From the NCBI GenBank assembly GCA_036479435.1, contig JAZGFI010000147.1:25866-89865 (forward strand): DNA of 64,000 bases, in the 5' to 3' direction. Source of the DNA: Planctomycetota bacterium (GTDB lineage Bacteria; Planctomycetota; GCA-002687715; DRQF01). Of this stretch, positions 1 through 64,000 are shown piece after piece; within the stretch, counting starts at the first letter, position 1; each line of letters starts with the position of its first letter. The position numbers and the translations under genes were made by a program. A model generated the notes under the pieces. It did not search any database and was not told the origin of the DNA. It saw only the letters and a list, made by a program, of their open reading frames with translations.

Positions 1-41
1 CCTCATTTCCCCCTTTCTACCGGAGGCCATTCGGTCCCTAA

Positions 42-1235
42 ATGAGAGACCTTTCTCAGCTTTGGAATGCCCGGATTATTCTCGAAGACGGGAGCATCTG
101 GAGAGCGACGTCCTTCGGCGCCGAAGGCGAGACCGCCGGAGAGCTGGTCTTCAACACCGCGTTGACCGGATATCAGGAAGTTCTCACCGATCCTAGCTAT
201 GCCGGGCAGGTCGTCGTCATGACTTCGCCATTGATCGGTAATTACGGTGTCAACGTCGACGACGAAGAATCAAGAAAACTGCACCTACGCGGTTTCGTCG
301 TGCGCGAAGCGTCTTTGCTGCACTCGAATTTCCGAGCCACGGAAAGCCTGGGCGATTACCTCAAGCGTCACCAAATCGTTGCCTTGGAAGGCGTCGATAC
401 GCGCGCTTTGACCCGCCGCATCCGCGACTTCGGAGCGATGCGCTGCTTCATGACCACCCAGGCGATCTCAGACGATGCGCTTGCCGAAAAGTTGAGCGCG
501 GTCCCTGAATTGACCGACCAAGACTTCATTGCCGATGTGAGCCGCAGCAAAAAAGAAACCTGGAACGATGGCTTCAGCACTTCGTTTCACGCTGACCTCA
601 AACCGCGCAACCCGAGCAGCAATCCTGCGCTCAACCACGCAAACAGCGAGCTTGCGCTCAAAGTCGTGGCTTATGACTTTGGAGCCAAGGACACGATTTT
701 TCGCTCGCTGAAAGCGGTCGGTTGCGACTTGACCATCGTGCCGTTCGACACCTCCGCCGCCGATGTCATTGCGATGGCGCCTGACGGTGTGTTTTTGTCC
801 AACGGCCCGGGTGATCCGCGCCGCTTGACGAAGATCGTGACGGAGATCAAAGGGCTGGTGGGCAAGGTTCCGATTTTCGGGATTTGCCTCGGTCACCAGA
901 TCCTTGCGCTCGCCCTGGGAGCTGACATCGTCAAGATGAAGTTCGGCCACCACGGTTCGAATCATCCGGTCAAGAATCTCAAGTCTGGAGCTATCGAGAT
1001 TACGGCCCAGAATCACGGTTTCGCGGTGACGGCTGAATCTCTCGAAGCGGTGGGCGCCGAGGCCACCCACATCAATCTCAACGACAATACCGTTGCCGGA
1101 TTGGCCGCTACCAAGCTCCGGGCGTTTTCGGTGCAGTATCATCCAGAGGCCTCTCCTGGCCCGCACGATTCCGCCTACCTCTTTGGGCAGTTTGTGGAAG
1201 CGATGATCGCGACTGAAGGGCGAGCGACGGCCTGA
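42..1235 (+). CDS. carA: Carbamoyl-phosphate synthase small subunit
   Basis: GELVFNTALTGYQEVLTDPSY, LSNGPGDP, catalytic GICLGHQ and QYHPEA motifs. Confidence 0.97.
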   Translation: MRDLSQLWNARIILEDGSIWRATSFGAEGETAGELVFNTALTGYQEVLTDPSYAGQVVVMTSPLIGNYGVNVDDEESRKLHLRGFVVREASLLHSNFRATESLGDYLKRHQIVALEGVDTRALTRRIRDFGAMRCFMTTQAISDDALAEKLSAVPELTDQDFIADVSRSKKETWNDGFSTSFHADLKPRNPSSNPALNHANSELALKVVAYDFGAKDTIFRSLKAVGCDLTIVPFDTSAADVIAMAPDGVFLSNGPGDPRRLTKIVTEIKGLVGKVPIFGICLGHQILALALGADIVKMKFGHHGSNHPVKNLKSGAIEITAQNHGFAVTAESLEAVGAEATHINLNDNTVAGLAATKLRAFSVQYHPEASPGPHDSAYLFGQFVEAMIATEGRATA

Positions 1236-1281
1236 TGCGAGCTTCAAGCCAAAATCCACTTCTTGATTTGGATATCGACTC

Positions 1282-2526
1282 ATGACCGCGCGTGCTTTGA
1301 TCGGCCTTCAGTGGGGTGACGAAGGTAAGGGCAAGATGGTCGACGTCTTGTCCGCGGACGCCGATTTGGTGGTTCGTTGTCAGGGCGGCAGCAACGCCGG
1401 GCACACCGTCAAGGTCGGTGACGTAACGACTATCTTGCACCTCATTCCGAGCGGAATTCTCAGCGAACGTGCGCGCTGTATCATCGGCAACGGTGTGGTC
1501 ATCGACCCCGAACAACTACTCAAAGAGATCGCGGTGCTTGAAGACCGTGGGCTCAAAATGGCGGGGCGGTTGTTCGTCTCAGATCGCGCGCACGTTGTGT
1601 TTCCACACCACAAAGAGCGCGACTCCGCTCAAGAAAAAGCCCGCAAGGGCGCCAAGATTGGGACGACGAAAAAAGGCATCGGCCCGGCTTACGAAGACAA
1701 GGTTTCTCGTAGTGGCATCCGTATGTGGGACCTTCATGATGAAGCGTCCTTGCGCTTAAAACTAAGGCCGCACGTTGAGGCAACGGCCGCGGGTTTCGAG
1801 AAGATCGTCGCTCAGTTTTTGGACTTTGGTCGGTCCCTGGCGCCATACCGGGCGGACACGGTCGCGATGGTGATCGAAGGGGTTGAACAGGGAAAGAAGC
1901 TCTTCTTAGAGGGTGCTCAAGGCAGCCTTCTCGACCTCGATCTTGGCACCTATCCCTTCGTGACTTCTAGCAACACGAACCTCGGTGGGCTGCTGTCGGG
2001 TTGTGGGCTGCCGCCGCGCGCGATTAAAGAAGTTGTTGGTGTATCGAAGGCCTATTCGACTCGTGTCGGTTCTGGCCCTTACCCGACAGAGCTCGAAGAC
2101 GCCGTGGGAGACAAACTCCGCGTGCGGGGCAACGAGTTTGGAACCACCACCGGGCGGCCCCGGCGTTGTGGCTGGTTTGACGGCGTCGCCATTCGCTTTG
2201 CCTGCGCGGTGAATGGGGTGGATTCGATCGCCTTGACCAAGCTTGATGTGCTCAGCGGATTCGAGACTCTCAAGATCGCCACGGCTTATGAGATTGGCGG
2301 CCACCCCGTGACGCATTTTCCCGCCGATGCTGGCGATCTCGAGCGTGCTCAGCCAGTTTATGAGGAGTATCCAGGATGGCAGGACGACATCTCTGAGATT
2401 CGTCGTTACGATGATTTGCCCGGCAGCCTCCGCCGCTACATCGAGGTCGTTGAAGATCTGTCCCGCGCCTCAGTGCGGTGGATTTCGATGGGACCGCGGC
2501 GAGAAGATATTATCGAGAGGAACTGA
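1282..2526 (+). CDS. purA: Adenylosuccinate synthetase
   Basis: GLQWGDEGKGK, QGGSNAGHT, EGAQG, EFGTTTGRPRRCGW, TKLDVL. Confidence 0.98.
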   Translation: MTARALIGLQWGDEGKGKMVDVLSADADLVVRCQGGSNAGHTVKVGDVTTILHLIPSGILSERARCIIGNGVVIDPEQLLKEIAVLEDRGLKMAGRLFVSDRAHVVFPHHKERDSAQEKARKGAKIGTTKKGIGPAYEDKVSRSGIRMWDLHDEASLRLKLRPHVEATAAGFEKIVAQFLDFGRSLAPYRADTVAMVIEGVEQGKKLFLEGAQGSLLDLDLGTYPFVTSSNTNLGGLLSGCGLPPRAIKEVVGVSKAYSTRVGSGPYPTELEDAVGDKLRVRGNEFGTTTGRPRRCGWFDGVAIRFACAVNGVDSIALTKLDVLSGFETLKIATAYEIGGHPVTHFPADAGDLERAQPVYEEYPGWQDDISEIRRYDDLPGSLRRYIEVVEDLSRASVRWISMGPRREDIIERN

Positions 2527-3302
2527 TGACTGACTCTGGCGGCCCCTTAGAGTCTGAGCTCCCCCTGGTTGTGCCAGCTGGTTTACACCACGTTGCCATG
2601 ATCATGGATGGCAACGGCCGCTGGGCTAGCGCTCGAGGACTGCCGCGCGCCAAAGGACACCAAGAGGGTGCCAATACGGTTCGCGAATTAACCACCGCAC
2701 TTGCGGCGTCAGGCCTGGGGCAGCTCACGCTCTATGCCCTATCCGTTGAGAACCACAAGCGGCGTCCGCGCACAGAAGTCGATTTTCTCCTCAGCCTCCT
2801 GCGCCGATTCTTGGCGAAAGAACGCGCCACGATCATGGCGAATGACATTCGTTTCAAGACCATTGGCCGCATCGATGAGTTTCCGCCCAAGTTGATTCGC
2901 GAGATCCGTGAACTCGAAGAGATATCAGCTGATAACCGAGGCATGATCCTCTGCCTCGCCCTGAACTACGGCGGCCAAAGCGAGATCGCCGATGCGGCGA
3001 AAGCTATCGCCGCAAAAGTGAAGAGTGGAGAAGTCAGCCCGGACGCGATCGACGAAGATCTTTTGGGCTCGCATCTCTACGACCCCGACATGCCGCCTCT
3101 TGACTTGATGATTCGCACAGCGGGGGAGATGCGCGTTAGCAATTTCTTGTTGTGGCAGGTTTCCTACTCGGAGATCTATGTGACGGATTCCTTTTGGCCT
3201 GACTTCCACATCGCGGGCGTGGCCCGAGCTTTTGAGTCCTACGCGCAGCGGCGCCGTCGATTTGGCGGTCTCGAGAATCGTGTCGACGCTCGGACGGACT
3301 GA
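2526..3302 (+). CDS. uppS: Polyprenyl (undecaprenyl) diphosphate synthase
   Basis: HVAMIMDGNGRWA, ALNYGG, DLMIRTAGEMRVSNFLLWQ; start placed at the TGATG overlap with the purA stop. Confidence 0.95.
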   Translation: MTDSGGPLESELPLVVPAGLHHVAMIMDGNGRWASARGLPRAKGHQEGANTVRELTTALAASGLGQLTLYALSVENHKRRPRTEVDFLLSLLRRFLAKERATIMANDIRFKTIGRIDEFPPKLIREIRELEEISADNRGMILCLALNYGGQSEIADAAKAIAAKVKSGEVSPDAIDEDLLGSHLYDPDMPPLDLMIRTAGEMRVSNFLLWQVSYSEIYVTDSFWPDFHIAGVARAFESYAQRRRRFGGLENRVDARTD

Positions 3303-4170
3303 AAAATTGCGCCGAACCCGCTTACTCATTGGCTCTGGACTCGTTGCCCTTTTGGTTGCGATGGTGGCGATCGACGCCAAGATCGGGTTTCCCGCTCTGG
3401 GATTGGTCGTGGCACTCTTTTTGACTCTGGTCAGTCAAGCAGAGTTGATCCACATGATCCGCGGAAAAGCCCGTCCCGTGACGCGCTTGGTACAGCTTGC
3501 GACAGCCGCGATTTTCGTGTCCAAGGCCGTGATGTCTTATGTCTACGATCGCCCCGCCAGCGCCGAACTAACGCTGGCGATCCTATGCGGAGCCGCGCTG
3601 TTGATCTTGACTCAGGCCACCTTGCGCTTGCAGTTTCGCCAAGGCGAAGCAGCTTCGGAGCATGCCCTCGACGTCGGTGCCGGGCTTTTTGCGCTGGCCT
3701 ACCTCGCCTTGCCTTTGTCATTCATGGCCGACCTCGCTTTGCGCTTTGAGGGCGGTGAGGGGACCTTTTTTGTCGCCATCTTGGTGTTTATCTCCAAGTG
3801 CGGAGACATTGGAGGCTACTTGGGCGGTAGTACCTTCGGCAAACGCCGCGTCATGCCTCGGGTCTCACCCAAAAAGTCATGGGAGGGCTCGGCCACGGGC
3901 CTCGTCTTGACGATTGCGGCCACATTCGGGTTGCACGCGGCATTCCCGCAGTACTTCTTCGGACTAGAGACCCTGCAGCTTGTTATCCTGGCCGTCGTAA
4001 TCAACTTGGCGACCCAGATGGGTGACTTCTCCGAATCCATGGTGAAGCGCTCTTGTGGCGTTAAAGATTCAGGCGCTGTTCTTCCGACCTTTGGTGGCGC
4101 GCTGGATATTGTCGATAGCCTTGTGTTTTCAATTCCAGTCGCCGCGATGATTTTCGCGCTGGCTGTTTGA
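3280..4170 (+). CDS. cdsA: Phosphatidate cytidylyltransferase
   Basis: Multi-TM; SPKKSWEG, GDFSESMVKRSCGVKDSG..LPTFGGALDIVDS; follows uppS; start uncertain (GTG 3280). Confidence 0.93.
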   Translation: MSTLGRTEKLRRTRLLIGSGLVALLVAMVAIDAKIGFPALGLVVALFLTLVSQAELIHMIRGKARPVTRLVQLATAAIFVSKAVMSYVYDRPASAELTLAILCGAALLILTQATLRLQFRQGEAASEHALDVGAGLFALAYLALPLSFMADLALRFEGGEGTFFVAILVFISKCGDIGGYLGGSTFGKRRVMPRVSPKKSWEGSATGLVLTIAATFGLHAAFPQYFFGLETLQLVILAVVINLATQMGDFSESMVKRSCGVKDSGAVLPTFGGALDIVDSLVFSIPVAAMIFALAV

Positions 4171-4189
4171 AGGGAGTTCGCTTCAGAAC

Positions 4190-5197
4190 GTGTCAGACGT
4201 CACAATTCCCCTCCGCAACATTGACGAGGAGCGCACGCTTCTCGGTCACCTCGACCGCAATCTTCGCATCCTTCGCCAGTCGTTCGGCATCGACGCGACG
4301 TCGCGTGCTGGGCAACTCACCCTAAATGGTGATCCCGGCCGAATTGAAGCCGCGGCGGGCATGGTACGCCGGGCGCTGGACTTGATTCGCGACAATGGCG
4401 TCAATTCTACGGATGTCGCCGAGCTATTCGAAGTCGATGCCCCCAACCACCGCAGCCCCGAAAGCGGCCGTGGAGAGCGCATTAAGTTCGCGGCCTCTCC
4501 ACGTTCGCCGAACCAGCAGCGCTACATGGAAACGGTGCTCGAAACTCCAGTGACCTTCGCGCTCGGTCCAGCGGGCACCGGTAAGACCTATTTGGCCGTC
4601 GCCATGGCGGTGACCCTCATGAAGACCGAGGAATACCACCGCATCATCCTCGTTCGTCCTGCGGTTGAGGCTGGCGAACACTTAGGCTTTTTGCCCGGCG
4701 ACCTCGAAGCAAAAATCACACCCTACTTGAGACCGCTTTACGATTCCTTGCAGTCCTTGGTCCCCAAAGGGCTCCTGAAACGCTACATGGACGAAGGCGG
4801 CATCGAAATCTCACCGCTTGCTTACATGCGCGGCCGTACCCTGAATCACTCCATCATCATCTTGGACGAAGCCCAGAATACGACGATGGCACAGATGAAG
4901 ATGTTTTTGACTCGCATGGGAGACCGCAGCAAGATCATCGTCACGGGTGATCCGTCACAAGTCGATCTGCCCGGCAATCAAACCTCCGGTCTTCTTCATG
5001 CCTCAAGGGTCTTGAAGCAAGTAGAAGGCGTCGCGTTCTGCTATTTGAATCGAAAAGACATCGTGCGCCACGAAGTCGTTCAGCGCATTGTCCACGCCTA
5101 TGGCTCGTGGGAAGAGCGGCTGAAGCAAGAAAAGGATGGCGCGCCAAAGCGCTCGCAACCTCCGGGCAAAGATGCGGATCGAAAGAATCGGCGGTGA
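4190..5197 (+). CDS. phoH: PhoH family ATPase
   Basis: GPAGTGKTYLA, RPAVEAGEHLGFLPGD, YMRGRTL, ILDEAQN. Confidence 0.95.
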   Translation: MSDVTIPLRNIDEERTLLGHLDRNLRILRQSFGIDATSRAGQLTLNGDPGRIEAAAGMVRRALDLIRDNGVNSTDVAELFEVDAPNHRSPESGRGERIKFAASPRSPNQQRYMETVLETPVTFALGPAGTGKTYLAVAMAVTLMKTEEYHRIILVRPAVEAGEHLGFLPGDLEAKITPYLRPLYDSLQSLVPKGLLKRYMDEGGIEISPLAYMRGRTLNHSIIILDEAQNTTMAQMKMFLTRMGDRSKIIVTGDPSQVDLPGNQTSGLLHASRVLKQVEGVAFCYLNRKDIVRHEVVQRIVHAYGSWEERLKQEKDGAPKRSQPPGKDADRKNRR

Positions 5198-5688
5198 TGA
5201 GTCGGATTGCGGTCCGAATTGAAGAGCCCATGGTGGGAGTATCAGAATCTGGCATTCGCAAGGCGGTGGCCTACACTCTTCAACAAGAATCAGCTGATTT
5301 GAATTTGAGTGTTGCGGTCGTCGATGACGCCAAGATTCGCGAGCTCAATCTTCGGTATCTAAATCACGACTTCGCTACCGATGTCATTAGTTTCGACTTG
5401 CGTAATCACGAGGCGAAGTCGGATGCCGATGTCGAAATTGATCTCGAGGGAAAGTCAGAATCCGAACGCGAGGAGCACTGGGACGCTGAGATTGTCGTCT
5501 CGGCTACCACGGCCCAACGAGAAGCAGCGCTGCGCGGTCTCGATCCATGTTCAGAGCTCTTTTTATACTGCGTCCACGGTACCCTTCACCTTTTGGGCTA
5601 CGATGACCACGACGAACAAGACCAGCGACGGATGCACCAACGGCAAGCCGAGATCTTGAGAGGCCTCGGCTTTGAGACGCAATCATGA
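5197..5688 (+). CDS. ybeY: rRNA maturation RNase YbeY
   Basis: LNLRYLNHDFATDVISF and HGTLHLLGYDDH zinc motif; TGATG overlap with phoH. Confidence 0.93.
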   Translation: MSRIAVRIEEPMVGVSESGIRKAVAYTLQQESADLNLSVAVVDDAKIRELNLRYLNHDFATDVISFDLRNHEAKSDADVEIDLEGKSESEREEHWDAEIVVSATTAQREAALRGLDPCSELFLYCVHGTLHLLGYDDHDEQDQRRMHQRQAEILRGLGFETQS

Positions 5689-6809
5689 ATAACCCCGCCG
5701 GCAGTGAGGCCGACCGCAAGGAGCACGAAAAGCTCTACGTCGATATCGCGATCAAAAACGAGATGTTGACCTTCGATCAGATCGCCGACGCGCGCGATAT
5801 CCAGTTCAAGATTCAAGAACTTGGGATCAACCCCAAGCATCTCGCCGAGATCCTCGTCGAAAAGGGCTACCTGGAGCTCTCTCAAGACGAAAAGATCCGT
5901 AAGCACATTGAGAAACTTCGCCGCGCGACTCGGATCAAAGGTTACACGCTTCTAAAAAAGCTCGGCCAAGGCTCGATGGGAACGGTCTATCTGGCGACCC
6001 AAGATTCCCTAGATCGCATGGTGGCGGTCAAGGTCCTGGCCCCCTTCCTCAACAAGAACGAACACTTCGTCAGCCGCTTCATCAAAGAGGCAAAAATCCT
6101 CGCGCGCCTTAACCACCCGAATATCGTCCAGTGCATCGACGTGGGCAAAAGCGAGAATCAATATTACCTCGCGATGGAGTTTTGCGACGGCCCCACGGTC
6201 CTCGAGGTCTTAAAACGCGGCGGCAGCATGGCGCTTGAACGCGCCACTCTCATCGCTTTGCAAATCGCTCGTGCCCTCGAACACGCCTACGAACACAGCA
6301 TCATCCATCGCGATATCAAGCCCGACAACATCATGATGACCCCCGGCGGCGTCGCGAAGCTCTGTGACCTGGGACTGGTCAAAGATCTCGGCAACTCCGC
6401 GGGTTCAACCGATGAGGGTTCTGCGCTGGGAACGCCGAACTACATTTCACCTGAACAGGCTCGCGGCGAAGAAAATGTCGACCACCGCACCGACATCTAC
6501 TCTCTAGGTGCATCCTTTTATCACATGGTGACGGGGCGCGTTCCCTTCGAGTCGTCCAATCCCGCGGTCGTGATGGTGTCGCACATCAACGACATGCCGA
6601 TTGCACCCAAGGATCGTAATCCCGCGATCGACAACGAGACCTCGCGGATTATCATGAAGATGCTCCGCAAAAACCCCGCGGATCGTCATCAATCACCCAC
6701 CGAGATCCTGCGCGAGCTTGAACGCCTCTACGCCAAGCGCACCGGCGAACCGGCCCCGGAGTCGGATCCCGTGCTGCAAATTCGAGCCCGCAAGAAGCGC
6801 CGCCGCTAG
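5685..6809 (+). CDS. Cytoplasmic Hanks-type Ser/Thr kinase with MshEN-like N-terminal helical domain
   Basis: LGQGSMGTVY, VAVK, HRDIKPDN, DLG, GTPNYISPE; no TM segment; ATGA overlap with ybeY. Confidence 0.93.
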   Translation: MNNPAGSEADRKEHEKLYVDIAIKNEMLTFDQIADARDIQFKIQELGINPKHLAEILVEKGYLELSQDEKIRKHIEKLRRATRIKGYTLLKKLGQGSMGTVYLATQDSLDRMVAVKVLAPFLNKNEHFVSRFIKEAKILARLNHPNIVQCIDVGKSENQYYLAMEFCDGPTVLEVLKRGGSMALERATLIALQIARALEHAYEHSIIHRDIKPDNIMMTPGGVAKLCDLGLVKDLGNSAGSTDEGSALGTPNYISPEQARGEENVDHRTDIYSLGASFYHMVTGRVPFESSNPAVVMVSHINDMPIAPKDRNPAIDNETSRIIMKMLRKNPADRHQSPTEILRELERLYAKRTGEPAPESDPVLQIRARKKRRR

Positions 6810-6929
6810 GCTATCGACGCACTCCATCAAGGAGCCGTGAGTTTGTTCAGCTTCTTCTTGAGCCGCCGGCGTCTCCCTCTACATTCAGGGCGCTCAGCTA
6901 ACCCTTCCCGATTCGGTGTCCAACGGACT

Positions 6930-6960
6930 ACAACTTCTCTAGGGAGAGCAGTTGTTTTTT
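6930..6960 (+). terminator. Possible intrinsic terminator at the kinase/kdsA convergent junction
   Basis: ACAACTTCTC-TAGG-GAGA(GC)AGTTGT followed by a T run. Confidence 0.45.
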
Positions 6961-7009
6961 GGTTCAAATCTTGCCGCTGCGAATCCTTCGGGATTCGCAG
7001 CGGCAAGAT

Positions 7010-7867
7010 TTATTCTTGGCTAGCGGCTTCGCGGATGCGCAAGAGCTGACGAAGGAGGGGGCCGAAGGCGTCGAGGGGGAGGGCGTTGTCGGCGTCGCTT
7101 TTGGCCACGGCCGGGTTTTCGTGGACCTCGAAAAAGAGACCGTCGATGCCGACGGCGACGGCAGCCCGGGCGAGATAGGGAATCATGGTGCGATCACCGC
7201 TGGACTTTTCGCCCATGCCGCCGGGAATCTGGACGCTGTGGGTGGCGTCGTAAACGACTGGGTAGCCGAGGGCGCGCATCATCGGAATGCCGCGGAAATC
7301 ATTGATGAGAGTGTTGTAGCCGAAGCAGCTACCGCGTTCGGTGAGGAGGAGTTTTTCAGATCCCGATTCCTCGATCTTGCGGACGACGTTGCTCATGTCG
7401 CCGGGCGAAAGGAATTGGCCTTTCTTGACGCTCACGATCTTGCCGGTTTTAGCGGCGGCGACGAGGAGGTCGGTTTGACGACACAAAAAGGCCGGGATCT
7501 GGAGGACGTCGGCAACTTCGGCGACTTGGTTTACTTGTGAGGTTTCGTGTACGTCCGTGATGATGGGAAGGCCAAACTCAGCCTTGACGGCGCTGAAGAT
7601 GTCGAGTGCCACATCAATGCCGGGGCCACGATAGGAGTGGATCGACGAGCGGTTGGCTTTGTCGAAGGAGGACTTGAAGACGAGCTGGACCGAAAGGCCG
7701 GCGACGGCCTTCTTCAAGGCTTCGGCGTGGCGAAGCGTGGTGTCACGGTCTTCGACAATACAAAGGCCAGCCATGACACAAAGGTCGGCACCGGGGCCGA
7801 TCTTGAGGTCGCCTTGTTCGACGAGTTTCGGCTGGGCTTGGCTATTCACGTTTAGACGGTGGGGCAT
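7010..7867 (-). CDS. kdsA: KDO8P synthase
   Basis: FKSSFDKANRSS, QIPAFLCRQTDLL, KKGQFL, DATHSVQ. Confidence 0.97.
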   Translation of the reverse strand: MPHRLNVNSQAQPKLVEQGDLKIGPGADLCVMAGLCIVEDRDTTLRHAEALKKAVAGLSVQLVFKSSFDKANRSSIHSYRGPGIDVALDIFSAVKAEFGLPIITDVHETSQVNQVAEVADVLQIPAFLCRQTDLLVAAAKTGKIVSVKKGQFLSPGDMSNVVRKIEESGSEKLLLTERGSCFGYNTLINDFRGIPMMRALGYPVVYDATHSVQIPGGMGEKSSGDRTMIPYLARAAVAVGIDGLFFEVHENPAVAKSDADNALPLDAFGPLLRQLLRIREAASQE

Positions 7868-7949
7868 CGTTTCTTCGACTTTCCTCGGATCGAGTCAGCC
7901 CTCACTGATTAAGGGCGCAACGCTGTTTCTTATTGTCTAGATCTGGCGG

Positions 7950-8876
7950 TTAGGCTTCAAGGTGTTGGGGTACCAAGATCTGAAGCGGGACTGCCGCCAT
8001 TTTTGCCCGAAGGGGGGTGAACCCGACGTCATCGCCGTCGATTTGAACCGCTTCGGGTTCGCTGGATCGGATCTCAAACGAGCGTACGCGGCGGTATTCG
8101 GCATGGGGCGAGGCGTCTTCTCGGCCGCGTTTCGCGCAGAGCAAGTGCCTTAGAATGGCTCCGCGACCTCGGCCAAAACGGATGCAGAGGTCCATACCCA
8201 CAGCGAAGAGATCCGCCTGCGGGGTCAAAGTCATGACGCCGCCGTAGTTTTTGGTGTTGCAGGCTACAAAGGCGCTGGCCTCACGCGCAATTTTTACCCC
8301 GTCTATCTGGACCTGCAGTCGCGGCGCGCGCCAAGCCCAGATCTCTTTCATACCCTGGGGCATGTAACGGTTCTTCGAGAACTTGGCCGGAGACTTGCGG
8401 CGGGCGGCCGCCACCCGGTGAACGACTCGAGCGTCGAACCCGATGCCGACATTGACGATCACCGGGTATTCTCGGGAGTCATCGCTGAAAGTTGCGACGG
8501 CGTAAGGCATGGTGCGAGCTTGGGCGCTAGCCAAAAGCGTTGCGGCGTCGTTGGGCGCCAGTTTTCCGAGCCCCAGCTCCATGGCCAAGACGTTGGCGGT
8601 CCCCAGCGGAATGATGCTGAAGGCGGGGGCCTTGGCGCCGAGGGCTCGGAGGCCGCGTGCGATCTCATTCGCCGTGCCGTCGCCGCCGATGCCGATAATG
8701 GCATCAAAATTCCCGCCGCGCTCGACGACGATTTCCGGCGCGTGATCGGCGCGCTCGGTGAGAGCCAGTTCGACCTCAACGCCCGCAGTTTCGAATCCGC
8801 GCTGTGCTTCGGCCGCCGCCGCGGCTCCTTTGGACCCGCCGGCATTCGGATTGGCGATCAACAAAAAGCGCTTCAT
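7950..8876 (-). CDS. Diacylglycerol/lipid kinase family (YegS/DAGK) protein
   Basis: IANPNAG, GGDGTANE, IPLGTAN, GIGFDA, QIDGD. Confidence 0.92.
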   Translation of the reverse strand: MKRFLLIANPNAGGSKGAAAAAEAQRGFETAGVEVELALTERADHAPEIVVERGGNFDAIIGIGGDGTANEIARGLRALGAKAPAFSIIPLGTANVLAMELGLGKLAPNDAATLLASAQARTMPYAVATFSDDSREYPVIVNVGIGFDARVVHRVAAARRKSPAKFSKNRYMPQGMKEIWAWRAPRLQVQIDGVKIAREASAFVACNTKNYGGVMTLTPQADLFAVGMDLCIRFGRGRGAILRHLLCAKRGREDASPHAEYRRVRSFEIRSSEPEAVQIDGDDVGFTPLRAKMAAVPLQILVPQHLEA

Positions 8877-8930
8877 CGAGCTAGCGTCTAGCCTCCTATT
8901 CTTGACCGCGCCGCGTACACGGGCTGCCCC

Positions 8931-8980
8931 AAAATAACGCGCGCGCCGGACGCTTTCTTATGGAAAGGGCCCGGCGCGCG
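8931..8980 (-). terminator. Intrinsic terminator after the FGE-domain gene
   Basis: CGCGCGCCGG (8940-8949) / CCGGCGCGCG (8971-8980) stem with inner CTTTC/GAAAG pairing; T-rich tail on the minus strand. Confidence 0.55.
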
Positions 8981-9010
8981 GCCTGAGCTGATGGCTGGGG
9001 TTTCCGGGCC

Positions 9011-11215
9011 TTATTTGTAGCCGTTCAAAGCACCCGGCGCCAACTTCAGCGTGATCTCGGTGACCAGGCCGCGGCGGCTTCTGGTCTTGTGCGTCCAAAT
9101 GCAGGAGAGCATGTCGAAGCTTTTGTTCTTTGCGATCTTTTTTCCGCCCTCTTTTTGGACCGGGGCTCGGCTGATCTCGAACTTTGTCACGCCGGCGAGT
9201 TTGGAGTTGGTCGTTTGACTCTTGGCTCTAATCGACACCGGAGCGATACCCGAGCGCTTGTTGCGAAAGATGTAGCGATTCGGAACGATGATCTTCTTTT
9301 TGGTCTGAGGATCTTTGTAGCGCCAGCCCTTTTTATAGCTCACAAACCAAGTGCCGGGCTCAAGCATGGGTTCGAGGATCGGGACGTCGGTGTGAAGGAT
9401 GCCAATCAAGACAGAGTGGGCGACTTCATCGTCGCCGTCGCTGGCGCTCTTCAGAGCCTTCTCGGTGCTGATTTCATCCATGCGCCGGTTGGCGATCAAG
9501 ATCGATCGCGCCGCGCCGGGAACACTGTACTCCTCGTTCCAATCGAACTTTTCGATCGCGGTGTAACGCTTGGGATCGGTGTCGATCTGGGGGCGGGGGA
9601 GTTCTTTGGCTTTCTCGGACCTCAGCAGTTTGTAGTCCTGTAGACGCGCTTCGAGTTGGCCACCATCGCTGAGTTTCGTGAGGACTTCTTGGCCTGGCGT
9701 AGCACTCCGGGCGCGTCGAAAGCCGATCATCTTTGAGCGTCGGTAGGGGTCAGCCTGAAAGCGCATGACGGCGCTGGCCAAAAGACTGCGGCTGTCGCAA
9801 TGGCCGCCGCGCACGACGTGCTTGTCGCTGTCGAAGACGTCTCTCGTGACCCTCTTGTTTTTACTGAACTTGATGGTCTTAAAAGTTGGGCGCGCGACGA
9901 AGGGACTAGATGTCATTTCCGCGGCGTTACCGACGATGTGCATGATGCCCAAAGGTGAAGCACCGCTGGGAAGGGCGCTCACGTCGATGACCGCGGGCAG
10001 TTCAAGATTCTTGGGAACCTTCACGCCGAGCCGCACTGCGAGGTCGTGGGCCATCGCGTCATTAACGAGGTGCTTTTGGTATCCCGACTTTTGGAAGGGC
10101 CAAAACCGGCCGTCGAACCCGGTTTCGCTCGAACGTGCGGCAACTTCCCACTCGTCTTCGGTGGGGACGTGCGTGTTTGTCCATCGGCAGTAGTCAACCA
10201 TGTCCTCGTAACGTAGCCAAGTGATGGGGCGGTTGTCCCATCCGCTGGGCACGTCGCCGTTGGGCCAGATCGTGGAGAATTCCTTTTTGCCGATCTTTCG
10301 ATTCATTGAGTACTGCTGCGGCCAACCATCGGGGTCGCGTTCGGTTTGCGTGCAGAAGTACCAGAACGCGCGATGCGTGACCTCACAACGGTCGATGAGG
10401 AAAGTCGCTAACGTCGTCTTGGTCGTGTCCGATCCGTAGGCGAGCATGAAGTTGTGCTCGGGCTTTTCTTGTTCCGCCTCCGACAAAGAATTGATGTCGT
10501 CGGGGGTCAAGCCCAAATACGCATCCACGGCGCCGGGGACGACGGCCATGTTGCGAGGAATGTTGCCGCGGATACCGGACGTGAGCGAAGCGACCCGATC
10601 GCGCTTTTCGCGGACGAGCTTGTCGTAGCTCTCTTGTTCTTTAGTGACTTTCTGGGCGAGCCTGCTGTGCTTTTTCAAAGTCTTCCACGCGACTTTGAAA
10701 TCTTTGCCGAAGGCCGCGGCGTAGGCATCGTTGATCGTGCGGGCGCAACGCGTGACGGTGGGGTCCATCTTTTCTTCCATGAGCCCTGCGATGCCCTCGA
10801 CGAGATGCCGCTTGGAAGCGAGGGAAAAAGCCTGATCGAGCCCAAAAGCCCTGCGCAGGTCAATCCCGAACTCATCGAGGATGTCTTCCGGTGTTTTCAC
10901 CGGAGTGTCCAATCCGCAATGACCCTTCAAGAGCTTGGACAAAGCGGCGCCTGCTTTTGCTTGGCGATCGGCGTCGAAGGCGCGAGCGTGGTGGCGCTTC
11001 ATCGTCGACTGTTTTTGCTCGAGGTCTTTTTGGAAGCCCTTGAGTTTCTTCATGCAGGAGACGGCTTTTCGCTCGAGCTTCGCGACTTCCTTGCGGACCT
11101 TAAGCGTCTCGGCGGCGCCAATTTGCGCCTGGGTTTCCGTCGCTATTGCGGCAACAAACAGCCCGAGCATCAAAGCCCAAGTTTTTAGGCTGAACCCCAA
11201 GGTTCGTGTGTTCAT
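9011..11215 (-). CDS. Exported protein with coiled-coil N-terminus and SUMF1/FGE-sulfatase-fold domain
   Basis: Signal peptide; FLIDRCEVT, PTEDEWEVAAR, GNAAEMT, VVRGG, IGFRRAR motifs; start taken at MNTRTLG. Confidence 0.8.
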   Translation of the reverse strand: MNTRTLGFSLKTWALMLGLFVAAIATETQAQIGAAETLKVRKEVAKLERKAVSCMKKLKGFQKDLEQKQSTMKRHHARAFDADRQAKAGAALSKLLKGHCGLDTPVKTPEDILDEFGIDLRRAFGLDQAFSLASKRHLVEGIAGLMEEKMDPTVTRCARTINDAYAAAFGKDFKVAWKTLKKHSRLAQKVTKEQESYDKLVREKRDRVASLTSGIRGNIPRNMAVVPGAVDAYLGLTPDDINSLSEAEQEKPEHNFMLAYGSDTTKTTLATFLIDRCEVTHRAFWYFCTQTERDPDGWPQQYSMNRKIGKKEFSTIWPNGDVPSGWDNRPITWLRYEDMVDYCRWTNTHVPTEDEWEVAARSSETGFDGRFWPFQKSGYQKHLVNDAMAHDLAVRLGVKVPKNLELPAVIDVSALPSGASPLGIMHIVGNAAEMTSSPFVARPTFKTIKFSKNKRVTRDVFDSDKHVVRGGHCDSRSLLASAVMRFQADPYRRSKMIGFRRARSATPGQEVLTKLSDGGQLEARLQDYKLLRSEKAKELPRPQIDTDPKRYTAIEKFDWNEEYSVPGAARSILIANRRMDEISTEKALKSASDGDDEVAHSVLIGILHTDVPILEPMLEPGTWFVSYKKGWRYKDPQTKKKIIVPNRYIFRNKRSGIAPVSIRAKSQTTNSKLAGVTKFEISRAPVQKEGGKKIAKNKSFDMLSCIWTHKTRSRRGLVTEITLKLAPGALNGYK

Positions 11216-11910
11216 CTTTGATTCCGAAGGTGCATCGAAAGTGCGAGTCATTGACTGATTGCCCCATCGGCCGTCCCGAATTGCGGACGGCCCTTTTCCT
11301 TTGCGAAAAGTCACTGGCGATCGAACCGCTTCAACCGTCGTTATTTACCAGTACCCGGTGTCGCTATCGCCTTTGCGACCTGCGAGACCAGCTATTGGTA
11401 CGGACTTTCGTCCGAAACGAGAGTCATTCCCCGCTGGGGATTTCCTCTCGCTGCGTCTTCTCCTCAAAGGGACCGGAACGGTGTGAACCGGGGATCAGTC
11501 GCATGTGGCCCGCCAGGCCTGTTCTGAACCCGGCTCGGATGGGATCAGAAGAAAAGGGGAAAAACACCTGACGGGTGGCGCGTAGTTTATCAGTTGCCGA
11601 GGGACCCTCCCAGGCTCTCAGACGGACGTAAAGGCAACTTCGTTACGCCAATTGGCGCGCAAGGCCATTCAGACTGCTCAGCGGACCCTACCCGAATGAA
11701 GTGTTGATTCTTGAGGATAAAGAGAAAGTTAAGTCGGTTTGTCCGATTAGGATTGGCGAGAACCCGCAGATTCTGCCTTTTCTGCGATTTGACTGTTGTA
11801 ACCGTGTATTTTATCTCACCCTCGCTGCTTGCTTGGTCGAAGTATAAAGGTGCTGCAGCGCCTTGTTTAGAGCCGCCTCGCCCAAGAGGTCACGGTGGAG
11901 AGCGAGGCGG

Positions 11911-12933
11911 ATGAGGAACGCAATGATGGTGCAATCGGAATTGGATGGAGCGGAAGACGGCCCGCGAGTCCTTAGTGTCGAAGCGGATCGAGCCGGACAG
12001 CGCCTCGATGTCTTCGTCAATGAGTTGGCCGGGTGGCACAGCCGTGGCCGCATCAAAGACCAAATCAAGCTGGGCGGCATCACCGTCAACGGTAAGGTCA
12101 CCAAACCTTCGCACCGAGTGCGTGAGGGAGACTTGGTTCAAATCTGCGCCGAACCCAATCCCGACGACTCTGAACTCATCCCCGAGAATATTCCTCTCGA
12201 GATCATCTTCGAGGATACGTCCATAGCGGTCTTGAACAAAGCGCCCTTCATCGTCGTTCATCCAGGGGCTGGGCATCAAACCGGCACTTTGGCTAACGCC
12301 CTCGCACACCACCTAAAAGAACTGTCGGATGTGAGCGGGCCGCAGCGTCCGGGCATCGTTCATCGCTTGGATCGCGACACGAGCGGCGTCATGTGCGTGG
12401 CGAAAACCAACCGCGCGCACTACGCCATCACCACGCAGTTTCAGGAGCGAACGGTCGAGAAAACCTACTACGCTTTGGTCGACGGGGTCATGGAATTCGA
12501 TGAGTACAAAGTCGATGAACCCATCGGCCGTCATCCCGCCCAACCGACAAAAATGGCGATCACGCCGAAGGGGCGACAGGCCTTCACGAAGTTCATGGTG
12601 TTGGAACGATTCGACGGTTTCACCTATGTTCGCTGCCATCCAAGAACGGGGCGAACTCACCAAATCCGGGTCCATCTGGCTCATTTGGGGCATCCGGTAA
12701 TTTGCGACAAGCAATACGGTCGCCGGCAACGTATGGACTATGGGGACGTCGCGCATCTTGCGCCGGGACACCCCGAGAACCGAAAGCTGTTGGCGCGGCA
12801 GGCTCTGCACGCGGCGACATTAACGTTGAATCACCCCCTGAAAGGGGAACGCATGACCTTTGAAGCTCCGCTGACCGATGATTTTCAATCGGTCTTGGAC
12901 GCCCTGCGCGAGACACGGCGGGCGCGGCCTTGA
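11911..12933 (+). CDS. rluD: RluA/RluD family pseudouridine synthase with S4 domain
   Basis: GQRLDVF (S4), RPGIVHRLDRDTSG, TGRTHQIRVH, QALHA. Confidence 0.9.
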   Translation: MRNAMMVQSELDGAEDGPRVLSVEADRAGQRLDVFVNELAGWHSRGRIKDQIKLGGITVNGKVTKPSHRVREGDLVQICAEPNPDDSELIPENIPLEIIFEDTSIAVLNKAPFIVVHPGAGHQTGTLANALAHHLKELSDVSGPQRPGIVHRLDRDTSGVMCVAKTNRAHYAITTQFQERTVEKTYYALVDGVMEFDEYKVDEPIGRHPAQPTKMAITPKGRQAFTKFMVLERFDGFTYVRCHPRTGRTHQIRVHLAHLGHPVICDKQYGRRQRMDYGDVAHLAPGHPENRKLLARQALHAATLTLNHPLKGERMTFEAPLTDDFQSVLDALRETRRARP

Positions 12934-13013
12934 TCTGATCGACTTTAGATCGAGACTCGCGAGGAGACTCAAAAAATAAAGCCGCAAATCTGCGGCAACA
13001 AAAGGAGGCTCTC

Positions 13014-15050
13014 ATGGGAGCGGCAGACAAGCTACTGTCCTTGGTCCGTGAAGGATTCGATCGCAAGGCCTACCAGGATCTCAACTGGTCCGGCAGTTTT
13101 CGCGACTACCTCGCGAAAGTCCATGAGCAGCCCCTGATCGCTCGCAACGCCTTTCAGCGCGTCTACGACATGATCGTCTCGCAGGGCTTCGATGAGTACA
13201 CCGAACACAAAGTACAAAAGGTCCGTTACCGGTTCTTCTCAGATCTCCACGGCGACGGTCGCGATGCGATCTTCGGTCTAGATGCCTCGGCCATGCGGCT
13301 CGTCGATGTCCTGAAGTCGGCGGCCTTTGGATACGGTGCTGAGAACCGCGTCATCTTGCTGCACGGGCCGGTCGGATCGGCAAAGTCGACGCTAGTTCGT
13401 CTGATGAAAAAAGGTCTCGAGGAATACTCGAAAGCCGATGAGGGTGCGCTCTACACCTACTCCTGGAACATGCCAGGCAGCGAGGAGCCAGTTCCCTCGC
13501 CGATGAACGAAGATCCCTTGAAGCTCATTCCCGAGCCCGCGCGTCTGAAAGTCATGGCCGAGCTCAACGAGCGTTGTGACCGCGAATATGATTTGCGCTG
13601 CGAAGGAGACCTCAATCCCTTCTGTCGCCGCAACGTCGAAGAGCTGATGCAAAAGTACGACGGCGATTGGGAACGCATCCTCGGCCACGTCGTCATTCAC
13701 CGGCTGGTGATCTCAGAAAAAGACCGCCGCGGTATCGGCACCTTCCAACCCAAAGACGAAAAAAACCAAGACAGCACCGAACTCACCGGCGACATCAACT
13801 ACCGCAAACTCGCCGAGTACGGCTCTGACTCTGACCCACGGGCCTTTAACTTCGACGGCGAGTTCAACGTCGCGAACCGCGGCATCATCGAATTCATCGA
13901 GGTCCTAAAACTCGACGTCGCCTTCCTCTACGATCTGCTCGGTGCCTCGCAGGAACACTCGATCAAGCCGAAGAAGTTTTCGCAGACTCACATCGACGAG
14001 GTCATCATCGGGCATACCAACGAGCCCGAGTACAAAAAGCTCCAGAGCAACGAACTCATGGAGGCTTTCCGCGATCGCACGATCAAGATCGACGTGCCCT
14101 ACAACCGCACTTTGCGCAACGAGATCAAGATCTACGAAAAGAGCTTCAACGCTGAGACGGTCAGTAAACACATCGCGCCGCACACCATCGAAATGGCGGC
14201 CCTATGGGCGATCTTGACGCGTCTGGAAGAACCCAAGCGTCCAAAACTGACCTTGATGCAAAAGGTGAAGCTTTACAACGGCAAGACTCTGCCCGGCTAC
14301 ACCGATGACACCATCAAAGAGCTCAAAGACGAAGCCGATCGCGAGGGGATGGAGGGGATTTCTCCGCGCTACATCCAAGACAAAATCTCCAACGCGCTCG
14401 TACGCTCCGATGCCAAGCACATCAACCCCTTCATGGTGATGAACGAGCTTGAAGTGGGGCTCTCTAGCCACTCGCTCTTAAACGACGAAGAAACGCGCAA
14501 GCGTTACCGCGAGCTCTTGACCTACGTTCGTCAAGAGTACGAGGACATCGTTAAGAACGAGGTCCAGCGTGCGATCTCTGCCGACGAAGAGGCGATCTCG
14601 CGTTTGTGCCACAACTACCTCGACAATATCCGGGCCTTCATTCAGCACGAAAAGATCCGCAACACTTACACCGGTGAATCCGAAGAGCCCGATGAACGGC
14701 TCATGCGCTCCATCGAGGAGAAAATTGACATTCCCGAAAGCCGAAAAGATGCTTTCCGTGGCGAGATCATGAACTACATCGGTGCGCTTGCGGTTGAAAA
14801 CAAACCTTTTGACTACCGCACCAACGAGCGCCTCCACAAAGCGCTCGAGCTCAAGCTCTTTGAAGATCAAAAGGACTCGATCAAACTCACATCTTTGGTC
14901 TCCAACGTCGTCGACAAGGGCACCCAAGCCAAGATCGAAGTCGTCAAGCAGCGCTTGATCGACAACTTCGGCTACGACGAAGAAAGCGCCACCGATGTGC
15001 TGCAGTACGTCGCCTCGATCTTTGCTCGCGGCGACGTGAAGGAGTCTTAG
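13014..15050 (+). CDS. prkA: PrkA/YeaG family AAA+ serine protein kinase
   Basis: [58 protein letters not shown]. Confidence 0.93.
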
Positions 15051-15054
15051 ACCC

Positions 15055-16164
15055 ATGGTGCGCCGGATTGAGCAGGATCACTTTCGATTTCGAGAGATTG
15101 TGCGCGGCAAAATCAAGAGTGGCCTGAAGAAGTACATCTCGCAGGGCGAGCTCATCGGCCGCATCGGGAAAAAGACTGTCTCGATCCCCATCCCGCAGAT
15201 CGAGCTGCCGCGTTTTAGATTCGATCAAGGCAAAAAAGACGGCGTCGGCTCGGGCTCTGGCGAACCCGGCGATCCTGTCGATGGCGAACCTCAAGAAGGC
15301 GAAGGAACCGGCGAAGCGGGGGAGGGCGAAGGGCAACACGTCTTAGAGGTCGACGTCGACCTCGATGATTTGGCCAAAATCCTCGGCGAAGAGCTCGAAC
15401 TTCCCAACATTCAACCGCGCGGCGCGGCCGAAGTCGAAAGCAGTCACTCCCGCTACACCGGGATTCGCCAGGTCGGCCCCGAATCCCTGCGCCACGCCAA
15501 GCGCACCTACAAAAACGCCTTAAAGCGCCAAATGACATCCGGCGGCTACGACCCCGATGACCCGCGCATCATTCCCATCCGCGAAGACCGCGTCTATCGC
15601 GCCCAAAAGCAAAAACAGGAACCGCAATACAACGCCGCCATCATCTACATGATGGACGTGTCGGGCTCGATGGGCTCTGAACAAAAAGAGATCGTGCGCA
15701 TCGAGGCCTTTTGGATCGATTTGTGGTTGCGCCACCAATACAAAAACATCGAAACCGTCTACCTCGTTCACGACGCCGCGGCCAAAGAAGTCGACCAACA
15801 TACCTTTTTCCATTTGCGCGAAAGCGGGGGCACCAAGATCTCTTCGGCCTATGAACTCTGCCAGCAGATCATCGAAGAGCGCTTTGGCAACGACATGTGG
15901 AACGTCTATCCCTTCCACTTTTCAGACGGCGACAACTGGTCCGGCAAAGACACCACGCATTGCGTGAACCTGCTCAAAGAAAAGCTCCTCCCGCGTTCGA
16001 ACATGTTCTGCTACGGGCAGGTTAAATCCGCCTACGGCAGCGGGCAGTTCAAGCGCGATCTCGATCAGCACTTCGGCCAAGACGAGCGCGTCATCACTTC
16101 CGGCATCCCCGACCGCGACGGCATCCTCAATTCGATCAAGGACTTTTTGGGGAAGGGCAAATGA
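15055..16164 (+). CDS. YeaH/YhbH (DUF444) vWA-domain protein
   Basis: [13 protein letters not shown] motif, [19 protein letters not shown]; downstream of prkA. Confidence 0.92.
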
Positions 16165-17639
16165 GACTCACCCCCGAATTAGCGCGCTGGCAAGAAGTCA
16201 TCGAGCAACACGCCAAAGAGTACGGCCTGGACGGCTACGAGACTATCTTCGAGCTTTTGTCCTACGACGAATTGAACGAAGTCGCCTCCTTCGGCGGTTT
16301 TCCCACCCGCTATCCTCATTGGCGTTTCGGTATGCAGTACGAGCAGCTCTCCAAGGGCTATGAGTTCGGCTTATCCAAGATCTACGAGCTCGTCATCAAC
16401 AACGACCCCTGCTACGCCTACTTGATGACGTCCAATCCGCTCGTCGATCAAAAGCTCGTCATGTCCCACGTCTACGGGCACAACGACTTCTTCAAAAACA
16501 ACGCCTGGTTCGCGCCCACCAATCGCAAGATGATGGACGAGATGGCAAACCACGCCACCAAAGTGCGTCGCCTCGTCGACCGCATCGGCTTAGAAAAAGT
16601 CGAAGAGTTCATCGACACCGCGCTGTCGCTCGAGAACCTCATCGACCGCATGAGCCCTTACCGCGGTAGCACGCGCTCGGTTCCCAACAAAAACGAGCCT
16701 GCGTCCACCGATCCCCACCGCCTACCCAGCAAAGACTACATGGAGAGTTTCATCAACCCTCCCGAGGTCATGGAACAAGAACGCGCGCGTCGCGAGCAAG
16801 CCGAGGAAGAAAAACAAAAACAGTCTATGCCGCGCCCCGAGCGCGACATCCTCAGCTACCTCATTGAGAACGCCCCTCTACAATCCTGGCAGGTCGAGAT
16901 CCTCGAGATCGTCCGCTCCGAGGCCTACTACTTCAGCCCCCAAGGCATGACCAAGATCATGAACGAGGGCTGGGCGAGTTATTGGCATCAAAAGATCATG
17001 ACCAAAAAAGTCCTCCAGGACGACGAGGTCATCGACTACGCCGACACCATGGCCGGCGTCATCTCGGCCAGTGGGGCCGCACTCAACCCCTACCAGATCG
17101 GCCTCGCCCTTTACCACGACATCGAAGAACGTTGGAACACCGGCCGCCACGGCCTCGACTTCGACAACTGCAGCGACCTTAAGACCAAGGCCGCCTGGAA
17201 CACCAAAGCCAACGCCGGCCGCGAAAAAATCTTCGAAGTGCGCCGTCACCACAACGACATCACCTTCATCGACGAGTTCCTCACCGAAGACTTCTGCCAC
17301 CGACACAAGCTCTTCACTTACGGCTGGAATCCCCAAACCCAACAACGCGAGATCACCACCCGCGACTTCCCCGCCGTCAAAGAGGGCCTCCTCCGTCAAC
17401 TCACCAACGCCGGCGACCCCGTCATCGAGGTCGTCGACGCCAACTTCAACAACCGCGGCGAACTCGTCCTCCGCCACCGCTTCGAAGACAGCGAACTCGA
17501 AGCCCCCTTCGCCAAAGCCACCCTCACCAACGTCCAGTCCATCTGGAACCGTCCCGTCCTCTTAGAAACCGTCATCGACGACCGCCCCGTCCGCTACCGA
17601 GCCGAAGAAGGCCGCATCGAACTCGAAAACATCGATTAG
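16161..17639 (+). CDS. spoVR: SpoVR family protein
   Basis: [50 protein letters not shown]. Confidence 0.93.
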
Positions 17640-17727
17640 CCGCCATTCTGTTGTTCTCGCGAAGTTCGTCCCGGATCATCAATCGCTATTGTGAGTCGAT
17701 TGAGATGGCCGAACTCTGCGCAGCGAT

Positions 17728-20190
17728 CTAGAGCGGAGGATTCCCGCCCATCTTGCGGAACAGTTCTCTCATCGGTTCAATGTGGGGGTGGTCAGGTCCC
17801 AATTTTTGTACAAGGCCATTGAGTGCATGCTCTTGGAGTTCTTGAGCGCGTTTCGATTCGCCAAGTTCCCAGAGCACAGCGGCTAGATTGCTCTCAGAAT
17901 AGAGAATGTCGGGGTGATTTGAAGGGAGGATGCGGCGTCTGCCATTCAGGGACTGTTCGCAGAGCGACTTCGCGCATCTCAGATGATCTTGATCGGAAAG
18001 CGTTGCGGCGAGATTGCTTATCGAAGTCAAGGTGTCTGGGTCATCTGCGCCAAGTACCTGGCGACGGATCTTCAGGACTTTTCTTTGAAGTTCCTGTGCC
18101 TTGTCCAGGGATCCCAACAATCGAAACAATGCGGCGGCATTGTATATTAGCCTGAGTTCCTCACGTTTCGTTTTTCCCTTTATTGCAGGCAGTACTTCCA
18201 GGGCCAATTCGAGGGTCTCAAGGGCTTTTTTGCTGGCTCCCAGGTCCATTTGAACGACGAGTAGACTGTTTAGTGTCGCCAATGTGTGTAGATGGCAATC
18301 ACCGAGTCTGCAACGCCGGATGGACAAGATCTCTTCGTGAGTCCTCTTCGCTCCTTCAAAGTCTCCCATTAGCCGAAAAAAGTCAGCTTGGTTGTGTCTC
18401 GCTGTTAGAGTGACATCGTGTTCCGCGCCGTGAAGTGTGCGAGTCGCGGCCACCAATTTTTCATGGATCGTCTTTGCGCTCTTGAGACTTCCAGCTTCGC
18501 TTGCCTGCCGTCCAATCCAAGACAGAACCAGGATCTCTTCATCGGTCGAAGCAGCTTTGGCTAGGTGTCGCGCATGCTCGAATTCATCGCCAATCTCATC
18601 GTGTTTTCGGCCGTCTTCGACGACCCGGAGTTCCTCGCCGAGAACCCCAAGAGCGGCGTCCCGAAAGGCGGCCGTCTTGCCTTTTTCCGAGTCGCGGAAT
18701 CTCACGGCTCGAGAAATAAGAGAGTGTACCGACCAAGACTTAGCACTCGCCTTTCGGGCGAGGCTTAGATCTGAGGCGTTCACTATCCCGCGGTCCCCAT
18801 CTTTGTCGATCAATCCATCGATGCAAGCGAAAACGGACCTCACAAACTTGATCGGAATGGGATGCTCGCCCAAAACTGAGGCGAGTCTAAGGAAGTTGCG
18901 ACCCTGCTCATTCAATCGCTCGACGGATTCGAAAAGCAAGTTCGTTACATTGGCTACCTGTGCATGTGGCATGTCGTCCGAGAATTCAGCCGCGAAATCG
19001 AGAGCGTCTTCATGAGGTTGAGCCAAATCAGCTCGAACCTCCTCGGGAGATTTTCCGGAGAATTTCATCCACGCACCCACAACCTCGCAAGCAAGAGCGT
19101 GACGACCAAGGTCATCAAGGAGCGCCACGGCAGCAGGCTCTTGGGTTTTGGCAATCTCAACATGCGCGCATAGTAGTGTCATGGCGTCGAAGCGGCTCAG
19201 AGATTCGAGGGGGATTTCCTTTTTGCCTACAGCGTGCCGCTGGCTTTTCGTTGTGAATAGGGTCCCGCAGAGCGAGTTGGGACCAAGCCAAGCGTTCAGT
19301 TCAATCCTGGAAAGGCCTCCTGGCAAGTCATCGACGACCCACAGGCATGGTGCACCCTTCGAGTGGATTTTCTCGCTCAGCGCGGCGAGAATTCGATCGG
19401 TAGTTAGATTCCGGACATCGATGCCTTGCTGTTCTGCGAGTCTCCTAAGCTGAACGCTCCTGATGGCTTCTTGCTCGTCAGAGTCAGGGGAACCCGTTGC
19501 TTTGAGCCAAAAGACTCCGCCAGGATACGCGCTTCCAAAGCGTAAAGCGTATTCCTCAGCAAGAAGTGTTTTTCCTACCCCTCCAAATCCGGAAATAAGC
19601 GCGACGTTTCCTGGCTTTCCATGGCTGCCGACAGTGTCGCGCGCTTTCAATAGTGAGTGAATTCCCCACATCTCATTCAGGCGGCCGACGAATCGTGGCC
19701 ATTCTGTTGTCCGTTCTGGGTACCACTCTGGCGGTCCAAGTTTTTGGAGTTCTCCGAATGTCTTTTGGATGCTGCTGATATGCCCAGCAACGTCATCCGC
19801 TGCTTTGAGATGGTCATTATCTGACTCTCCGTCCAGCGATTTGTAGATGTTGTCGCGAAGAACGGAAGGTATGTGGTGATGGCTCGAACACGGATTGATG
19901 ACGAGTACCCGGTTCTTTGCTCCGCCTTCGCATTCAATTTCGGCGGCGAGATAAGCGCTTGTCAGCTCCCACTGACAGATTCGGCTCTTGACGTAATTCT
20001 CTGAATAGAACGCCATAAGGGTCTTGGCGTGGCGAAGCCCAAATTCAATTGAGCGAGTGATACTCTCAAAAGTGTCGATTTCTTTACGGTCGAGCCAAAC
20101 GGTGAGGCCTCTTGTTTGAAGGGCTCCAGCCAACCGAAGCGCGTTCTTTGAATCCGCCCACGGGTAGCTAAAGAACACATCATATAGCAT
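17728..20190 (-). CDS. TIR - P-loop NTPase (NB-ARC/STAND-like) - TPR protein
   Basis: YDVFFSY..VWLD..YVKSRICQWEL (TIR); GFGGVGKT Walker A; LWVVDD Walker B; LGRHALA (GxP-like); C-terminal TPRs of LGADDPDTL/HPDIL type; start taken at MLYDVF. Confidence 0.88.
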   Translation of the reverse strand: MLYDVFFSYPWADSKNALRLAGALQTRGLTVWLDRKEIDTFESITRSIEFGLRHAKTLMAFYSENYVKSRICQWELTSAYLAAEIECEGGAKNRVLVINPCSSHHHIPSVLRDNIYKSLDGESDNDHLKAADDVAGHISSIQKTFGELQKLGPPEWYPERTTEWPRFVGRLNEMWGIHSLLKARDTVGSHGKPGNVALISGFGGVGKTLLAEEYALRFGSAYPGGVFWLKATGSPDSDEQEAIRSVQLRRLAEQQGIDVRNLTTDRILAALSEKIHSKGAPCLWVVDDLPGGLSRIELNAWLGPNSLCGTLFTTKSQRHAVGKKEIPLESLSRFDAMTLLCAHVEIAKTQEPAAVALLDDLGRHALACEVVGAWMKFSGKSPEEVRADLAQPHEDALDFAAEFSDDMPHAQVANVTNLLFESVERLNEQGRNFLRLASVLGEHPIPIKFVRSVFACIDGLIDKDGDRGIVNASDLSLARKASAKSWSVHSLISRAVRFRDSEKGKTAAFRDAALGVLGEELRVVEDGRKHDEIGDEFEHARHLAKAASTDEEILVLSWIGRQASEAGSLKSAKTIHEKLVAATRTLHGAEHDVTLTARHNQADFFRLMGDFEGAKRTHEEILSIRRCRLGDCHLHTLATLNSLLVVQMDLGASKKALETLELALEVLPAIKGKTKREELRLIYNAAALFRLLGSLDKAQELQRKVLKIRRQVLGADDPDTLTSISNLAATLSDQDHLRCAKSLCEQSLNGRRRILPSNHPDILYSESNLAAVLWELGESKRAQELQEHALNGLVQKLGPDHPHIEPMRELFRKMGGNPPL

Positions 20191-20747
20191 TGGGAACAGC
20201 TCCGCGCATTCGAGGACTATTGGAACATTGGTGCGTTGAATCGCTGATAGACTCGCGACGAAAGCCGACCGTGGCTGCCACCAAATCATTGGGCAATACC
20301 GCCTTCAAACTCCCAATCGTTCGCTGGCGACGCCGTTTTGGATTCTAACAAGCCGGTCGGTCGTGATCCGACATTGTCGTCCGTGGATCGAAAAGTGGCG
20401 ACGAACCTTGGGCACGAATTCAGATGTGCGATCAGCGATCTTTGTTCTCGAGATCGATCGACAAGTACACCGATTCTCTCCTGTAATTTGGGGAATTGGG
20501 TGGGTTAACTTTGGCGTACCGCTTCCAGACGGATGCGCAAGTATCTTGAGCACGAGGTTCTGTTTCGGTTTGCGCGTGGATTCTGCGTCACCAGCACTTT
20601 TGAGTTATCGACCTTGAGCCAGCGCTTGGCTCGTGCATCAGTTTTGAGAAGGTGCTGGCGCGCCACTTGGCAATTGGAACGTGTCCCACCCACCGAGTTG
20701 TGGCCACGAAGATCGGCCGCACCCGGCGCTATGCCAATCGCGGCTAT

Positions 20748-20879
20748 CTAGTCGAGCACGTCGGCATTTCGTCGAACCAAGCGTGGCTTCCCTACTTGTC
20801 GAGCGCCTCGGACCTTAAGGGGTTTGCGTCGTTCCTTGGTCGCCCAATTCTTGAGATATGTCTCCGCCTCTCTCCTCAT
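20748..20879 (-). pseudogene. N-terminal remnant of an AAA_14/DUF4143-type ATPase
   Basis: MRREAETYLKNWATKERRKPLKVRGARQVGKP matches the family N-terminus (RKPLxxRGARQVGKT) but stops shortly after. Confidence 0.65.
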
Positions 20880-21289
20880 CCCAATTCTCGCAGCGTGACA
20901 AATATGGGGGTGATTGCGGCCCCATTTGCGCCAAATGCAAGGGTAAGGTCGCCATGAATCCGACAAAACCAAGGGTCACTGTCCCAATCCTCGGACCCGT
21001 CGATTCTCATTAAGGGCCAATCTGGCTGCTGCGAACCATCAAACTCGGGCCTACTCCGGATTGCCCACCAAGACCCAACCCGCCCAATCCTTCGGGCCGT
21101 AGACCGCTTTGCCGGCCCGAGGATTCTTCTCGTTCCGCAGTTGTGACTTGGCATGCCACAAGGCCTCATGTTTGCTCATGCCACGTCGCCAACTCCACGG
21201 TGATTTATCCTTGTAAATGCGGAATCGATTCCGCATTTGCGAGGATAATGACCGATCGAATGAACACCGACACCCTTCACAAGCTGGGG

Positions 21290-21513
21290 AGAGGGCGGAA
21301 GTCGATCTTGTTTTGGAGAACTCGGATCGAAAGAAGGTCATCGCCGTCGAGATCAAGCGAACCCTTGCGCCGAAACTTGGTCGCGGATTCACTGAAAGTG
21401 TCCAGACGATAGGCGCCACTAAGGGCTATGTCGTCATTCCCAAAGGGGAGGCCTTTCCGCTCGCAGAGTCTGTCACGGCGATGAGTTCGCCGGAGTTTCT
21501 TGGCCGGTTCTAG
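21290..21513 (+). pseudogene. C-terminal remnant of a DUF4143-type ATP-binding protein (PD-(D/E)xK-like tail)
   Basis: AEVDLVLE...IAVEIKRTLAPKLGRGF...GYVVIP matches the family C-terminus; no upstream ATPase region. Confidence 0.65.
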
Positions 21514-21556
21514 GTCTTAGGGGGCCTTGGGCCCGATCTTGCTATCTTCGGCGACC

Positions 21557-22519
21557 ATGGAAGCCCCCGCGACACCCTCAATATCGGAGCATCAAGCCGA
21601 ACTGGCTGGTGCGCCTTGGCTCTGGCCGGTGGATTATTGCCACCTGTTGGCCCATGGTGCTTCGATTGTGCTGCTGATCATGTTTCGGCACGAAGCTACG
21701 GACGTCGGTTTTTGGTGCGTTTGGAACGTGTTTGTCATTGGGCTGGTGCTGGGCGTGGCGCGGAGCTTGCGGCGGCGTTCTTTGCGGACCGGGGCGCTCA
21801 CTCGGCTGTGCATGGCCACTGTCATCATCCCGATCTATTTCACTGAACTTGGGGCGCTGGTCACCTATGTGAATCCGGCGAACTGGGAGCAGCGGCTTTT
21901 TGATTTTGATCTTTGGCTGTGCCGGGGGAATCCACTGGAGGCCATCGAGAGGGTTTCGGCGTCTTGGTTGACGGAGCTTTTGCAGTGGGTCTATGACTTT
22001 TACTACTTCATCCCGCTGTTGTTGGGCGTCGCGGTCTGGAAACAGAAGCGGACGGTGGATGTTTCGCGGATGATCTTCGCCTTGGCCCTTTGTATTTACT
22101 TGTCTTATTTGGGCTACTACTTGGTGCCGGCGACCGGGCCCAACATTGACAAGTTTGGGCTTTATGATTTTCAGGGGCCGATTCGGGGCCTTTTTTTGGC
22201 GGCGGAACTGCGGGAAACCCTGTTTGCCATCGAAAAGATCAAACACAACTGCTTTCCGAGCGGACATACTGCGGTGTCGCTGCTTTCGCTCATGCTGGCC
22301 TGGAGGTTTGCGCGGCCCGTGGTGCCGGTGCTGCTACCTTTGGTGGCAGCACTGATCTTCTCGACGCTCTATCTGCGATATCATTATGTCGCAGATGTCC
22401 TGTCGGGTATTCTGCTCGCGGTGGGCTCTTATGCCCTGGCGCTTTGGCTCCATCGCTTTTTTGAACTGAAACACTTTTCCGATCCGACTCTTTGGAGTGA
22501 GCATGGCGACCCGAACTGA
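21557..22519 (+). CDS. PAP2 superfamily membrane protein (AUR1/IPC-synthase-like)
   Basis: Multi-TM; YYLVPATGP, NCFPSGHT, STLYLRYHYVADV. Confidence 0.85.
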   Translation: MEAPATPSISEHQAELAGAPWLWPVDYCHLLAHGASIVLLIMFRHEATDVGFWCVWNVFVIGLVLGVARSLRRRSLRTGALTRLCMATVIIPIYFTELGALVTYVNPANWEQRLFDFDLWLCRGNPLEAIERVSASWLTELLQWVYDFYYFIPLLLGVAVWKQKRTVDVSRMIFALALCIYLSYLGYYLVPATGPNIDKFGLYDFQGPIRGLFLAAELRETLFAIEKIKHNCFPSGHTAVSLLSLMLAWRFARPVVPVLLPLVAALIFSTLYLRYHYVADVLSGILLAVGSYALALWLHRFFELKHFSDPTLWSEHGDPN

Positions 22520-23297
22520 GCGTGTAGAAGAGGCCCTTAACCAGTTTGAATCGCATCAAGACCTGATTTGGGCTATGGCTTTGAACGAAGCGCCGGTGCG
22601 CCGAAGCTACCTTGAAGAAGTCGCTGGACTCGATCGGCGCACTGCGGTGCGGACTTTGGCCAAGATGGCGAATGCTGGAATTCTGGCGGCCACTGAGGGC
22701 CTGGAATTCGAGATCGATCGCAAGGCCTATGTGAACGAGTTTCGCGACCGCGTCCCCGCGGAACGGGCGGTCGAGATTCACGAGCGCAGTCTTGACTGGG
22801 CCGAAGCCCAAGAGGGTATTGGGGATGAGTTTTATTTGACTCATCAACTTGGTGCCCGTCGTTATGAAGTTGTAGCGGATGCGGTGGCCGACCGCATTCG
22901 GGAACGCGCGGCGGCAGAAGAATCGCCGCGGCGGCAGGATCTGATGTTCGCCAAACGCAGCCTGTTGGGACTGATGGAAGCGCCGAAGGACAACAAGGCG
23001 CGCCTTGTCGAGCTTGGGCTTTTGACTTTGCAGTTCGGCCGTTCGGTCTTGCGACCCATGGAATGGAAGAACTTGGCGATCTCTTTACGCGAGCTAGGTC
23101 TCAACAAATCTGAAGAACAAGGCTTGGTTGGGCTTGAGGATCGAGTCAAGGCCGAAGCCAAGGATCGCCGCCGGGCCAAGGCGCAGGGCGAGACTGAAGG
23201 CGAAACTCAAGCCACAGTGGCCGAAGAAGAGAATTCTGAAAACGGCCTTGTAGAAGACGCGGCCGCCGTTGGCGACGATGCCGCGGTGGCGCCTTAG
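22503..23297 (+). CDS. Hypothetical protein with winged-helix-like N-terminus and acidic tail
   Basis: LEEVAGLDRRTAVRTLAKMANAGIL HTH-like pattern; overlaps upstream stop. Confidence 0.65.
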   Translation: MATRTERVEEALNQFESHQDLIWAMALNEAPVRRSYLEEVAGLDRRTAVRTLAKMANAGILAATEGLEFEIDRKAYVNEFRDRVPAERAVEIHERSLDWAEAQEGIGDEFYLTHQLGARRYEVVADAVADRIRERAAAEESPRRQDLMFAKRSLLGLMEAPKDNKARLVELGLLTLQFGRSVLRPMEWKNLAISLRELGLNKSEEQGLVGLEDRVKAEAKDRRRAKAQGETEGETQATVAEEENSENGLVEDAAAVGDDAAVAP

Positions 23298-23342
23298 TAG
23301 CCTCCCGAACTAAGGGAGAGAAAAAGTGACGAGGGATTGACG

Positions 23343-24851
23343 ATGTCAGCTCGTATTTTGATCATCAGCACGGTTGCCATCGGCATCTTGAGTTTTGCTG
23401 CTCCCGTTTTTGCGCAGGATTGGCTTCGGCTGCACTCCAACAAGACCATCCGCGGCGAGTGCCTCGAAGACGGTGAGAAGTCGGTGAAGATCATCGACGG
23501 CAACGCCGTCATTCATGTCGTGGACAAAGCCGACATCAAGCGACTCAAGATTCGACCGCTCAAGAAGCCCGTGGCGGCGAAACTTGCGGCGATCGACGCT
23601 AACGATCCGGCCGCGATGCTCGAAGTTGCGGAATGGGCGGCTGGCAACAAGAAGCTCGCCAAAGACTCTTTGCGCATCGCCTTACGCATCTTGGCTCTCG
23701 ATCAGTCACACGCTGCCGCTCGCGAAATGCTGGGGCACGTCCAGATCCTTGCGGTCTGGTACCGGGATTCAAAATCCGCCCAAAAGGCCCTCGCGGAAAA
23801 ACTAACCGCCGACGGCTTTGTGAAAGTCGAAGGCGGCTGGATCAAAGCCGACCAAGAAGCGCTCTACAAGGTGAACCCCGAAGCGTGGATGCTCGTTGAG
23901 AACGTCTACTGGCGTCTTATCGACGACGTCATGAAGGAACGTGGTTTTAAGAAGTTCGAAGGCGAGTGGTATGCGAAGAAAGACCACGATCTCGTCAAAC
24001 ATCTTGAATACATCAAGAGCGAGTTTGATGAGGTCCTTCACGCCGCCCGCGAAGGGTCGATCTCGGTGTTTTCTGTTCTCGGGCGAGAGTCAGCCCAAGA
24101 GCACTTAGAAAACCTCAGCAAAGCTAGGGCTTGGTTCGTGGAGACCTTTTGCGTTAGCGAAAAGTCGAAGGAGCTGCTGGTCAAACCGCATTGCCGCAAG
24201 TACATCCTGACGGATGTGTCATCGCTGGATCAGTTCGCGGGGGTCTTTGCCAAGAAATATAAGATCTCCGGAGACGCCGCGGCGTTTGCCTTAAGTGCGG
24301 GCCATCTCACTTGGGTGGGCCTGGGCCACGCAACTTCGTTGCGCCATCCTTTGTGGACGCCTTTGCTTATTTCGCAAATTGGCGGCGACATGCTCAACTA
24401 CGCCTGGAAGGGCGACATTGACGTGCCGCCGTGGCTGTGGGTGGCCTGTGCGCACTCCGCTGAATTCAACATCTTTGACCAAGCGCGGGTGCAGTACATC
24501 GGGCAAGATCCCTACGGACGCAAGACCGATCCGCCGAAACTCAAGGGCCGCAAGTTCCGTGACATCAAGTCGGATTTACGGGATCACTACCGGGCCAAAG
24601 AAGTTCCAGCTCTGCAGGTCTTGTTTATCCGCAGTTTCAACGAGTTGAACGGTCCCATGAACATCATGGGTATCGTGTTGATGCGCTACCTGCTTGAGAA
24701 ACACAAAGAGCAGCTCCTGGCGTTTATCGGGGGTAAACCCGCAGGTCCCATGAAGCAGCGCTTCAAGCACTACTTCAAGACGAGTTTTACCGCCATGGAT
24801 CACGAGTTCCGCACTTGGGTTATGGACAAAAAGACCGATCCCAAGAACTGA
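23343..24851 (+). CDS. Exported hypothetical protein
   Basis: Signal peptide ending VFA-Q; repeated GFxKxEGxW motifs; long ORF with native codon usage. Confidence 0.75.
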   Translation: MSARILIISTVAIGILSFAAPVFAQDWLRLHSNKTIRGECLEDGEKSVKIIDGNAVIHVVDKADIKRLKIRPLKKPVAAKLAAIDANDPAAMLEVAEWAAGNKKLAKDSLRIALRILALDQSHAAAREMLGHVQILAVWYRDSKSAQKALAEKLTADGFVKVEGGWIKADQEALYKVNPEAWMLVENVYWRLIDDVMKERGFKKFEGEWYAKKDHDLVKHLEYIKSEFDEVLHAAREGSISVFSVLGRESAQEHLENLSKARAWFVETFCVSEKSKELLVKPHCRKYILTDVSSLDQFAGVFAKKYKISGDAAAFALSAGHLTWVGLGHATSLRHPLWTPLLISQIGGDMLNYAWKGDIDVPPWLWVACAHSAEFNIFDQARVQYIGQDPYGRKTDPPKLKGRKFRDIKSDLRDHYRAKEVPALQVLFIRSFNELNGPMNIMGIVLMRYLLEKHKEQLLAFIGGKPAGPMKQRFKHYFKTSFTAMDHEFRTWVMDKKTDPKN

Positions 24852-25088
24852 CCTCCACGGTGGGCCGAGCCTCTTGGTTTTGCCGTGACCTTTGGCTCCA
24901 GTACGGCTATATTGTTGTCGGAGCGGGGAAGGTCGCCGGAGAACGGCTGGACCTGTCTGCGTCTGCATGGGCATAACTGTCCCTTACTCAGCCAACCAGC
25001 CCAAACCCTCTCATTGGCAACCCGCAAAACCGTCTTAGACCACCACGGCGTCCGCAGAAGCTGCGCCAAGGCATTTGAGGGTCCCTAT

Positions 25089-27032
25089 ATGTCCCGTTCA
25101 CGATTGTTCATCTTGGCCGTCGGCACTTTTGTTTTGTTGGGTTGGCTTGGCAGCGACCTATTCGCCCAAAAACGGGGTGGGGCGCGATCGGGCGGCGGCA
25201 GGTCGTCTGCAGGCCGTTCCAGCGCCGGTCGCTCCAGCGCGGGCCGTGCTTCGCGGGGACCGAGCCGCTCGAGTGTTTCACGCCGATCGGCTTCGCCGCG
25301 GTCGACTCGATCGGCTTCGCCGCGGTCGACTCGATCGGCTTCGCCGTCCAGAGGGTCACGATCAAGGTCACGAGCACGCACACCCTCACGCTCGCCTTCG
25401 CGGTCGTCGGCTCGTAGATCAAACCCGCGTTCTGCAGGAACAAGATACAACGGCGGCGGGGGATCGAACCGCTCAAACTCTCGCCAGCCCTCGCGGTCTT
25501 ACAACGGTAGTCGCAACAACGGCGGGTCGAGCGCTAGCTCAAATCGCTACGGTTCGGGCTATCGAAGTTCGTCGCGATCTAACCGCGGTTCTTCGCGCGC
25601 GACGCGCTCTTACCGCTACGGAACCAACAGCAATGGCCTGCGCCTTGCGCCGACCCGCAAGGGGGTCTCTTCGGCTCGTAATTCGTCGAGAAGTGGATCG
25701 CGATTGGCAACTCCCTCGAGATCCGGTCGCTCCTCTTCTAAGGCCAGCCTCGGGCGAGGGAAGGGCTCCGCTAACAGCGCGCGTTCCGGCGGGCGCCTTG
25801 GTAACCGTAAGAACAGCCGCGGCAGCATTCGACCGAACAAGAGTAGTCGTTCGTCGAGTGACTACCGAAATACTCTGCGCAACCGCGTCAACGGGAGTTC
25901 CAAAGGCGGAAACCTCAACAGCCTGAACCGTCGCGGCACGCGCCCTGGCGTCACCCGTAACTTAGGTTCCGCCACTAAGAGCACGCGATCGAAGAATGGC
26001 CCACGCACCTCGCCTTCCACCTACAGCCACAAGCCCGGCGCGAAGGGCAAGGGTCGCCCGAACCTGAACACCGGTGGCAACTACGTCGGCAGCAACTATG
26101 ACGGTTGTGGCTACGGTCATGACTACGACTATGATTATGGTCACAACCACCACCGCCATCATCACCATCGTTACGGCTGGGGATTCCATTTTGGTTTCGG
26201 CATCGGGCTCGGCTATTTCAGCCACTACGGCTACTACTACCGACCCTGGTACTACCCCTACTTTCGCCATTCCTATTACTACCCCTGGTACGGTTACAGC
26301 CACTACCCCTACTACTGGTCCTACAGCAACTACGCGTCGAGCCGCTACCTCGGCGACTGCGATTACATCAGCTACGCAAACGACAACTATTACGGGGACG
26401 CCTTGGGATACAACTCCGATCCCTACCTCGAAGGTAGCGGCGCGAGCCTGAGTCCCGAGGTCGTTGATGAATCGGACGAAGGCTTTTTGCCTTTCGGCAA
26501 CAACCAGGGCTTGACGCTCGCTCCCGAGGGTTCTTTGTCGCGTCCTTTGGCGACCGGGGTTCAGGTTGGGGCGAACTACTCCGAAAAACTCGGTTCGGCC
26601 AAGCGCTACATGCAAAGCGGGCAACACTTAAAGGCGGCCGAGGCTGCTCGCCTCGCCTACATCGACAAGCAAACTCCGGAAGCGTTGTTGAAAGTTGGTC
26701 TTTCGCTGCTCGCCGCCGGTGACTACCCTTTGGCGTCTTGGAGCTTTGTGCAGGGGCTGCAAGCCAACGAAAAGAACGTCTTCGACACCACGGTGTGGTT
26801 GAACGATTACGTCGGCGGCCCCGCTACTTCGCGCTCGCTGCGCGGCTTGGAGGGCTATCTCGTTGACAACCCCAACGACGAAGCATCGAGCTTGTTGTTG
26901 GGTAGCCTCTACATCATGACGGGGCGCGACTACGCCGGGCACATCGTCTTGTCGGAACTCGAACAGAAAAACTACGAGACGGAAACGATTGGGCTCTTCA
27001 TCAGTCGGGCTCGCCAAAACCTCAAGCGCTAA
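25089..27032 (+). CDS. Exported low-complexity protein (Arg/Ser/Gly-rich, His/Tyr-rich, C-terminal TPR-like)
   Basis: Signal peptide MSRSRLFIL..LFA-Q; long RS-rich tract; HHHRHHHH and YYxPWY blocks; helical C-terminus. Confidence 0.8.
   Translation: MSRSRLFILAVGTFVLLGWLGSDLFAQKRGGARSGGGRSSAGRSSAGRSSAGRASRGPSRSSVSRRSASPRSTRSASPRSTRSASPSRGSRSRSRARTPSRSPSRSSARRSNPRSAGTRYNGGGGSNRSNSRQPSRSYNGSRNNGGSSASSNRYGSGYRSSSRSNRGSSRATRSYRYGTNSNGLRLAPTRKGVSSARNSSRSGSRLATPSRSGRSSSKASLGRGKGSANSARSGGRLGNRKNSRGSIRPNKSSRSSSDYRNTLRNRVNGSSKGGNLNSLNRRGTRPGVTRNLGSATKSTRSKNGPRTSPSTYSHKPGAKGKGRPNLNTGGNYVGSNYDGCGYGHDYDYDYGHNHHRHHHHRYGWGFHFGFGIGLGYFSHYGYYYRPWYYPYFRHSYYYPWYGYSHYPYYWSYSNYASSRYLGDCDYISYANDNYYGDALGYNSDPYLEGSGASLSPEVVDESDEGFLPFGNNQGLTLAPEGSLSRPLATGVQVGANYSEKLGSAKRYMQSGQHLKAAEAARLAYIDKQTPEALLKVGLSLLAAGDYPLASWSFVQGLQANEKNVFDTTVWLNDYVGGPATSRSLRGLEGYLVDNPNDEASSLLLGSLYIMTGRDYAGHIVLSELEQKNYETETIGLFISRARQNLKR
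25284..25346 (+). repeat. 24-bp in-frame tandem repeat (RSASPRST), about 2.6 copies
   Basis: CGATCGGCTTCGCCGCGGTCGACT at 25284, 25308 and a partial copy at 25332. Confidence 0.9.
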
Positions 27033-27039
27033 CGCCATC

Positions 27040-27090
27040 GGCGTCAGTCCTCCATTCCATCCCTGCCGGGAAAGGGGGCTGATGCTTTTT
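27040..27090 (+). terminator. Intrinsic terminator
   Basis: GGCGTCAGTCCTC / GGGGGCTGATGCT stem (with G-U pairs) followed by TTTTT, just after the stop at 27032. Confidence 0.55.
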
Positions 27091-27221
27091 GGTGTCAACT
27101 CGCCTGCATCTTTATTCTCAGTTGAATTCAGGGGCGTTATCTAAAGTCGTCGATCGTGATCGCTCGATGGCTTTAAGTAGCGCTTTTTCCTTGCGGACCT
27201 GAACTTTAACGAGAAAAAACC

Positions 27222-27779
27222 ATGCCCCTAGTCGAAGCACCGCCGCAGATTGCAGCCGAGGAAATCGAGTTCACGCACGGCGATCCGCCGGTGGTGCCCA
27301 AGACGGGGCTCAGTGCTTGTTCCGAAAAGAAAGTCAAGCAGTTGTGGCAGGACAGTCGCAATATCAATGGTCTCGGAGTGCTTTGGTCATTTACCAGTTT
27401 GGTTCTGGTTGGCTTGGTTGTCTTGATGAACATCGGAATCAGCGGCGCAAGCGAAGCCCTTCCGCTGGAAGGCCTGTTGGGTGGGGCCGTGCTTGGCGCG
27501 CTTGGATTTCTACATGTGTACGGCGCGTATGTGGCTTTCGCGCGTCCGGCCAGTGGACAAACTGGAGTGATCGTGCTTTCCACGATTTCGCTAGCAAGCT
27601 TTCCGGTCGGCACGGCGGTGGGGGTCATCGGACTCATTGCTTCGACCCGCTCCAAAGAACTCTTCGGTATCGAACGCTTTCGCTCTTTTGAGATCAACAA
27701 AGAATGGAAGCAACGCAAGAAAGACGCGAAGCTGAAGAAGAAGGAATTGAAAAGGGCGAGGAAAGAAGGCCGCGCCTAA
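27222..27779 (+). CDS. Hypothetical membrane protein (3-4 TM, basic C-terminal tail)
   Basis: Hydrophobic segments, FPVGTAVG motif, Lys-rich tail. Confidence 0.7.
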   Translation: MPLVEAPPQIAAEEIEFTHGDPPVVPKTGLSACSEKKVKQLWQDSRNINGLGVLWSFTSLVLVGLVVLMNIGISGASEALPLEGLLGGAVLGALGFLHVYGAYVAFARPASGQTGVIVLSTISLASFPVGTAVGVIGLIASTRSKELFGIERFRSFEINKEWKQRKKDAKLKKKELKRARKEGRA

Positions 27780-27811
27780 AGGCCGCGCGGATCCCTTCCT
27801 CTGTTTCTGAA

Positions 27812-28444
27812 TTAGCCTTCGGCGCTGCCTTCCATCGCGCGGTTGTCGAACTTGTTGATCGAAACTATCTCTTCAAGATTGTAAAGCCCGAGTCGCGGCC
27901 AGGCGGCCTCAATTCCCTTACCCACGGTTACCAGCATGAGCGGCGGCATTTCGGCGCTGAGGCCCACGATCTCTGCGACTTGTTGGGGATCAAAGCCGAT
28001 AAGCGGGCAGGATTCGTAGCCGAGATCCTGCGCGGCCAACATCAAGTTCATGGCCGCCATGCCCACCGAGCGACAGGCTTCGTCGCGGATGAGCTCGTCT
28101 TTTCCTTCGTAAAACTGCCCAATCATGGGCGTGAACATCTCACGCACTTTCTCCGGCGCGGTACGAAGGAACTTCTTTGGCGTCTGGTGAGCTTTGAAGT
28201 TCCCGGCCACCACGATGACGACGGAGGCGTCGCCAACGTGCTCTTGGTTCCAGGAAGCCGCTTTTAACTTTGCCTTAACGGCAGCATCTGTCACGGCTAC
28301 AAATTGCCGGTTTTGCATGTTGAAAGACGTCGGTGCCAAAGCGCCCGCGGACATGAGTTTCCTCAAGTCGCCATCCGGGATCTCGAAGTTGGCGTCGAAG
28401 TGTTTGACGGCGCGACGATTCTTGATGGCTTCAATAACGTTCAT
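27812..28444 (-). CDS. Nitroreductase family protein
   Basis: AIKNRRAVKHF, LAPTSFNMQ, NLMLAAQDLGYESCPLIGFD. Confidence 0.93.
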   Translation of the reverse strand: MNVIEAIKNRRAVKHFDANFEIPDGDLRKLMSAGALAPTSFNMQNRQFVAVTDAAVKAKLKAASWNQEHVGDASVVIVVAGNFKAHQTPKKFLRTAPEKVREMFTPMIGQFYEGKDELIRDEACRSVGMAAMNLMLAAQDLGYESCPLIGFDPQQVAEIVGLSAEMPPLMLVTVGKGIEAAWPRLGLYNLEEIVSINKFDNRAMEGSAEG

Positions 28445-28524
28445 GAGAACTCCCTTGCGCCGCTTTGAGCGGCGATCGTTGTGAGTAGCCTAGTGTCTCA
28501 GAGAATTTGTCTTGGGATCTTGTT

Positions 28525-28539
28525 AAAATGTATATACAA
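28525..28539. promoter_or_regulatory. Putative MarR operator, copy 1
   Basis: AAAATGTATATACAA containing the perfect palindrome TGTATATACA (28529-28538), between the divergent nitroreductase and MarR genes. Confidence 0.7.
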
Positions 28540-28559
28540 GTAACCTTGGAGGTTCAAGA

Positions 28560-29009
28560 TTGAAAGACGCGAAAACAACTCGTTTGACGAAGCGGATAGC
28601 GACGGAGTGTATTGTCGTCCGTCTGCGTGCGCTCAACCGAGCCGTGTCGAAGATTTACGATGACGCCTTGAGACCGTTGGGTCTAAGAGTCAGCCAAATG
28701 AATATTCTGGTCGCAGCGGGTGTTGTGGGTGAGGCGCGTCCCGCGGACGTCTGCGCGGCGCTCCATCTTGACCTCTCCACGCTGAGTCGCAACGTCGAGC
28801 GGATGAAGGCCAAAGGATGGCTTGAAGTGATCCCCGACGACGATGGCCGAGCCCAGCCTTTTCGTTTGACGCGAAAAGGGTCCGCTCTGCTTAGCGATGC
28901 CGCGCCAGCCTGGAGTAAGGCACAATGCCGCGCCAAGTCAATCCTTGGGGGGCAGTCTTTGGATTTTTTGGACCGAGCCATGAAAAGGCTGAATGCCGCA
29001 TCGAGTTAG
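28560..29009 (+). CDS. MarR family transcriptional regulator
   Basis: YDDALRPLGL..SQ..IL, LDLSTLSRNVERM..KGW, RLTRKG; GGAGG RBS before TTG. Confidence 0.93.
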   Translation: MKDAKTTRLTKRIATECIVVRLRALNRAVSKIYDDALRPLGLRVSQMNILVAAGVVGEARPADVCAALHLDLSTLSRNVERMKAKGWLEVIPDDDGRAQPFRLTRKGSALLSDAAPAWSKAQCRAKSILGGQSLDFLDRAMKRLNAASS

Positions 29010-29044
29010 GAACCTGGCGTCGGTCGGTCTTTTTTTTGACCATA

Positions 29045-29059
29045 AAAATGTATATACAA
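29045..29059. promoter_or_regulatory. Putative MarR operator, copy 2
   Basis: Identical AAAATGTATATACAA just upstream of the 29080 start. Confidence 0.7.
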
Positions 29060-29079
29060 ATAAATGAAAGAGGTCGCTC

Positions 29080-30420
29080 ATGAAACTCTCAGATCATCCC
29101 ACGGTGAAGCTCATGCGTGGGCACGAAACTCATCCCGCCCCGCTAACAAGTCATGAACCGCTCAAGAGTGAAGGGCTGCGACAACTCGTCCTGGACGCCG
29201 GCGCCGATGATGTCGGTTTTGTCGATATTGGCCGGCCAGCCCTCGACGATCAAAGGGCGGACATCCTGAGAGCATTCCCGCGCACGAAGGCCTTGATCAG
29301 TTTCGTCGTGCGCATGAATCGGGAGCCCATCCGGTCGGCGGCGCGCAGCGTGGCCAACCTAGAGTTTCACCGTGGCACAGATGGCGTCGGGGAGGTCGGC
29401 CACGCGGTCGTTCGGGCGCTTGAAGATCGCGGCGTCGCGGCTCTCAATCCGGCTCCGGGCTTTCCGATGGAGATGGACAAGTTCCCCGGCCGGACTTGGA
29501 TTGTGTCGCACAAGCCGGTGGCGGTAGCGGCAGGGCTAGGAAAGATGGGCATTCACCGCAACGTCATCCACCCCAAGTTCGGCAATTTCGTTCTGCTGGG
29601 CACGATCTTGGTGGATACGGCCATTTCGGACTACGGTCAAGCCATCGATTACAACCCCTGCCTTGAGTGCAAGCTCTGCGTCGCTTCTTGCCCGGTGGGC
29701 GCGATTTCGCCCAATGGCGACTTCAACTTCTCCGCTTGCTACACACACAACTATCGCGAGTTCATGGGGGGTTTTAGCGATTGGGCGGGGAAGATCGCTT
29801 CGAGCAAGAGTGCTTTGGGTTACCGGGCGAAAGTCAGTGAATCGGAGTCGGCCTCAATGTGGCAGAGCCTGTCTTTTGGCGCGAACTACAAGGCGGCCTA
29901 CTGTCTCTCCGTTTGCCCCGCCGGTGAAGACGTCATTGCTCCCTACTTGGATGATCGAAAAAGTCACGTTGAGCAGCACCTAAGGCCGCTTCAGGCCAAA
30001 GAGGAAACCATCTACGTCCTGAAAAACTCCGACGCCGCAGACCACGTCGCCAAGCGTTTTCCTCACAAGGACATCAAGCAGGTCGAGAACAGCCTGCACT
30101 CGCGCACGGTTGATGGTTTCATGCAGGGCCTTGGTCTGGTGTTTCAGCCCGGAAAGTCGGTGGGGATCGAGGCGACCTACCACTTTAGTTTTGTAGGTGC
30201 TGAGAACCGTGAGTTGACGGTTGTGATAAGAGATCGAAAACTCCAAATTACCGAGGGCCACCAAGGCAAAGCCGAGCTCAAAATTCGGGTGGACACCAAG
30301 ACTTGGTTTGGGTTTTTGGCGAAAGAGAAGAGCTTGGTTTGGGCCCTCCTAAGCCGCCGGATTCGCCTGAGAGGTTCGCCGAAGTGGTTGCTGGCTTTCG
30401 GCAAGTGCTTCCCGCAGTAA
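29080..30420 (+). CDS. QueG/reductive-dehalogenase-fold 2x[4Fe-4S] protein with C-terminal SCP2 domain
   Basis: ADDVGFV, HKPVAVAAGLG..G.HRNVIHPKFG, CLECKLCVASCPVGAI, CLSVCP; SCP2-type tail (ATYHFSF..IRLRGSPKWLLAF). Confidence 0.82.
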   Translation: MKLSDHPTVKLMRGHETHPAPLTSHEPLKSEGLRQLVLDAGADDVGFVDIGRPALDDQRADILRAFPRTKALISFVVRMNREPIRSAARSVANLEFHRGTDGVGEVGHAVVRALEDRGVAALNPAPGFPMEMDKFPGRTWIVSHKPVAVAAGLGKMGIHRNVIHPKFGNFVLLGTILVDTAISDYGQAIDYNPCLECKLCVASCPVGAISPNGDFNFSACYTHNYREFMGGFSDWAGKIASSKSALGYRAKVSESESASMWQSLSFGANYKAAYCLSVCPAGEDVIAPYLDDRKSHVEQHLRPLQAKEETIYVLKNSDAADHVAKRFPHKDIKQVENSLHSRTVDGFMQGLGLVFQPGKSVGIEATYHFSFVGAENRELTVVIRDRKLQITEGHQGKAELKIRVDTKTWFGFLAKEKSLVWALLSRRIRLRGSPKWLLAFGKCFPQ

Positions 30421-30433
30421 GAAATCACGTTCT

Positions 30434-30491
30434 GTGCCAGGCACCCGTCCGTCACTCTGGCACCGCAGAGTGACGGACGGGTGCCTGGCAC
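30434..30491. repeat. Perfect 26-bp inverted repeat (REP-like)
   Basis: GTGCCAGGCACCCGTCCGTCACTCTG - GCACCG - CAGAGTGACGGACGGGTGCCTGGCAC. Confidence 0.92.
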
Positions 30492-31078
30492 TTCTTGTGC
30501 AAGATGAGGTTTCGGGTGCTGATGATGGGCACGAGTGCGGTGCCGGCAATCCAGACCGGGTCTTTAGTGGCAAGGGCGTAGGTAAATAAAAGCGTGCCGC
30601 CGACGAGGGAGATCCAAAAGAAGGTGGGGCTTAGGTGGGCTTTGCCCGCGCGCTCGCTGAGGTGCCACTGGATGGGAAAACGCGCCAGCCAGATCAACTG
30701 ACCGACAACCCCGAGGTAAAACCAAAGGCCGCGATTTTCGGCGTAGATGTCGCTCGTGGCGAGGTACACCATGAGGTTTAAGAAGAGCATCGTCGCGCCG
30801 ATCTTGACGGTGGCGTGAAGAGTTGTGCGACCGACATCGAGCATGATGTGCCGGACGTAGAGAAAAAGGTTGGCAAGGCTGCCGAAAGTGAAGATGAGGC
30901 TTTCGCGGTGAAGGGCGTAGACCAAAAGGCAGAGCGACCCGAACAAAGACAGCCACCAAAAGGCCTTCGGAACCGTGATGCTCTTGGCGCGTTCGCTGGC
31001 GATCCACTGGATCAAAAAGCGGAGAAAGAAAAACCCCTGCCCAATCCACCCGATTGCCGTGAACACATCAAAGGGCAC
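30452..31078 (-). CDS. Lipid-A-disaccharide synthase N-terminal (LAB_N) tandem-domain membrane protein
   Basis: Two copies of GQxxFxxRFxIQWxxSE..P..FW..SL.G. Confidence 0.88.
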   Translation of the reverse strand: MPFDVFTAIGWIGQGFFFLRFLIQWIASERAKSITVPKAFWWLSLFGSLCLLVYALHRESLIFTFGSLANLFLYVRHIMLDVGRTTLHATVKIGATMLFLNLMVYLATSDIYAENRGLWFYLGVVGQLIWLARFPIQWHLSERAGKAHLSPTFFWISLVGGTLLFTYALATKDPVWIAGTALVPIISTRNLILHKKCQAPVRHSAVPE

Positions 31079-31087
31079 GTGCAGGTC

Positions 31088-33502
31088 CTACTTCACGGCA
31101 ATCGTGATCATGCGGCCCGGGATATAGCGAAAGACCTTCATCTCTTTGCCTTCGACGTAGGCCTGCACGCGCTCATGCGCGAGGGCCAAGGCCTTCAGCG
31201 CGTCCTCTTCGATGTCGGCAGAAACTTTGAGTTTGGCGCGGACCTTTCCGTTGATTTGAACCGGGATTTCGATTTCATCCTCGATGAGGAGCGCCGGATC
31301 GGCGGCCGGAAAACTGTGGCGGATAAGGCTTTCCTGGTGGCCCAAGCGTCTCCAGATCTCTTCGGCAATGTGAGGGGCATAGGGCGCCAACAACAACACG
31401 AAGGGCTCCATGATGGCGCGCGGTCGGCGCTCCATCTTCCCGATCTCGTTGACGAAGATCATCATCTGTGAAATCGCGGTGTTGAAGCGCAGGTTCTCGG
31501 AGTCGCGATCGACCTTGTCGATGGTTTGGTGCAGGACTTTGAGAGCGTTTGCTTCAGGTGCGGAGTCATCGACGATGGCGTGGAGTTGATCGTCCTCGTC
31601 GAAAAAGAGGCGCCAGACGCGGTTCAAAAAGCGCCGCGCGCCGTCGAGTCCCGTGTCGCTCCAGGGCTTTTCTTGTTCGATCGGGCCCATGAACATCTCG
31701 TAGATGCGCAGGGCATCGGCGCCGTGCGAAGCGACAACGTCGCTGGGGTCGACCGAGTTGTCAAAGCGCTTGCCCATCTTGCGGCCGTCATTGCCGAGGA
31801 TCATGCCCTGGTTGACGAGCTTGGCGAAGGGCTCATCGACGGGGCAGACGCCCAGGTCATAAAGGAACTTCGTCCAAAATCGCGAGTAGAGCAAGTGACC
31901 AACGGCGTGCTCGGCGCCGCCGAGGTAAAGATCGACGGGTAACCACTTCGCGGCCCGGATCGGGTCGCACAATACCTGGCTGTTCTCAGGATCGATGAAT
32001 CGCATGAAGTACCAAGAGCTCCCGGCGGAACCGGGCATGGTGTCGGCTTCGCGCTGGCCCTGGGCACCGTTCTCAAGATCGACCTCAATCCACTCGGCCA
32101 TGGATGCCAGCGGAGATTCCCCGGTGCCGGTGGGCTGGTAGTTTTCAACTCTGGGAAGGGTCACCGGTAGGTCGCCATCCGCCACGGGATGAGGCTTGCC
32201 GTCGGCGTCGTGCACGATGGGGATCGGTTCACCCCAGTAACGCTGACGCGCAAAGATCCAGTCGCGCAAGCGGTAGCGGACGATGCGTTGGCCGACTTTG
32301 TTTTCGACCAGCCAGTCGATCATCTTCGCGATTCCGTCTTCTTTGCCCAAACCGTTGAGCCAGTCTGAATTGACATGGGGTCCGTCGCCGGTGAAGGCGG
32401 CCTCATCGACCTTGCCACCTTTCAGCACTTCGACGATGGGCAAGCCAAACTTTGTGGCGAAGGCCCAATCGCGCTCGTCGTGACCCGGCACGCACATGAT
32501 GGCGCCGGTGCCGTAGCTCATCAGTACGTAGTCCGCCACCCAAATTTGCACGGGTTGCTTGGTGACCGGGTTGATGGCGAAGGCGCCGGTGAAGACCCCA
32601 CTTTTTCCGGCCTCGGTTCCTGTACGTGCGATCTCTGACTTTGCCGCTGCCTCTTTGCGATAGGCGTCGACGGCCTTTTGGTATTCGGCGGTAGTGATGT
32701 GGCCGACGAAGCTGTGCTCGGGTGACAGAACACAAAAGGTCGCGCCGAACATCGTGTCCGGGCGGGTGGTGAAGACCTCGAGTTTCAACTCGTGGTCGAC
32801 GATGGCGAAGGTGGCGTCCGCACCTTCCGAGCGGCCAATGCGATCGCGCTGCATCGCCTTGATGGACTCGGGGAAGTCGACGCGCTCTAAACCTTCCAAC
32901 AGGCGGTCGGCGTATTCGGTGATGCGCAGCATCCACTGTTTCATCGGCTTGCGCTCAACCGGATGGCTGCCACGTTCGCTCTTGCCGTCGATGACTTCGT
33001 CGTTGGCCAAGACTGTGCCGAGGGCAGGGCACCAATTGACGAGGGCTTCAGACTGGTAGGCGAGGCCCTTTTCGAAAAGCTTCAAAAAGATCCACTGCGT
33101 CCAGCGGTAGTAGTCGGCGTCGTAGGTGCCGAACTCACGGTCCCAATCGTAGGAGAAACCGACGAGTTTCAACTGCTTGCGGAAGGCATCGACGTTGGCC
33201 TTGGTCGAAACCTCGGGATGGACACCCTGTTCAATGGCGTATTGTTCGGCGGGGAGACCAAAAGCATCCCAACCCATGGGGTGCAAGACCTCAAAGCCCT
33301 TCATTCTTTTGTAACGGGCAACAATGTCGCTGCCGGTGTAACCCTCGACATGTCCGACGTGGAGGCCCGAACCGGAAGGGTAGGGGAACATGTCTAGGAC
33401 GTAATAGCTGGGCCGCTCCGAATCGGTATCGGTGCGGAAGCTGTCGTTGGCTTCCCAGTGCTTTTGCCAGCGCGGTTCGATCGTCGAGGGATCGTAGGCC
33501 AT
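31088..33502 (-). CDS. leuS: Leucine--tRNA ligase
   Basis: MFPYPSGSGLHVGH, HPMGWDAFGLPAE, RQRYWGEPIP, GGAEHA, KMGKR (KMSKS-like). Confidence 0.98.
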   Translation of the reverse strand: MAYDPSTIEPRWQKHWEANDSFRTDTDSERPSYYVLDMFPYPSGSGLHVGHVEGYTGSDIVARYKRMKGFEVLHPMGWDAFGLPAEQYAIEQGVHPEVSTKANVDAFRKQLKLVGFSYDWDREFGTYDADYYRWTQWIFLKLFEKGLAYQSEALVNWCPALGTVLANDEVIDGKSERGSHPVERKPMKQWMLRITEYADRLLEGLERVDFPESIKAMQRDRIGRSEGADATFAIVDHELKLEVFTTRPDTMFGATFCVLSPEHSFVGHITTAEYQKAVDAYRKEAAAKSEIARTGTEAGKSGVFTGAFAINPVTKQPVQIWVADYVLMSYGTGAIMCVPGHDERDWAFATKFGLPIVEVLKGGKVDEAAFTGDGPHVNSDWLNGLGKEDGIAKMIDWLVENKVGQRIVRYRLRDWIFARQRYWGEPIPIVHDADGKPHPVADGDLPVTLPRVENYQPTGTGESPLASMAEWIEVDLENGAQGQREADTMPGSAGSSWYFMRFIDPENSQVLCDPIRAAKWLPVDLYLGGAEHAVGHLLYSRFWTKFLYDLGVCPVDEPFAKLVNQGMILGNDGRKMGKRFDNSVDPSDVVASHGADALRIYEMFMGPIEQEKPWSDTGLDGARRFLNRVWRLFFDEDDQLHAIVDDSAPEANALKVLHQTIDKVDRDSENLRFNTAISQMMIFVNEIGKMERRPRAIMEPFVLLLAPYAPHIAEEIWRRLGHQESLIRHSFPAADPALLIEDEIEIPVQINGKVRAKLKVSADIEEDALKALALAHERVQAYVEGKEMKVFRYIPGRMITIAVK

Positions 33503-33628
33503 GATGAATCTCTTTTTGGTCTTCGAGAGCTTTGGCGCGGATTCTAACGGTTGCAGCGACGCTCCTCTATGCGAAACCTTGACTTCGCCAGGGAGGCCTT
33601 CAAGGGCGCGGCGTCGCCCTCAGGAAAG

Positions 33629-34801
33629 CTATGTCGCCCTTAGGAGCGAGCGCGCGTACTCATATTCGCGCGCGATATCGGCCACGAGATCCTCGTCCTG
33701 AGCCTGAGCCGCGGCACCAGGGATGGCGTGCCACGAGTAGGTCTCGATCTCGAAATGCTCGACAGTCCCGAGTTCGAGCGCGGTCTTAGTGGCCGCTTCG
33801 AGGTCTGGCCGCGTGGTCAATAGACCCTCGCCGGCCTCTGCCCAGTAGATGGGGACGTGGAAGTGGATACGCGCTTCGGCGTCGTCGCGTGAGTCGATCA
33901 GCTCAAGATACTCGGGAAGATCCTCAAAGGCGTCGAGCAAACCGTCATGCCGTTTGGCGATGACTTGGTGCAGGTAGCGAGGCTCGGCGTAGCCGGCAAG
34001 CCTTTCCACCGCCACCGCGCGGTCGCCCGGACGTTCGAGCCGCAAGGCCGTCGACATCTGCATCTTGGCGATTCGAATCCCTGCGCTTTTAAAACGACGA
34101 AGGGACTCATCGGCGTCTTCGAATTCGACGGCCTGATGGCAGGTGTCGTAGCAGGTGCCAAGGTGCCTGCGGATTCGATGTTCCTCCGAGCGCGTGCTGA
34201 GCAGAGATTGAAAAAAGTCAATCCACTCTCGGCTGGTTTCGAAAGCGCATCCAGGTTCGGGCTCGACGGCAAGAACGATCTCACGCCCGGTGTCTTTTTC
34301 GATGCGTTCGAGCCCTTCGGCTGCGAGCCGGAGATTTTTTGCGATCAACTCGTAATCAACGCTCTCGAATTCCTTGTAGGAGCCGGGGAGAGTGCTGACC
34401 GACTGAAAAGTTGAGCGCGTCGGAAGATGCGCCATGATCTGCGCTACCCGCAGCGTATAGCGCAGCCGCTCGCCTTGTTGCCAATCCGGGCGATAGACTT
34501 CGGTCTTGACGCGGGCTGCATGGAAATCGCCCAGCGGAAAGGCGTTGGCGGTCAGAGCGTAGGCGTTCAGGGTATCGAGAGTGCTGCGCAGTCGGGCGAG
34601 AAGTTTGGGCTGTTGCACGAACTGCTTTGCGGCATCCCCGCCGAAGAACAGTCCCATCGCTAAAGGTTCAGTGCTGCCCAACTTGGCGCGCAGTGGCGGC
34701 ACGAAGCGTTCGAGATTGGCGATCAACTCTTCGGCGGACGCGGTCGGATGAACGTTGCCGCAGTAGGTCAGGTGCCGAGGAGGTGAATTGGCGATTTCCA
34801 T
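33629..34801 (-). CDS. eboE: Metabolite traffic protein EboE (xylose-isomerase-like TIM barrel)
   Basis: HLTYCGNVHP, FHAARVK..VY.PDW, LAVEPEPGC, CYDTCHQAVEFE, EPRYLHQ, RIHFHVP, EIETYSW. Confidence 0.85.
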   Translation of the reverse strand: MEIANSPPRHLTYCGNVHPTASAEELIANLERFVPPLRAKLGSTEPLAMGLFFGGDAAKQFVQQPKLLARLRSTLDTLNAYALTANAFPLGDFHAARVKTEVYRPDWQQGERLRYTLRVAQIMAHLPTRSTFQSVSTLPGSYKEFESVDYELIAKNLRLAAEGLERIEKDTGREIVLAVEPEPGCAFETSREWIDFFQSLLSTRSEEHRIRRHLGTCYDTCHQAVEFEDADESLRRFKSAGIRIAKMQMSTALRLERPGDRAVAVERLAGYAEPRYLHQVIAKRHDGLLDAFEDLPEYLELIDSRDDAEARIHFHVPIYWAEAGEGLLTTRPDLEAATKTALELGTVEHFEIETYSWHAIPGAAAQAQDEDLVADIAREYEYARSLLRAT

Positions 34802-34878
34802 GTTCTCTAGATAGCAGAATAGATGCTCTGGGCCCTAAGATCTCTTCTCAGCCGAGTCTTGGGCCGGCCCAACTCTGT

Positions 34879-36888
34879 TCAGAGGACGAAGTGATCGATG
34901 TGCCGCAGGGGACTCATCATCGCCGCGGGTTCGGCGAGTTCCATGAGCTCGGGCGAACAAGGTAGGGTAGTGTGCCCTTCGGTGATCGAGCGCCACAAGG
35001 CGACCGGCTTGGACTTTTCGAGGAAAGCCTCGCGGTCGCGCCGTCTGCGGAAAGAAACCACGATGGGGCCGCAACCGACCTCATCCGCGAGATAGCGGAA
35101 GAGGAGATCTTCGTCGGTTTCGCTCAGGTTGATGCCCGGATCAACGTAGATGCGGGCGAAAGCGCCATCAACCGTCAACGCCGATTCCAAGCGATGAACC
35201 GCATAAACGAGAGCATTAGTCGAAGCGCTAGGCCGCGTCTCGTAGACCGGATTGAGCAGACCGTCAAAGCGAAGCGGCGCCCTTTCGGCCATGATGCCCT
35301 GCAAGGTTGGGATGAGTGATTCGTTGAGCTGAGCGGCTAACGCTGCCTCAGGCGCCACGGCATCTGCGCTTGCTGTTTGCCGTTCGGCGGCGCCCACCCG
35401 GCGGTCGAGTTCGCGCTCGGCGTTTTTCAGTTGGCGAAGGGTTCGGCTCATGAGGTCGATTTCGACGTCGCGCCGAATCTCGGCCTCTACCTGTTCCGCC
35501 AGATTCTCTCGGTTTGAAACGAGCGCCTTGGTCCACTGGCCAGCGATGGCAAGTGCCGCATGGGTGGCGCGAATGAGGGGCACCTCTGGCGTGCCGCCGC
35601 CGCTGCTTCTTGTGGTTTGCCCCAAGGGTCGTTCGAGGTTGACGAGTAGTTGCTCAAGCTGGGCTTTCTCGCGCGGATCATCGCGGTAGGGGGCTAGCCA
35701 CTCCGCGACTTCCTTGCCGGCTTCGCGCGTGGCGACCCGGTCGACGACGCGGCGAAGACTTGTCGAGTCGATTTCATCTAAGTCGGCGGGGGCCCCGACC
35801 CGCGCGATACGCTTCAGGCCTTCCTCGCGAAGATCGGTGAGTTTGCGACGGGCGATGGTGAGCGCCTTGGCGCGGCGAAAAAGGCCCAGGCCGCGCAAAC
35901 CGGCTCCGATAAGGCTGGCGATCGCTGCAATTGAGGCAACGGCAAGCCCAAACTCTGCAAGCGCTTGACTAAAAAGCCATAGGCCAAACGCAAAGAGTGC
36001 CAGACCTGCGGTACAAGTCGCCGTCGCCACGGCCATGCCGATGAAGCCATCGCCGCGGCGGCGCGTGTGTTGACGTAGACGTTCGTACTGACTCTCTGCG
36101 TTTTCGAGCTGCCCGGCGAGCGTCTCAATTCCGCTCAATAAGGCGGCTACGGGAAGTCGTGAATCCGAGCGAGTGGGGGCAAGCTTACGACCCATGTCAT
36201 CCAAAAGCTGGATACGGCGGCGCAGCAGTCGGGCGTCGATCTCGCGGGCCTGATTCAGAGACTCGAGCAACTCCCCGACGGCCGGGGGATCGATCGGTTC
36301 GACATGGTCGCCGCCCGATTCTTCTTTGAGTGTCTTTAGAGCGGCTTCAACCTGGCTCCGGCGGTCGCTAATGGCCGATTTTTCTTCGAGCAAGACATCG
36401 AGGTCTAGCTCATTGCTGTTCACCTTCGGCAGCTCGGCTCGAAGTCGCCGACCCAAAGACTTGGGATCGGCCGCGTCGTCTTTCCCAGGCTGTTCGCGAT
36501 CGTCGAGGCGATAGCGCTTTTCGAAGGCTTCGCGATTTAGTCCCAGGATCTCATGGCCGAGGCTCTGATGACAGGTTTGGGCCGACTGCCCCGGATAGGT
36601 CAACCTAGTTTGCCGGGTCACCCAATCTCTAGATGCAGTCGTCACCTGCCCCTTGGGGCCGCGAAAGGTCAAAGCCGCGGATACCAGCTGTGATGGGGTT
36701 TCATCGGAGTAGAGAATTCTCGTCAACAGATCGCCCAGATCCGCAGATTCGAGGCCTTTCGGCAAATCAACCAAGGTTAACTGGTCTTGGCCCAACTCGA
36801 CCGCCACGGGTTCTTCACCCTCAAACTGTAGGTGAATAGACTCGAGTCTGAGAGAGCCGTTTCGGATTAGATCAATCGTCGCGGGCAT
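34879..36888 (-). CDS. Hypothetical coiled-coil protein with central TM hairpin, degenerate YhaN/SMC-like architecture
   Basis: Long heptad regions, two TM helices; termini resemble ABC/SMC head halves without a Walker A motif. Confidence 0.6.
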   Translation of the reverse strand: MPATIDLIRNGSLRLESIHLQFEGEEPVAVELGQDQLTLVDLPKGLESADLGDLLTRILYSDETPSQLVSAALTFRGPKGQVTTASRDWVTRQTRLTYPGQSAQTCHQSLGHEILGLNREAFEKRYRLDDREQPGKDDAADPKSLGRRLRAELPKVNSNELDLDVLLEEKSAISDRRSQVEAALKTLKEESGGDHVEPIDPPAVGELLESLNQAREIDARLLRRRIQLLDDMGRKLAPTRSDSRLPVAALLSGIETLAGQLENAESQYERLRQHTRRRGDGFIGMAVATATCTAGLALFAFGLWLFSQALAEFGLAVASIAAIASLIGAGLRGLGLFRRAKALTIARRKLTDLREEGLKRIARVGAPADLDEIDSTSLRRVVDRVATREAGKEVAEWLAPYRDDPREKAQLEQLLVNLERPLGQTTRSSGGGTPEVPLIRATHAALAIAGQWTKALVSNRENLAEQVEAEIRRDVEIDLMSRTLRQLKNAERELDRRVGAAERQTASADAVAPEAALAAQLNESLIPTLQGIMAERAPLRFDGLLNPVYETRPSASTNALVYAVHRLESALTVDGAFARIYVDPGINLSETDEDLLFRYLADEVGCGPIVVSFRRRRDREAFLEKSKPVALWRSITEGHTTLPCSPELMELAEPAAMMSPLRHIDHFVL

Positions 36889-37178
36889 GGGACCTTCTCT
36901 GGAGCGGGTAGACTTTCATGACTATCTTCGGATCAGGAGGGGCTGGGACTTTATGCCGCAGCGGGTTTTTATTCAGTAACCTTCCCTCACTCGCGGCTGA
37001 TCGGCTTGCGGTCGCTTGAGGGGGAGGAGAGTTGACTTTGGATTTGAAAGTGTAGTGAAAAGCGTCTGACGCAATTGTTGTGGGTTTGTTTTGGTGTTTG
37101 GGATTGTTGGCTTGGGTTCTTTTCGTTCGCGGCTTATCCGGTCAAATCACTGGAGTGTGAGGCCCAAAGGAGTGTCTT

Positions 37179-38312
37179 TTGCGGCTAGAAGGTCAAAAAC
37201 TCATGAGCGCGGCGACGCGGCTGGCGGCGGCAGAAGGTCTTGAGCCAGCCGGGGGGCTGGCCTTGTCGGAGATCGGTGACGATCGCTTTGAGGCTTGGCT
37301 CGAACGTGGCTTTGATGGTGAGATGGGCTACTTGCGTCGCTATCGCGATCGCCGGTTACGTCCATTGGAGTTTTTTCAGCCCTACGTCGCGGTGATGACT
37401 TTCTTGGCGCCCTACGAGCGCACACCGGCTTCGGATGATCCTCAGATCGGAGATATCGCCCGTTACGCCCTCGGCGACGACTACCACGAAGTCCTAAAAG
37501 CCAAACTTCGACGCGTCGTCGAGTCGTTGCAAGAACTAGACCCAGACTTTGAGGGCCGTCCGCTCGTCGACACGGCTCCGATCTTGGAAAAGCTCGCCGC
37601 CGCTCGCGCCGGATTGGGCTGGCAGGGAAAGCACAGCAACCTTATTCGCCAAGATCGCGGATCTTGGTTTTTCCTCGCGGAGCTTTTGGTGAACCGGCCG
37701 CTGCCGTTGCCGCCGGCGGAAGCGTCGCCCAACCGCTGCGGAACTTGTGTCGCCTGCATCGATGTCTGTCCGACTCAGGCTATCGTTGAGCCCTACGTCG
37801 TCGACGCCCGGCGCTGCATTTCGTATTTGACCATCGAACTGCGCGGTCCCATCCCCCACGAGTTTCGTCCTTTCATCGGCAATCGCATCTTCGGCTGTGA
37901 CGACTGCCAAGCTATTTGCCCTTGGAATCGTTTTGCCACGGAGTCTCCCATTGCGGAGTTTCGAGCGCGCCCCGGGCTGCGCAATCGCACCTTGACCGAG
38001 TGGCTAAAGATGTCGCTTGAGGATTGGCGCGTCACTTTTCGGCGCTCGGCTGTAAAGCGCGCCAAGTATGCTGGTTTTAAGCGCAACGTCGCGGTGGCTC
38101 TGGGATGTGCGGCCGATGCGGCGACAATCCCGGACATTGTGAAGGCCTATGCGAAAGAAGACGCGCTCGTTCGTTCGCACTTGGTCTGGGCCTTGGGAGA
38201 GATGCCTGATGCGGCCGGGCTCAGTGCACTAAGCGAACTCAAAGTTAGCGAGTCGGACGAAACCGTCTGCGAAGAAATCGAACTCGCCTTGACCGCGGCC
38301 AATCGCGCTTGA
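37179..38312 (+). CDS. queG: Epoxyqueuosine reductase
   Basis: IARYALGDDYH, VDTAPILEK, GSWFFLAEL, CGTCVACIDVCPT, CISYLTIE, GCDDCQAICPWN; start may be ATG 37203. Confidence 0.95.
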   Translation: MRLEGQKLMSAATRLAAAEGLEPAGGLALSEIGDDRFEAWLERGFDGEMGYLRRYRDRRLRPLEFFQPYVAVMTFLAPYERTPASDDPQIGDIARYALGDDYHEVLKAKLRRVVESLQELDPDFEGRPLVDTAPILEKLAAARAGLGWQGKHSNLIRQDRGSWFFLAELLVNRPLPLPPAEASPNRCGTCVACIDVCPTQAIVEPYVVDARRCISYLTIELRGPIPHEFRPFIGNRIFGCDDCQAICPWNRFATESPIAEFRARPGLRNRTLTEWLKMSLEDWRVTFRRSAVKRAKYAGFKRNVAVALGCAADAATIPDIVKAYAKEDALVRSHLVWALGEMPDAAGLSALSELKVSESDETVCEEIELALTAANRA

Positions 38313-38314
38313 AC

Positions 38315-38947
38315 TTAGTTTGACCTCGCCGAGAACGCAGCGAGAGCTGCGGCGTAGTCTTCGGGATGGTCAAGATCGCGCCGTACCCACTCATTGCTGA
38401 CGATGGCGTGTGCAATAAGATCTTGGTGTCTTCCGAAGACGCTGCGCGCCGAGCCCGATGCCTCAAGATCCAAAAGCTCACGGGCGACGGCGGCGGAGAA
38501 GAAAATCGGATGTCCGCGCCGCATGCCGATAGAAGTAGCCGCAACGCGGCGGCCCACCTCATCACTCGGGCTAACGTCGTAGGCTGCGCTCACCGCGTCG
38601 TAGTCTTCCTGCGTTACCAAGGGCAGATCAACCGGGTGCAGCACTAAGGTGTCGGTACTTACATCAGCGCTGGCCGCTCTCAATCCGCACTGCAAAGAGG
38701 TGGTCTGGCCCTGTTCCCAGTCCAGGTTCTCGACAAAGCCAAGTCCATGCCTTTCGGCCTCAGCGGCGACCGCCGCCGCATCGTAGCCGCCCACCACGAT
38801 CGTTCGGCAAGGGGAAGGGAGGGTCAAGGCTGCCAACAGAGCCAGCGCCGTTTGCCCCTGAAAATCGAGGAGAGCCTTCGTTTCACCCTGCATCCGAGAT
38901 CCGCGCCCCGCCGCGAGAATGACGCGCGTAGTTGTGGTTAGGCCCAC
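38315..38947 (-). CDS. MocA/MobA-like nucleotidyltransferase family protein
   Basis: ILAAGRGSRM..KALL, PVDLP, RRGHP, DLDHPEDY. Confidence 0.85.
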   Translation of the reverse strand: MGLTTTTRVILAAGRGSRMQGETKALLDFQGQTALALLAALTLPSPCRTIVVGGYDAAAVAAEAERHGLGFVENLDWEQGQTTSLQCGLRAASADVSTDTLVLHPVDLPLVTQEDYDAVSAAYDVSPSDEVGRRVAATSIGMRRGHPIFFSAAVARELLDLEASGSARSVFGRHQDLIAHAIVSNEWVRRDLDHPEDYAAALAAFSARSN

Positions 38948-40041
38948 GGTTCCTCGGCGAGTCGGCGGTAAAGATGTCGCGCATCGCCTTGACGGTAGCT
39001 ACGGGTGTAGGACTTCAAAAAGTGCATCGCCTCTTTGATCGAGAGCTCGCCGTACTGGGGAAGATCCTTCACGATACGCCGCAAGTTCTTCAAGCGCACT
39101 TCTTCGCTGATGCGATCGCGTTGAGAAACACCGTCGAGGTCGATCAGCCAGACTTGGCCCGATTCGTTGACCAACATGTTACTTGCCTTCAGGTCGCGGT
39201 TTGCGAAACCCGCGTCGTGTAACAGGCCGAGCAAGCGTCCCGCGTCTTCCAGCACGAGTCCCTTGAGATCGTTGCGGTGACCATTCCACTCCTGAAAAGC
39301 GGCGGCTCCCGAACGCACTTCGGTGACTTGTTCCATGAGCAGGTAGGAACGGGTTAGCACGCCGAGCTTGTAGCGTTCAGCAAAAGCGATCGCGCGGGCC
39401 GTGCGAATGCCAATGGACTCAAGGTGATAGGCGCGTTGAAAAGCGAGGTGCGCCTTCGAAGCTAAGAACTGATTGCGGAGGAGGTTTTTGACTTTCTTAA
39501 GATTGAAGCGCTTCAGTACCGTCGAACCGGGCGTCGTGGCCAAGGTTGTGCCACGGGACATCTTGAGGGTCTTGGCACTGGGGATCAAAAAGGCATCCGG
39601 GTCGTTTAGGACCGCTTGGTGGGTATCGGTCAAAAGATCACGCCTTGCGTGCCAGACCAACTCTCCGGTTTGAATGACCTTGAAATCTCGGTTCTCGTCG
39701 ATGCAGCGCTCGACCGCGGCTTCGCGATGGCTTTTCAGAATGCGTTCGAGCGGGGCCGTCATGCCGCGAAACTTGAGGTAGTTGGCGCCCGCCGCGAGCT
39801 TTTGCCGAGGGCTATAGCCGCGCATGAGCGACCATAGCTGCGAAAGTGCGAGTTCGGGCACGTCACCTTTCGAGCGCTTCTCGAGATCGGCTTGACGAAT
39901 AAACAGACCATCCTTGTCGTCGCGTCGTAAGACGAGCGGCGAGGGGTCGCGCACGAAAGAGCCGGCCTGGTGGTAGCCGACGAGGAGCGTCACGAGTTCT
40001 TCGGGACTCGCCTCGTTTGGGGACATCAAGTCCAATGCCAA
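38938..40041 (-). CDS. LPS kinase (Kdo/WaaP/InaA) family protein
   Basis: VLKRF, LHDAGFANRDLKASNMLV, LIDLD, NLRRI. Confidence 0.82.
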   Translation of the reverse strand: MALDLMSPNEASPEELVTLLVGYHQAGSFVRDPSPLVLRRDDKDGLFIRQADLEKRSKGDVPELALSQLWSLMRGYSPRQKLAAGANYLKFRGMTAPLERILKSHREAAVERCIDENRDFKVIQTGELVWHARRDLLTDTHQAVLNDPDAFLIPSAKTLKMSRGTTLATTPGSTVLKRFNLKKVKNLLRNQFLASKAHLAFQRAYHLESIGIRTARAIAFAERYKLGVLTRSYLLMEQVTEVRSGAAAFQEWNGHRNDLKGLVLEDAGRLLGLLHDAGFANRDLKASNMLVNESGQVWLIDLDGVSQRDRISEEVRLKNLRRIVKDLPQYGELSIKEAMHFLKSYTRSYRQGDARHLYRRLAEEPWA

Positions 40042-40439
40042 ATTGAGTGGCCTCCACTGCGGGGGAACGATGAGATCCTACGTGTCACTGGGGCCGAAGC
40101 AAAACCCTCGGAGCCCCTCGGGGCGAAGTGCTTGGCCTCAAATCCTTTTGGAACAAGAATTTGGACGAAAGTCTAGATTTGCAACACAATTTGGAAGTTC
40201 AAGCCCAACTGGCGCTGGTGGGGCCGAACTTCCAGCCGATCGTGCTGCAGATTGGCAGATCATCTAGCCGATCGCTTGTCAGATTGGCTGACTCGATCTC
40301 GTGGCTTTGCTACCGTGCCGCGCCGTTGAGATGTCTTATATGTGGACGTCCTGCGCGCCGATCAGAATAAAAGACAGACTTCGCCGGTCCCGTCCGCGGA
40401 CCTGAGGTCTTTGAAAACGCGGGCCAAGGAGAAGAAGTC

Positions 40440-42017
40440 ATGAGCGGGGCGGATTCAGAGGGAAGCGAGTCGTCGGCGCAGCAAGTCGCCGACGCAAAGA
40501 ACGTCGGTCGCGGCGCGCTCTTTTTGACCTTCACCAAGATGTGGTTTTTGGCGAGCAGCTACGTGATCGTGGCGATCTTGTCCCGTATTCTGGGCGAGGG
40601 CGAAGTCGGCGTGCAGCGCTACGGACAGTACTCCGTAGTGACCGGTTTTGCGGCCATCATCAACGCCTTCATCGTCTTCGGAACCCAACAGGCTGTGAGC
40701 CGATTCGTCGGCCGCGCACCCGAGATGGCGGACGGGGTCCGACGTGCGGCCTACCGTCTCCAAGCCTTCGTCGGCGGTGGCGTGTTTGCGATCATCTTTG
40801 TCGGGGCACCCTGGTTCGCTGAAACCGTCTACGAAGACCCCGCGCTTGCAACGCCGATTCGTTACGCCGGGCTGATCTCACTTTTCTACGCCTTCTACGC
40901 GATCTTCATGGGCTACCTGAACGGTACGCGTCAATTTGGCCGTCAGGCTTTGGTCGATTTTTCCTACGCCACGGTGAAGTGCATTCTGATTTTGGGATTC
41001 GCGGCCTTGTTCATGGATTCGGTTGGCGTGTTGTCGGCGCCGATTCTGGGTTTCGCAGCGGCGAGCTTTTTCGCGCTTTTGCTCGGGTGGTGGCTGAGTG
41101 GCCCCGCCAAGGGCGAAGGCAGCCTCACCGTCAAGGAGCTCTTTCAGTTCCAGGCTTTCACCATGGTCTTTGCCGGTGTCTCCACTTTGATTCTCCAGGC
41201 CGATCTGCAGGTCCTAAAGATCTTTGGGCCTAGCGGTGATGAAGGCAAGTACTTGCTTGGCCTTTATCGCGCAGCTCAGCAGTTTGCGCAGATCCCCTTC
41301 CAAGCCGTATTCGCCATTACTTTCGTGTTGTTTCCCTTAGTGTCCGCTGCGGCGGGGCGCGATTCGGAAAAGATGCGCGGGTATGTGCGCGAGACCACGC
41401 GCTACGCCTTTATCATCGCGGCGATCATCTGCGCCATGTTCTTCGCCTGCCCCGAGCGTACGCTCACGATTCTGTTTAAGCCAGAGTACATGGCGGCCGG
41501 CGAGACCTTACGGATCTTGGTGCTGGGCTACATGCTGTTCTCGCCGCTCTACATCATGTGCGCGATCCTAAACGCGGGTGGCCGACCTACCTTCAGTGTC
41601 ATCATCGTGGCCGTCACGGTCGTGATCGAGTGTCTGCTCGCCTATTACCTCGTCGCAGACTACGGAATCGCCGGGATCGCCACCGCGACCTCGATCGCAA
41701 TGGCAGTTGGGTTTGGGCTCGGGCATCTTTTCTTACGCAGAAGCTTTGGTCAGGGCGTGGTCTTTCCCGTCTACATCAAGACCATCATCGCCGCCGCCGT
41801 GATCGCCGCCGCGGGTCATGCCTTGCTCGCCCGCGAAACCCTATGGGGTGGACACGGTCTGGTGGCCATGGTTGGTGGTACGGGATTGACCGCGAAGTTG
41901 ATGACGGTTGTGGGCTTCTCGGTTTTGGGGCTTATCTACCTCATCCTGCTGAGCATCATCGGAGTCTTGAATACCGAGGATAAAGCGAAGTTCATGAAGG
42001 TGATCAAGCGCGGATGA
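40440..42017 (+). CDS. Oligosaccharide flippase (Wzx/MOP family)
   Basis: About 14 TM; YGQYSVV, GLYRAAQQFAQIP, LFPLVS, YGIAGIATATS. Confidence 0.85.
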   Translation: MSGADSEGSESSAQQVADAKNVGRGALFLTFTKMWFLASSYVIVAILSRILGEGEVGVQRYGQYSVVTGFAAIINAFIVFGTQQAVSRFVGRAPEMADGVRRAAYRLQAFVGGGVFAIIFVGAPWFAETVYEDPALATPIRYAGLISLFYAFYAIFMGYLNGTRQFGRQALVDFSYATVKCILILGFAALFMDSVGVLSAPILGFAAASFFALLLGWWLSGPAKGEGSLTVKELFQFQAFTMVFAGVSTLILQADLQVLKIFGPSGDEGKYLLGLYRAAQQFAQIPFQAVFAITFVLFPLVSAAAGRDSEKMRGYVRETTRYAFIIAAIICAMFFACPERTLTILFKPEYMAAGETLRILVLGYMLFSPLYIMCAILNAGGRPTFSVIIVAVTVVIECLLAYYLVADYGIAGIATATSIAMAVGFGLGHLFLRRSFGQGVVFPVYIKTIIAAAVIAAAGHALLARETLWGGHGLVAMVGGTGLTAKLMTVVGFSVLGLIYLILLSIIGVLNTEDKAKFMKVIKRG

Positions 42018-42051
42018 TCCTGGCCTTTTTAGCCAACGCGAGGGCGGAGAC

Positions 42052-43008
42052 TTGATCGACGGCAAGACGGTAGTCGTGACGGTTCCGGCCTACAACGAAG
42101 GTCGCCTTATCAGGCGCACCTTGGCGACGATTCCAGAATTCGTCGACGGTATTATCGTTGTTGACGACAAAAGCGAAGACAGCACTCTCGCGGAAGCCAA
42201 AGCGGCGGCGGTCGACGATGCTCGCATTTACATCATTGAGCGCGACAAAAACGGGGGCGTGGGAGCCGCCATCGTCGACGGCTATCGCGCTTTTCTGCGC
42301 GGCGAAGGCGATATTTGCGTGGTCATGGCGGGCGACGCGCAGATGGACCCCGACGATTTGGCACACTTGCTCGCCCCCCTAGTCGAAGATCGCTGCGACT
42401 ACGCGAAGGGCAATCGTCTGCTCACGCGTGACGTCGCGAAAGTCATGCCCAAAGATCGCTACCTTGGGAACATCATCTTCACGGCTCTCACCAAGTGGGC
42501 GTCGGGCTATTGGCATGTCGTTGATTCACAGTGTGGGTATACGGCGGTGTCGCGGGCAACGCTCCAAAACCTCGACTTGGACGCGGTCTTTACGGGCTAC
42601 GGGGTCCCAAATGACCTGCTCATCAGGTTGAACGTCGCCCAGGCGAGAGTCTGCGATGTGCCCGTGCGCGCGATCTACGGCGAAGAGGTCTCAGGTATCC
42701 AACCCTTTACGACCATTCCGCGGATCAGCATGATCCTCATCAAGGGCTTTTGGTGGCGCATGTGGCAGCGCTATGTCCTGCGCGATTTTCACCCTTTGGT
42801 TCTGCTTTATGCATTCGGATTTCTCCTCGTCCTGCTCGGGCTCATGGGAGGATTTTGGCTAACTCTACAGCGCGTTCTTTTCGATCACTCGATCACCTCG
42901 GCGACCGTCGTGTTGGATGCACTTTGTCTGTTGATCGGATTTCAAAGCGTCTTGTTCGCCATGACTTTTGACATGCTCCATAACGCCGATCTCAAAGTCA
43001 GGAGTTGA
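42052..43008 (+). CDS. GT2 glycosyltransferase (polyprenyl-phosphate sugar synthase-like) with C-terminal TMs
   Basis: VPAYNE, VVDDKSED, MAGDAQMDP, DSQCGY. Confidence 0.9.
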   Translation: MIDGKTVVVTVPAYNEGRLIRRTLATIPEFVDGIIVVDDKSEDSTLAEAKAAAVDDARIYIIERDKNGGVGAAIVDGYRAFLRGEGDICVVMAGDAQMDPDDLAHLLAPLVEDRCDYAKGNRLLTRDVAKVMPKDRYLGNIIFTALTKWASGYWHVVDSQCGYTAVSRATLQNLDLDAVFTGYGVPNDLLIRLNVAQARVCDVPVRAIYGEEVSGIQPFTTIPRISMILIKGFWWRMWQRYVLRDFHPLVLLYAFGFLLVLLGLMGGFWLTLQRVLFDHSITSATVVLDALCLLIGFQSVLFAMTFDMLHNADLKVRS

Positions 43009-44225
43009 TCGTGGATATCATCTCGCTCGCGAGCTCTTTTCCGCGACATCGAGATGATCCGTCGGGGCGTTTCATCGCTGACCTCAATGTCGGACTCGTC
43101 AAACGCGGCCACCGTTTGTTGCAGCTGGCTCCGGAAGCCGAGGGTGCCGCGCGCCGCGAAGGGCTGTTCCCCGGCTACCTTGTCGAGAGGTTCCCCTTTG
43201 CAGTGGCCGATTGGCAACGCGGCATCGTCTACGGCGATGGAATTGGAGCGAACCTCAAACGCAATCCGGCCTTGGTCTCGGCCTTGTCGGCATTGCACTT
43301 CGGGTTTCAACGCGCGCTGAGTGAAGCTCTGATTCGGCATCCCCAAGCGGCGATCCTCAGCCACTGGGCCATCCCCGCGGGCTGGGTGGCGGCGCGGGCA
43401 AACTTGCGCGAGCGTCGGTCGCACGTTTCCGTTCTTCACGGTGGCGGTGTGCAGCTTTTGAAGGTACTTCCCTTCGGCTCTCGCTTCCTTAGGACCTGGG
43501 CGCAGGGCACGGATCGCTGTCTTTGTGTCAGTGCTGACCTCGCCGAGAAGACTCGGGCACAGCTTGGGCCAAAGACGCTTCCCATTCGCGTGCAGCCCAT
43601 GGGGATCGACCTGGATCGCTTTAGGCCTCGTGGACGCCGCGAAGAAACCCGCCGCGAGCTTGGCCTTGGCCCCGAGACGTTCTTTGTGCTCGGCGTCGGG
43701 AGGTTGGTGAAGCTAAAGGGCTTTGATCTGTTGATCCGCGCCGCACAGGATTTGGGCGATGTCAGCGTCGCGCTGGCGGGGGAGGGCCCGGAGCGCGTCG
43801 ACTTGCTATCCGACGCCGAGGCCTCGTCGCTTGACCTGCACCTCCTGGGGCGTTTGGGTCCCGAGAAGCTTCGGGACATCTATGAAGCTGCCGACGTCCT
43901 CGTCGTGCCCAGCCGGCTCGGCCCCAAGGGACGCAGCGAGGGATCGCCGGTGGTGGTCCCTGAGGCCTACGCGGCGGGTTTACCGGTTATTGCTTCCCGA
44001 ACCGGCGGATTGAGCGAAGCGGTTCAGGACCAAAGAACGGGGCACCTGTTCCCCGCCGAAGACGTCTCTTCCCTCCGAGAGATTCTGCTCGTCCTCAAAG
44101 ATGACCTAGAAATGCGGCAGAGTATGGCGAAGGCAGCCTTCCAAGAGGCCAGGCATTGGGGCTACGATGCCGTGGCAGCTGCGGTTGAAGAAGAACTGAT
44201 CGCCGCCATTGAACAAAGGAGCTAG
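43005..44225 (+). CDS. GT4 glycosyltransferase
   Basis: VGRLVKLKG, ADVLVVPS, EGSPVVVPEAYAAGLPVIAS. Confidence 0.9.
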   Translation: MIVDIISLASSFPRHRDDPSGRFIADLNVGLVKRGHRLLQLAPEAEGAARREGLFPGYLVERFPFAVADWQRGIVYGDGIGANLKRNPALVSALSALHFGFQRALSEALIRHPQAAILSHWAIPAGWVAARANLRERRSHVSVLHGGGVQLLKVLPFGSRFLRTWAQGTDRCLCVSADLAEKTRAQLGPKTLPIRVQPMGIDLDRFRPRGRREETRRELGLGPETFFVLGVGRLVKLKGFDLLIRAAQDLGDVSVALAGEGPERVDLLSDAEASSLDLHLLGRLGPEKLRDIYEAADVLVVPSRLGPKGRSEGSPVVVPEAYAAGLPVIASRTGGLSEAVQDQRTGHLFPAEDVSSLREILLVLKDDLEMRQSMAKAAFQEARHWGYDAVAAAVEEELIAAIEQRS

Positions 44226-44230
44226 AACCC

Positions 44231-47200
44231 TTGAGCGAAGGATCTGCAGCGAAACCGTCGCAAGGCACATCCGAGTTTGTCTTGAGCGGACTCGCGGGAT
44301 TGATGGCTCTACTCTTCCTCACCGTTGTGGAGGCTCTCCGCCTTCAGCTTGGTTTGGGTGAGGCGAAGGCTTGGTTGTGGCTCCTCATCGACTTCGCTTC
44401 GTTCTTGCCTTTTGTTGCCGCCTTCGTGACCGCTTTTGTGGTGTTGTGGCGAGCACCGCAGCGTCTCGGCGTCGTGATCCTCGCGGTCCTGCTCGCTGGC
44501 TCAGCGTTGTGGTTGGGTTTAGAGCTTGGCAAGGGGGCTGGCCTTCAACGGCAAGGCTTGCAGTTTTTGCCGCCCTTGTTGTTGCCGCTCACCGCGTTCT
44601 TGGTCCCTTGGTTTACACATCGTCTCATCCGTAAACGAGCTTGGGATACGCCCCTGCGCTTTGCTGTCTTGTTGCTGCTGGCCGCGATGGCGGCTGGCTT
44701 CGCCAATGCCCGCTACTTGGTCGGTCTCTACGCTTCGGTTCATGTCGCTCTGTGGTTCTTGGAACTGCTGCTGCTCGCTTTGGGGATTCGCTTTTTGCTC
44801 GCGCACTGGCGCCTCTTCGCCTTCGCGCCCTCGTCGCAGGGCGTCAAGATGCCCGCGGCTCTGCTGAGTTTGGCAGCCGCTGTCGTCGTCAGTCTTTGCT
44901 TTTTGCCACTTGAACTGGATTTAGACGAGGCCACTCGCTCTCGCTACGGGCGGCTTGGTTTGCGCTCGGCGCAAATTCAGCGCTGGCGGGGGCAAGTCGT
45001 TGAGTTGGACGGACAGTATGACCGAGCCCTCATCAACTCATTTGAAGCCTGGTCCGATCGAAGTGCCGCGGCCCAATCTCGTCTACCCGCCGATCGCAAC
45101 TGGAATCTGATCTGGATCTCCATCGATACTCTACGCGCCGATCGGATGGGCGCGGTCGCAAACAAGAACAGAAATTCCGAGTCTCTAACGCCCGCCCTCG
45201 ATCGCTTTGCCAAAGAGGGCGCGGTCTTCGATTGCGCCTACTCGCAATACCCCTCGACGCACCTTTCTACCGCGTCCATGTTTTCGGGGCGCTACCCCAA
45301 AGCGACCACGCTGTTTCGCCAATTGACGGGCTCGGTCTTGCCCGATGACGATCCAGATTTGGCGCTGACCGCACTCTTGAAACAACAGGGTTTCGCAACC
45401 TCGGCCTCGGTGGCCTTTACCGACGAATGGATGGGGCATCCGACCTTCGCCAAGTCGCTCGCTGACTTCGACCGCGTCAACTTCGCCCGCCCCGGCGCTC
45501 CTGAGCTGGACGCAAAGCACTTCGTTGAAAGCGCAAAATCCAGTTTGCTCCAGATGGCAAACCAACGCTCGTTTTTGTGGTTTCACATTTTTGAACCGCA
45601 TGCTCCCTACGATCCGCATCCGGGGCTCACTAAGGGCGACGACGCGATCGCCCGCTACGACGGCGAAGTCGCCTATGCCGACCAGCAGGTGGGCCGCCTG
45701 CTAGAGACTTTGCAGCAGCAAGGCGTCTTTGAGAACACGATCGTGGTCTTGAGCTCCGACCACGGGGAGTCTCTCGGCGAACATGGTTTGCGCTTCCACG
45801 GTTCAAGTCTTCGCCAAGAGCAGGTCCGCGTGCCGCTCGCTCTCTACTACCCGGGCATCAAGCCGCAACGGCGTTCCGAGCTGGTGGGCAACGTCGACAT
45901 CTACGCGACCCTCGTCGATCTTTTGGCCCTCGACGGTGCCCCCAAGACCCAAAGCCGAAGCCTTTTGCCTTTGGTAAGCGGCAGCGCTGAAGATCGCGCC
46001 GCCTGGCCCAACCTGGCCTACATGGAGCTACCCGACGACGTCAAAGAACTGAGCGCCGCGAGCGCCAACGTCGCCGCCTTGGTCGAGGGCAAATGGAAGC
46101 TCATCCGGCATCTAAGCGGTGGCTACTCTGAACTCTTCGACTTGGAGTTAGACCCGGGCGAGAACAGCGATCGTTCAGCCGACCACCCCAAGATCAAAGA
46201 AGGTCTTGAGAATCGCCTGTACACAATGGCGAAATGGACCAAGGAGTTTGGCCGTAAAAGCTCCTTTGAAGACCAAAAGAAAGCACGGCTTCGAGAGTTA
46301 CGCGACCGACTTAAGGCAAGTGATCCCCTGGCGAGACTTGCGGCGCTTCGCGAGGCGAAGATCGAGGACCCAGACGCCTTCATTGACTCCGCCTTGGCGT
46401 TCGCCCGCGATGGAAAGGAGTTTCCGGAGATCCGCTTGGAAGCTTTGGAATTGCTCTCGGCGTCGAAATCAAATACTGCATCCGCCGCACGCGCATCCGC
46501 CCGCAAGTCCCTTTTCGAAGCTCGCGACCCAGCCATGCAGGCGGCAGCCCTGGCAACGATTCCCCTGGGCGAGAAAGTGTCATCCAGTTTGGTGGGGAGA
46601 TCAGCGAGCAGCTTCGCCATTGATCAGTGCACGCTACTGGCATTCGCCAGCGATGATTTGAATGACGAATTCTATGATGTTTGGCGGCTACAAGAGACGG
46701 CAAATGGCTCGCTAGAACTCGTTCGGCGTGCCGCACTCGCTGAGCTTCTGCGTTCGGACTATTCGGACGCGGCGGTCGACAGTCGAAGGATTGACCAGTA
46801 TTCGTGGAGTGAACAGGAAAAGACGCTCATCGCCGAGCACTTGCTCAAGCGAAATCCGAATGTCGCGTATGTTGTTTTCGAACGATGGGTGCGCGATCGG
46901 TATCTTGAGCCTTCTTTGCGAAAGCTGATTCTCACCAAGTCATCGACGTTTCCGAAAGAGCCGCAACGTGAGTTGGCTCGGCATTTGTTGTCGGGGTGGG
47001 ATCCTTCTTTTCACCAGCTGGCATTGATGGTGCTTACGGATCGATTCGACGCCGAGACGGTAAGGGCTTTGGCGCGCTGTCGCGAGATTGAGGACGAGGT
47101 CGAGGGCGCTCAGAAAAAGGAAAATTGGCTGGGAATGATGACGGCTTTGCAAGTTCTCCTCGATAGTCTGCCTGCGGATAGTGGGCAATTACGTGTTCAG

Positions 47201-48190
47201 CTCGCCTTGCTGCGGGCCGCGAATGCCGCAGGGAGGCCAGGCCCAGCGGCCGCGGTGCGGGCTTCGTTTGCAAAGTGGGTGCCCAAGATTTCGGCGCGAT
47301 GGCGACTGAACTCAGAAAATTGGCTCAAGGACGCCTTGATCGCCGAGTTGTGGGAAGTCACTCAATCTCAGGTAATCCCGCTATCAGAGGACTCCGAGAT
47401 CAAGATCCTCGCGATCGATCTTGCGGAATGCGCCAGGAGAATTGTCTCCCCGGGGCAAGACCTCAAGCTAAAGATAGCACTGTCGAACCGGTCGAGATTT
47501 GCGCTGCCGAGCGGACCATTCGCACGTGGTGGCCGCGTTCGTGTGTTGTGGCGCAGAAATAGTGGTGGCGACATCTTGTATGGGGATGAACGCGCGATCA
47601 GCCCGGGTTTGGTTCCCGAAGAGGACGGCTGGCAATGGATCACAGTTTCTGCCCCAAAGGAACCCGGCGACTGGCGCGGCCGCGTCATCATTCACCAGTG
47701 GGGCGGGCCACGTTTTCATGTGGCAGAGACGGACTCTTCGCTCTTTGACATCAAAGTCATCGATCCTTTATCTATTCCCGCGGAGATCGACTTCAACGCC
47801 GCAGAAATGGCCCAGCATTTTGAACCCGGAGAAGGTGTTGTGTTTTGGGGTCTAGAGGCTCCCGGCAAAGCCTGCCGATCGCTCATCAAAAGCTATCGCG
47901 GCAGCTTTTTGACGCCACCTTTCCTCTTCGACGGTGCATCAAAAGTCCTTAGCCTAGATCTCGCCTGGCTCTCCGCCTCAAGCGACGCCATGCACTTGTT
48001 TGTTCGTTTCGTTCCCATGGACGGAAATTCGCCGCCGCTCAAACAAAAGAGCTTCGCCGTCCTCAGGGATGGCGTTCGCCGACAGATGACACTTCCACTC
48101 GGCCGGCCCCAAGGCAGCTACCGCCTCGAAATCATCGTCGGCGGTAGGCCCGGTATCCTCGAGCTTTGGAAGTTTGCGATCGGCGGCTAG
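44231..48190 (+). CDS. Membrane-anchored sulfatase/alkaline-phosphatase superfamily protein with HEAT-like and beta-rich C-terminal domains
   Basis: About 7 N-terminal TMs; SIDTLRAD, YPSTHLSTASMFSGRYP, EPHAPY, YDGEVAYAD, SSDHGE, ELFDLELDPGE. Confidence 0.85.
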   Translation: MSEGSAAKPSQGTSEFVLSGLAGLMALLFLTVVEALRLQLGLGEAKAWLWLLIDFASFLPFVAAFVTAFVVLWRAPQRLGVVILAVLLAGSALWLGLELGKGAGLQRQGLQFLPPLLLPLTAFLVPWFTHRLIRKRAWDTPLRFAVLLLLAAMAAGFANARYLVGLYASVHVALWFLELLLLALGIRFLLAHWRLFAFAPSSQGVKMPAALLSLAAAVVVSLCFLPLELDLDEATRSRYGRLGLRSAQIQRWRGQVVELDGQYDRALINSFEAWSDRSAAAQSRLPADRNWNLIWISIDTLRADRMGAVANKNRNSESLTPALDRFAKEGAVFDCAYSQYPSTHLSTASMFSGRYPKATTLFRQLTGSVLPDDDPDLALTALLKQQGFATSASVAFTDEWMGHPTFAKSLADFDRVNFARPGAPELDAKHFVESAKSSLLQMANQRSFLWFHIFEPHAPYDPHPGLTKGDDAIARYDGEVAYADQQVGRLLETLQQQGVFENTIVVLSSDHGESLGEHGLRFHGSSLRQEQVRVPLALYYPGIKPQRRSELVGNVDIYATLVDLLALDGAPKTQSRSLLPLVSGSAEDRAAWPNLAYMELPDDVKELSAASANVAALVEGKWKLIRHLSGGYSELFDLELDPGENSDRSADHPKIKEGLENRLYTMAKWTKEFGRKSSFEDQKKARLRELRDRLKASDPLARLAALREAKIEDPDAFIDSALAFARDGKEFPEIRLEALELLSASKSNTASAARASARKSLFEARDPAMQAAALATIPLGEKVSSSLVGRSASSFAIDQCTLLAFASDDLNDEFYDVWRLQETANGSLELVRRAALAELLRSDYSDAAVDSRRIDQYSWSEQEKTLIAEHLLKRNPNVAYVVFERWVRDRYLEPSLRKLILTKSSTFPKEPQRELARHLLSGWDPSFHQLALMVLTDRFDAETVRALARCREIEDEVEGAQKKENWLGMMTALQVLLDSLPADSGQLRVQLALLRAANAAGRPGPAAAVRASFAKWVPKISARWRLNSENWLKDALIAELWEVTQSQVIPLSEDSEIKILAIDLAECARRIVSPGQDLKLKIALSNRSRFALPSGPFARGGRVRVLWRRNSGGDILYGDERAISPGLVPEEDGWQWITVSAPKEPGDWRGRVIIHQWGGPRFHVAETDSSLFDIKVIDPLSIPAEIDFNAAEMAQHFEPGEGVVFWGLEAPGKACRSLIKSYRGSFLTPPFLFDGASKVLSLDLAWLSASSDAMHLFVRFVPMDGNSPPLKQKSFAVLRDGVRRQMTLPLGRPQGSYRLEIIVGGRPGILELWKFAIGG

Positions 48191-49353
48191 CCTTGAAAGA
48201 AGACACGGCCTTCTTGGGCCCGTTGCACCAAAAACTTCGCGATCTCGGGACGCATGAAGGAGGGGGGAGGGCTGATGCCTTCCGCGAGCATTGCGCGCAC
48301 TTGCGTGCCGCTGATCTGTTCCCAATCTTCGCTGTGCGGGCAGGTGTGCTCGGTCACGATGGCTTCGCAGGTGTTGCACCAACACGGACCATGCAAGCGC
48401 ATGATCTCGATGCCGAGGTCGCTAGCGAAATGGTCCACGATCTTATGGCCGGCGTACTTTTCGTAGTAAGAACCAACCCCGGCGTGGTCGCGACCGATGA
48501 TGAAGTGCGTGCAACCGAAGTTTTTGCGGATGATGGCGTGAAAGATCGCCTCGCGGGGACCTGCGTAGCGCATAGCGGTGGTGAGCGCCGCGAGCATGAC
48601 GTTCTTTTTGACGTAGTAGTGCTCGATGAGTTTCTCGTAGCCCTCAAGGATGACCTCGGGCTGCATGTCGCCTTTTTTCTTCCAGCCGATGAGCGGGTGG
48701 ATCAACAAACCGTCGACCTGTTCGAGGGCGGTTTTTTGCAGCTGCTCGTGGGCGCGGTGGCCGAGGTTGCGGGTTTGGAATCCGACGATGCGCTTCCAGC
48801 CTTTTTTGGCGATGGCGGCGCGGACTTCGCGCGGTGAGTAGTCGTAGCCGCCGGGAATCAGACTCGCCGAGCGTTGCAAAAGCTCGATGTCTCCGGCGAT
48901 GAGTTTCGGACCCCAAAGCAGGAGTTGGCCGACACCGGGATGTTCGCCGTCGGTAGTGGTGAAGACCTGTTGTGCGAAGTTGTCGCGGTCGTACTCAAAG
49001 ATCTCGCTCACGCTGATGATCGCGGAGATCGAACCATCGGCGGAGTTGATAATCGCAGCGTCTTTGCCAACGCTGACCGCGGCGGCTTCTTTTTCGCTGG
49101 CATGGAACACGATGGGGATCGTCCAAGGGACACCCTTTGATGTGTACATGTTCGCGAGCACGGCCTTCATGTCCGCTTCGCCCATGAAACCGGTCAGCGG
49201 GCTAAAGGTGCCGTTGGCGATTTTTTCGGTGTCGAGAATGAGGTTGCTGTTGGCCGACAAGGTCGGAAGCGTCTTCGCGTAAGCCAAGCGTTCGGCGACG
49301 CGATCTTGGGGGCAGCTTCTGTCGATGAGAGTGCCGCCTAAAGGTTCATTCAT
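48187..49353 (-). CDS. sat: Sulfate adenylyltransferase (Sat-type ATP sulfurylase)
   Basis: FSPLTGFM, FQTRNLGHRAHE, MRYAGPREA, RKNFGCTHFIIGRDHAG, ISGTQVR. Confidence 0.93.
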   Translation of the reverse strand: MNEPLGGTLIDRSCPQDRVAERLAYAKTLPTLSANSNLILDTEKIANGTFSPLTGFMGEADMKAVLANMYTSKGVPWTIPIVFHASEKEAAAVSVGKDAAIINSADGSISAIISVSEIFEYDRDNFAQQVFTTTDGEHPGVGQLLLWGPKLIAGDIELLQRSASLIPGGYDYSPREVRAAIAKKGWKRIVGFQTRNLGHRAHEQLQKTALEQVDGLLIHPLIGWKKKGDMQPEVILEGYEKLIEHYYVKKNVMLAALTTAMRYAGPREAIFHAIIRKNFGCTHFIIGRDHAGVGSYYEKYAGHKIVDHFASDLGIEIMRLHGPCWCNTCEAIVTEHTCPHSEDWEQISGTQVRAMLAEGISPPPSFMRPEIAKFLVQRAQEGRVFFQG

Positions 49354-51083
49354 TTCTTGACCTTTTCGCTAGTGAGGTTGGCGCGCGCATCGCGGATACG
49401 CGGGAAGACCTTTTCGCGGGAGATGCCGAGGTCGGCGAGGGTGTCGTTGTCGGCCCAAGCGCGGTTTTGGGTGTAGCAAGTGTTGATGACTTGGCCCTTG
49501 TCGGCGAGTCGTTCGATGGCCAGCGTCAAAAACGCCATCATGTCGCCTTCGCGCACCAAAGCGTCAAGCTCGTCCCACAGGATACGGGCGCCGTGGGCAG
49601 TGAGTTTTGCCAGGCCGATGAACTCGCCGTGGGCTTTGTCGTTGCCGAGCTCTTTCGAGGCCTTGACGATGAGGTCATTTTTCATGATGACTTTCTCGTC
49701 TTCGGCGTCGAGGCTTTTGCGCTTATCGACGGCCAAGACGATGTCGCCGTCGGTCGCCATGAGGTCCTCAAGGATGCTCGGTTCGAAGATGATATCGCCG
49801 TAGACGACGATGAGATTGCGATCGAATTTGCGGGCCAGCCACAGCGAAGTCGCCATGTTAGTGACCTGAAAGAAGGGGTTAAACACAAAGTCGCCGCGGA
49901 ACTTCTCGGCGCGAAGGTAGTGTTCGACTTGGCGGTTGTTGTGTCCGGTGACGACGCTGACGCGACCCGAGGGGATGCCCGCCAACTCCAAGTTTTGCAG
50001 TTGGTGCTGCACAATGGTCGAGCCACCGACGTCCAGCATGCACTTGTGCTTGTTGGTCGTTAGTGAACCGAAACCGTTGGAAGGGCCGGCCGACAAGATG
50101 ACGGCGTCCATGTCGCGTTCGAGGCGGTCATGTACCGTCATCGCGACGGTGTGCATGGTGTCGATGCATTCGACCGGGTACTCGCCGATCGCGGTTTCTT
50201 CTGACAGCATCAAGATCGCAGCCCCATCGATAACGGCGTTAGCGATGTCGGATACTTCCGCCATCGTCGGCAGTGGATGCGTCATCATCGACAACAAAAA
50301 CTGCGAAGCGATGACCACGTCAACGTCGAAGATCTTCGCGCGATCGAGCACCATCTTTTGGGTGAGCGGAACGTTTTCTTTGCCAATTTCGGCTTCGAGA
50401 TCGCCGCGATCGATCATGATGACGTCGGCGTCTTTCAAGATCTTGTCGACGGATTGAACCGCTTCGGCAGTTTCGACTTTAGCGACAAGTCGGATGCCCG
50501 TGCCGACGAGCTGAGCCTTCATGCGGCGTACGTGTTCGACGCGGCGCACAAACGACAGCCCGATGTAGTCCACGCCCGTTTCAATGGCAATGTTGAGCAG
50601 GTCAATATCCCGCTCGAAATCGAAGGGGATCTCGCCGTGGATGCCCTTGACGTTGACGCCCTTGCGGTTGGCGAGGGGCCCGCCGACAATGACTTTGGTT
50701 TTGATGTTTTCGATTTCGATGGCGGTCACTTCGAGTTTGATCGTTCCGTCCGCCGCTGACATCAAGTCACCGGACTTGAGGCTCTTGTAAAAGGGGCGGT
50801 AGGTGAGCATGTCCGGGGTCAAGACGAATTCTTGTCCGGCTTTGAGCTGGATCGGCTCTTTGATGTTGTCGGTGCGGACTTTGTTGCCCGGCAAGTCCAA
50901 GAGGATCTCGACGCCTTTGGGAAGGTCTTTACGCAGGCCCTTGATCATCTTGGTGACGTCATCCAAAGAGCCGTGGGCTCCGTTGACGCGCGCGATGTTC
51001 ATTCCGGCCGCATGGAACTTGATGAGCCAACTTTTGGCGGCGGTTTTGGGGCCAATCGTGCAGATGAATCGCGGGGTCGGCAT
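49350..51083 (-). CDS. Fusion of a divergent pyruvate-kinase barrel (aa 1-~324) and a LicC-type nucleotidyltransferase (aa ~325-577)
   Basis: ICTIGP, ARVNGAHG, AKVET, DRGDL, SEETAIGEYP; then AVILSAG..KCML, YGDIIF, GEFIGLAKL, WADNDT. Confidence 0.85.
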   Translation of the reverse strand: MPTPRFICTIGPKTAAKSWLIKFHAAGMNIARVNGAHGSLDDVTKMIKGLRKDLPKGVEILLDLPGNKVRTDNIKEPIQLKAGQEFVLTPDMLTYRPFYKSLKSGDLMSAADGTIKLEVTAIEIENIKTKVIVGGPLANRKGVNVKGIHGEIPFDFERDIDLLNIAIETGVDYIGLSFVRRVEHVRRMKAQLVGTGIRLVAKVETAEAVQSVDKILKDADVIMIDRGDLEAEIGKENVPLTQKMVLDRAKIFDVDVVIASQFLLSMMTHPLPTMAEVSDIANAVIDGAAILMLSEETAIGEYPVECIDTMHTVAMTVHDRLERDMDAVILSAGPSNGFGSLTTNKHKCMLDVGGSTIVQHQLQNLELAGIPSGRVSVVTGHNNRQVEHYLRAEKFRGDFVFNPFFQVTNMATSLWLARKFDRNLIVVYGDIIFEPSILEDLMATDGDIVLAVDKRKSLDAEDEKVIMKNDLIVKASKELGNDKAHGEFIGLAKLTAHGARILWDELDALVREGDMMAFLTLAIERLADKGQVINTCYTQNRAWADNDTLADLGISREKVFPRIRDARANLTSEKVKK

Positions 51084-51226
51084 GGTGAAGGCATCCGGGG
51101 CTCGAGGTAAAGGCGGCGTAAGGCCTTTATGATAGGCTTCCGACGCGAATTCAAGCAGTCCCCGGCCTCACTTGCATCTTGATTCAACGGGGATCTTGCC
51201 GCTTCAGCCGGGAGAACAGCGAAGGG

Positions 51227-53110
51227 ATGAACGAAACCGAGGATCCAGCCCGCGAGCAGCCCGCCCGCGCCTCGGAGCTGCTTCGTTTGCGTTGGCCGAT
51301 CTTGTTGGCGCTGGCGGCCCTTCCCGCGCATATTTTTGATGCGGAATTCGTCCGGGCCCTGAATCCAGACCGCCCCTTTGCCCTCGATAGCACGGCCTTG
51401 TGGTTCGACCATTCCTCCACCCGCAGCCTTTTGGCCTTCTTTTTTGTCCTGTTCTTTTTGGGATTTGGCGTCCGTCGGCTGCGCCATTGGCGTTTGCCAG
51501 CCACGGCTTTCGCCATGGCCTGGATTTGCGAACAGCTCATCGTGGGGGTTTTGAAGCGCGTCGTCGCGCGCCCGCGACCGATTCATCCGGACGGAATCTT
51601 AGAGTCCTTGCGCCCGCTTTTCGACCACGCGGATTTGAAGAGTTTTCCCTCCGGTCATTCGGGCACCGCGTTTTGCTGTGCTCTATTGATCTCGCTGTGG
51701 GCGCGGCGGCCCTTGGTGACGTGGATAGCTTTGTCCTTTGCCGGTCTGGTCGCGATTAGCCGGTCCTATGTGGGCGCTCACTACCTCTCCGACATCCTAT
51801 TCGGCGCGGCGGTAGGGTGGGCGACGGCGATCGTAGGGTGGAAAGCGGCGGTCATCGCCCGTCGAAACGTCGAGATCTTGGAATTCAGTTTCGGCCAACG
51901 TTGTCTTTTTTTGTTGGCGGCCCCCATCGCGTTTGGGTGGCTGTTCCAGTCGCCCCTGGAGCTGCTGCTGTACCCTGCCGCTCCCGAACTCCAGCTGGTA
52001 TCGCGGCCCACGGCTTTTTCGCTGTTGACCGAACCAGTGACCGGGCCTGCGCTCGAAGTAGCGTCTTGGCCGGAGCTAAGGATTTTTCTTTACGCCGGCG
52101 CACTGTGGTCCATGGTCATTGCGCTGGCTTTGGCCTTTTTTGCCAAGCGTCGCGGGATTCTCGCCGCCGCCGTGATGCTTGTGATGGCCGTGGTCATCGT
52201 GGCCTTGGCGTTGACTGGTCAGGCCTTTGGGCCGAGGCTGAGCGTTGAGAAGAGCCCGGGAGCCGCTTCCTGCCTCGTGGCCGATTTCCAGTCGCACTTG
52301 GACGATCCCGTTGACGGCGCGCAGTCGATGGCGTCTGGCTTGAAGAGGTTCGAGACCGCCGGATTCAGCTATGTCCAACCCACTTGGCACAACCGCTGGG
52401 TTGAGGGACGGGTGCTGCGCGACGGAAAATGGGAGAAATCGGGTATCTTTGGGATGGAGTGGAGTGGGGGGGCTCCGACCGAGTCGGTCCTACACCTGCT
52501 CATCTTTAGTCGCGACGCAAAGCCCGCTGATCTGGGGTCGGAGGCTAGTTTTAGTCGCCTGCTGTCGCGAGCGGCCCAAGCCGGAGCCGTGGTCTACGCT
52601 TCTCATGCTTGGCGCGGAGATGAGGGCGGCCTTCGACCCTTGTTCGAACCGGCAAACTTGGCCCGGCTAACCGGCGTCGAGATCGCGGGGCGTCATCAAG
52701 AGATCGCTAGCCACACCTTGAAGAGACAAGAGGCCCTGCGCGCTCTGGCGAAGGAACACGGGTTGAAGATGTTGACCGATAGCGATTTTCACGGAAAGCG
52801 ATCGGCGAACTCGCACTGGAATCTTATCTTGATGCGGGACGGCGAGTCGGACGTCGATGCGGTTTGGGCCGCTTTGAGCGACCGGGAGCGTAAGGTCACC
52901 ACGGTGGCCGCGGACCGCCCCTTCGTTTGGCCGACAGCGAATGCTTGGCTCAGGCCGCCTTTGGCCGTTCTGCGTTATTCCCGCGGGCTGACTTTGGCGC
53001 AGCGCTGTTCGTGGTTCGCATGGCTGGGACTGGCGTTTTTGGTCCTAGGGCTGTGGAAACGTCGGGGCCGAGTTTTAGAATCGAGACGTTTGGCGCGCCG
53101 AGCAATCTAG
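51227..53110 (+). CDS. PAP2 phosphatase fused to a PHP-like domain, membrane protein
   Basis: LKRVVARPRP, SFPSGHS, SRSYVGAHYLSD; then DFQSH, GMEW, HLL, SHAW, DSDFHG. Confidence 0.8.
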   Translation: MNETEDPAREQPARASELLRLRWPILLALAALPAHIFDAEFVRALNPDRPFALDSTALWFDHSSTRSLLAFFFVLFFLGFGVRRLRHWRLPATAFAMAWICEQLIVGVLKRVVARPRPIHPDGILESLRPLFDHADLKSFPSGHSGTAFCCALLISLWARRPLVTWIALSFAGLVAISRSYVGAHYLSDILFGAAVGWATAIVGWKAAVIARRNVEILEFSFGQRCLFLLAAPIAFGWLFQSPLELLLYPAAPELQLVSRPTAFSLLTEPVTGPALEVASWPELRIFLYAGALWSMVIALALAFFAKRRGILAAAVMLVMAVVIVALALTGQAFGPRLSVEKSPGAASCLVADFQSHLDDPVDGAQSMASGLKRFETAGFSYVQPTWHNRWVEGRVLRDGKWEKSGIFGMEWSGGAPTESVLHLLIFSRDAKPADLGSEASFSRLLSRAAQAGAVVYASHAWRGDEGGLRPLFEPANLARLTGVEIAGRHQEIASHTLKRQEALRALAKEHGLKMLTDSDFHGKRSANSHWNLILMRDGESDVDAVWAALSDRERKVTTVAADRPFVWPTANAWLRPPLAVLRYSRGLTLAQRCSWFAWLGLAFLVLGLWKRRGRVLESRRLARRAI

Positions 53111-53130
53111 GACCGAGCCGGGGGCATCTC

Positions 53131-53196
53131 GCACCTGACAACAGGACCGAGTTGCTTATCGCGCCTGACAACAGGACCGAGTTGCTTATCGCGCCT
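53131..53196. repeat. 30-bp tandem duplication spanning the PTS IIA stop codon
   Basis: GC(A/G)CCTGACAACAGGACCGAGTTGCTTATC twice (53131, 53161), then GCGCCT. Confidence 0.9.
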
Positions 53197-53680
53197 CGGT
53201 GAGAATGGCGACGGCGCTTTTGGTGTCTTTGGTGCCGAGGAGGCGGTTGCGCACTTGCTCGTCACGGAAGTAACGCGTGATGAGGCCGAGGATCGAAAGG
53301 TACTCGGTATGGCGCAACTCAGGGGCCGCAATCATGAAGATGATGTGGACCAAGCGGCCGTCTTGGGAATCAAAGGGGATTCCGGTCTTCGAGAGACCGA
53401 CCACCATGCAGAATTCTTTGACTTGCGCGATCTTGGCGTGGGGCACGGCCAAACAGTGACCAATGCCCGTCGACAGGATTTTCTCACGGTCTTTGATGGC
53501 GCGCCGGAGCTTTTCTTTACTGGTCACCTCTTTGCGGCGAGCCAGCGCCTCAATGAGGATCTCCAAAGCGTCGATCTTGTTCTTCGTTTCGAGCCGTACG
53601 ACCCCCCGCGCGTTGACGAGCGCTCCGAGGTCGAAGGTGTAATCCTGCGGTGAATAGGCCATGCCCGGACGATACGGCAT
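53186..53680 (-). CDS. ptsN: PTS EIIA (Ntr/fructose-type) protein
   Basis: REKILSTGIGHCLAVPHAK, GIPFDSQDG..VHIIFMI; start may be ATG 53662. Confidence 0.8.
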   Translation of the reverse strand: MPYRPGMAYSPQDYTFDLGALVNARGVVRLETKNKIDALEILIEALARRKEVTSKEKLRRAIKDREKILSTGIGHCLAVPHAKIAQVKEFCMVVGLSKTGIPFDSQDGRLVHIIFMIAAPELRHTEYLSILGLITRYFRDEQVRNRLLGTKDTKSAVAILTEAR

Positions 53681-53762
53681 CTGCCGGGGAAATCAACTGG
53701 AGAAGCTCCCCCAGGGAGCTAAGATACCGCGCTAATCGATTAGAACGGAATGAGGTGGCAAG

Positions 53763-54704
53763 ATGTCGGACGTTCTCAACACCAAAGTGGCAATCATCGG
53801 GTCGGGGCCCGCGGGCTGGACCGCGGCCCTCTACACGGCAAGAGCCAACCTAGAGCCCATCGTTTTTGAGGGCCTTCAGCCCGGCGGGCAGCTGACGATC
53901 ACCACGGAAGTCGAGAATTTCCCGGGCTACCCCGAAGGCATTCAGGGCCCCGACATGATGCTTGAGTTCAAGGCTCAGGCGGCGCGCTTCGGCACGGTGA
54001 TCAAAAGCGAGCAGATCGTCGAAGTGGACTTTTCACAACGTCCCTTCCGCCTAAAGGGAGATGAAACCGAAGTCCTCGCGGACACCGTGATCATCTCCAC
54101 TGGCGCCACCGCGCGCTACATGAACCTGCCCGGCGAAGATGCCTTCCACAACAAGGGCCTCAGTGCCTGCGCCACTTGCGACGGGTTCTTTTTCCGCGGC
54201 AAGGACTTGGTCGTCATCGGCGGCGGCGACTCGGCCTGCGAAGAGGCGACCTTCCTCACTAAATTCAGCCCCAAAGTCACCATGATCCACCGTCGCGACG
54301 AATTCCGCGCCAGCAAGATTATGGCGCAGCGCGTCTTTGACAACGACAAGATCGACGTCAAATGGAACACGAACTTGAAGGGCTACCACGGCGACGACAA
54401 CGGCGTCATCGTGGCGGTTGATCTTGAGAGCACCAAGACCGGTGCAATCGAGAAGTTCCCGACCCAAGGCGTCTTCATGGCGATCGGCCACAAACCCAAC
54501 ACGGGCATCTTCAAGGGCAAGATGGAACTCGACAAAGCGGGCTATATCATCACCAAGCCTGACTGCACCCTTACCGACATTGAAGGCGTCTTCGCTTGCG
54601 GCGACGTCCAAGATACGGTTTACCGTCAGGCGATCACCGCTGCCGGTTCAGGTTGCATGGCCGCTATCGACGCCGAGCGTTGGTTAGAAGCTCACCACGG
54701 ATAA
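53763..54704 (+). CDS. trxB: Thioredoxin-disulfide reductase
   Basis: IIGSGPAG, GGQL..TTEVENFPG, CATCDG, GGGDSA, HRRD, RQAITAAG. Confidence 0.97.
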   Translation: MSDVLNTKVAIIGSGPAGWTAALYTARANLEPIVFEGLQPGGQLTITTEVENFPGYPEGIQGPDMMLEFKAQAARFGTVIKSEQIVEVDFSQRPFRLKGDETEVLADTVIISTGATARYMNLPGEDAFHNKGLSACATCDGFFFRGKDLVVIGGGDSACEEATFLTKFSPKVTMIHRRDEFRASKIMAQRVFDNDKIDVKWNTNLKGYHGDDNGVIVAVDLESTKTGAIEKFPTQGVFMAIGHKPNTGIFKGKMELDKAGYIITKPDCTLTDIEGVFACGDVQDTVYRQAITAAGSGCMAAIDAERWLEAHHG

Positions 54705-54822
54705 GTTCTTGGTCTTTCATCCTGTTTCGCTCGCCTCGAATTCATTTTCATTTGGGGCGGGTGTCGTTTTGCTTGGGCCCCGGCGACAGCCGCAGGGCTT
54801 CATCACAGGGGTTTGACGCCTG

Positions 54823-55737
54823 ATGAGCCTCGGAACGCTCTTTGACAAAGCGCTGGCCGCGATGCTTCCCATCGTGCCGCGACCGATCGTGCGCAAGGTC
54901 GCCTGGCGCTATGTCGCTGGCGAGAGCCTCGACGATGCCGTTGCCTGCATTAAGCGTTTGAACGCCAAGGGTGCCATGGCCACGCTGGATGTCTTGGGCG
55001 AAGAGATCGCCAGCCTTGACCAAAGCCATGAAGCCGTTGCCGCCTACCTCGATGCGCTCGATGCCATCGAACGCGAGGGCCTCGATGCCAACATCTCCAT
55101 CAAACTGACGGCGTTTGGCCAACGACTTGACGAAGAGGTCATGCACCAAGGCGTGGTCAAAGTCCTCGAGCGCGCGATTGCTTCCAAACGCTTCGTACGC
55201 ATGGACATGGAAGACAGCTCGACAACTTCGGCAACTTTGGACTATTACCGTCGCTTACGAAAAGAGGGCTACGGTGACGAGCAAGTCGGCGTTGTTCTTC
55301 AGGCCTACATGCGGCGTAGCCGAGCGGATGTCGCGGATTTGTCTGCCCTTGAGGCCAGTTATCGGCTCTGTAAGGGAATCTATGTCGAGCGCGAAGAAGT
55401 GGCCTTCAAAGAGTTCGCGGAAGTACGCAGCAACTACCTCGCGCTTTTGCGGCAGATGTTTGAGGCCGGAAGTTACGTCGGTATTGCCACTCACGACCAC
55501 TACCTTGTCGACGAAGCCGAAGACTTGATTCGTGAACTTGGTCTAGCGAAAGAACAGTACGAATTCCAAATGCTCTTGGGGGTCGACGAGCCCTTAGTGC
55601 AACGTCTCATCGGCGCCGGGCATCGCCTTCGGATCTACGTTCCCTACGGCAAAGACTGGTACGCCTATAGTATTCGCCGTCTAAAAGAGAACCCTCGGAT
55701 CGGTCGCTACATCCTCATGGGAATGTTCAAGAAATGA
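54823..55737 (+). CDS. Monofunctional proline dehydrogenase
   Basis: RYVAGE, DVLGE, SIKLT, RMDMED, RLCKGIY, ATHD, EFQMLLG, YVPYG, RRLKE. Confidence 0.92.
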   Translation: MSLGTLFDKALAAMLPIVPRPIVRKVAWRYVAGESLDDAVACIKRLNAKGAMATLDVLGEEIASLDQSHEAVAAYLDALDAIEREGLDANISIKLTAFGQRLDEEVMHQGVVKVLERAIASKRFVRMDMEDSSTTSATLDYYRRLRKEGYGDEQVGVVLQAYMRRSRADVADLSALEASYRLCKGIYVEREEVAFKEFAEVRSNYLALLRQMFEAGSYVGIATHDHYLVDEAEDLIRELGLAKEQYEFQMLLGVDEPLVQRLIGAGHRLRIYVPYGKDWYAYSIRRLKENPRIGRYILMGMFKK

Positions 55738-56399
55738 CCACGGATTCCGACCTTCCGCTCGAAGTCGTACGCGAAGCCGAACTCGCCCTGCTGAAATTGA
55801 TGATCAGGGAGGCCTGTCACAAGTTCAACAACCGGATCTCCGAGATTGAAACCCAGGTGGTGTTAGCGGAGAGCGAGATATTAGAGCCCGAGTCCCTTCG
55901 CCGCCGGCATTTAAGTGCCCGGGAATCGCTACGTGATCTAACGGCTGATGTAAGGGTCCTGCATGACCAGGCGCGGGGCGCCACCGACGCGGTCGACCAC
56001 TTTTCACTCTTGGATCTTCGCTTGTCGATCATGCCTTACCTCCAAACGGCCTCGCTACAGCGGTCTCCTTGGCGCGTCGTAGGCGGCGAATCTTGGAAGA
56101 CGATCGCCGCGGGAGATACCCGAGCCTGGCAGCGATCGTTCTTGATGCTGGCCGAGTCGTTTTCGCAGTCAGTGTTCGAAGGCGCCGCTTCGCCGCGGCT
56201 TCGATGCGACGATCGCGACGGCTTCGGCGTGGTCATCAAGATGGAGGGCTGCATTGACCGTGATCTTTGTGAAAAGTCGGCCTTGTTTCGTCTCGGCCGA
56301 CAAACAGCCGAGGAACTCGGTTTGATTTGTCAGCTCATCGCCTTAGATTCGGACGATGAATGTTGCCTAAGTCTCGAACTTCAAGGCACCAGCGCTTGA
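55734..56399 (+). CDS. Hypothetical protein, degenerate histidine-kinase-like
   Basis: ACHKFNNRISEI resembles an H-box; no clear N/G boxes; ATGA overlap with proline dehydrogenase. Confidence 0.5.
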   Translation: MTTDSDLPLEVVREAELALLKLMIREACHKFNNRISEIETQVVLAESEILEPESLRRRHLSARESLRDLTADVRVLHDQARGATDAVDHFSLLDLRLSIMPYLQTASLQRSPWRVVGGESWKTIAAGDTRAWQRSFLMLAESFSQSVFEGAASPRLRCDDRDGFGVVIKMEGCIDRDLCEKSALFRLGRQTAEELGLICQLIALDSDDECCLSLELQGTSA

Positions 56400-56449
56400 C
56401 CCTTCAACCTAAAGCTTAGAAGATATCGCCGCATCCTAGATGCACCCAC

Positions 56450-56535
56450 GGGCAAGTGGCGGAATTGGTAGACGCACGGGACTTAAAATCCCGAGTTCCT
56501 TATGGAGCGTGAGGGTTCGAGTCCCTCCTTGCCTA
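56450..56535 (+). tRNA. tRNA-Leu (anticodon TAA), CCA not encoded
   Basis: GGGCAAG/CTTGCCT acceptor stem, GTGGCGGAATTGGTAGACGC D arm, CGGGA-CTTAAAA-TCCCG anticodon arm, long variable arm, GAGGGTTCGAGTCCCTC T arm. Confidence 0.96.
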
Positions 56536-56539
56536 TTTA

Positions 56540-56723
56540 CAACCTGCATCGCCCTCCATCTCGTGGAGCCAGGGCGACACGACGCCTCCTGGCCGGCGTT
56601 GCTCGGGCTCGGCGATGTAGACATCGCCTGCGCCCTCGCGCCTTGGCCAGAAGGCGTCGTGACGCCCTGGGCGCGTAGGCCCCTGGCCTACGCTCTCCAC
56701 GATATGGAGGGCGAGGCAGGTTG
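56540..56723. repeat. Nested 184-nt imperfect inverted repeat directly after tRNA-Leu
   Basis: 56540-56568 pairs with 56695-56723 (27/29); 56569-56594 pairs with 56645-56670 (24/26); inner hairpins GGCGATGT-AG-ACATCGCC and GCGTAGGCC-CCT-GGCCTACGC. Confidence 0.88.
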
Positions 56724-56793
56724 GGAGAACAGCCTGAGGCAGAGTTCTGTTATTGGTGGGCGGAATTCAAGTACCGAAAGTTAAGGCGGAGAA

Positions 56794-56849
56794 TGGGCGC
56801 GTAGGCCCCTGGCCTACGCTCTCCACGATATGGAGGGCGAGGCAGGTTG
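56794..56849. repeat. Exact 56-bp direct repeat of 56668-56723
   Basis: TGGGCGCGTAGGCCCCTGGCCTACGCTCTCCACGATATGGAGGGCGAGGCAGGTTG at both positions. Confidence 0.92.
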
Positions 56850-56928
56850 TGAGAATACCCGAGGCAAAACCATCATTGTTCGTCGCATGGATAGAACAGC
56901 ATGGCGACGCTGAAAAGGGCCGGTCGCC

Positions 56929-57573
56929 CTATTGCACGGCACCATCTTGGCCCGCAGGGAGTAGTGGCAAGACGAAAGAGATTTTTCGTAGCGAACGTCG
57001 ATAGGCCATGCCCGGGATTAGACTTTTCGAGACGTCTGAAGACTGCTGCCAAAGACTCTGATAAACCGCATCATCAAGTTCGTTGGCGATAACTGAGTCC
57101 GCTAGACCGATGACGTTCTGAGATTCGGTAAACCGCTTATTTTCTTGGCCACCGCACCAAACGGCAATTCCAGCGACCGGAGCACGGCGAGTTGGTGGCA
57201 TCTCAAAGACTGGTGCAAAGCCCATAACTTCGGAAAGACCTGTTTTCACTTTTCGTTGAATTCGCACTTCGCGACGATCTTCTTGGGTGGTTGTCTTAAC
57301 GACCCAATTCGTGTCAACTCTCAAGACCTCAAGAAATCGATCCAAGTCAGTGATCGTTTGCATTCGGGGAAACGAGACAACTGCGACCTGGCCGCTTTCC
57401 CCAGCAGCTTCACAAGTTTGATTTAGCAGATCGAAATCTGTCCACACTTCTAGTTCAGCAAAAAGCAACCGGCCCTTCTGCATTGCCATGGCGGGAAAAG
57501 CACAACCAATGAGGTTCGGGCGAAGCCATGTTTTCACTTGAAGTGGGCCGTCTTCTTGGCCGAGAGTTGCCAC
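56929..57573 (-). CDS. Hypothetical protein in a lower-GC islet
   Basis: 214-codon ORF, GTG start after a purine-rich stretch; IGCAF and MGFAP..MPPTRRAP motifs. Confidence 0.6.
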   Translation of the reverse strand: MATLGQEDGPLQVKTWLRPNLIGCAFPAMAMQKGRLLFAELEVWTDFDLLNQTCEAAGESGQVAVVSFPRMQTITDLDRFLEVLRVDTNWVVKTTTQEDRREVRIQRKVKTGLSEVMGFAPVFEMPPTRRAPVAGIAVWCGGQENKRFTESQNVIGLADSVIANELDDAVYQSLWQQSSDVSKSLIPGMAYRRSLRKISFVLPLLPAGQDGAVQ

Positions 57574-57578
57574 TCTCT

Positions 57579-57806
57579 CTAGGGCTCCTCACGTGGCACT
57601 CGAAGTACGAGTAAGGTCTCCCCCTGGGGGCTGTGTACATACACTGTCTTTCCCATGCAAGCGGATTTGACATACCTCGCTGGCTCGATCACATATTTCT
57701 CTCGGCTGACGCGAACTACATGCCGACTTGAACCGATCCGATCACGAGTACCTTGTGCGATGTTTCTGTTTTGGGCTACGCGCTTGCTCATGCCCAAATC
57801 TATCAA
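57579..57806 (-). CDS. Small basic hypothetical protein
   Basis: 75-codon ORF ending 5 nt before the next start on the same strand. Confidence 0.35.
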   Translation of the reverse strand: MIDLGMSKRVAQNRNIAQGTRDRIGSSRHVVRVSREKYVIEPARYVKSACMGKTVYVHSPQGETLLVLRVPREEP

Positions 57807-57917
57807 CTTCGGCTGACATTTTCTTCATGATGTTCGCGGCTAAACTCTCTCGGTGACGAGGTGGATCTGGGGCGAACTTTTCGAATTGGTGCCACGAGCT
57901 GCTGCTGCGAGAGATGA

Positions 57918-58871
57918 CTAGAATTTGGCGACTTCGGTGATGATTTCGGGGATGTCGTTTTCGAGGAAGGCGCGGAGGGTGGTGGGGGTGAAGCCGAGGT
58001 CGATGAGGCTGGGGGCTTCGAGGATTCCGTGGGGGCGTTGGAAGCGTCCGAGGCCCATGGCGATGCAGAGGTCGCCGGCGGCTTCGGCGACTCGGGTGGA
58101 GTCGAATTGGGCGAGGCTTTCTTCGTCGGGGAGGCGGCCGGTTAAGTGGGAGCTGATGGCGTCAACGATAGCGGGGGGTAAGTCCCAGCTGTCGGCGACT
58201 TGCTTGCCCACTCCTCGGTGAAGCACTTCGATGACGATGTCGACGCTGTCGTCGACCTGTGGTTTTTTGCTCAGCTTGCCGCGGTTTTCGATGTTGATGA
58301 GAATCGGCAAGCGACCGATGTCGTGGAGCAGACCTGCCAAGTAGCAGGTTTCAGGGTCGAGGCCGAAGATGAGAGCAAGTTTGCGCGAGATGGTCGCGGC
58401 GTGAATGGAGTAGACCCATTCCATGCGGGAGTATTCGACCGCCGCCAAGTTGCCGCTTAACTTCTTCAGAGCGGCTTCGAGGACGACGCTCTTCAGGCGT
58501 TTTGTGCCCAGATAGCTCGTTGCGTGATAGATATTGTCGATGGTGTGTCGCGCACCGAACAGCGAAGAGTTGGCGTAGCGCAGAACCGTGGCGGTCATCG
58601 TTGGATCGATTTTGATCGTGTCCGCGATATCGTCGAGGTCGGTATCTGGTGATCGCATGAGTTTGACAAGACTCATGGCGACTTTGGGCATCGGGGGGAT
58701 TTCGAGCATCCCTTTGTCCGAAGCAGTGGCCAAGTCGTCGAGCATGCCACGGCCGTCCTTGTCGAGCGCACTTTGGCCCGGCAAGTAAAGCTCGCCTTCA
58801 AAGCTCTCGTTTTCCCACCAAGTTCCTACGCAGGGAATGATGGTGTCGGTATTTGAAGTCGCTCCCGACAT
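57918..58871 (-). CDS. HDOD domain protein
   Basis: IPPMP, DPTMTATVLRYANS, LAGLLHDIGRL, HRGVG..VADSWDLP. Confidence 0.9.
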   Translation of the reverse strand: MSGATSNTDTIIPCVGTWWENESFEGELYLPGQSALDKDGRGMLDDLATASDKGMLEIPPMPKVAMSLVKLMRSPDTDLDDIADTIKIDPTMTATVLRYANSSLFGARHTIDNIYHATSYLGTKRLKSVVLEAALKKLSGNLAAVEYSRMEWVYSIHAATISRKLALIFGLDPETCYLAGLLHDIGRLPILINIENRGKLSKKPQVDDSVDIVIEVLHRGVGKQVADSWDLPPAIVDAISSHLTGRLPDEESLAQFDSTRVAEAAGDLCIAMGLGRFQRPHGILEAPSLIDLGFTPTTLRAFLENDIPEIITEVAKF

Positions 58872-58875
58872 GCTC

Positions 58876-60609
58876 TTACTCCGCCATGATGATGCCCATG
58901 GCCTCGTCCAGGGACGTAATGCCCCGGTTTACGAGGTCGATGACACCTTCGGTGAGACTGACCATGCCTTCGCGCTTTGCGATCTGCTGCACTTGAACTT
59001 CGGTTCCGCCTTCCGTGATGGCGCGTTTCATTTCCTTCGTCTTGACGGACATGACTTCGAAAACTGGAATGCGGCCTTTGTAGCCGGTGCCATTGCAGTT
59101 GTCGCAGCCCTCGCCTTTGGCGAGGTAGTCAACAGACGCGAGGGTCGTTTGGTCGAGATCACTGCGTTCGGCCTCGGCGATGTCGACGTCTACTTTGCAA
59201 TTGGTGCAGATGCGCCGCACAAGACGCTGGGCGACGACCAACTTGACGGCCGAAGCCACCAAGTAAGGCTCGATACCCATGTCGACCATGCGGACCACGG
59301 TGCTGGGCGCATCGTTGGTGTGCAAAGTCGAAAGCACCAAGTGACCGGTCAGCGCGGCCTTGACGGCGATGGCGGCGGTTTCGTAGTCGCGCATTTCGCC
59401 GACGAGGATGATGTCAGGGTCTTGACGCAGAAACGACTTCAAGGCCTTGTCGAAGGTCATCCCCATTACCGGGCGCACGGGGACCTGCGTGATGCCCTCG
59501 AGTCGGTACTCGACCGGGTCCTCGGCGGTGACGATGTTGACATCGTCTTCGTTGAGCTGGTTTAGGAAAGTGTAGAGCGTCGTGGTCTTACCACTACCCG
59601 TAGGGCCCGTCACCAAGATCATGCCGTAGGGGTTGGCGATGGCCTCACGGATGCCCTCAAGAGCCCGGCCTTCGAATCCCAGGTCGTCGACGCAGCCGCG
59701 AAGTTCACTGGTCCCCAACACGCGCATAACGATTTTCTCGCCCCAGAGGTTTGGGAGCGATGAAACGCGAAAGTCGATGCTTTCTTCGTCGGTCAAAGAG
59801 ACTTTGATGCCGCCGTCTTGAGGGACGCGTTTTTCGGCGATGTCCATTTCGGCCATGATCTTCATTCGCGAGATGATGGCACTCTTGGTTTCATTGGGCA
59901 GATGCAGCACATCAATAAGAGTGCCGTCAATTCGGTAGCGGACGCGCAGATACTCTTCCATCGTTTCGACGTGAATATCGGAGGCCCCCATTTTTAGGGC
60001 CTTTAACAAGATCCCGGCGACAGTCTTCACGACCGGGGGATCGAGTTCATTCAGCTCAAGCCGTGGTAGCCCATTGTCGCCGGAGTCGTCTTCAGTGGCT
60101 CCGGTGATCTCCTGAACCGCATTGCCCAGTCCTTTCTCGATAATCGCGAGATCGGGAATGAGCTCTGACGGGGGTGGGGTCTGCCGCGTTTGTTTTACTT
60201 CGGTGCCGTAGAAGCGCCCGGCGGCTTTGGCCAAGGATGTCGGCCCGGACACCGTCACCTTGATCGAAAGACCCGTCGAGCGCGCGAGTCGTTGGATGAC
60301 GCGATCGTTGCCGGGGTCGGCGGTGGCAACGATCAGCTGAGCGCCTTCTTTTTTGATCGGTAAGCACTGAGTGCTTTCGAAGAGGCTCTGTGGAATGAGA
60401 GCGACGGCTTCGGGGTCAGGCACGACGTTTTCAATGTCGGCCTCGTCGAGTCCAAAGCTGTGGGCGATGGTCTCAACGTAGGTTCGCTCTTCAACCAAGC
60501 GGCCTTCGATGATCGCCTGCGGAAGCGGTGTCCCCGCGCTGCGCGCCTGCTGCAGCTGTTTTTCGTCGATGACTTGGGCTTCTAGGAGCGCCTGTCCGAC
60601 ATCCTGCAT
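58876..60609 (-). CDS. pilB: PilB/GspE family secretion ATPase
   Basis: ASDIHVE, EKRVPQDG, TGPTGSGKTTT, TAEDPVE, LRQDPDIILVGEMRD, TGHLVLSTLHTN, tetracysteine motif. Confidence 0.88.
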   Translation of the reverse strand: MQDVGQALLEAQVIDEKQLQQARSAGTPLPQAIIEGRLVEERTYVETIAHSFGLDEADIENVVPDPEAVALIPQSLFESTQCLPIKKEGAQLIVATADPGNDRVIQRLARSTGLSIKVTVSGPTSLAKAAGRFYGTEVKQTRQTPPPSELIPDLAIIEKGLGNAVQEITGATEDDSGDNGLPRLELNELDPPVVKTVAGILLKALKMGASDIHVETMEEYLRVRYRIDGTLIDVLHLPNETKSAIISRMKIMAEMDIAEKRVPQDGGIKVSLTDEESIDFRVSSLPNLWGEKIVMRVLGTSELRGCVDDLGFEGRALEGIREAIANPYGMILVTGPTGSGKTTTLYTFLNQLNEDDVNIVTAEDPVEYRLEGITQVPVRPVMGMTFDKALKSFLRQDPDIILVGEMRDYETAAIAVKAALTGHLVLSTLHTNDAPSTVVRMVDMGIEPYLVASAVKLVVAQRLVRRICTNCKVDVDIAEAERSDLDQTTLASVDYLAKGEGCDNCNGTGYKGRIPVFEVMSVKTKEMKRAITEGGTEVQVQQIAKREGMVSLTEGVIDLVNRGITSLDEAMGIIMAE

Positions 60610-60836
60610 CCGTCCGTTTCCTCAAGTTCGTCCTAGGGTCGAGTCGGTCAGCTGAGAATCCACGCCACCGGTTTTTTATCGACCAACTCACGATCGGGGC
60701 TGAGCCGAATCTGTCCCGGCGATTCCCAACCAAAGTTCTCCATATTCCCAATCGGAACGACTGCGCAGAAACCTTGATGGCTTTCGCATTTAGCAAGGTC
60801 GGTTGGCGGGAATCTCCATAGCCTTGGCAAGGAAAA

Positions 60837-62753
60837 CTAGTGTTGTTCAGCGCTGGGGTCGGCATTGACCCTTTTGAAAAGTCGCTCGCGGATTTCCAAT
60901 CGTTTGAGCGCGAGATAGCCCTTGCGGTCACCGATGCGTTTAAGCGCCTCGGAGGCGCGCGGTCGCAAGAAACAGTTGCTAAGAGCCTTGACCAGATCGG
61001 GAACGGCTTCTTTGCAGCGCGCTTCGCCCAAAGACTCGCAGGCTTGCTGCCGCACCGAAATATCGCCGTAGGCGATCGCATCGAGCATTCGCTTGGTCAC
61101 GGCTTCGTTCGCGGCTGCAAAGGGGCCGATGGCTTCAAAGACCGCGAGTTGCACATCGACGTTTTCGTCTTGACTGGCGGTCAACAAGGCCGGGATGGAC
61201 TTGGGGTCCTCCAAGTCCTTGAGCTTTTCGGCACCGAACTTTCGGACGCCGGACCAACCCGACGTCAGGCACTCGATGAGGAAATCGACGCTTTCGACTT
61301 TCTCGTAGTTCTTCAGCGCCTCTTTGGCCTTCACCATCGGTTTGCCGCGGCATTCCATTGCGGTGCGGATGAGCGGGAGCAGGGCGCGCTCGTCTTGGGC
61401 CTCAGCCAAACCAAAAGCGACGTTCCGAATCATATCCGTGTCGTGCGTGTCCATGAGGCTAAAAAGAGCGTCCGCTCGCATCTCTGGCGGGTAGCACATG
61501 AGGCCCTCGATGGCAGCGCGGCGTAGGCGACGAATGACGCTCTTGCCCAGGGCCATCAAGGCCTTTAGGGCTTCTTCGTTGCAGGCCTGGCCCAGTGTCT
61601 TGGCGGTTACCGCTAAGCTGTCGAGGTACTCCCGTTGCTTAAGGTCGGTACAAGATGAGCCTTGGTAAAGGAACTCGATGTAGGGTTGCAGCAGCTCGTT
61701 GTGTACGACTCCGCGATTGGCAAGGCAGGACAATGCTCGTCGTCTGACTTCACCGTCTTGGGTGCGCACGATTCGAACGAGTTCGGGGCTTGAGTCTTTG
61801 ATTCCACATAACAAGTCGATGGCGACGTTGCGGACATCGTCTTCGATATCGTCCAGTGCCAATTCAAGCGTTTGTAGGGCACCATCTCCCGCCACGCTGG
61901 CAAAAGCCTTCAGAGCTGCCATCCTCACCTCGATGGTAGCGTCACCCACCAAACCCACGAGAATATCGCCGGAAGTTGCGTCGGCGTGCTTCGCGTAGAT
62001 TGGTAACACCCGTGCTTTTATCTCCGGCCGCGGATCGACGAGTAGTGGTAGCAGTACGAAGTCTGAGACATGGTGACAGGCTTCAAGCGCGGACCAACAG
62101 GCATCGCCGAACTTGCCCGTGGCACGTTGAACGAGGCTCGCGAGAGCTTGGCTTGATTCTTCCCCGCCAATAATTCCAAGCCGTCTCGCCGCAATCATGC
62201 GAACGGATTCTGGGAATTTGTCGGACATGAGCTCCATCGTCCAACGGTCATCCATCAAAGAGATGATCCCCTCGGCCGTCGCGTTATTGAGACCGGCCAG
62301 AATGTTGGGTTGGCGTTCGATGCGACGAAGGATGATGCGCGACGCTCGTTGCGATAGTGATTTTTGAGGGTCGCGGGCCGCGCGCAACAAGTGGGGCAGG
62401 ACAGCTGAGGCCCCTATCGTCGAGAGTCCGGTAATGACGGCACCGCGAAGAAAGGGATTTGGGTTGCCAAGGGCATCGCCCATAGCCCTCAGGGCACCGT
62501 TTGACTCTAGTACCGCAAGTTGATTGATGACGCCTTCGAGGGTTCCGATCTGCGCAGTCGATAGGACATTACCCAGTGCATCCCAAGCATCGGCGTTGTC
62601 GATAGCAATGAAGCCCTGGACGACGGCATTGGCTTCCATGGCCGTCAGTGAGGGCTGCTCCAACACCTCAAGCAGGGCATCGAGATCTTGCGAGCGAACT
62701 AGGAAGTCGACGCGCCGATCGATCTTTTTCTTTTTACGTCGAAAGAGGGCCAT
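60837..62753 (-). CDS. HEAT repeat protein
   Basis: Many LxDxxxxVRxxAxxAL-type repeats throughout. Confidence 0.88.
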   Translation of the reverse strand: MALFRRKKKKIDRRVDFLVRSQDLDALLEVLEQPSLTAMEANAVVQGFIAIDNADAWDALGNVLSTAQIGTLEGVINQLAVLESNGALRAMGDALGNPNPFLRGAVITGLSTIGASAVLPHLLRAARDPQKSLSQRASRIILRRIERQPNILAGLNNATAEGIISLMDDRWTMELMSDKFPESVRMIAARRLGIIGGEESSQALASLVQRATGKFGDACWSALEACHHVSDFVLLPLLVDPRPEIKARVLPIYAKHADATSGDILVGLVGDATIEVRMAALKAFASVAGDGALQTLELALDDIEDDVRNVAIDLLCGIKDSSPELVRIVRTQDGEVRRRALSCLANRGVVHNELLQPYIEFLYQGSSCTDLKQREYLDSLAVTAKTLGQACNEEALKALMALGKSVIRRLRRAAIEGLMCYPPEMRADALFSLMDTHDTDMIRNVAFGLAEAQDERALLPLIRTAMECRGKPMVKAKEALKNYEKVESVDFLIECLTSGWSGVRKFGAEKLKDLEDPKSIPALLTASQDENVDVQLAVFEAIGPFAAANEAVTKRMLDAIAYGDISVRQQACESLGEARCKEAVPDLVKALSNCFLRPRASEALKRIGDRKGYLALKRLEIRERLFKRVNADPSAEQH

Positions 62754-62757
62754 CGGG

Positions 62758-62967
62758 TTAGGCGTCCAAATCGCCGGGCTGAAGGTTCTCGAAGTACCAG
62801 GTCAGGTCGTCGACCATCATCTTGTGGATCGCCGCATGGCTTCTGGTTCCCCGCACGACCCCCAACATGTCGAGGATCTCCGAGAGTCCGCGGCCAAACA
62901 GTTCGATGTCGGCCTCGTCTGGCGTATTCCCCAGTGCCGCCATGGTCTCTTCAGTTCGGCTCAGCAT
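62758..62967 (-). CDS. Small acidic hypothetical protein
   Basis: 69-codon ORF with native codon usage, ending 4 nt before the HEAT gene start. Confidence 0.55.
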   Translation of the reverse strand: MLSRTEETMAALGNTPDEADIELFGRGLSEILDMLGVVRGTRSHAAIHKMMVDDLTWYFENLQPGDLDA

Positions 62968-63174
62968 GCCCAGTCCACCTTCACTCCGACGCCGGACGCC
63001 TCGTGCCTCCGTCTTTCCTCATCAAATCTTCGGATTTAGGGGCCTTTGGGCTTGAAATTCCTCACCGGACCAAAGACAAAAGCAAATCTTTCCACGACTC
63101 TTCCACGGGATATTGTCTCAATAAAAGTTCATAAGAAGTGATTGCCATATAGGTTACGAATCAGACTGCAAAAG

Positions 63175-63183
63175 TTATCCACA
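63175..63183 (+). promoter_or_regulatory. Consensus DnaA box
   Basis: TTATCCACA next to an AT-rich intergenic stretch. Confidence 0.4.
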
Positions 63184-63353
63184 AGCTTTCCAGACTCTTG
63201 ATGTCCCCAGCCTCAAAAGGCCGCGCTGCCGGCTTCATCGCCATCGCTTTCACCCTTGGACCCAGGCCCAGCCTTCGATGCGCGTCATTCTTTGCCTTCG
63301 GCGCGCTGAATTGCCTTTTGAGCGAGGCGTCCTAGCTCTGCTAACCTTCTCCC

Positions 63354-63866
63354 ATGAAGACTCTCAGCATCTCTCTCGTCGTCATGATCGCCGCCCTCAT
63401 CGCCATCCCCAGCTGTGTGTCCGGCGAACCTGATCCTGGTTACGACAACGCCGGCCCCGCCGGCCACGGCGTCGTCCCCACTGGCTCCAGCCACCTCCAA
63501 CCCGCCGATGGCTGGCAGGAACTCCCCGATCCCCGAACCCCTCTCTTCAAACCCAAAGTGGCCCGCTATCCCGAAGTCCCCACCTCGCGTCTCGCCTCCC
63601 TCCGCCGCAACATGACCGAATCCGAACTCCTCGACATCATGGGCCCGCCTCTCGAAAAATCCGTCCGCCAACACAGCACCGACACCGGTCGCGACTGGAA
63701 CGCCTGGGTCTGGCACTGGCGCTACCAAGACTCCCGCTTCTCCGACGCCCCCCTCGCCCGCGACTTCGAAGCCCGCCTTGCCTTCATCGACAGCCGCGAC
63801 ACCGCCGTTGGCCGCACCAACATCCAAGGCCCCGTCTGGATCCTCACCGGCTGGGACCTCCACTAA
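63354..63866 (+). CDS. Putative lipoprotein with SmpA/OmlA(BamE)-like motif
   Basis: MKTLSISLVVMIAALIAIPS-C lipobox-like; LRRNMTESELLDIMGPP. Confidence 0.65.
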   Translation: MKTLSISLVVMIAALIAIPSCVSGEPDPGYDNAGPAGHGVVPTGSSHLQPADGWQELPDPRTPLFKPKVARYPEVPTSRLASLRRNMTESELLDIMGPPLEKSVRQHSTDTGRDWNAWVWHWRYQDSRFSDAPLARDFEARLAFIDSRDTAVGRTNIQGPVWILTGWDLH

Positions 63867-63964
63867 AAACCACCATCTCCGCAAGCGCCCAAGTCGCTAA
63901 GCAATCATCAAGCGTTCCGAGTCCAACTCGGGGAGCTAACTCTCAAACACAAACCTGAGAACAG

Positions 63965-63998
63965 AAAGCCGTGGCTAACCCCACGGCTTTTCTTCTTC
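63965..63998 (+). terminator. Hairpin plus T tract (intrinsic terminator or REP-like element)
   Basis: AAAGCCGTGG-CTAACC-CCACGGCTTT followed by TCTTCTT. Confidence 0.65.
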
Positions 63999-64000
63999 CC

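Follow-up and report, generated by a model that had tools for sequence, protein, structure and literature searches.

The locus raised the question of what task could call for a single protein in which a pyruvate-kinase (PK) barrel is joined to a nucleotidyltransferase (NTase)-like domain, encoded in overlap with an ATP sulfurylase gene. The stretch analysed, here called the window, comprises 64,000 nucleotides of contig JAZGFI010000147.1 from a Planctomycetota bacterium, and the features concerned are listed below by position in the window.

44231..48190, forward strand: convergent gene for a 1319-aa membrane-anchored protein of the sulfatase/AlkP family, with no C/SxPxR sulfatase motif
48187..49353, reverse strand: ATP sulfurylase gene (sat), 388 aa, overlapping the fusion stop codon by 4 nt (ATGA)
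49350..51083, reverse strand: fusion gene, 577 aa, DRGD-type pyruvate-kinase-fold barrel plus PntC/LicC-like domain (ORF, Pfam, AlphaFold model)
49353..50114, reverse strand: cytidylyltransferase-like domain, residues 324-577 (alignment, structure match)
50034..50087, reverse strand: remodelled signature loop G-P-S-N-G-F-G-S-L-T-T-N-K-H-K (alignment)
50115..51083, reverse strand: PK-fold barrel with lid, residues 1-323, no regulatory C-domain (Pfam, alignment)
50394..50411, reverse strand: DRGDLE motif, with D225 in place of the ARGD Ala (E. coli PykF A243) (alignment)
50630..50870, reverse strand: lid (B) domain, residues about 72-151, limits approximate (model, alignment)

Architecture and authenticity of the fusion gene

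The preliminary description of this DNA had read the gene as one uninterrupted ORF in which a PK barrel lacking the C-terminal regulatory domain runs on, from about nt 50111, into an NTase part, and this was confirmed, with Pfam matches of the 577-aa protein to the PK barrel (residues 5-307) and to NTP_transf_3 (residues 327-456) and none to PK_C (PF02887). The protein passed the TIGR01064 model narrowly (311 vs 306 bits), on its barrel alone, and had no Pfam match to the soluble inorganic pyrophosphatase families I and II; the PPi-consuming role considered below is one of function, not of family. Every motif quoted in that description, including the K-x-E and RGD core and GPSNGF, was found in the protein: RVNGAHG (residues 32-38), GNKVR (66-70), AKVE (201-204), DRGDLE (225-230), ASQFL (259-263), PTMAE (272-276) and MLSEE (292-296) in the PK part, and AVILSAG (327-333), GPSNGF (333-338), KCML (347-350), YGDIIF (428-433), GEFIGL (486-491) and WADNDT (543-548) in the NTase part. 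The AlphaFold model (mean pLDDT 91) displayed a PK fold followed by a PntC-like fold, the best structural matches being a PK for the first part (Z 38.2, rmsd 2.4, 324 aligned) and PntC 6PD1 for the second (Z 29.3, rmsd 2.2, 237 aligned).

A single contig covered positions 48000-51300 without difference in 3 of 4 sequencing runs (the source of this DNA may be among them), the fusion was present in all 22 same-order genomes and in 0 of 18 other genomes of the phylum, and independent homologous fusions could be aligned (84 lid-bearing and 20 lid-less). An assembly artefact or chance fusion was ruled out by the intact contigs in the runs and the homologous fusions in relatives. Promoter and terminator scans gave chance-level results only, viral contigs gave no match, and among 343 plasmid records none covered 80% of the query.

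The DRGD barrel and its relation to pyruvate kinase

The barrel resembles pyruvate kinase (PF00224; TIGR01064; E. coli PykF, G. stearothermophilus 2E28) in its barrel-plus-lid fold, at about 35-40% identity, and in keeping the R/N/D/K/E/D/S/E phosphate and metal residues together with the catalytic Thr/Ser. It differs in that the ARGD Ala is Asp, the Arg of PTRAE is lost, the C-domain is absent and an NTase is fused to it, and also in its lid-less variants and its linkage to sat. The earlier view that PK motifs are altered throughout held in that all of the changes were present and, as judged from sequence, the ARGD to DRGD change is diagnostic and defines a subfamily, but MLSEE proved uninformative, Glu at the MLSGE glycine occurring also in 48 of 93 ARGD-type PKs (a sample enriched for Glu by the search pattern). 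As a marker MLSEE was rejected, since the 66 ARGD control loci caught by this pattern had no sat nearby (0/66 within 4.5 kb).

With D-type and ARGD classes counted by alignment column (by which L036, L053, P0246, P0265 and P0272 are ARGD), Asp occupied the position of the ARGD Ala in 83/83 D-type rows, a position which we take to line the pyruvate site (Ala243/293). The phosphate and metal residues R32, N34, D63, R70, K202, E204, D228, S294 and E296 were invariant in the subfamily, all nine positions being kept in 83/83 D-type and 9/9 lid-less sequences. Thr/Ser260, which serves pyruvate, was also retained, as were, in most sequences, D112 (79/83) and K141 (69/83) of the lid. The pyruvate-pocket residues Met223 and Met292 were kept in 28/83 and 32/83 D-type sequences, against 90/93 each in ARGD PKs, and the inter-subunit Arg of PTRAE in 2/83 against 92/93, with Met274 in the fusion protein; mutation of this Arg abolished the activity of L. 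mexicana PK, according to a passage of PMC3467265. The lid domain is deleted in the 480-aa Omnitrophota-type fusions, and His37 was found in 0/9 lid-less sequences. Some DRGD proteins have an N-terminal HTH, and among 26 representatives chosen for length the fusion partner was APS kinase in nine and ATP sulfurylase in two.

In a midpoint-rooted PK tree, with a sample biased towards PKs near the query, the fusion barrel fell outside the branch (support 95) that contains the genome's own pyk. Identity as the glycolytic enzyme was ruled out by this separate branch and by a separate canonical pyk, an ordinary copy being found elsewhere in the genome both here and in each of the 22 fusion-bearing relatives of the order, and the claim that this is 'not a glycolytic PK' therefore stands. 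Databases label the subfamily 'pyruvate kinase' throughout; its range takes in Planctomycetota, Omnitrophota and gut Clostridia, and no description of it was found in the literature searched, whose coverage mostly left out subscription journals.

The residues kept by the barrel raise the alternative of an unregulated pyruvate kinase dedicated to sulfate activation, to which it would supply ATP regenerated from PEP, with the NTase working separately or as a nucleotide sensor in place of the C-domain. Catalytic R32, K202, E204, D228 and T/S260 are all retained and DRGD-APS kinase fusions exist, but the change of Ala to Asp in 83/83 rows, the lost inter-subunit Arg, and the lid-less forms without lid and His37 argue against it, as do a normal pyk in every genome and the lack of an ADP-releasing partner in the fused loci, and we regard this alternative as rather unlikely. 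A barrel-only protein of 321 residues from Entamoeba histolytica (8IW2; Z 33.2), named pyruvate kinase in the PDB, shares the barrel and lid without a C-domain and would speak for it; however, it is 24% identical and was absent from the 60 best PDB matches of two DRGD profiles, so that it is at best a doubtful member of the DRGD family.

Linkage to ATP sulfurylase and a proposed fate of pyrophosphate

Left out of the scheme first proposed for this gene was the ATP sulfurylase, the near-constant partner whose gene overlaps the fusion stop codon; fusion and sat were coupled in all close relatives included in the comparison. Within 4.5 kb, sat was found in 25/26 distinct fused loci and in 39/45 non-redundant stand-alone loci (22/23 where at least 1.5 kb was available on both sides); the fused locus L006 had no sat within about 10 kb either side. 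The gene at 48187..49353 is the only sat found in this genome, and its product has intact QTRN, HxxH, MRYAGP and GRDHAG motifs and scores above the cut-off for both TIGR00339 and PRK04149. APS kinase was present in 0/26 fused loci, so that the by-product there would be PPi and not ADP.

Stand-alone DRGD barrels were accompanied by APS kinase and sulfotransferases, in a sulfur context of P-loop sulfotransferases, TauE transporters and CysQ-type and PHP phosphatases, and stood without an NTase in 45/45 non-redundant loci, so that feeding an NTase is not the main purpose of the barrel. Known PAPS cassettes (Sat or CysDN, CysC, sulfotransferase, CysQ) are exactly the kind of sulfation locus in which these stand-alone barrels occur. 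The fused-form locus is like them in that ATP sulfurylase adjoins envelope-glycan genes, and unlike them, and unlike the PPase-ATPS-APSK fusions of diatoms, in having CDP-type transferases instead of an APS kinase.

No APS kinase, AprA, sulfite reductase or convincing CysH or CysD was found in this genome (92% complete), and assimilatory or dissimilatory sulfate reduction was rejected on the lack of the last four; Sulfotransfer_3 (PF13469), the one sulfotransferase family searched, likewise had no match at this completeness. Across the 23 genomes of the order, in which counts are not independent because the genomes are kin, APS kinase was not found in 11 and was present elsewhere in the genome in 12. 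A family I PPase match was obtained in 3/23 (one partial, and this genome's copy with an in-frame stop), family II in 0/23 and membrane H+-PPase in 20/23. Of seven other same-phylum genomes with a sat match, five had neither a DRGD barrel nor a family I PPase match, and thus Sat can run without the barrel.

To our knowledge, biological sulfation proceeds via PAPS and P-loop sulfotransferases or from aryl-sulfate donors, and an ATP sulfurylase kept in genomes where no APS kinase was found points to an undescribed use of APS. Transfer of the APS sulfuryl group by the barrel to a pyruvate-like acceptor would be one such use, giving sulfoenolpyruvate or sulfopyruvate, from which the NTase and transferases would build a sulfonated or sulfated head group. 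According to older literature, PK can transfer the sulfuryl group of sulfoenolpyruvate, the Sat linkage is constant, and this genome yielded no further candidate for consuming APS; but Asp225 likely blocks the pyruvate site, and in the stand-alone loci, where APS kinase and PAPS-type sulfotransferases are already present, such a product would have no function to fill, and we consider the transfer, like the head-group step after it, very improbable.

That the module delivers activated sulfate is, in our view, probable. The fuller reading which we favour, tentatively and from sequence comparison, is that the fusion acts as an accessory to Sat in envelope sulfate transfer, its barrel destroying PPi and its NTase-like domain taking the place of APS kinase. 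Sat, whose identity is clear from its motifs, would form APS and PPi. The barrel keeps the Mg2+ and phosphate machinery of PK, and its invariant Asp would occupy the place where pyruvate binds. The beta-gamma phosphate subsite would take up PPi, whose cleavage would draw the unfavourable Sat reaction forward. That ATP sulfurylase can be pulled by cleaving PPi is recognised, and the two activities are linked in the diatom fusions, according to passages of PMC3734648.

Several observations point away from PPi cleavage: the retention of Thr/Ser260 and, mostly, of D112 and K141, the frequent membrane H+-PPase (20/23 genomes), and the nine representatives joined to APS kinase, an ADP-releasing enzyme and hence a partner to be expected under ATP regeneration.

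The nucleotidyltransferase-like domain and its partner transferases

The NTase-like domain resembles PntC (6PD1/6PD2), LicC (1JYK) and IPCT (4JD0, 2XME) over its whole fold, with Z 29.3 to PntC, and in retaining the metal-position acids and the Lys153 equivalent; D430, D545 and D547 were kept, as were K477 and E487. It differs from them in its signature loop, which has no equivalent of PntC Arg15 and carries a conserved His (His346) before the Lys25 position, and in the amine-binding acids of PntC, Glu104 and Glu196 being replaced by Tyr428 and Phe518 (profile alignment, the second position less certain). The Arg15 position was Gly in 96% of the 84 lid-bearing rows, and Arg was not among the three commonest residues there in either the lid-bearing or the lid-less fused group. 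The Lys25 equivalent, K347, was present in 98% of the 84 lid-bearing rows, and the 20 lid-less rows had T, Q or V. PntC activity needs Arg15 and Lys25, each of them, according to part of PMC6697681. A phosphonate or phosphocholine pathway was rejected, the amine-binding acids being missing and no PEP mutase or choline kinase, a further difference from these systems, being found among neighbours in the loci annotated. A stand-alone Arg-less NTase was also rejected: the close matches among the 29 seem to be fragments from short contigs, several of them still with PK sequence, and the remainder are about 30% identical.

Loss of Arg15 and, in lid-less forms, of the Lys25 equivalent would suit a domain that has ceased to be catalytic, and one or both domains might then sense a ligand or act as a scaffold, and so control or stabilise ATP sulfurylase, as the N-terminal HTH of some DRGD proteins could also suggest. 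We hold this to be improbable, since in both domains the catalytic residues for metal and phosphate do not vary across lineages that share only 35-45% identity, and the occurrence of particular transferase partners goes with that of the fusion.

Orthologs of a CDP-alcohol phosphotransferase were found in 17/23 genomes and of the AlkP-family protein in 5/23, never both together, and the gene directly after sat was the former in six genomes and the latter in five. The CDP-alcohol phosphotransferase of this genome lies on a contig other than that of the fusion (G000:C59:8932-9699), and the AlkP-family gene at 44231..48190 is a possible downstream acceptor enzyme, its membership of the module being uncertain. 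The partnership of the fusion NTase with a CDP-alcohol phosphotransferase is like that of IPCT with DIPPS. Stand-alone barrels with a CysC-like kinase but without an NTase (L117, L120, L151) are likewise flanked by CDP-alcohol phosphotransferases, so this association does not require the NTase.

In the tentative sulfate-transfer reading, the NTase-like domain would, as its least certain step, bind a nucleoside-monophosphate-sulfate as PntC binds CMP-AEP, requiring no triphosphate contacts, and hand its sulfate on to either a small alcohol or a cytidine nucleotide. The CDP-alcohol phosphotransferase, which co-occurs with the fusion, would then attach the group to a lipid or glycan, with an AlkP-family or TagF-like enzyme in its place in other lineages. 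It is possible, though doubtful, that a PK fold has been rebuilt in this way as a PPi-consuming driver of Sat, with a triphosphate-independent NTase fold feeding sulfate, or another Sat-activated anion, to transferases; similarly doubtful is that CDP-alcohol phosphotransferase, TagF-like and AlkP enzymes thereby make PAPS-free sulfated lipids or glycans as an order-wide core trait. If true, this would give an uncultured Planctomycetota order a PAPS-free route to sulfated membrane lipids and glycans as part of its core biology, and any new chemistry for PPi removal or sulfate transfer would also matter for the enzymatic supply of PAPS. With a single residue and a four-gene set at issue, the question is directly testable with purified proteins.

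Standing against this scheme for the fused form are the 12/23 genomes that own an APS kinase elsewhere, the fused locus L006 without sat and, in this genome, the separate contig of the CDP-alcohol phosphotransferase.

The preliminary description had instead proposed a kinase-then-activate enzyme making an NDP-activated phospho-acid donor for a surface polymer. Such a donor agrees with the envelope-glycan contexts in which the fusion was found and with the CDP-alcohol phosphotransferase, but it omits sat and is at odds with the loss of Arg15 and the amine-binding acids; kinase-then-activate is weakened by barrels that exist without an NTase and is tenable as a rival only where ATP sulfurylase takes part in the activation. 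In this extended form, the substrate phosphorylated by the barrel would be a small nucleophile or hydroxy acid, Asp225 providing a built-in carboxylate, and Sat would adenylate the product, a step we judge unlikely; as unlikely are the later ones, in which a CysC-type kinase or the NTase would mature the product and transferases would place its phospho-group on a glycan or lipid. PK is known for the bicarbonate-dependent phosphorylation of fluoride and hydroxylamine. Its side reactions also phosphorylate lactate and glycolate (as part of PMC12965863 describes), the NTase and CDP-alcohol phosphotransferase form a standard phospho-transfer pair, and the constant presence of the barrel would be accounted for. 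The canonical Sat motifs are, however, intact, most CysC proteins of the modules resemble true APS kinases, TauE transporters and P-loop sulfotransferases indicate sulfur, and one of the two activating enzymes that the fused form would then have is superfluous unless they work in sequence.

This extended scheme would parallel the Campylobacter O-methyl phosphoramidate pathway (Cj1415-Cj1422) in its logic of kinase-type enzyme, nucleotidyltransferase, CysC-type kinase and transferase, and would differ in having a PK barrel and Sat where Campylobacter has a PPDK-like kinase and Cj1416, which presumably fill these roles there. The kinase alternative is favoured by the neighbourhood of L142, in which sat, barrel and a CPA antiporter are bordered by a gene of the MeOPN-transferase family (E 2e-68, below the cut-off, the gene being truncated where the contig ends) on one side and a PRK05541 (Cj1415-type) kinase on the other. 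It is likewise favoured by the capsule locus of C. jejuni ICDCCJ07001, for which Table 3 of PMC2993937 gives an antiporter, a PK barrel and a sulfate adenylyltransferase, a Campylobacter locus that probably also holds a DRGD barrel.

The fusion ORF and its ATP sulfurylase neighbour

The fusion of a pyruvate kinase (PK) barrel to a nucleotidyltransferase (NTase) domain was read as a single ORF:

51083..49350, minus strand, fusion ORF of 577 aa

Pfam placed the PK barrel at residues 5-307 and an NTP transferase domain at 327-456, with no PK C-domain in the 577-aa protein, and the motifs quoted for the fusion in the preliminary description were all located where expected. Both halves of the ORF had equal GC content by codon position, and the 3.3-kb fusion stretch was intact and difference-free on a single contig in three of four sequencing runs, which may include source DNA. 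The predicted AlphaFold structure (37-sequence alignment) had a mean pLDDT of 91, its barrel matching PK structures (Z 38.2) and its second domain matching PntC best (Z 29.3, rmsd 2.2, 237 residues), followed by IPCT, GlmU and LicC.

The ATP sulfurylase gene (sat) after the fusion overlaps its stop codon by 4 bases, and its product scores above the NCBIfam cut-offs with canonical motifs; a second sat was not found in the source genome, the operon copy being the only one detected. This partner had been missed in the preliminary description, which read the fusion as a candidate kinase-then-activate enzyme. Of the 26 distinct fused loci (30 rows less 4 duplicates), 25 had a sat gene no more than 4.5 kb away, as did 39 of 45 stand-alone barrel loci (84 made non-redundant at 85% identity) and 22 of the 23 non-redundant stand-alone loci having at least 1.5 kb on each side. 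Neither sat nor cysC was near the control PKs with ARGD in place of DRGD, drawn from the same pattern search (0/66 loci). Among 26 representatives picked for length, nine were barrel-APS kinase fusions and two barrel-ATP sulfurylase fusions. Capsule genes of C. jejuni ICDCCJ07001 include an antiporter, a PK barrel and a sulfate adenylyltransferase, as entries in a table listing (PMC2993937, Table 3). In the one fused locus without sat (L006:8312-13023), from a record titled Proteobacteria, a MurQ-like SIS gene lies upstream and a CPA antiporter downstream.

All 22 same-order genomes carried the fusion (55-71% identity; one copy truncated by a contig end) together with an ordinary PK match, and the fusion was not found in 18 other genomes of the phylum. 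The separate canonical pyk raised in the preliminary description does exist in the source genome, on another contig, with RLNFSHG, ARGDLG, PTRAE and MLSGE. The best 120 of 2653 protein search matches comprised full fusions, lid-less 480-aa fusions, of which some were named Omnitrophota, and barrels about 319 aa long that stand alone. Homologous proteins also included P0088, encoded on a 1.9-kb contig, in which a close homolog of the barrel is joined to STAS and cNMP-binding domains (candidate fusion or chimera), and three DRGD barrels that carry an N-terminal HTH and retain the C-domain (P0197, P0225, P0273), possible regulators.

Residues of the barrel and NTase domain

At position 225, judged by alignment column, lid-bearing rows had Asp (83), Ala (93) or Gly (2). 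In a midpoint-rooted FastTree of 178 rows, a sample favouring PKs close to the query with lid-less rows left out, Asp rows fell outside a branch (support 95) holding the source genome's pyk and 85 of 86 rows labelled ARG. Two pocket methionines were kept in 28/83 and 32/83 Asp rows versus 90/93 Ala rows, and His37 was lost in lid-less forms as well; we take the changed residues, from PK structures, to lie at the pyruvate and adenosine sites. The inter-subunit Arg occurred in 2/83 Asp rows versus 92/93 Ala rows; its mutation abolished activity in L. mexicana PK, according to a passage of PMC3467265. Nine phosphate/metal positions were invariant throughout the Asp rows and nine aligned lid-less sequences (of 20). 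Judged by sequence, the pattern suggests that the phosphoryl-handling centre is conserved, the pyruvate site altered and the nucleotide lid dispensable; counter to this reading, Thr/Ser260 was retained, as were D112 and K141 in most lid-bearing rows.

The PntC profile alignment spanned the entire NTase domain (E 7e-17). PntC requires Arg15, Lys25 and Lys153, and binds its substrate amine through Glu104 and Glu196 (PMC6697681, in the portion describing these residues). In the fused domain the Arg15 position is Gly, the Lys153 equivalent is retained and the amine-acid positions are Tyr and probably Phe; the Lys25 equivalent, present in 98% of the 84 lid-bearing rows, was missing from the 20 lid-less rows, and the His ahead of its position occurred in 98% and 100% of the two sets. 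From this residue pattern, the domain is neither PntC nor LicC, and the triphosphate contacts, but not the metal site, look dispensable. A stand-alone NTase gene (L183:1645-2379, on G000:C278, and L184-L186), whose product shares about 30% identity with the fused domain and has the canonical Arg loop, belongs to a conserved cluster that also holds an ABC-transporter-like gene.

Two locus architectures and their neighbours

The fused-type NTase was absent from stand-alone loci (0/45), where a CysC-type kinase occurred in 29/45 (18/23 of the well-flanked), whereas all 26 fused loci had the NTase and lacked cysC. Annotated stand-alone neighbours (a partial annotation, 49/104 candidates in one round, plus others) included P-loop sulfotransferases, TauE and CPA2 transporters, CysQ-type and PHP phosphatases, and TagF-like and CDP-alcohol transferases. 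At L009 and L010, TagF-like genes are also immediate neighbours of the lid-less fusion. In gut Oscillospiraceae (L013:2968-10951 and L014), flagellin, a TPR-sulfotransferase-like gene, cysC, sat, a Mor-like gene, CPA2 and a DRGD barrel form a candidate flagellin sulfation locus; a putative sulfotransferase-like fold for the flagellin-adjacent gene in L013, by atlas comparison, is a lead only.

Within the order, six genomes had a CDP-alcohol phosphotransferase gene directly after sat, and five had a gene for a signal-less AlkP-family protein there. Genome-wide, their orthologs occurred in 17/23 and 5/23 genomes and never together (0/23); G021, with neither, is 76% complete and its contig stops within sat. 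Neither was found in 18 other genomes of the phylum, two of which gave weak CDP-alcohol phosphotransferase matches. For nine further protein pairs the longest contigs were equal in length, a hint that the two genes of each pair may lie together. The source copy lies elsewhere:

G000:C59:8932-9699, CDP-alcohol phosphotransferase, motif intact

Divergent from the fusion, window 51179-53110 (+) encodes a PAP2 phosphatase (the only Pfam match) whose C-terminal half looks PHP-type metallophosphatase-like by eye, and four other loci have genes like it next to the fusion. Convergent on sat is a membrane-anchored AlkP-family protein of 1319 aa (window 44231-48190, +); 17 sulfatase-like ORFs of the source genome match the same local profile. 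A PTS EIIA-like gene and two others (window 53186-55737), presumably thioredoxin-reductase-like and proline-dehydrogenase-like from sequence, recur in 16-19 loci on the upstream side of the fusion, probably as plain synteny.

By their defining tests, the fusion protein is distinct from glycolytic PK, PntC/LicC and the PAPS cassette, and no description of the family was found in the literature searched. We rate the locus as a variant of sulfate-activation modules undescribed in that literature; that it represents a new kind of pathway is on the unlikely side.

A possible route for sulfate

The formation of APS is strongly endergonic and is drawn forward by cleavage of PPi, by APS kinase or by reduction, and diatoms fuse a PPase to both sulfate-activation enzymes (PMC3734648, relevant section). 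APS kinase, PF13469 sulfotransferase, AprA and sulfite reductase were not found in the source genome (92% complete), which gave a marginal PF01507 match; across the order, APS kinase was not found in 11/23 genomes and lay elsewhere in the genome in 12/23. Family I pyrophosphatase occurred in 3/23 genomes, family II in 0/23 and H+-PPase in 20/23. The source genome's sole family I match (G000:C6:14587-15090, outside the window) has an in-frame TAG, either a pseudogene or a sequence error; the match in G003 has none.

In the fused operon Sat would release PPi and no partner would release ADP. Most simply, the barrel may be a PPi sink, with Asp225 in pyruvate's stead, while the NTase-like domain, in APS kinase's place, would likely hand sulfate to a small alcohol or cytidine nucleotide, from which a CDP-type transferase would take the group. 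Linkage and residue patterns are observed and every reaction is conjectural, so we propose the whole scheme tentatively, as possible rather than probable. Against it, Sat runs without the barrel or family I PPase in five other same-phylum genomes, stand-alone barrels with CysC are also flanked by CDP-alcohol transferases, sat is missing at L006, and the genomes counted are kin, not independent. ATP regeneration by the barrel is rather unlikely, a non-catalytic role of one or both domains improbable, and sulfuryl transfer by the barrel itself very improbable.

The barrel might instead phosphorylate a small nucleophile, which we consider quite unlikely. Cj1416-1420-like genes were not found between members of the single run at L142 (3-5110), which comprises a phosphoramidate-transferase-family gene, sat, a DRGD barrel, a CPA antiporter and a Cj1415-type kinase. 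Favouring such a kinase are the placing of this module between the phosphoramidate-transferase-family and Cj1415-type genes, and the side activities of PK on lactate and glycolate mentioned in a passage of PMC12965863.
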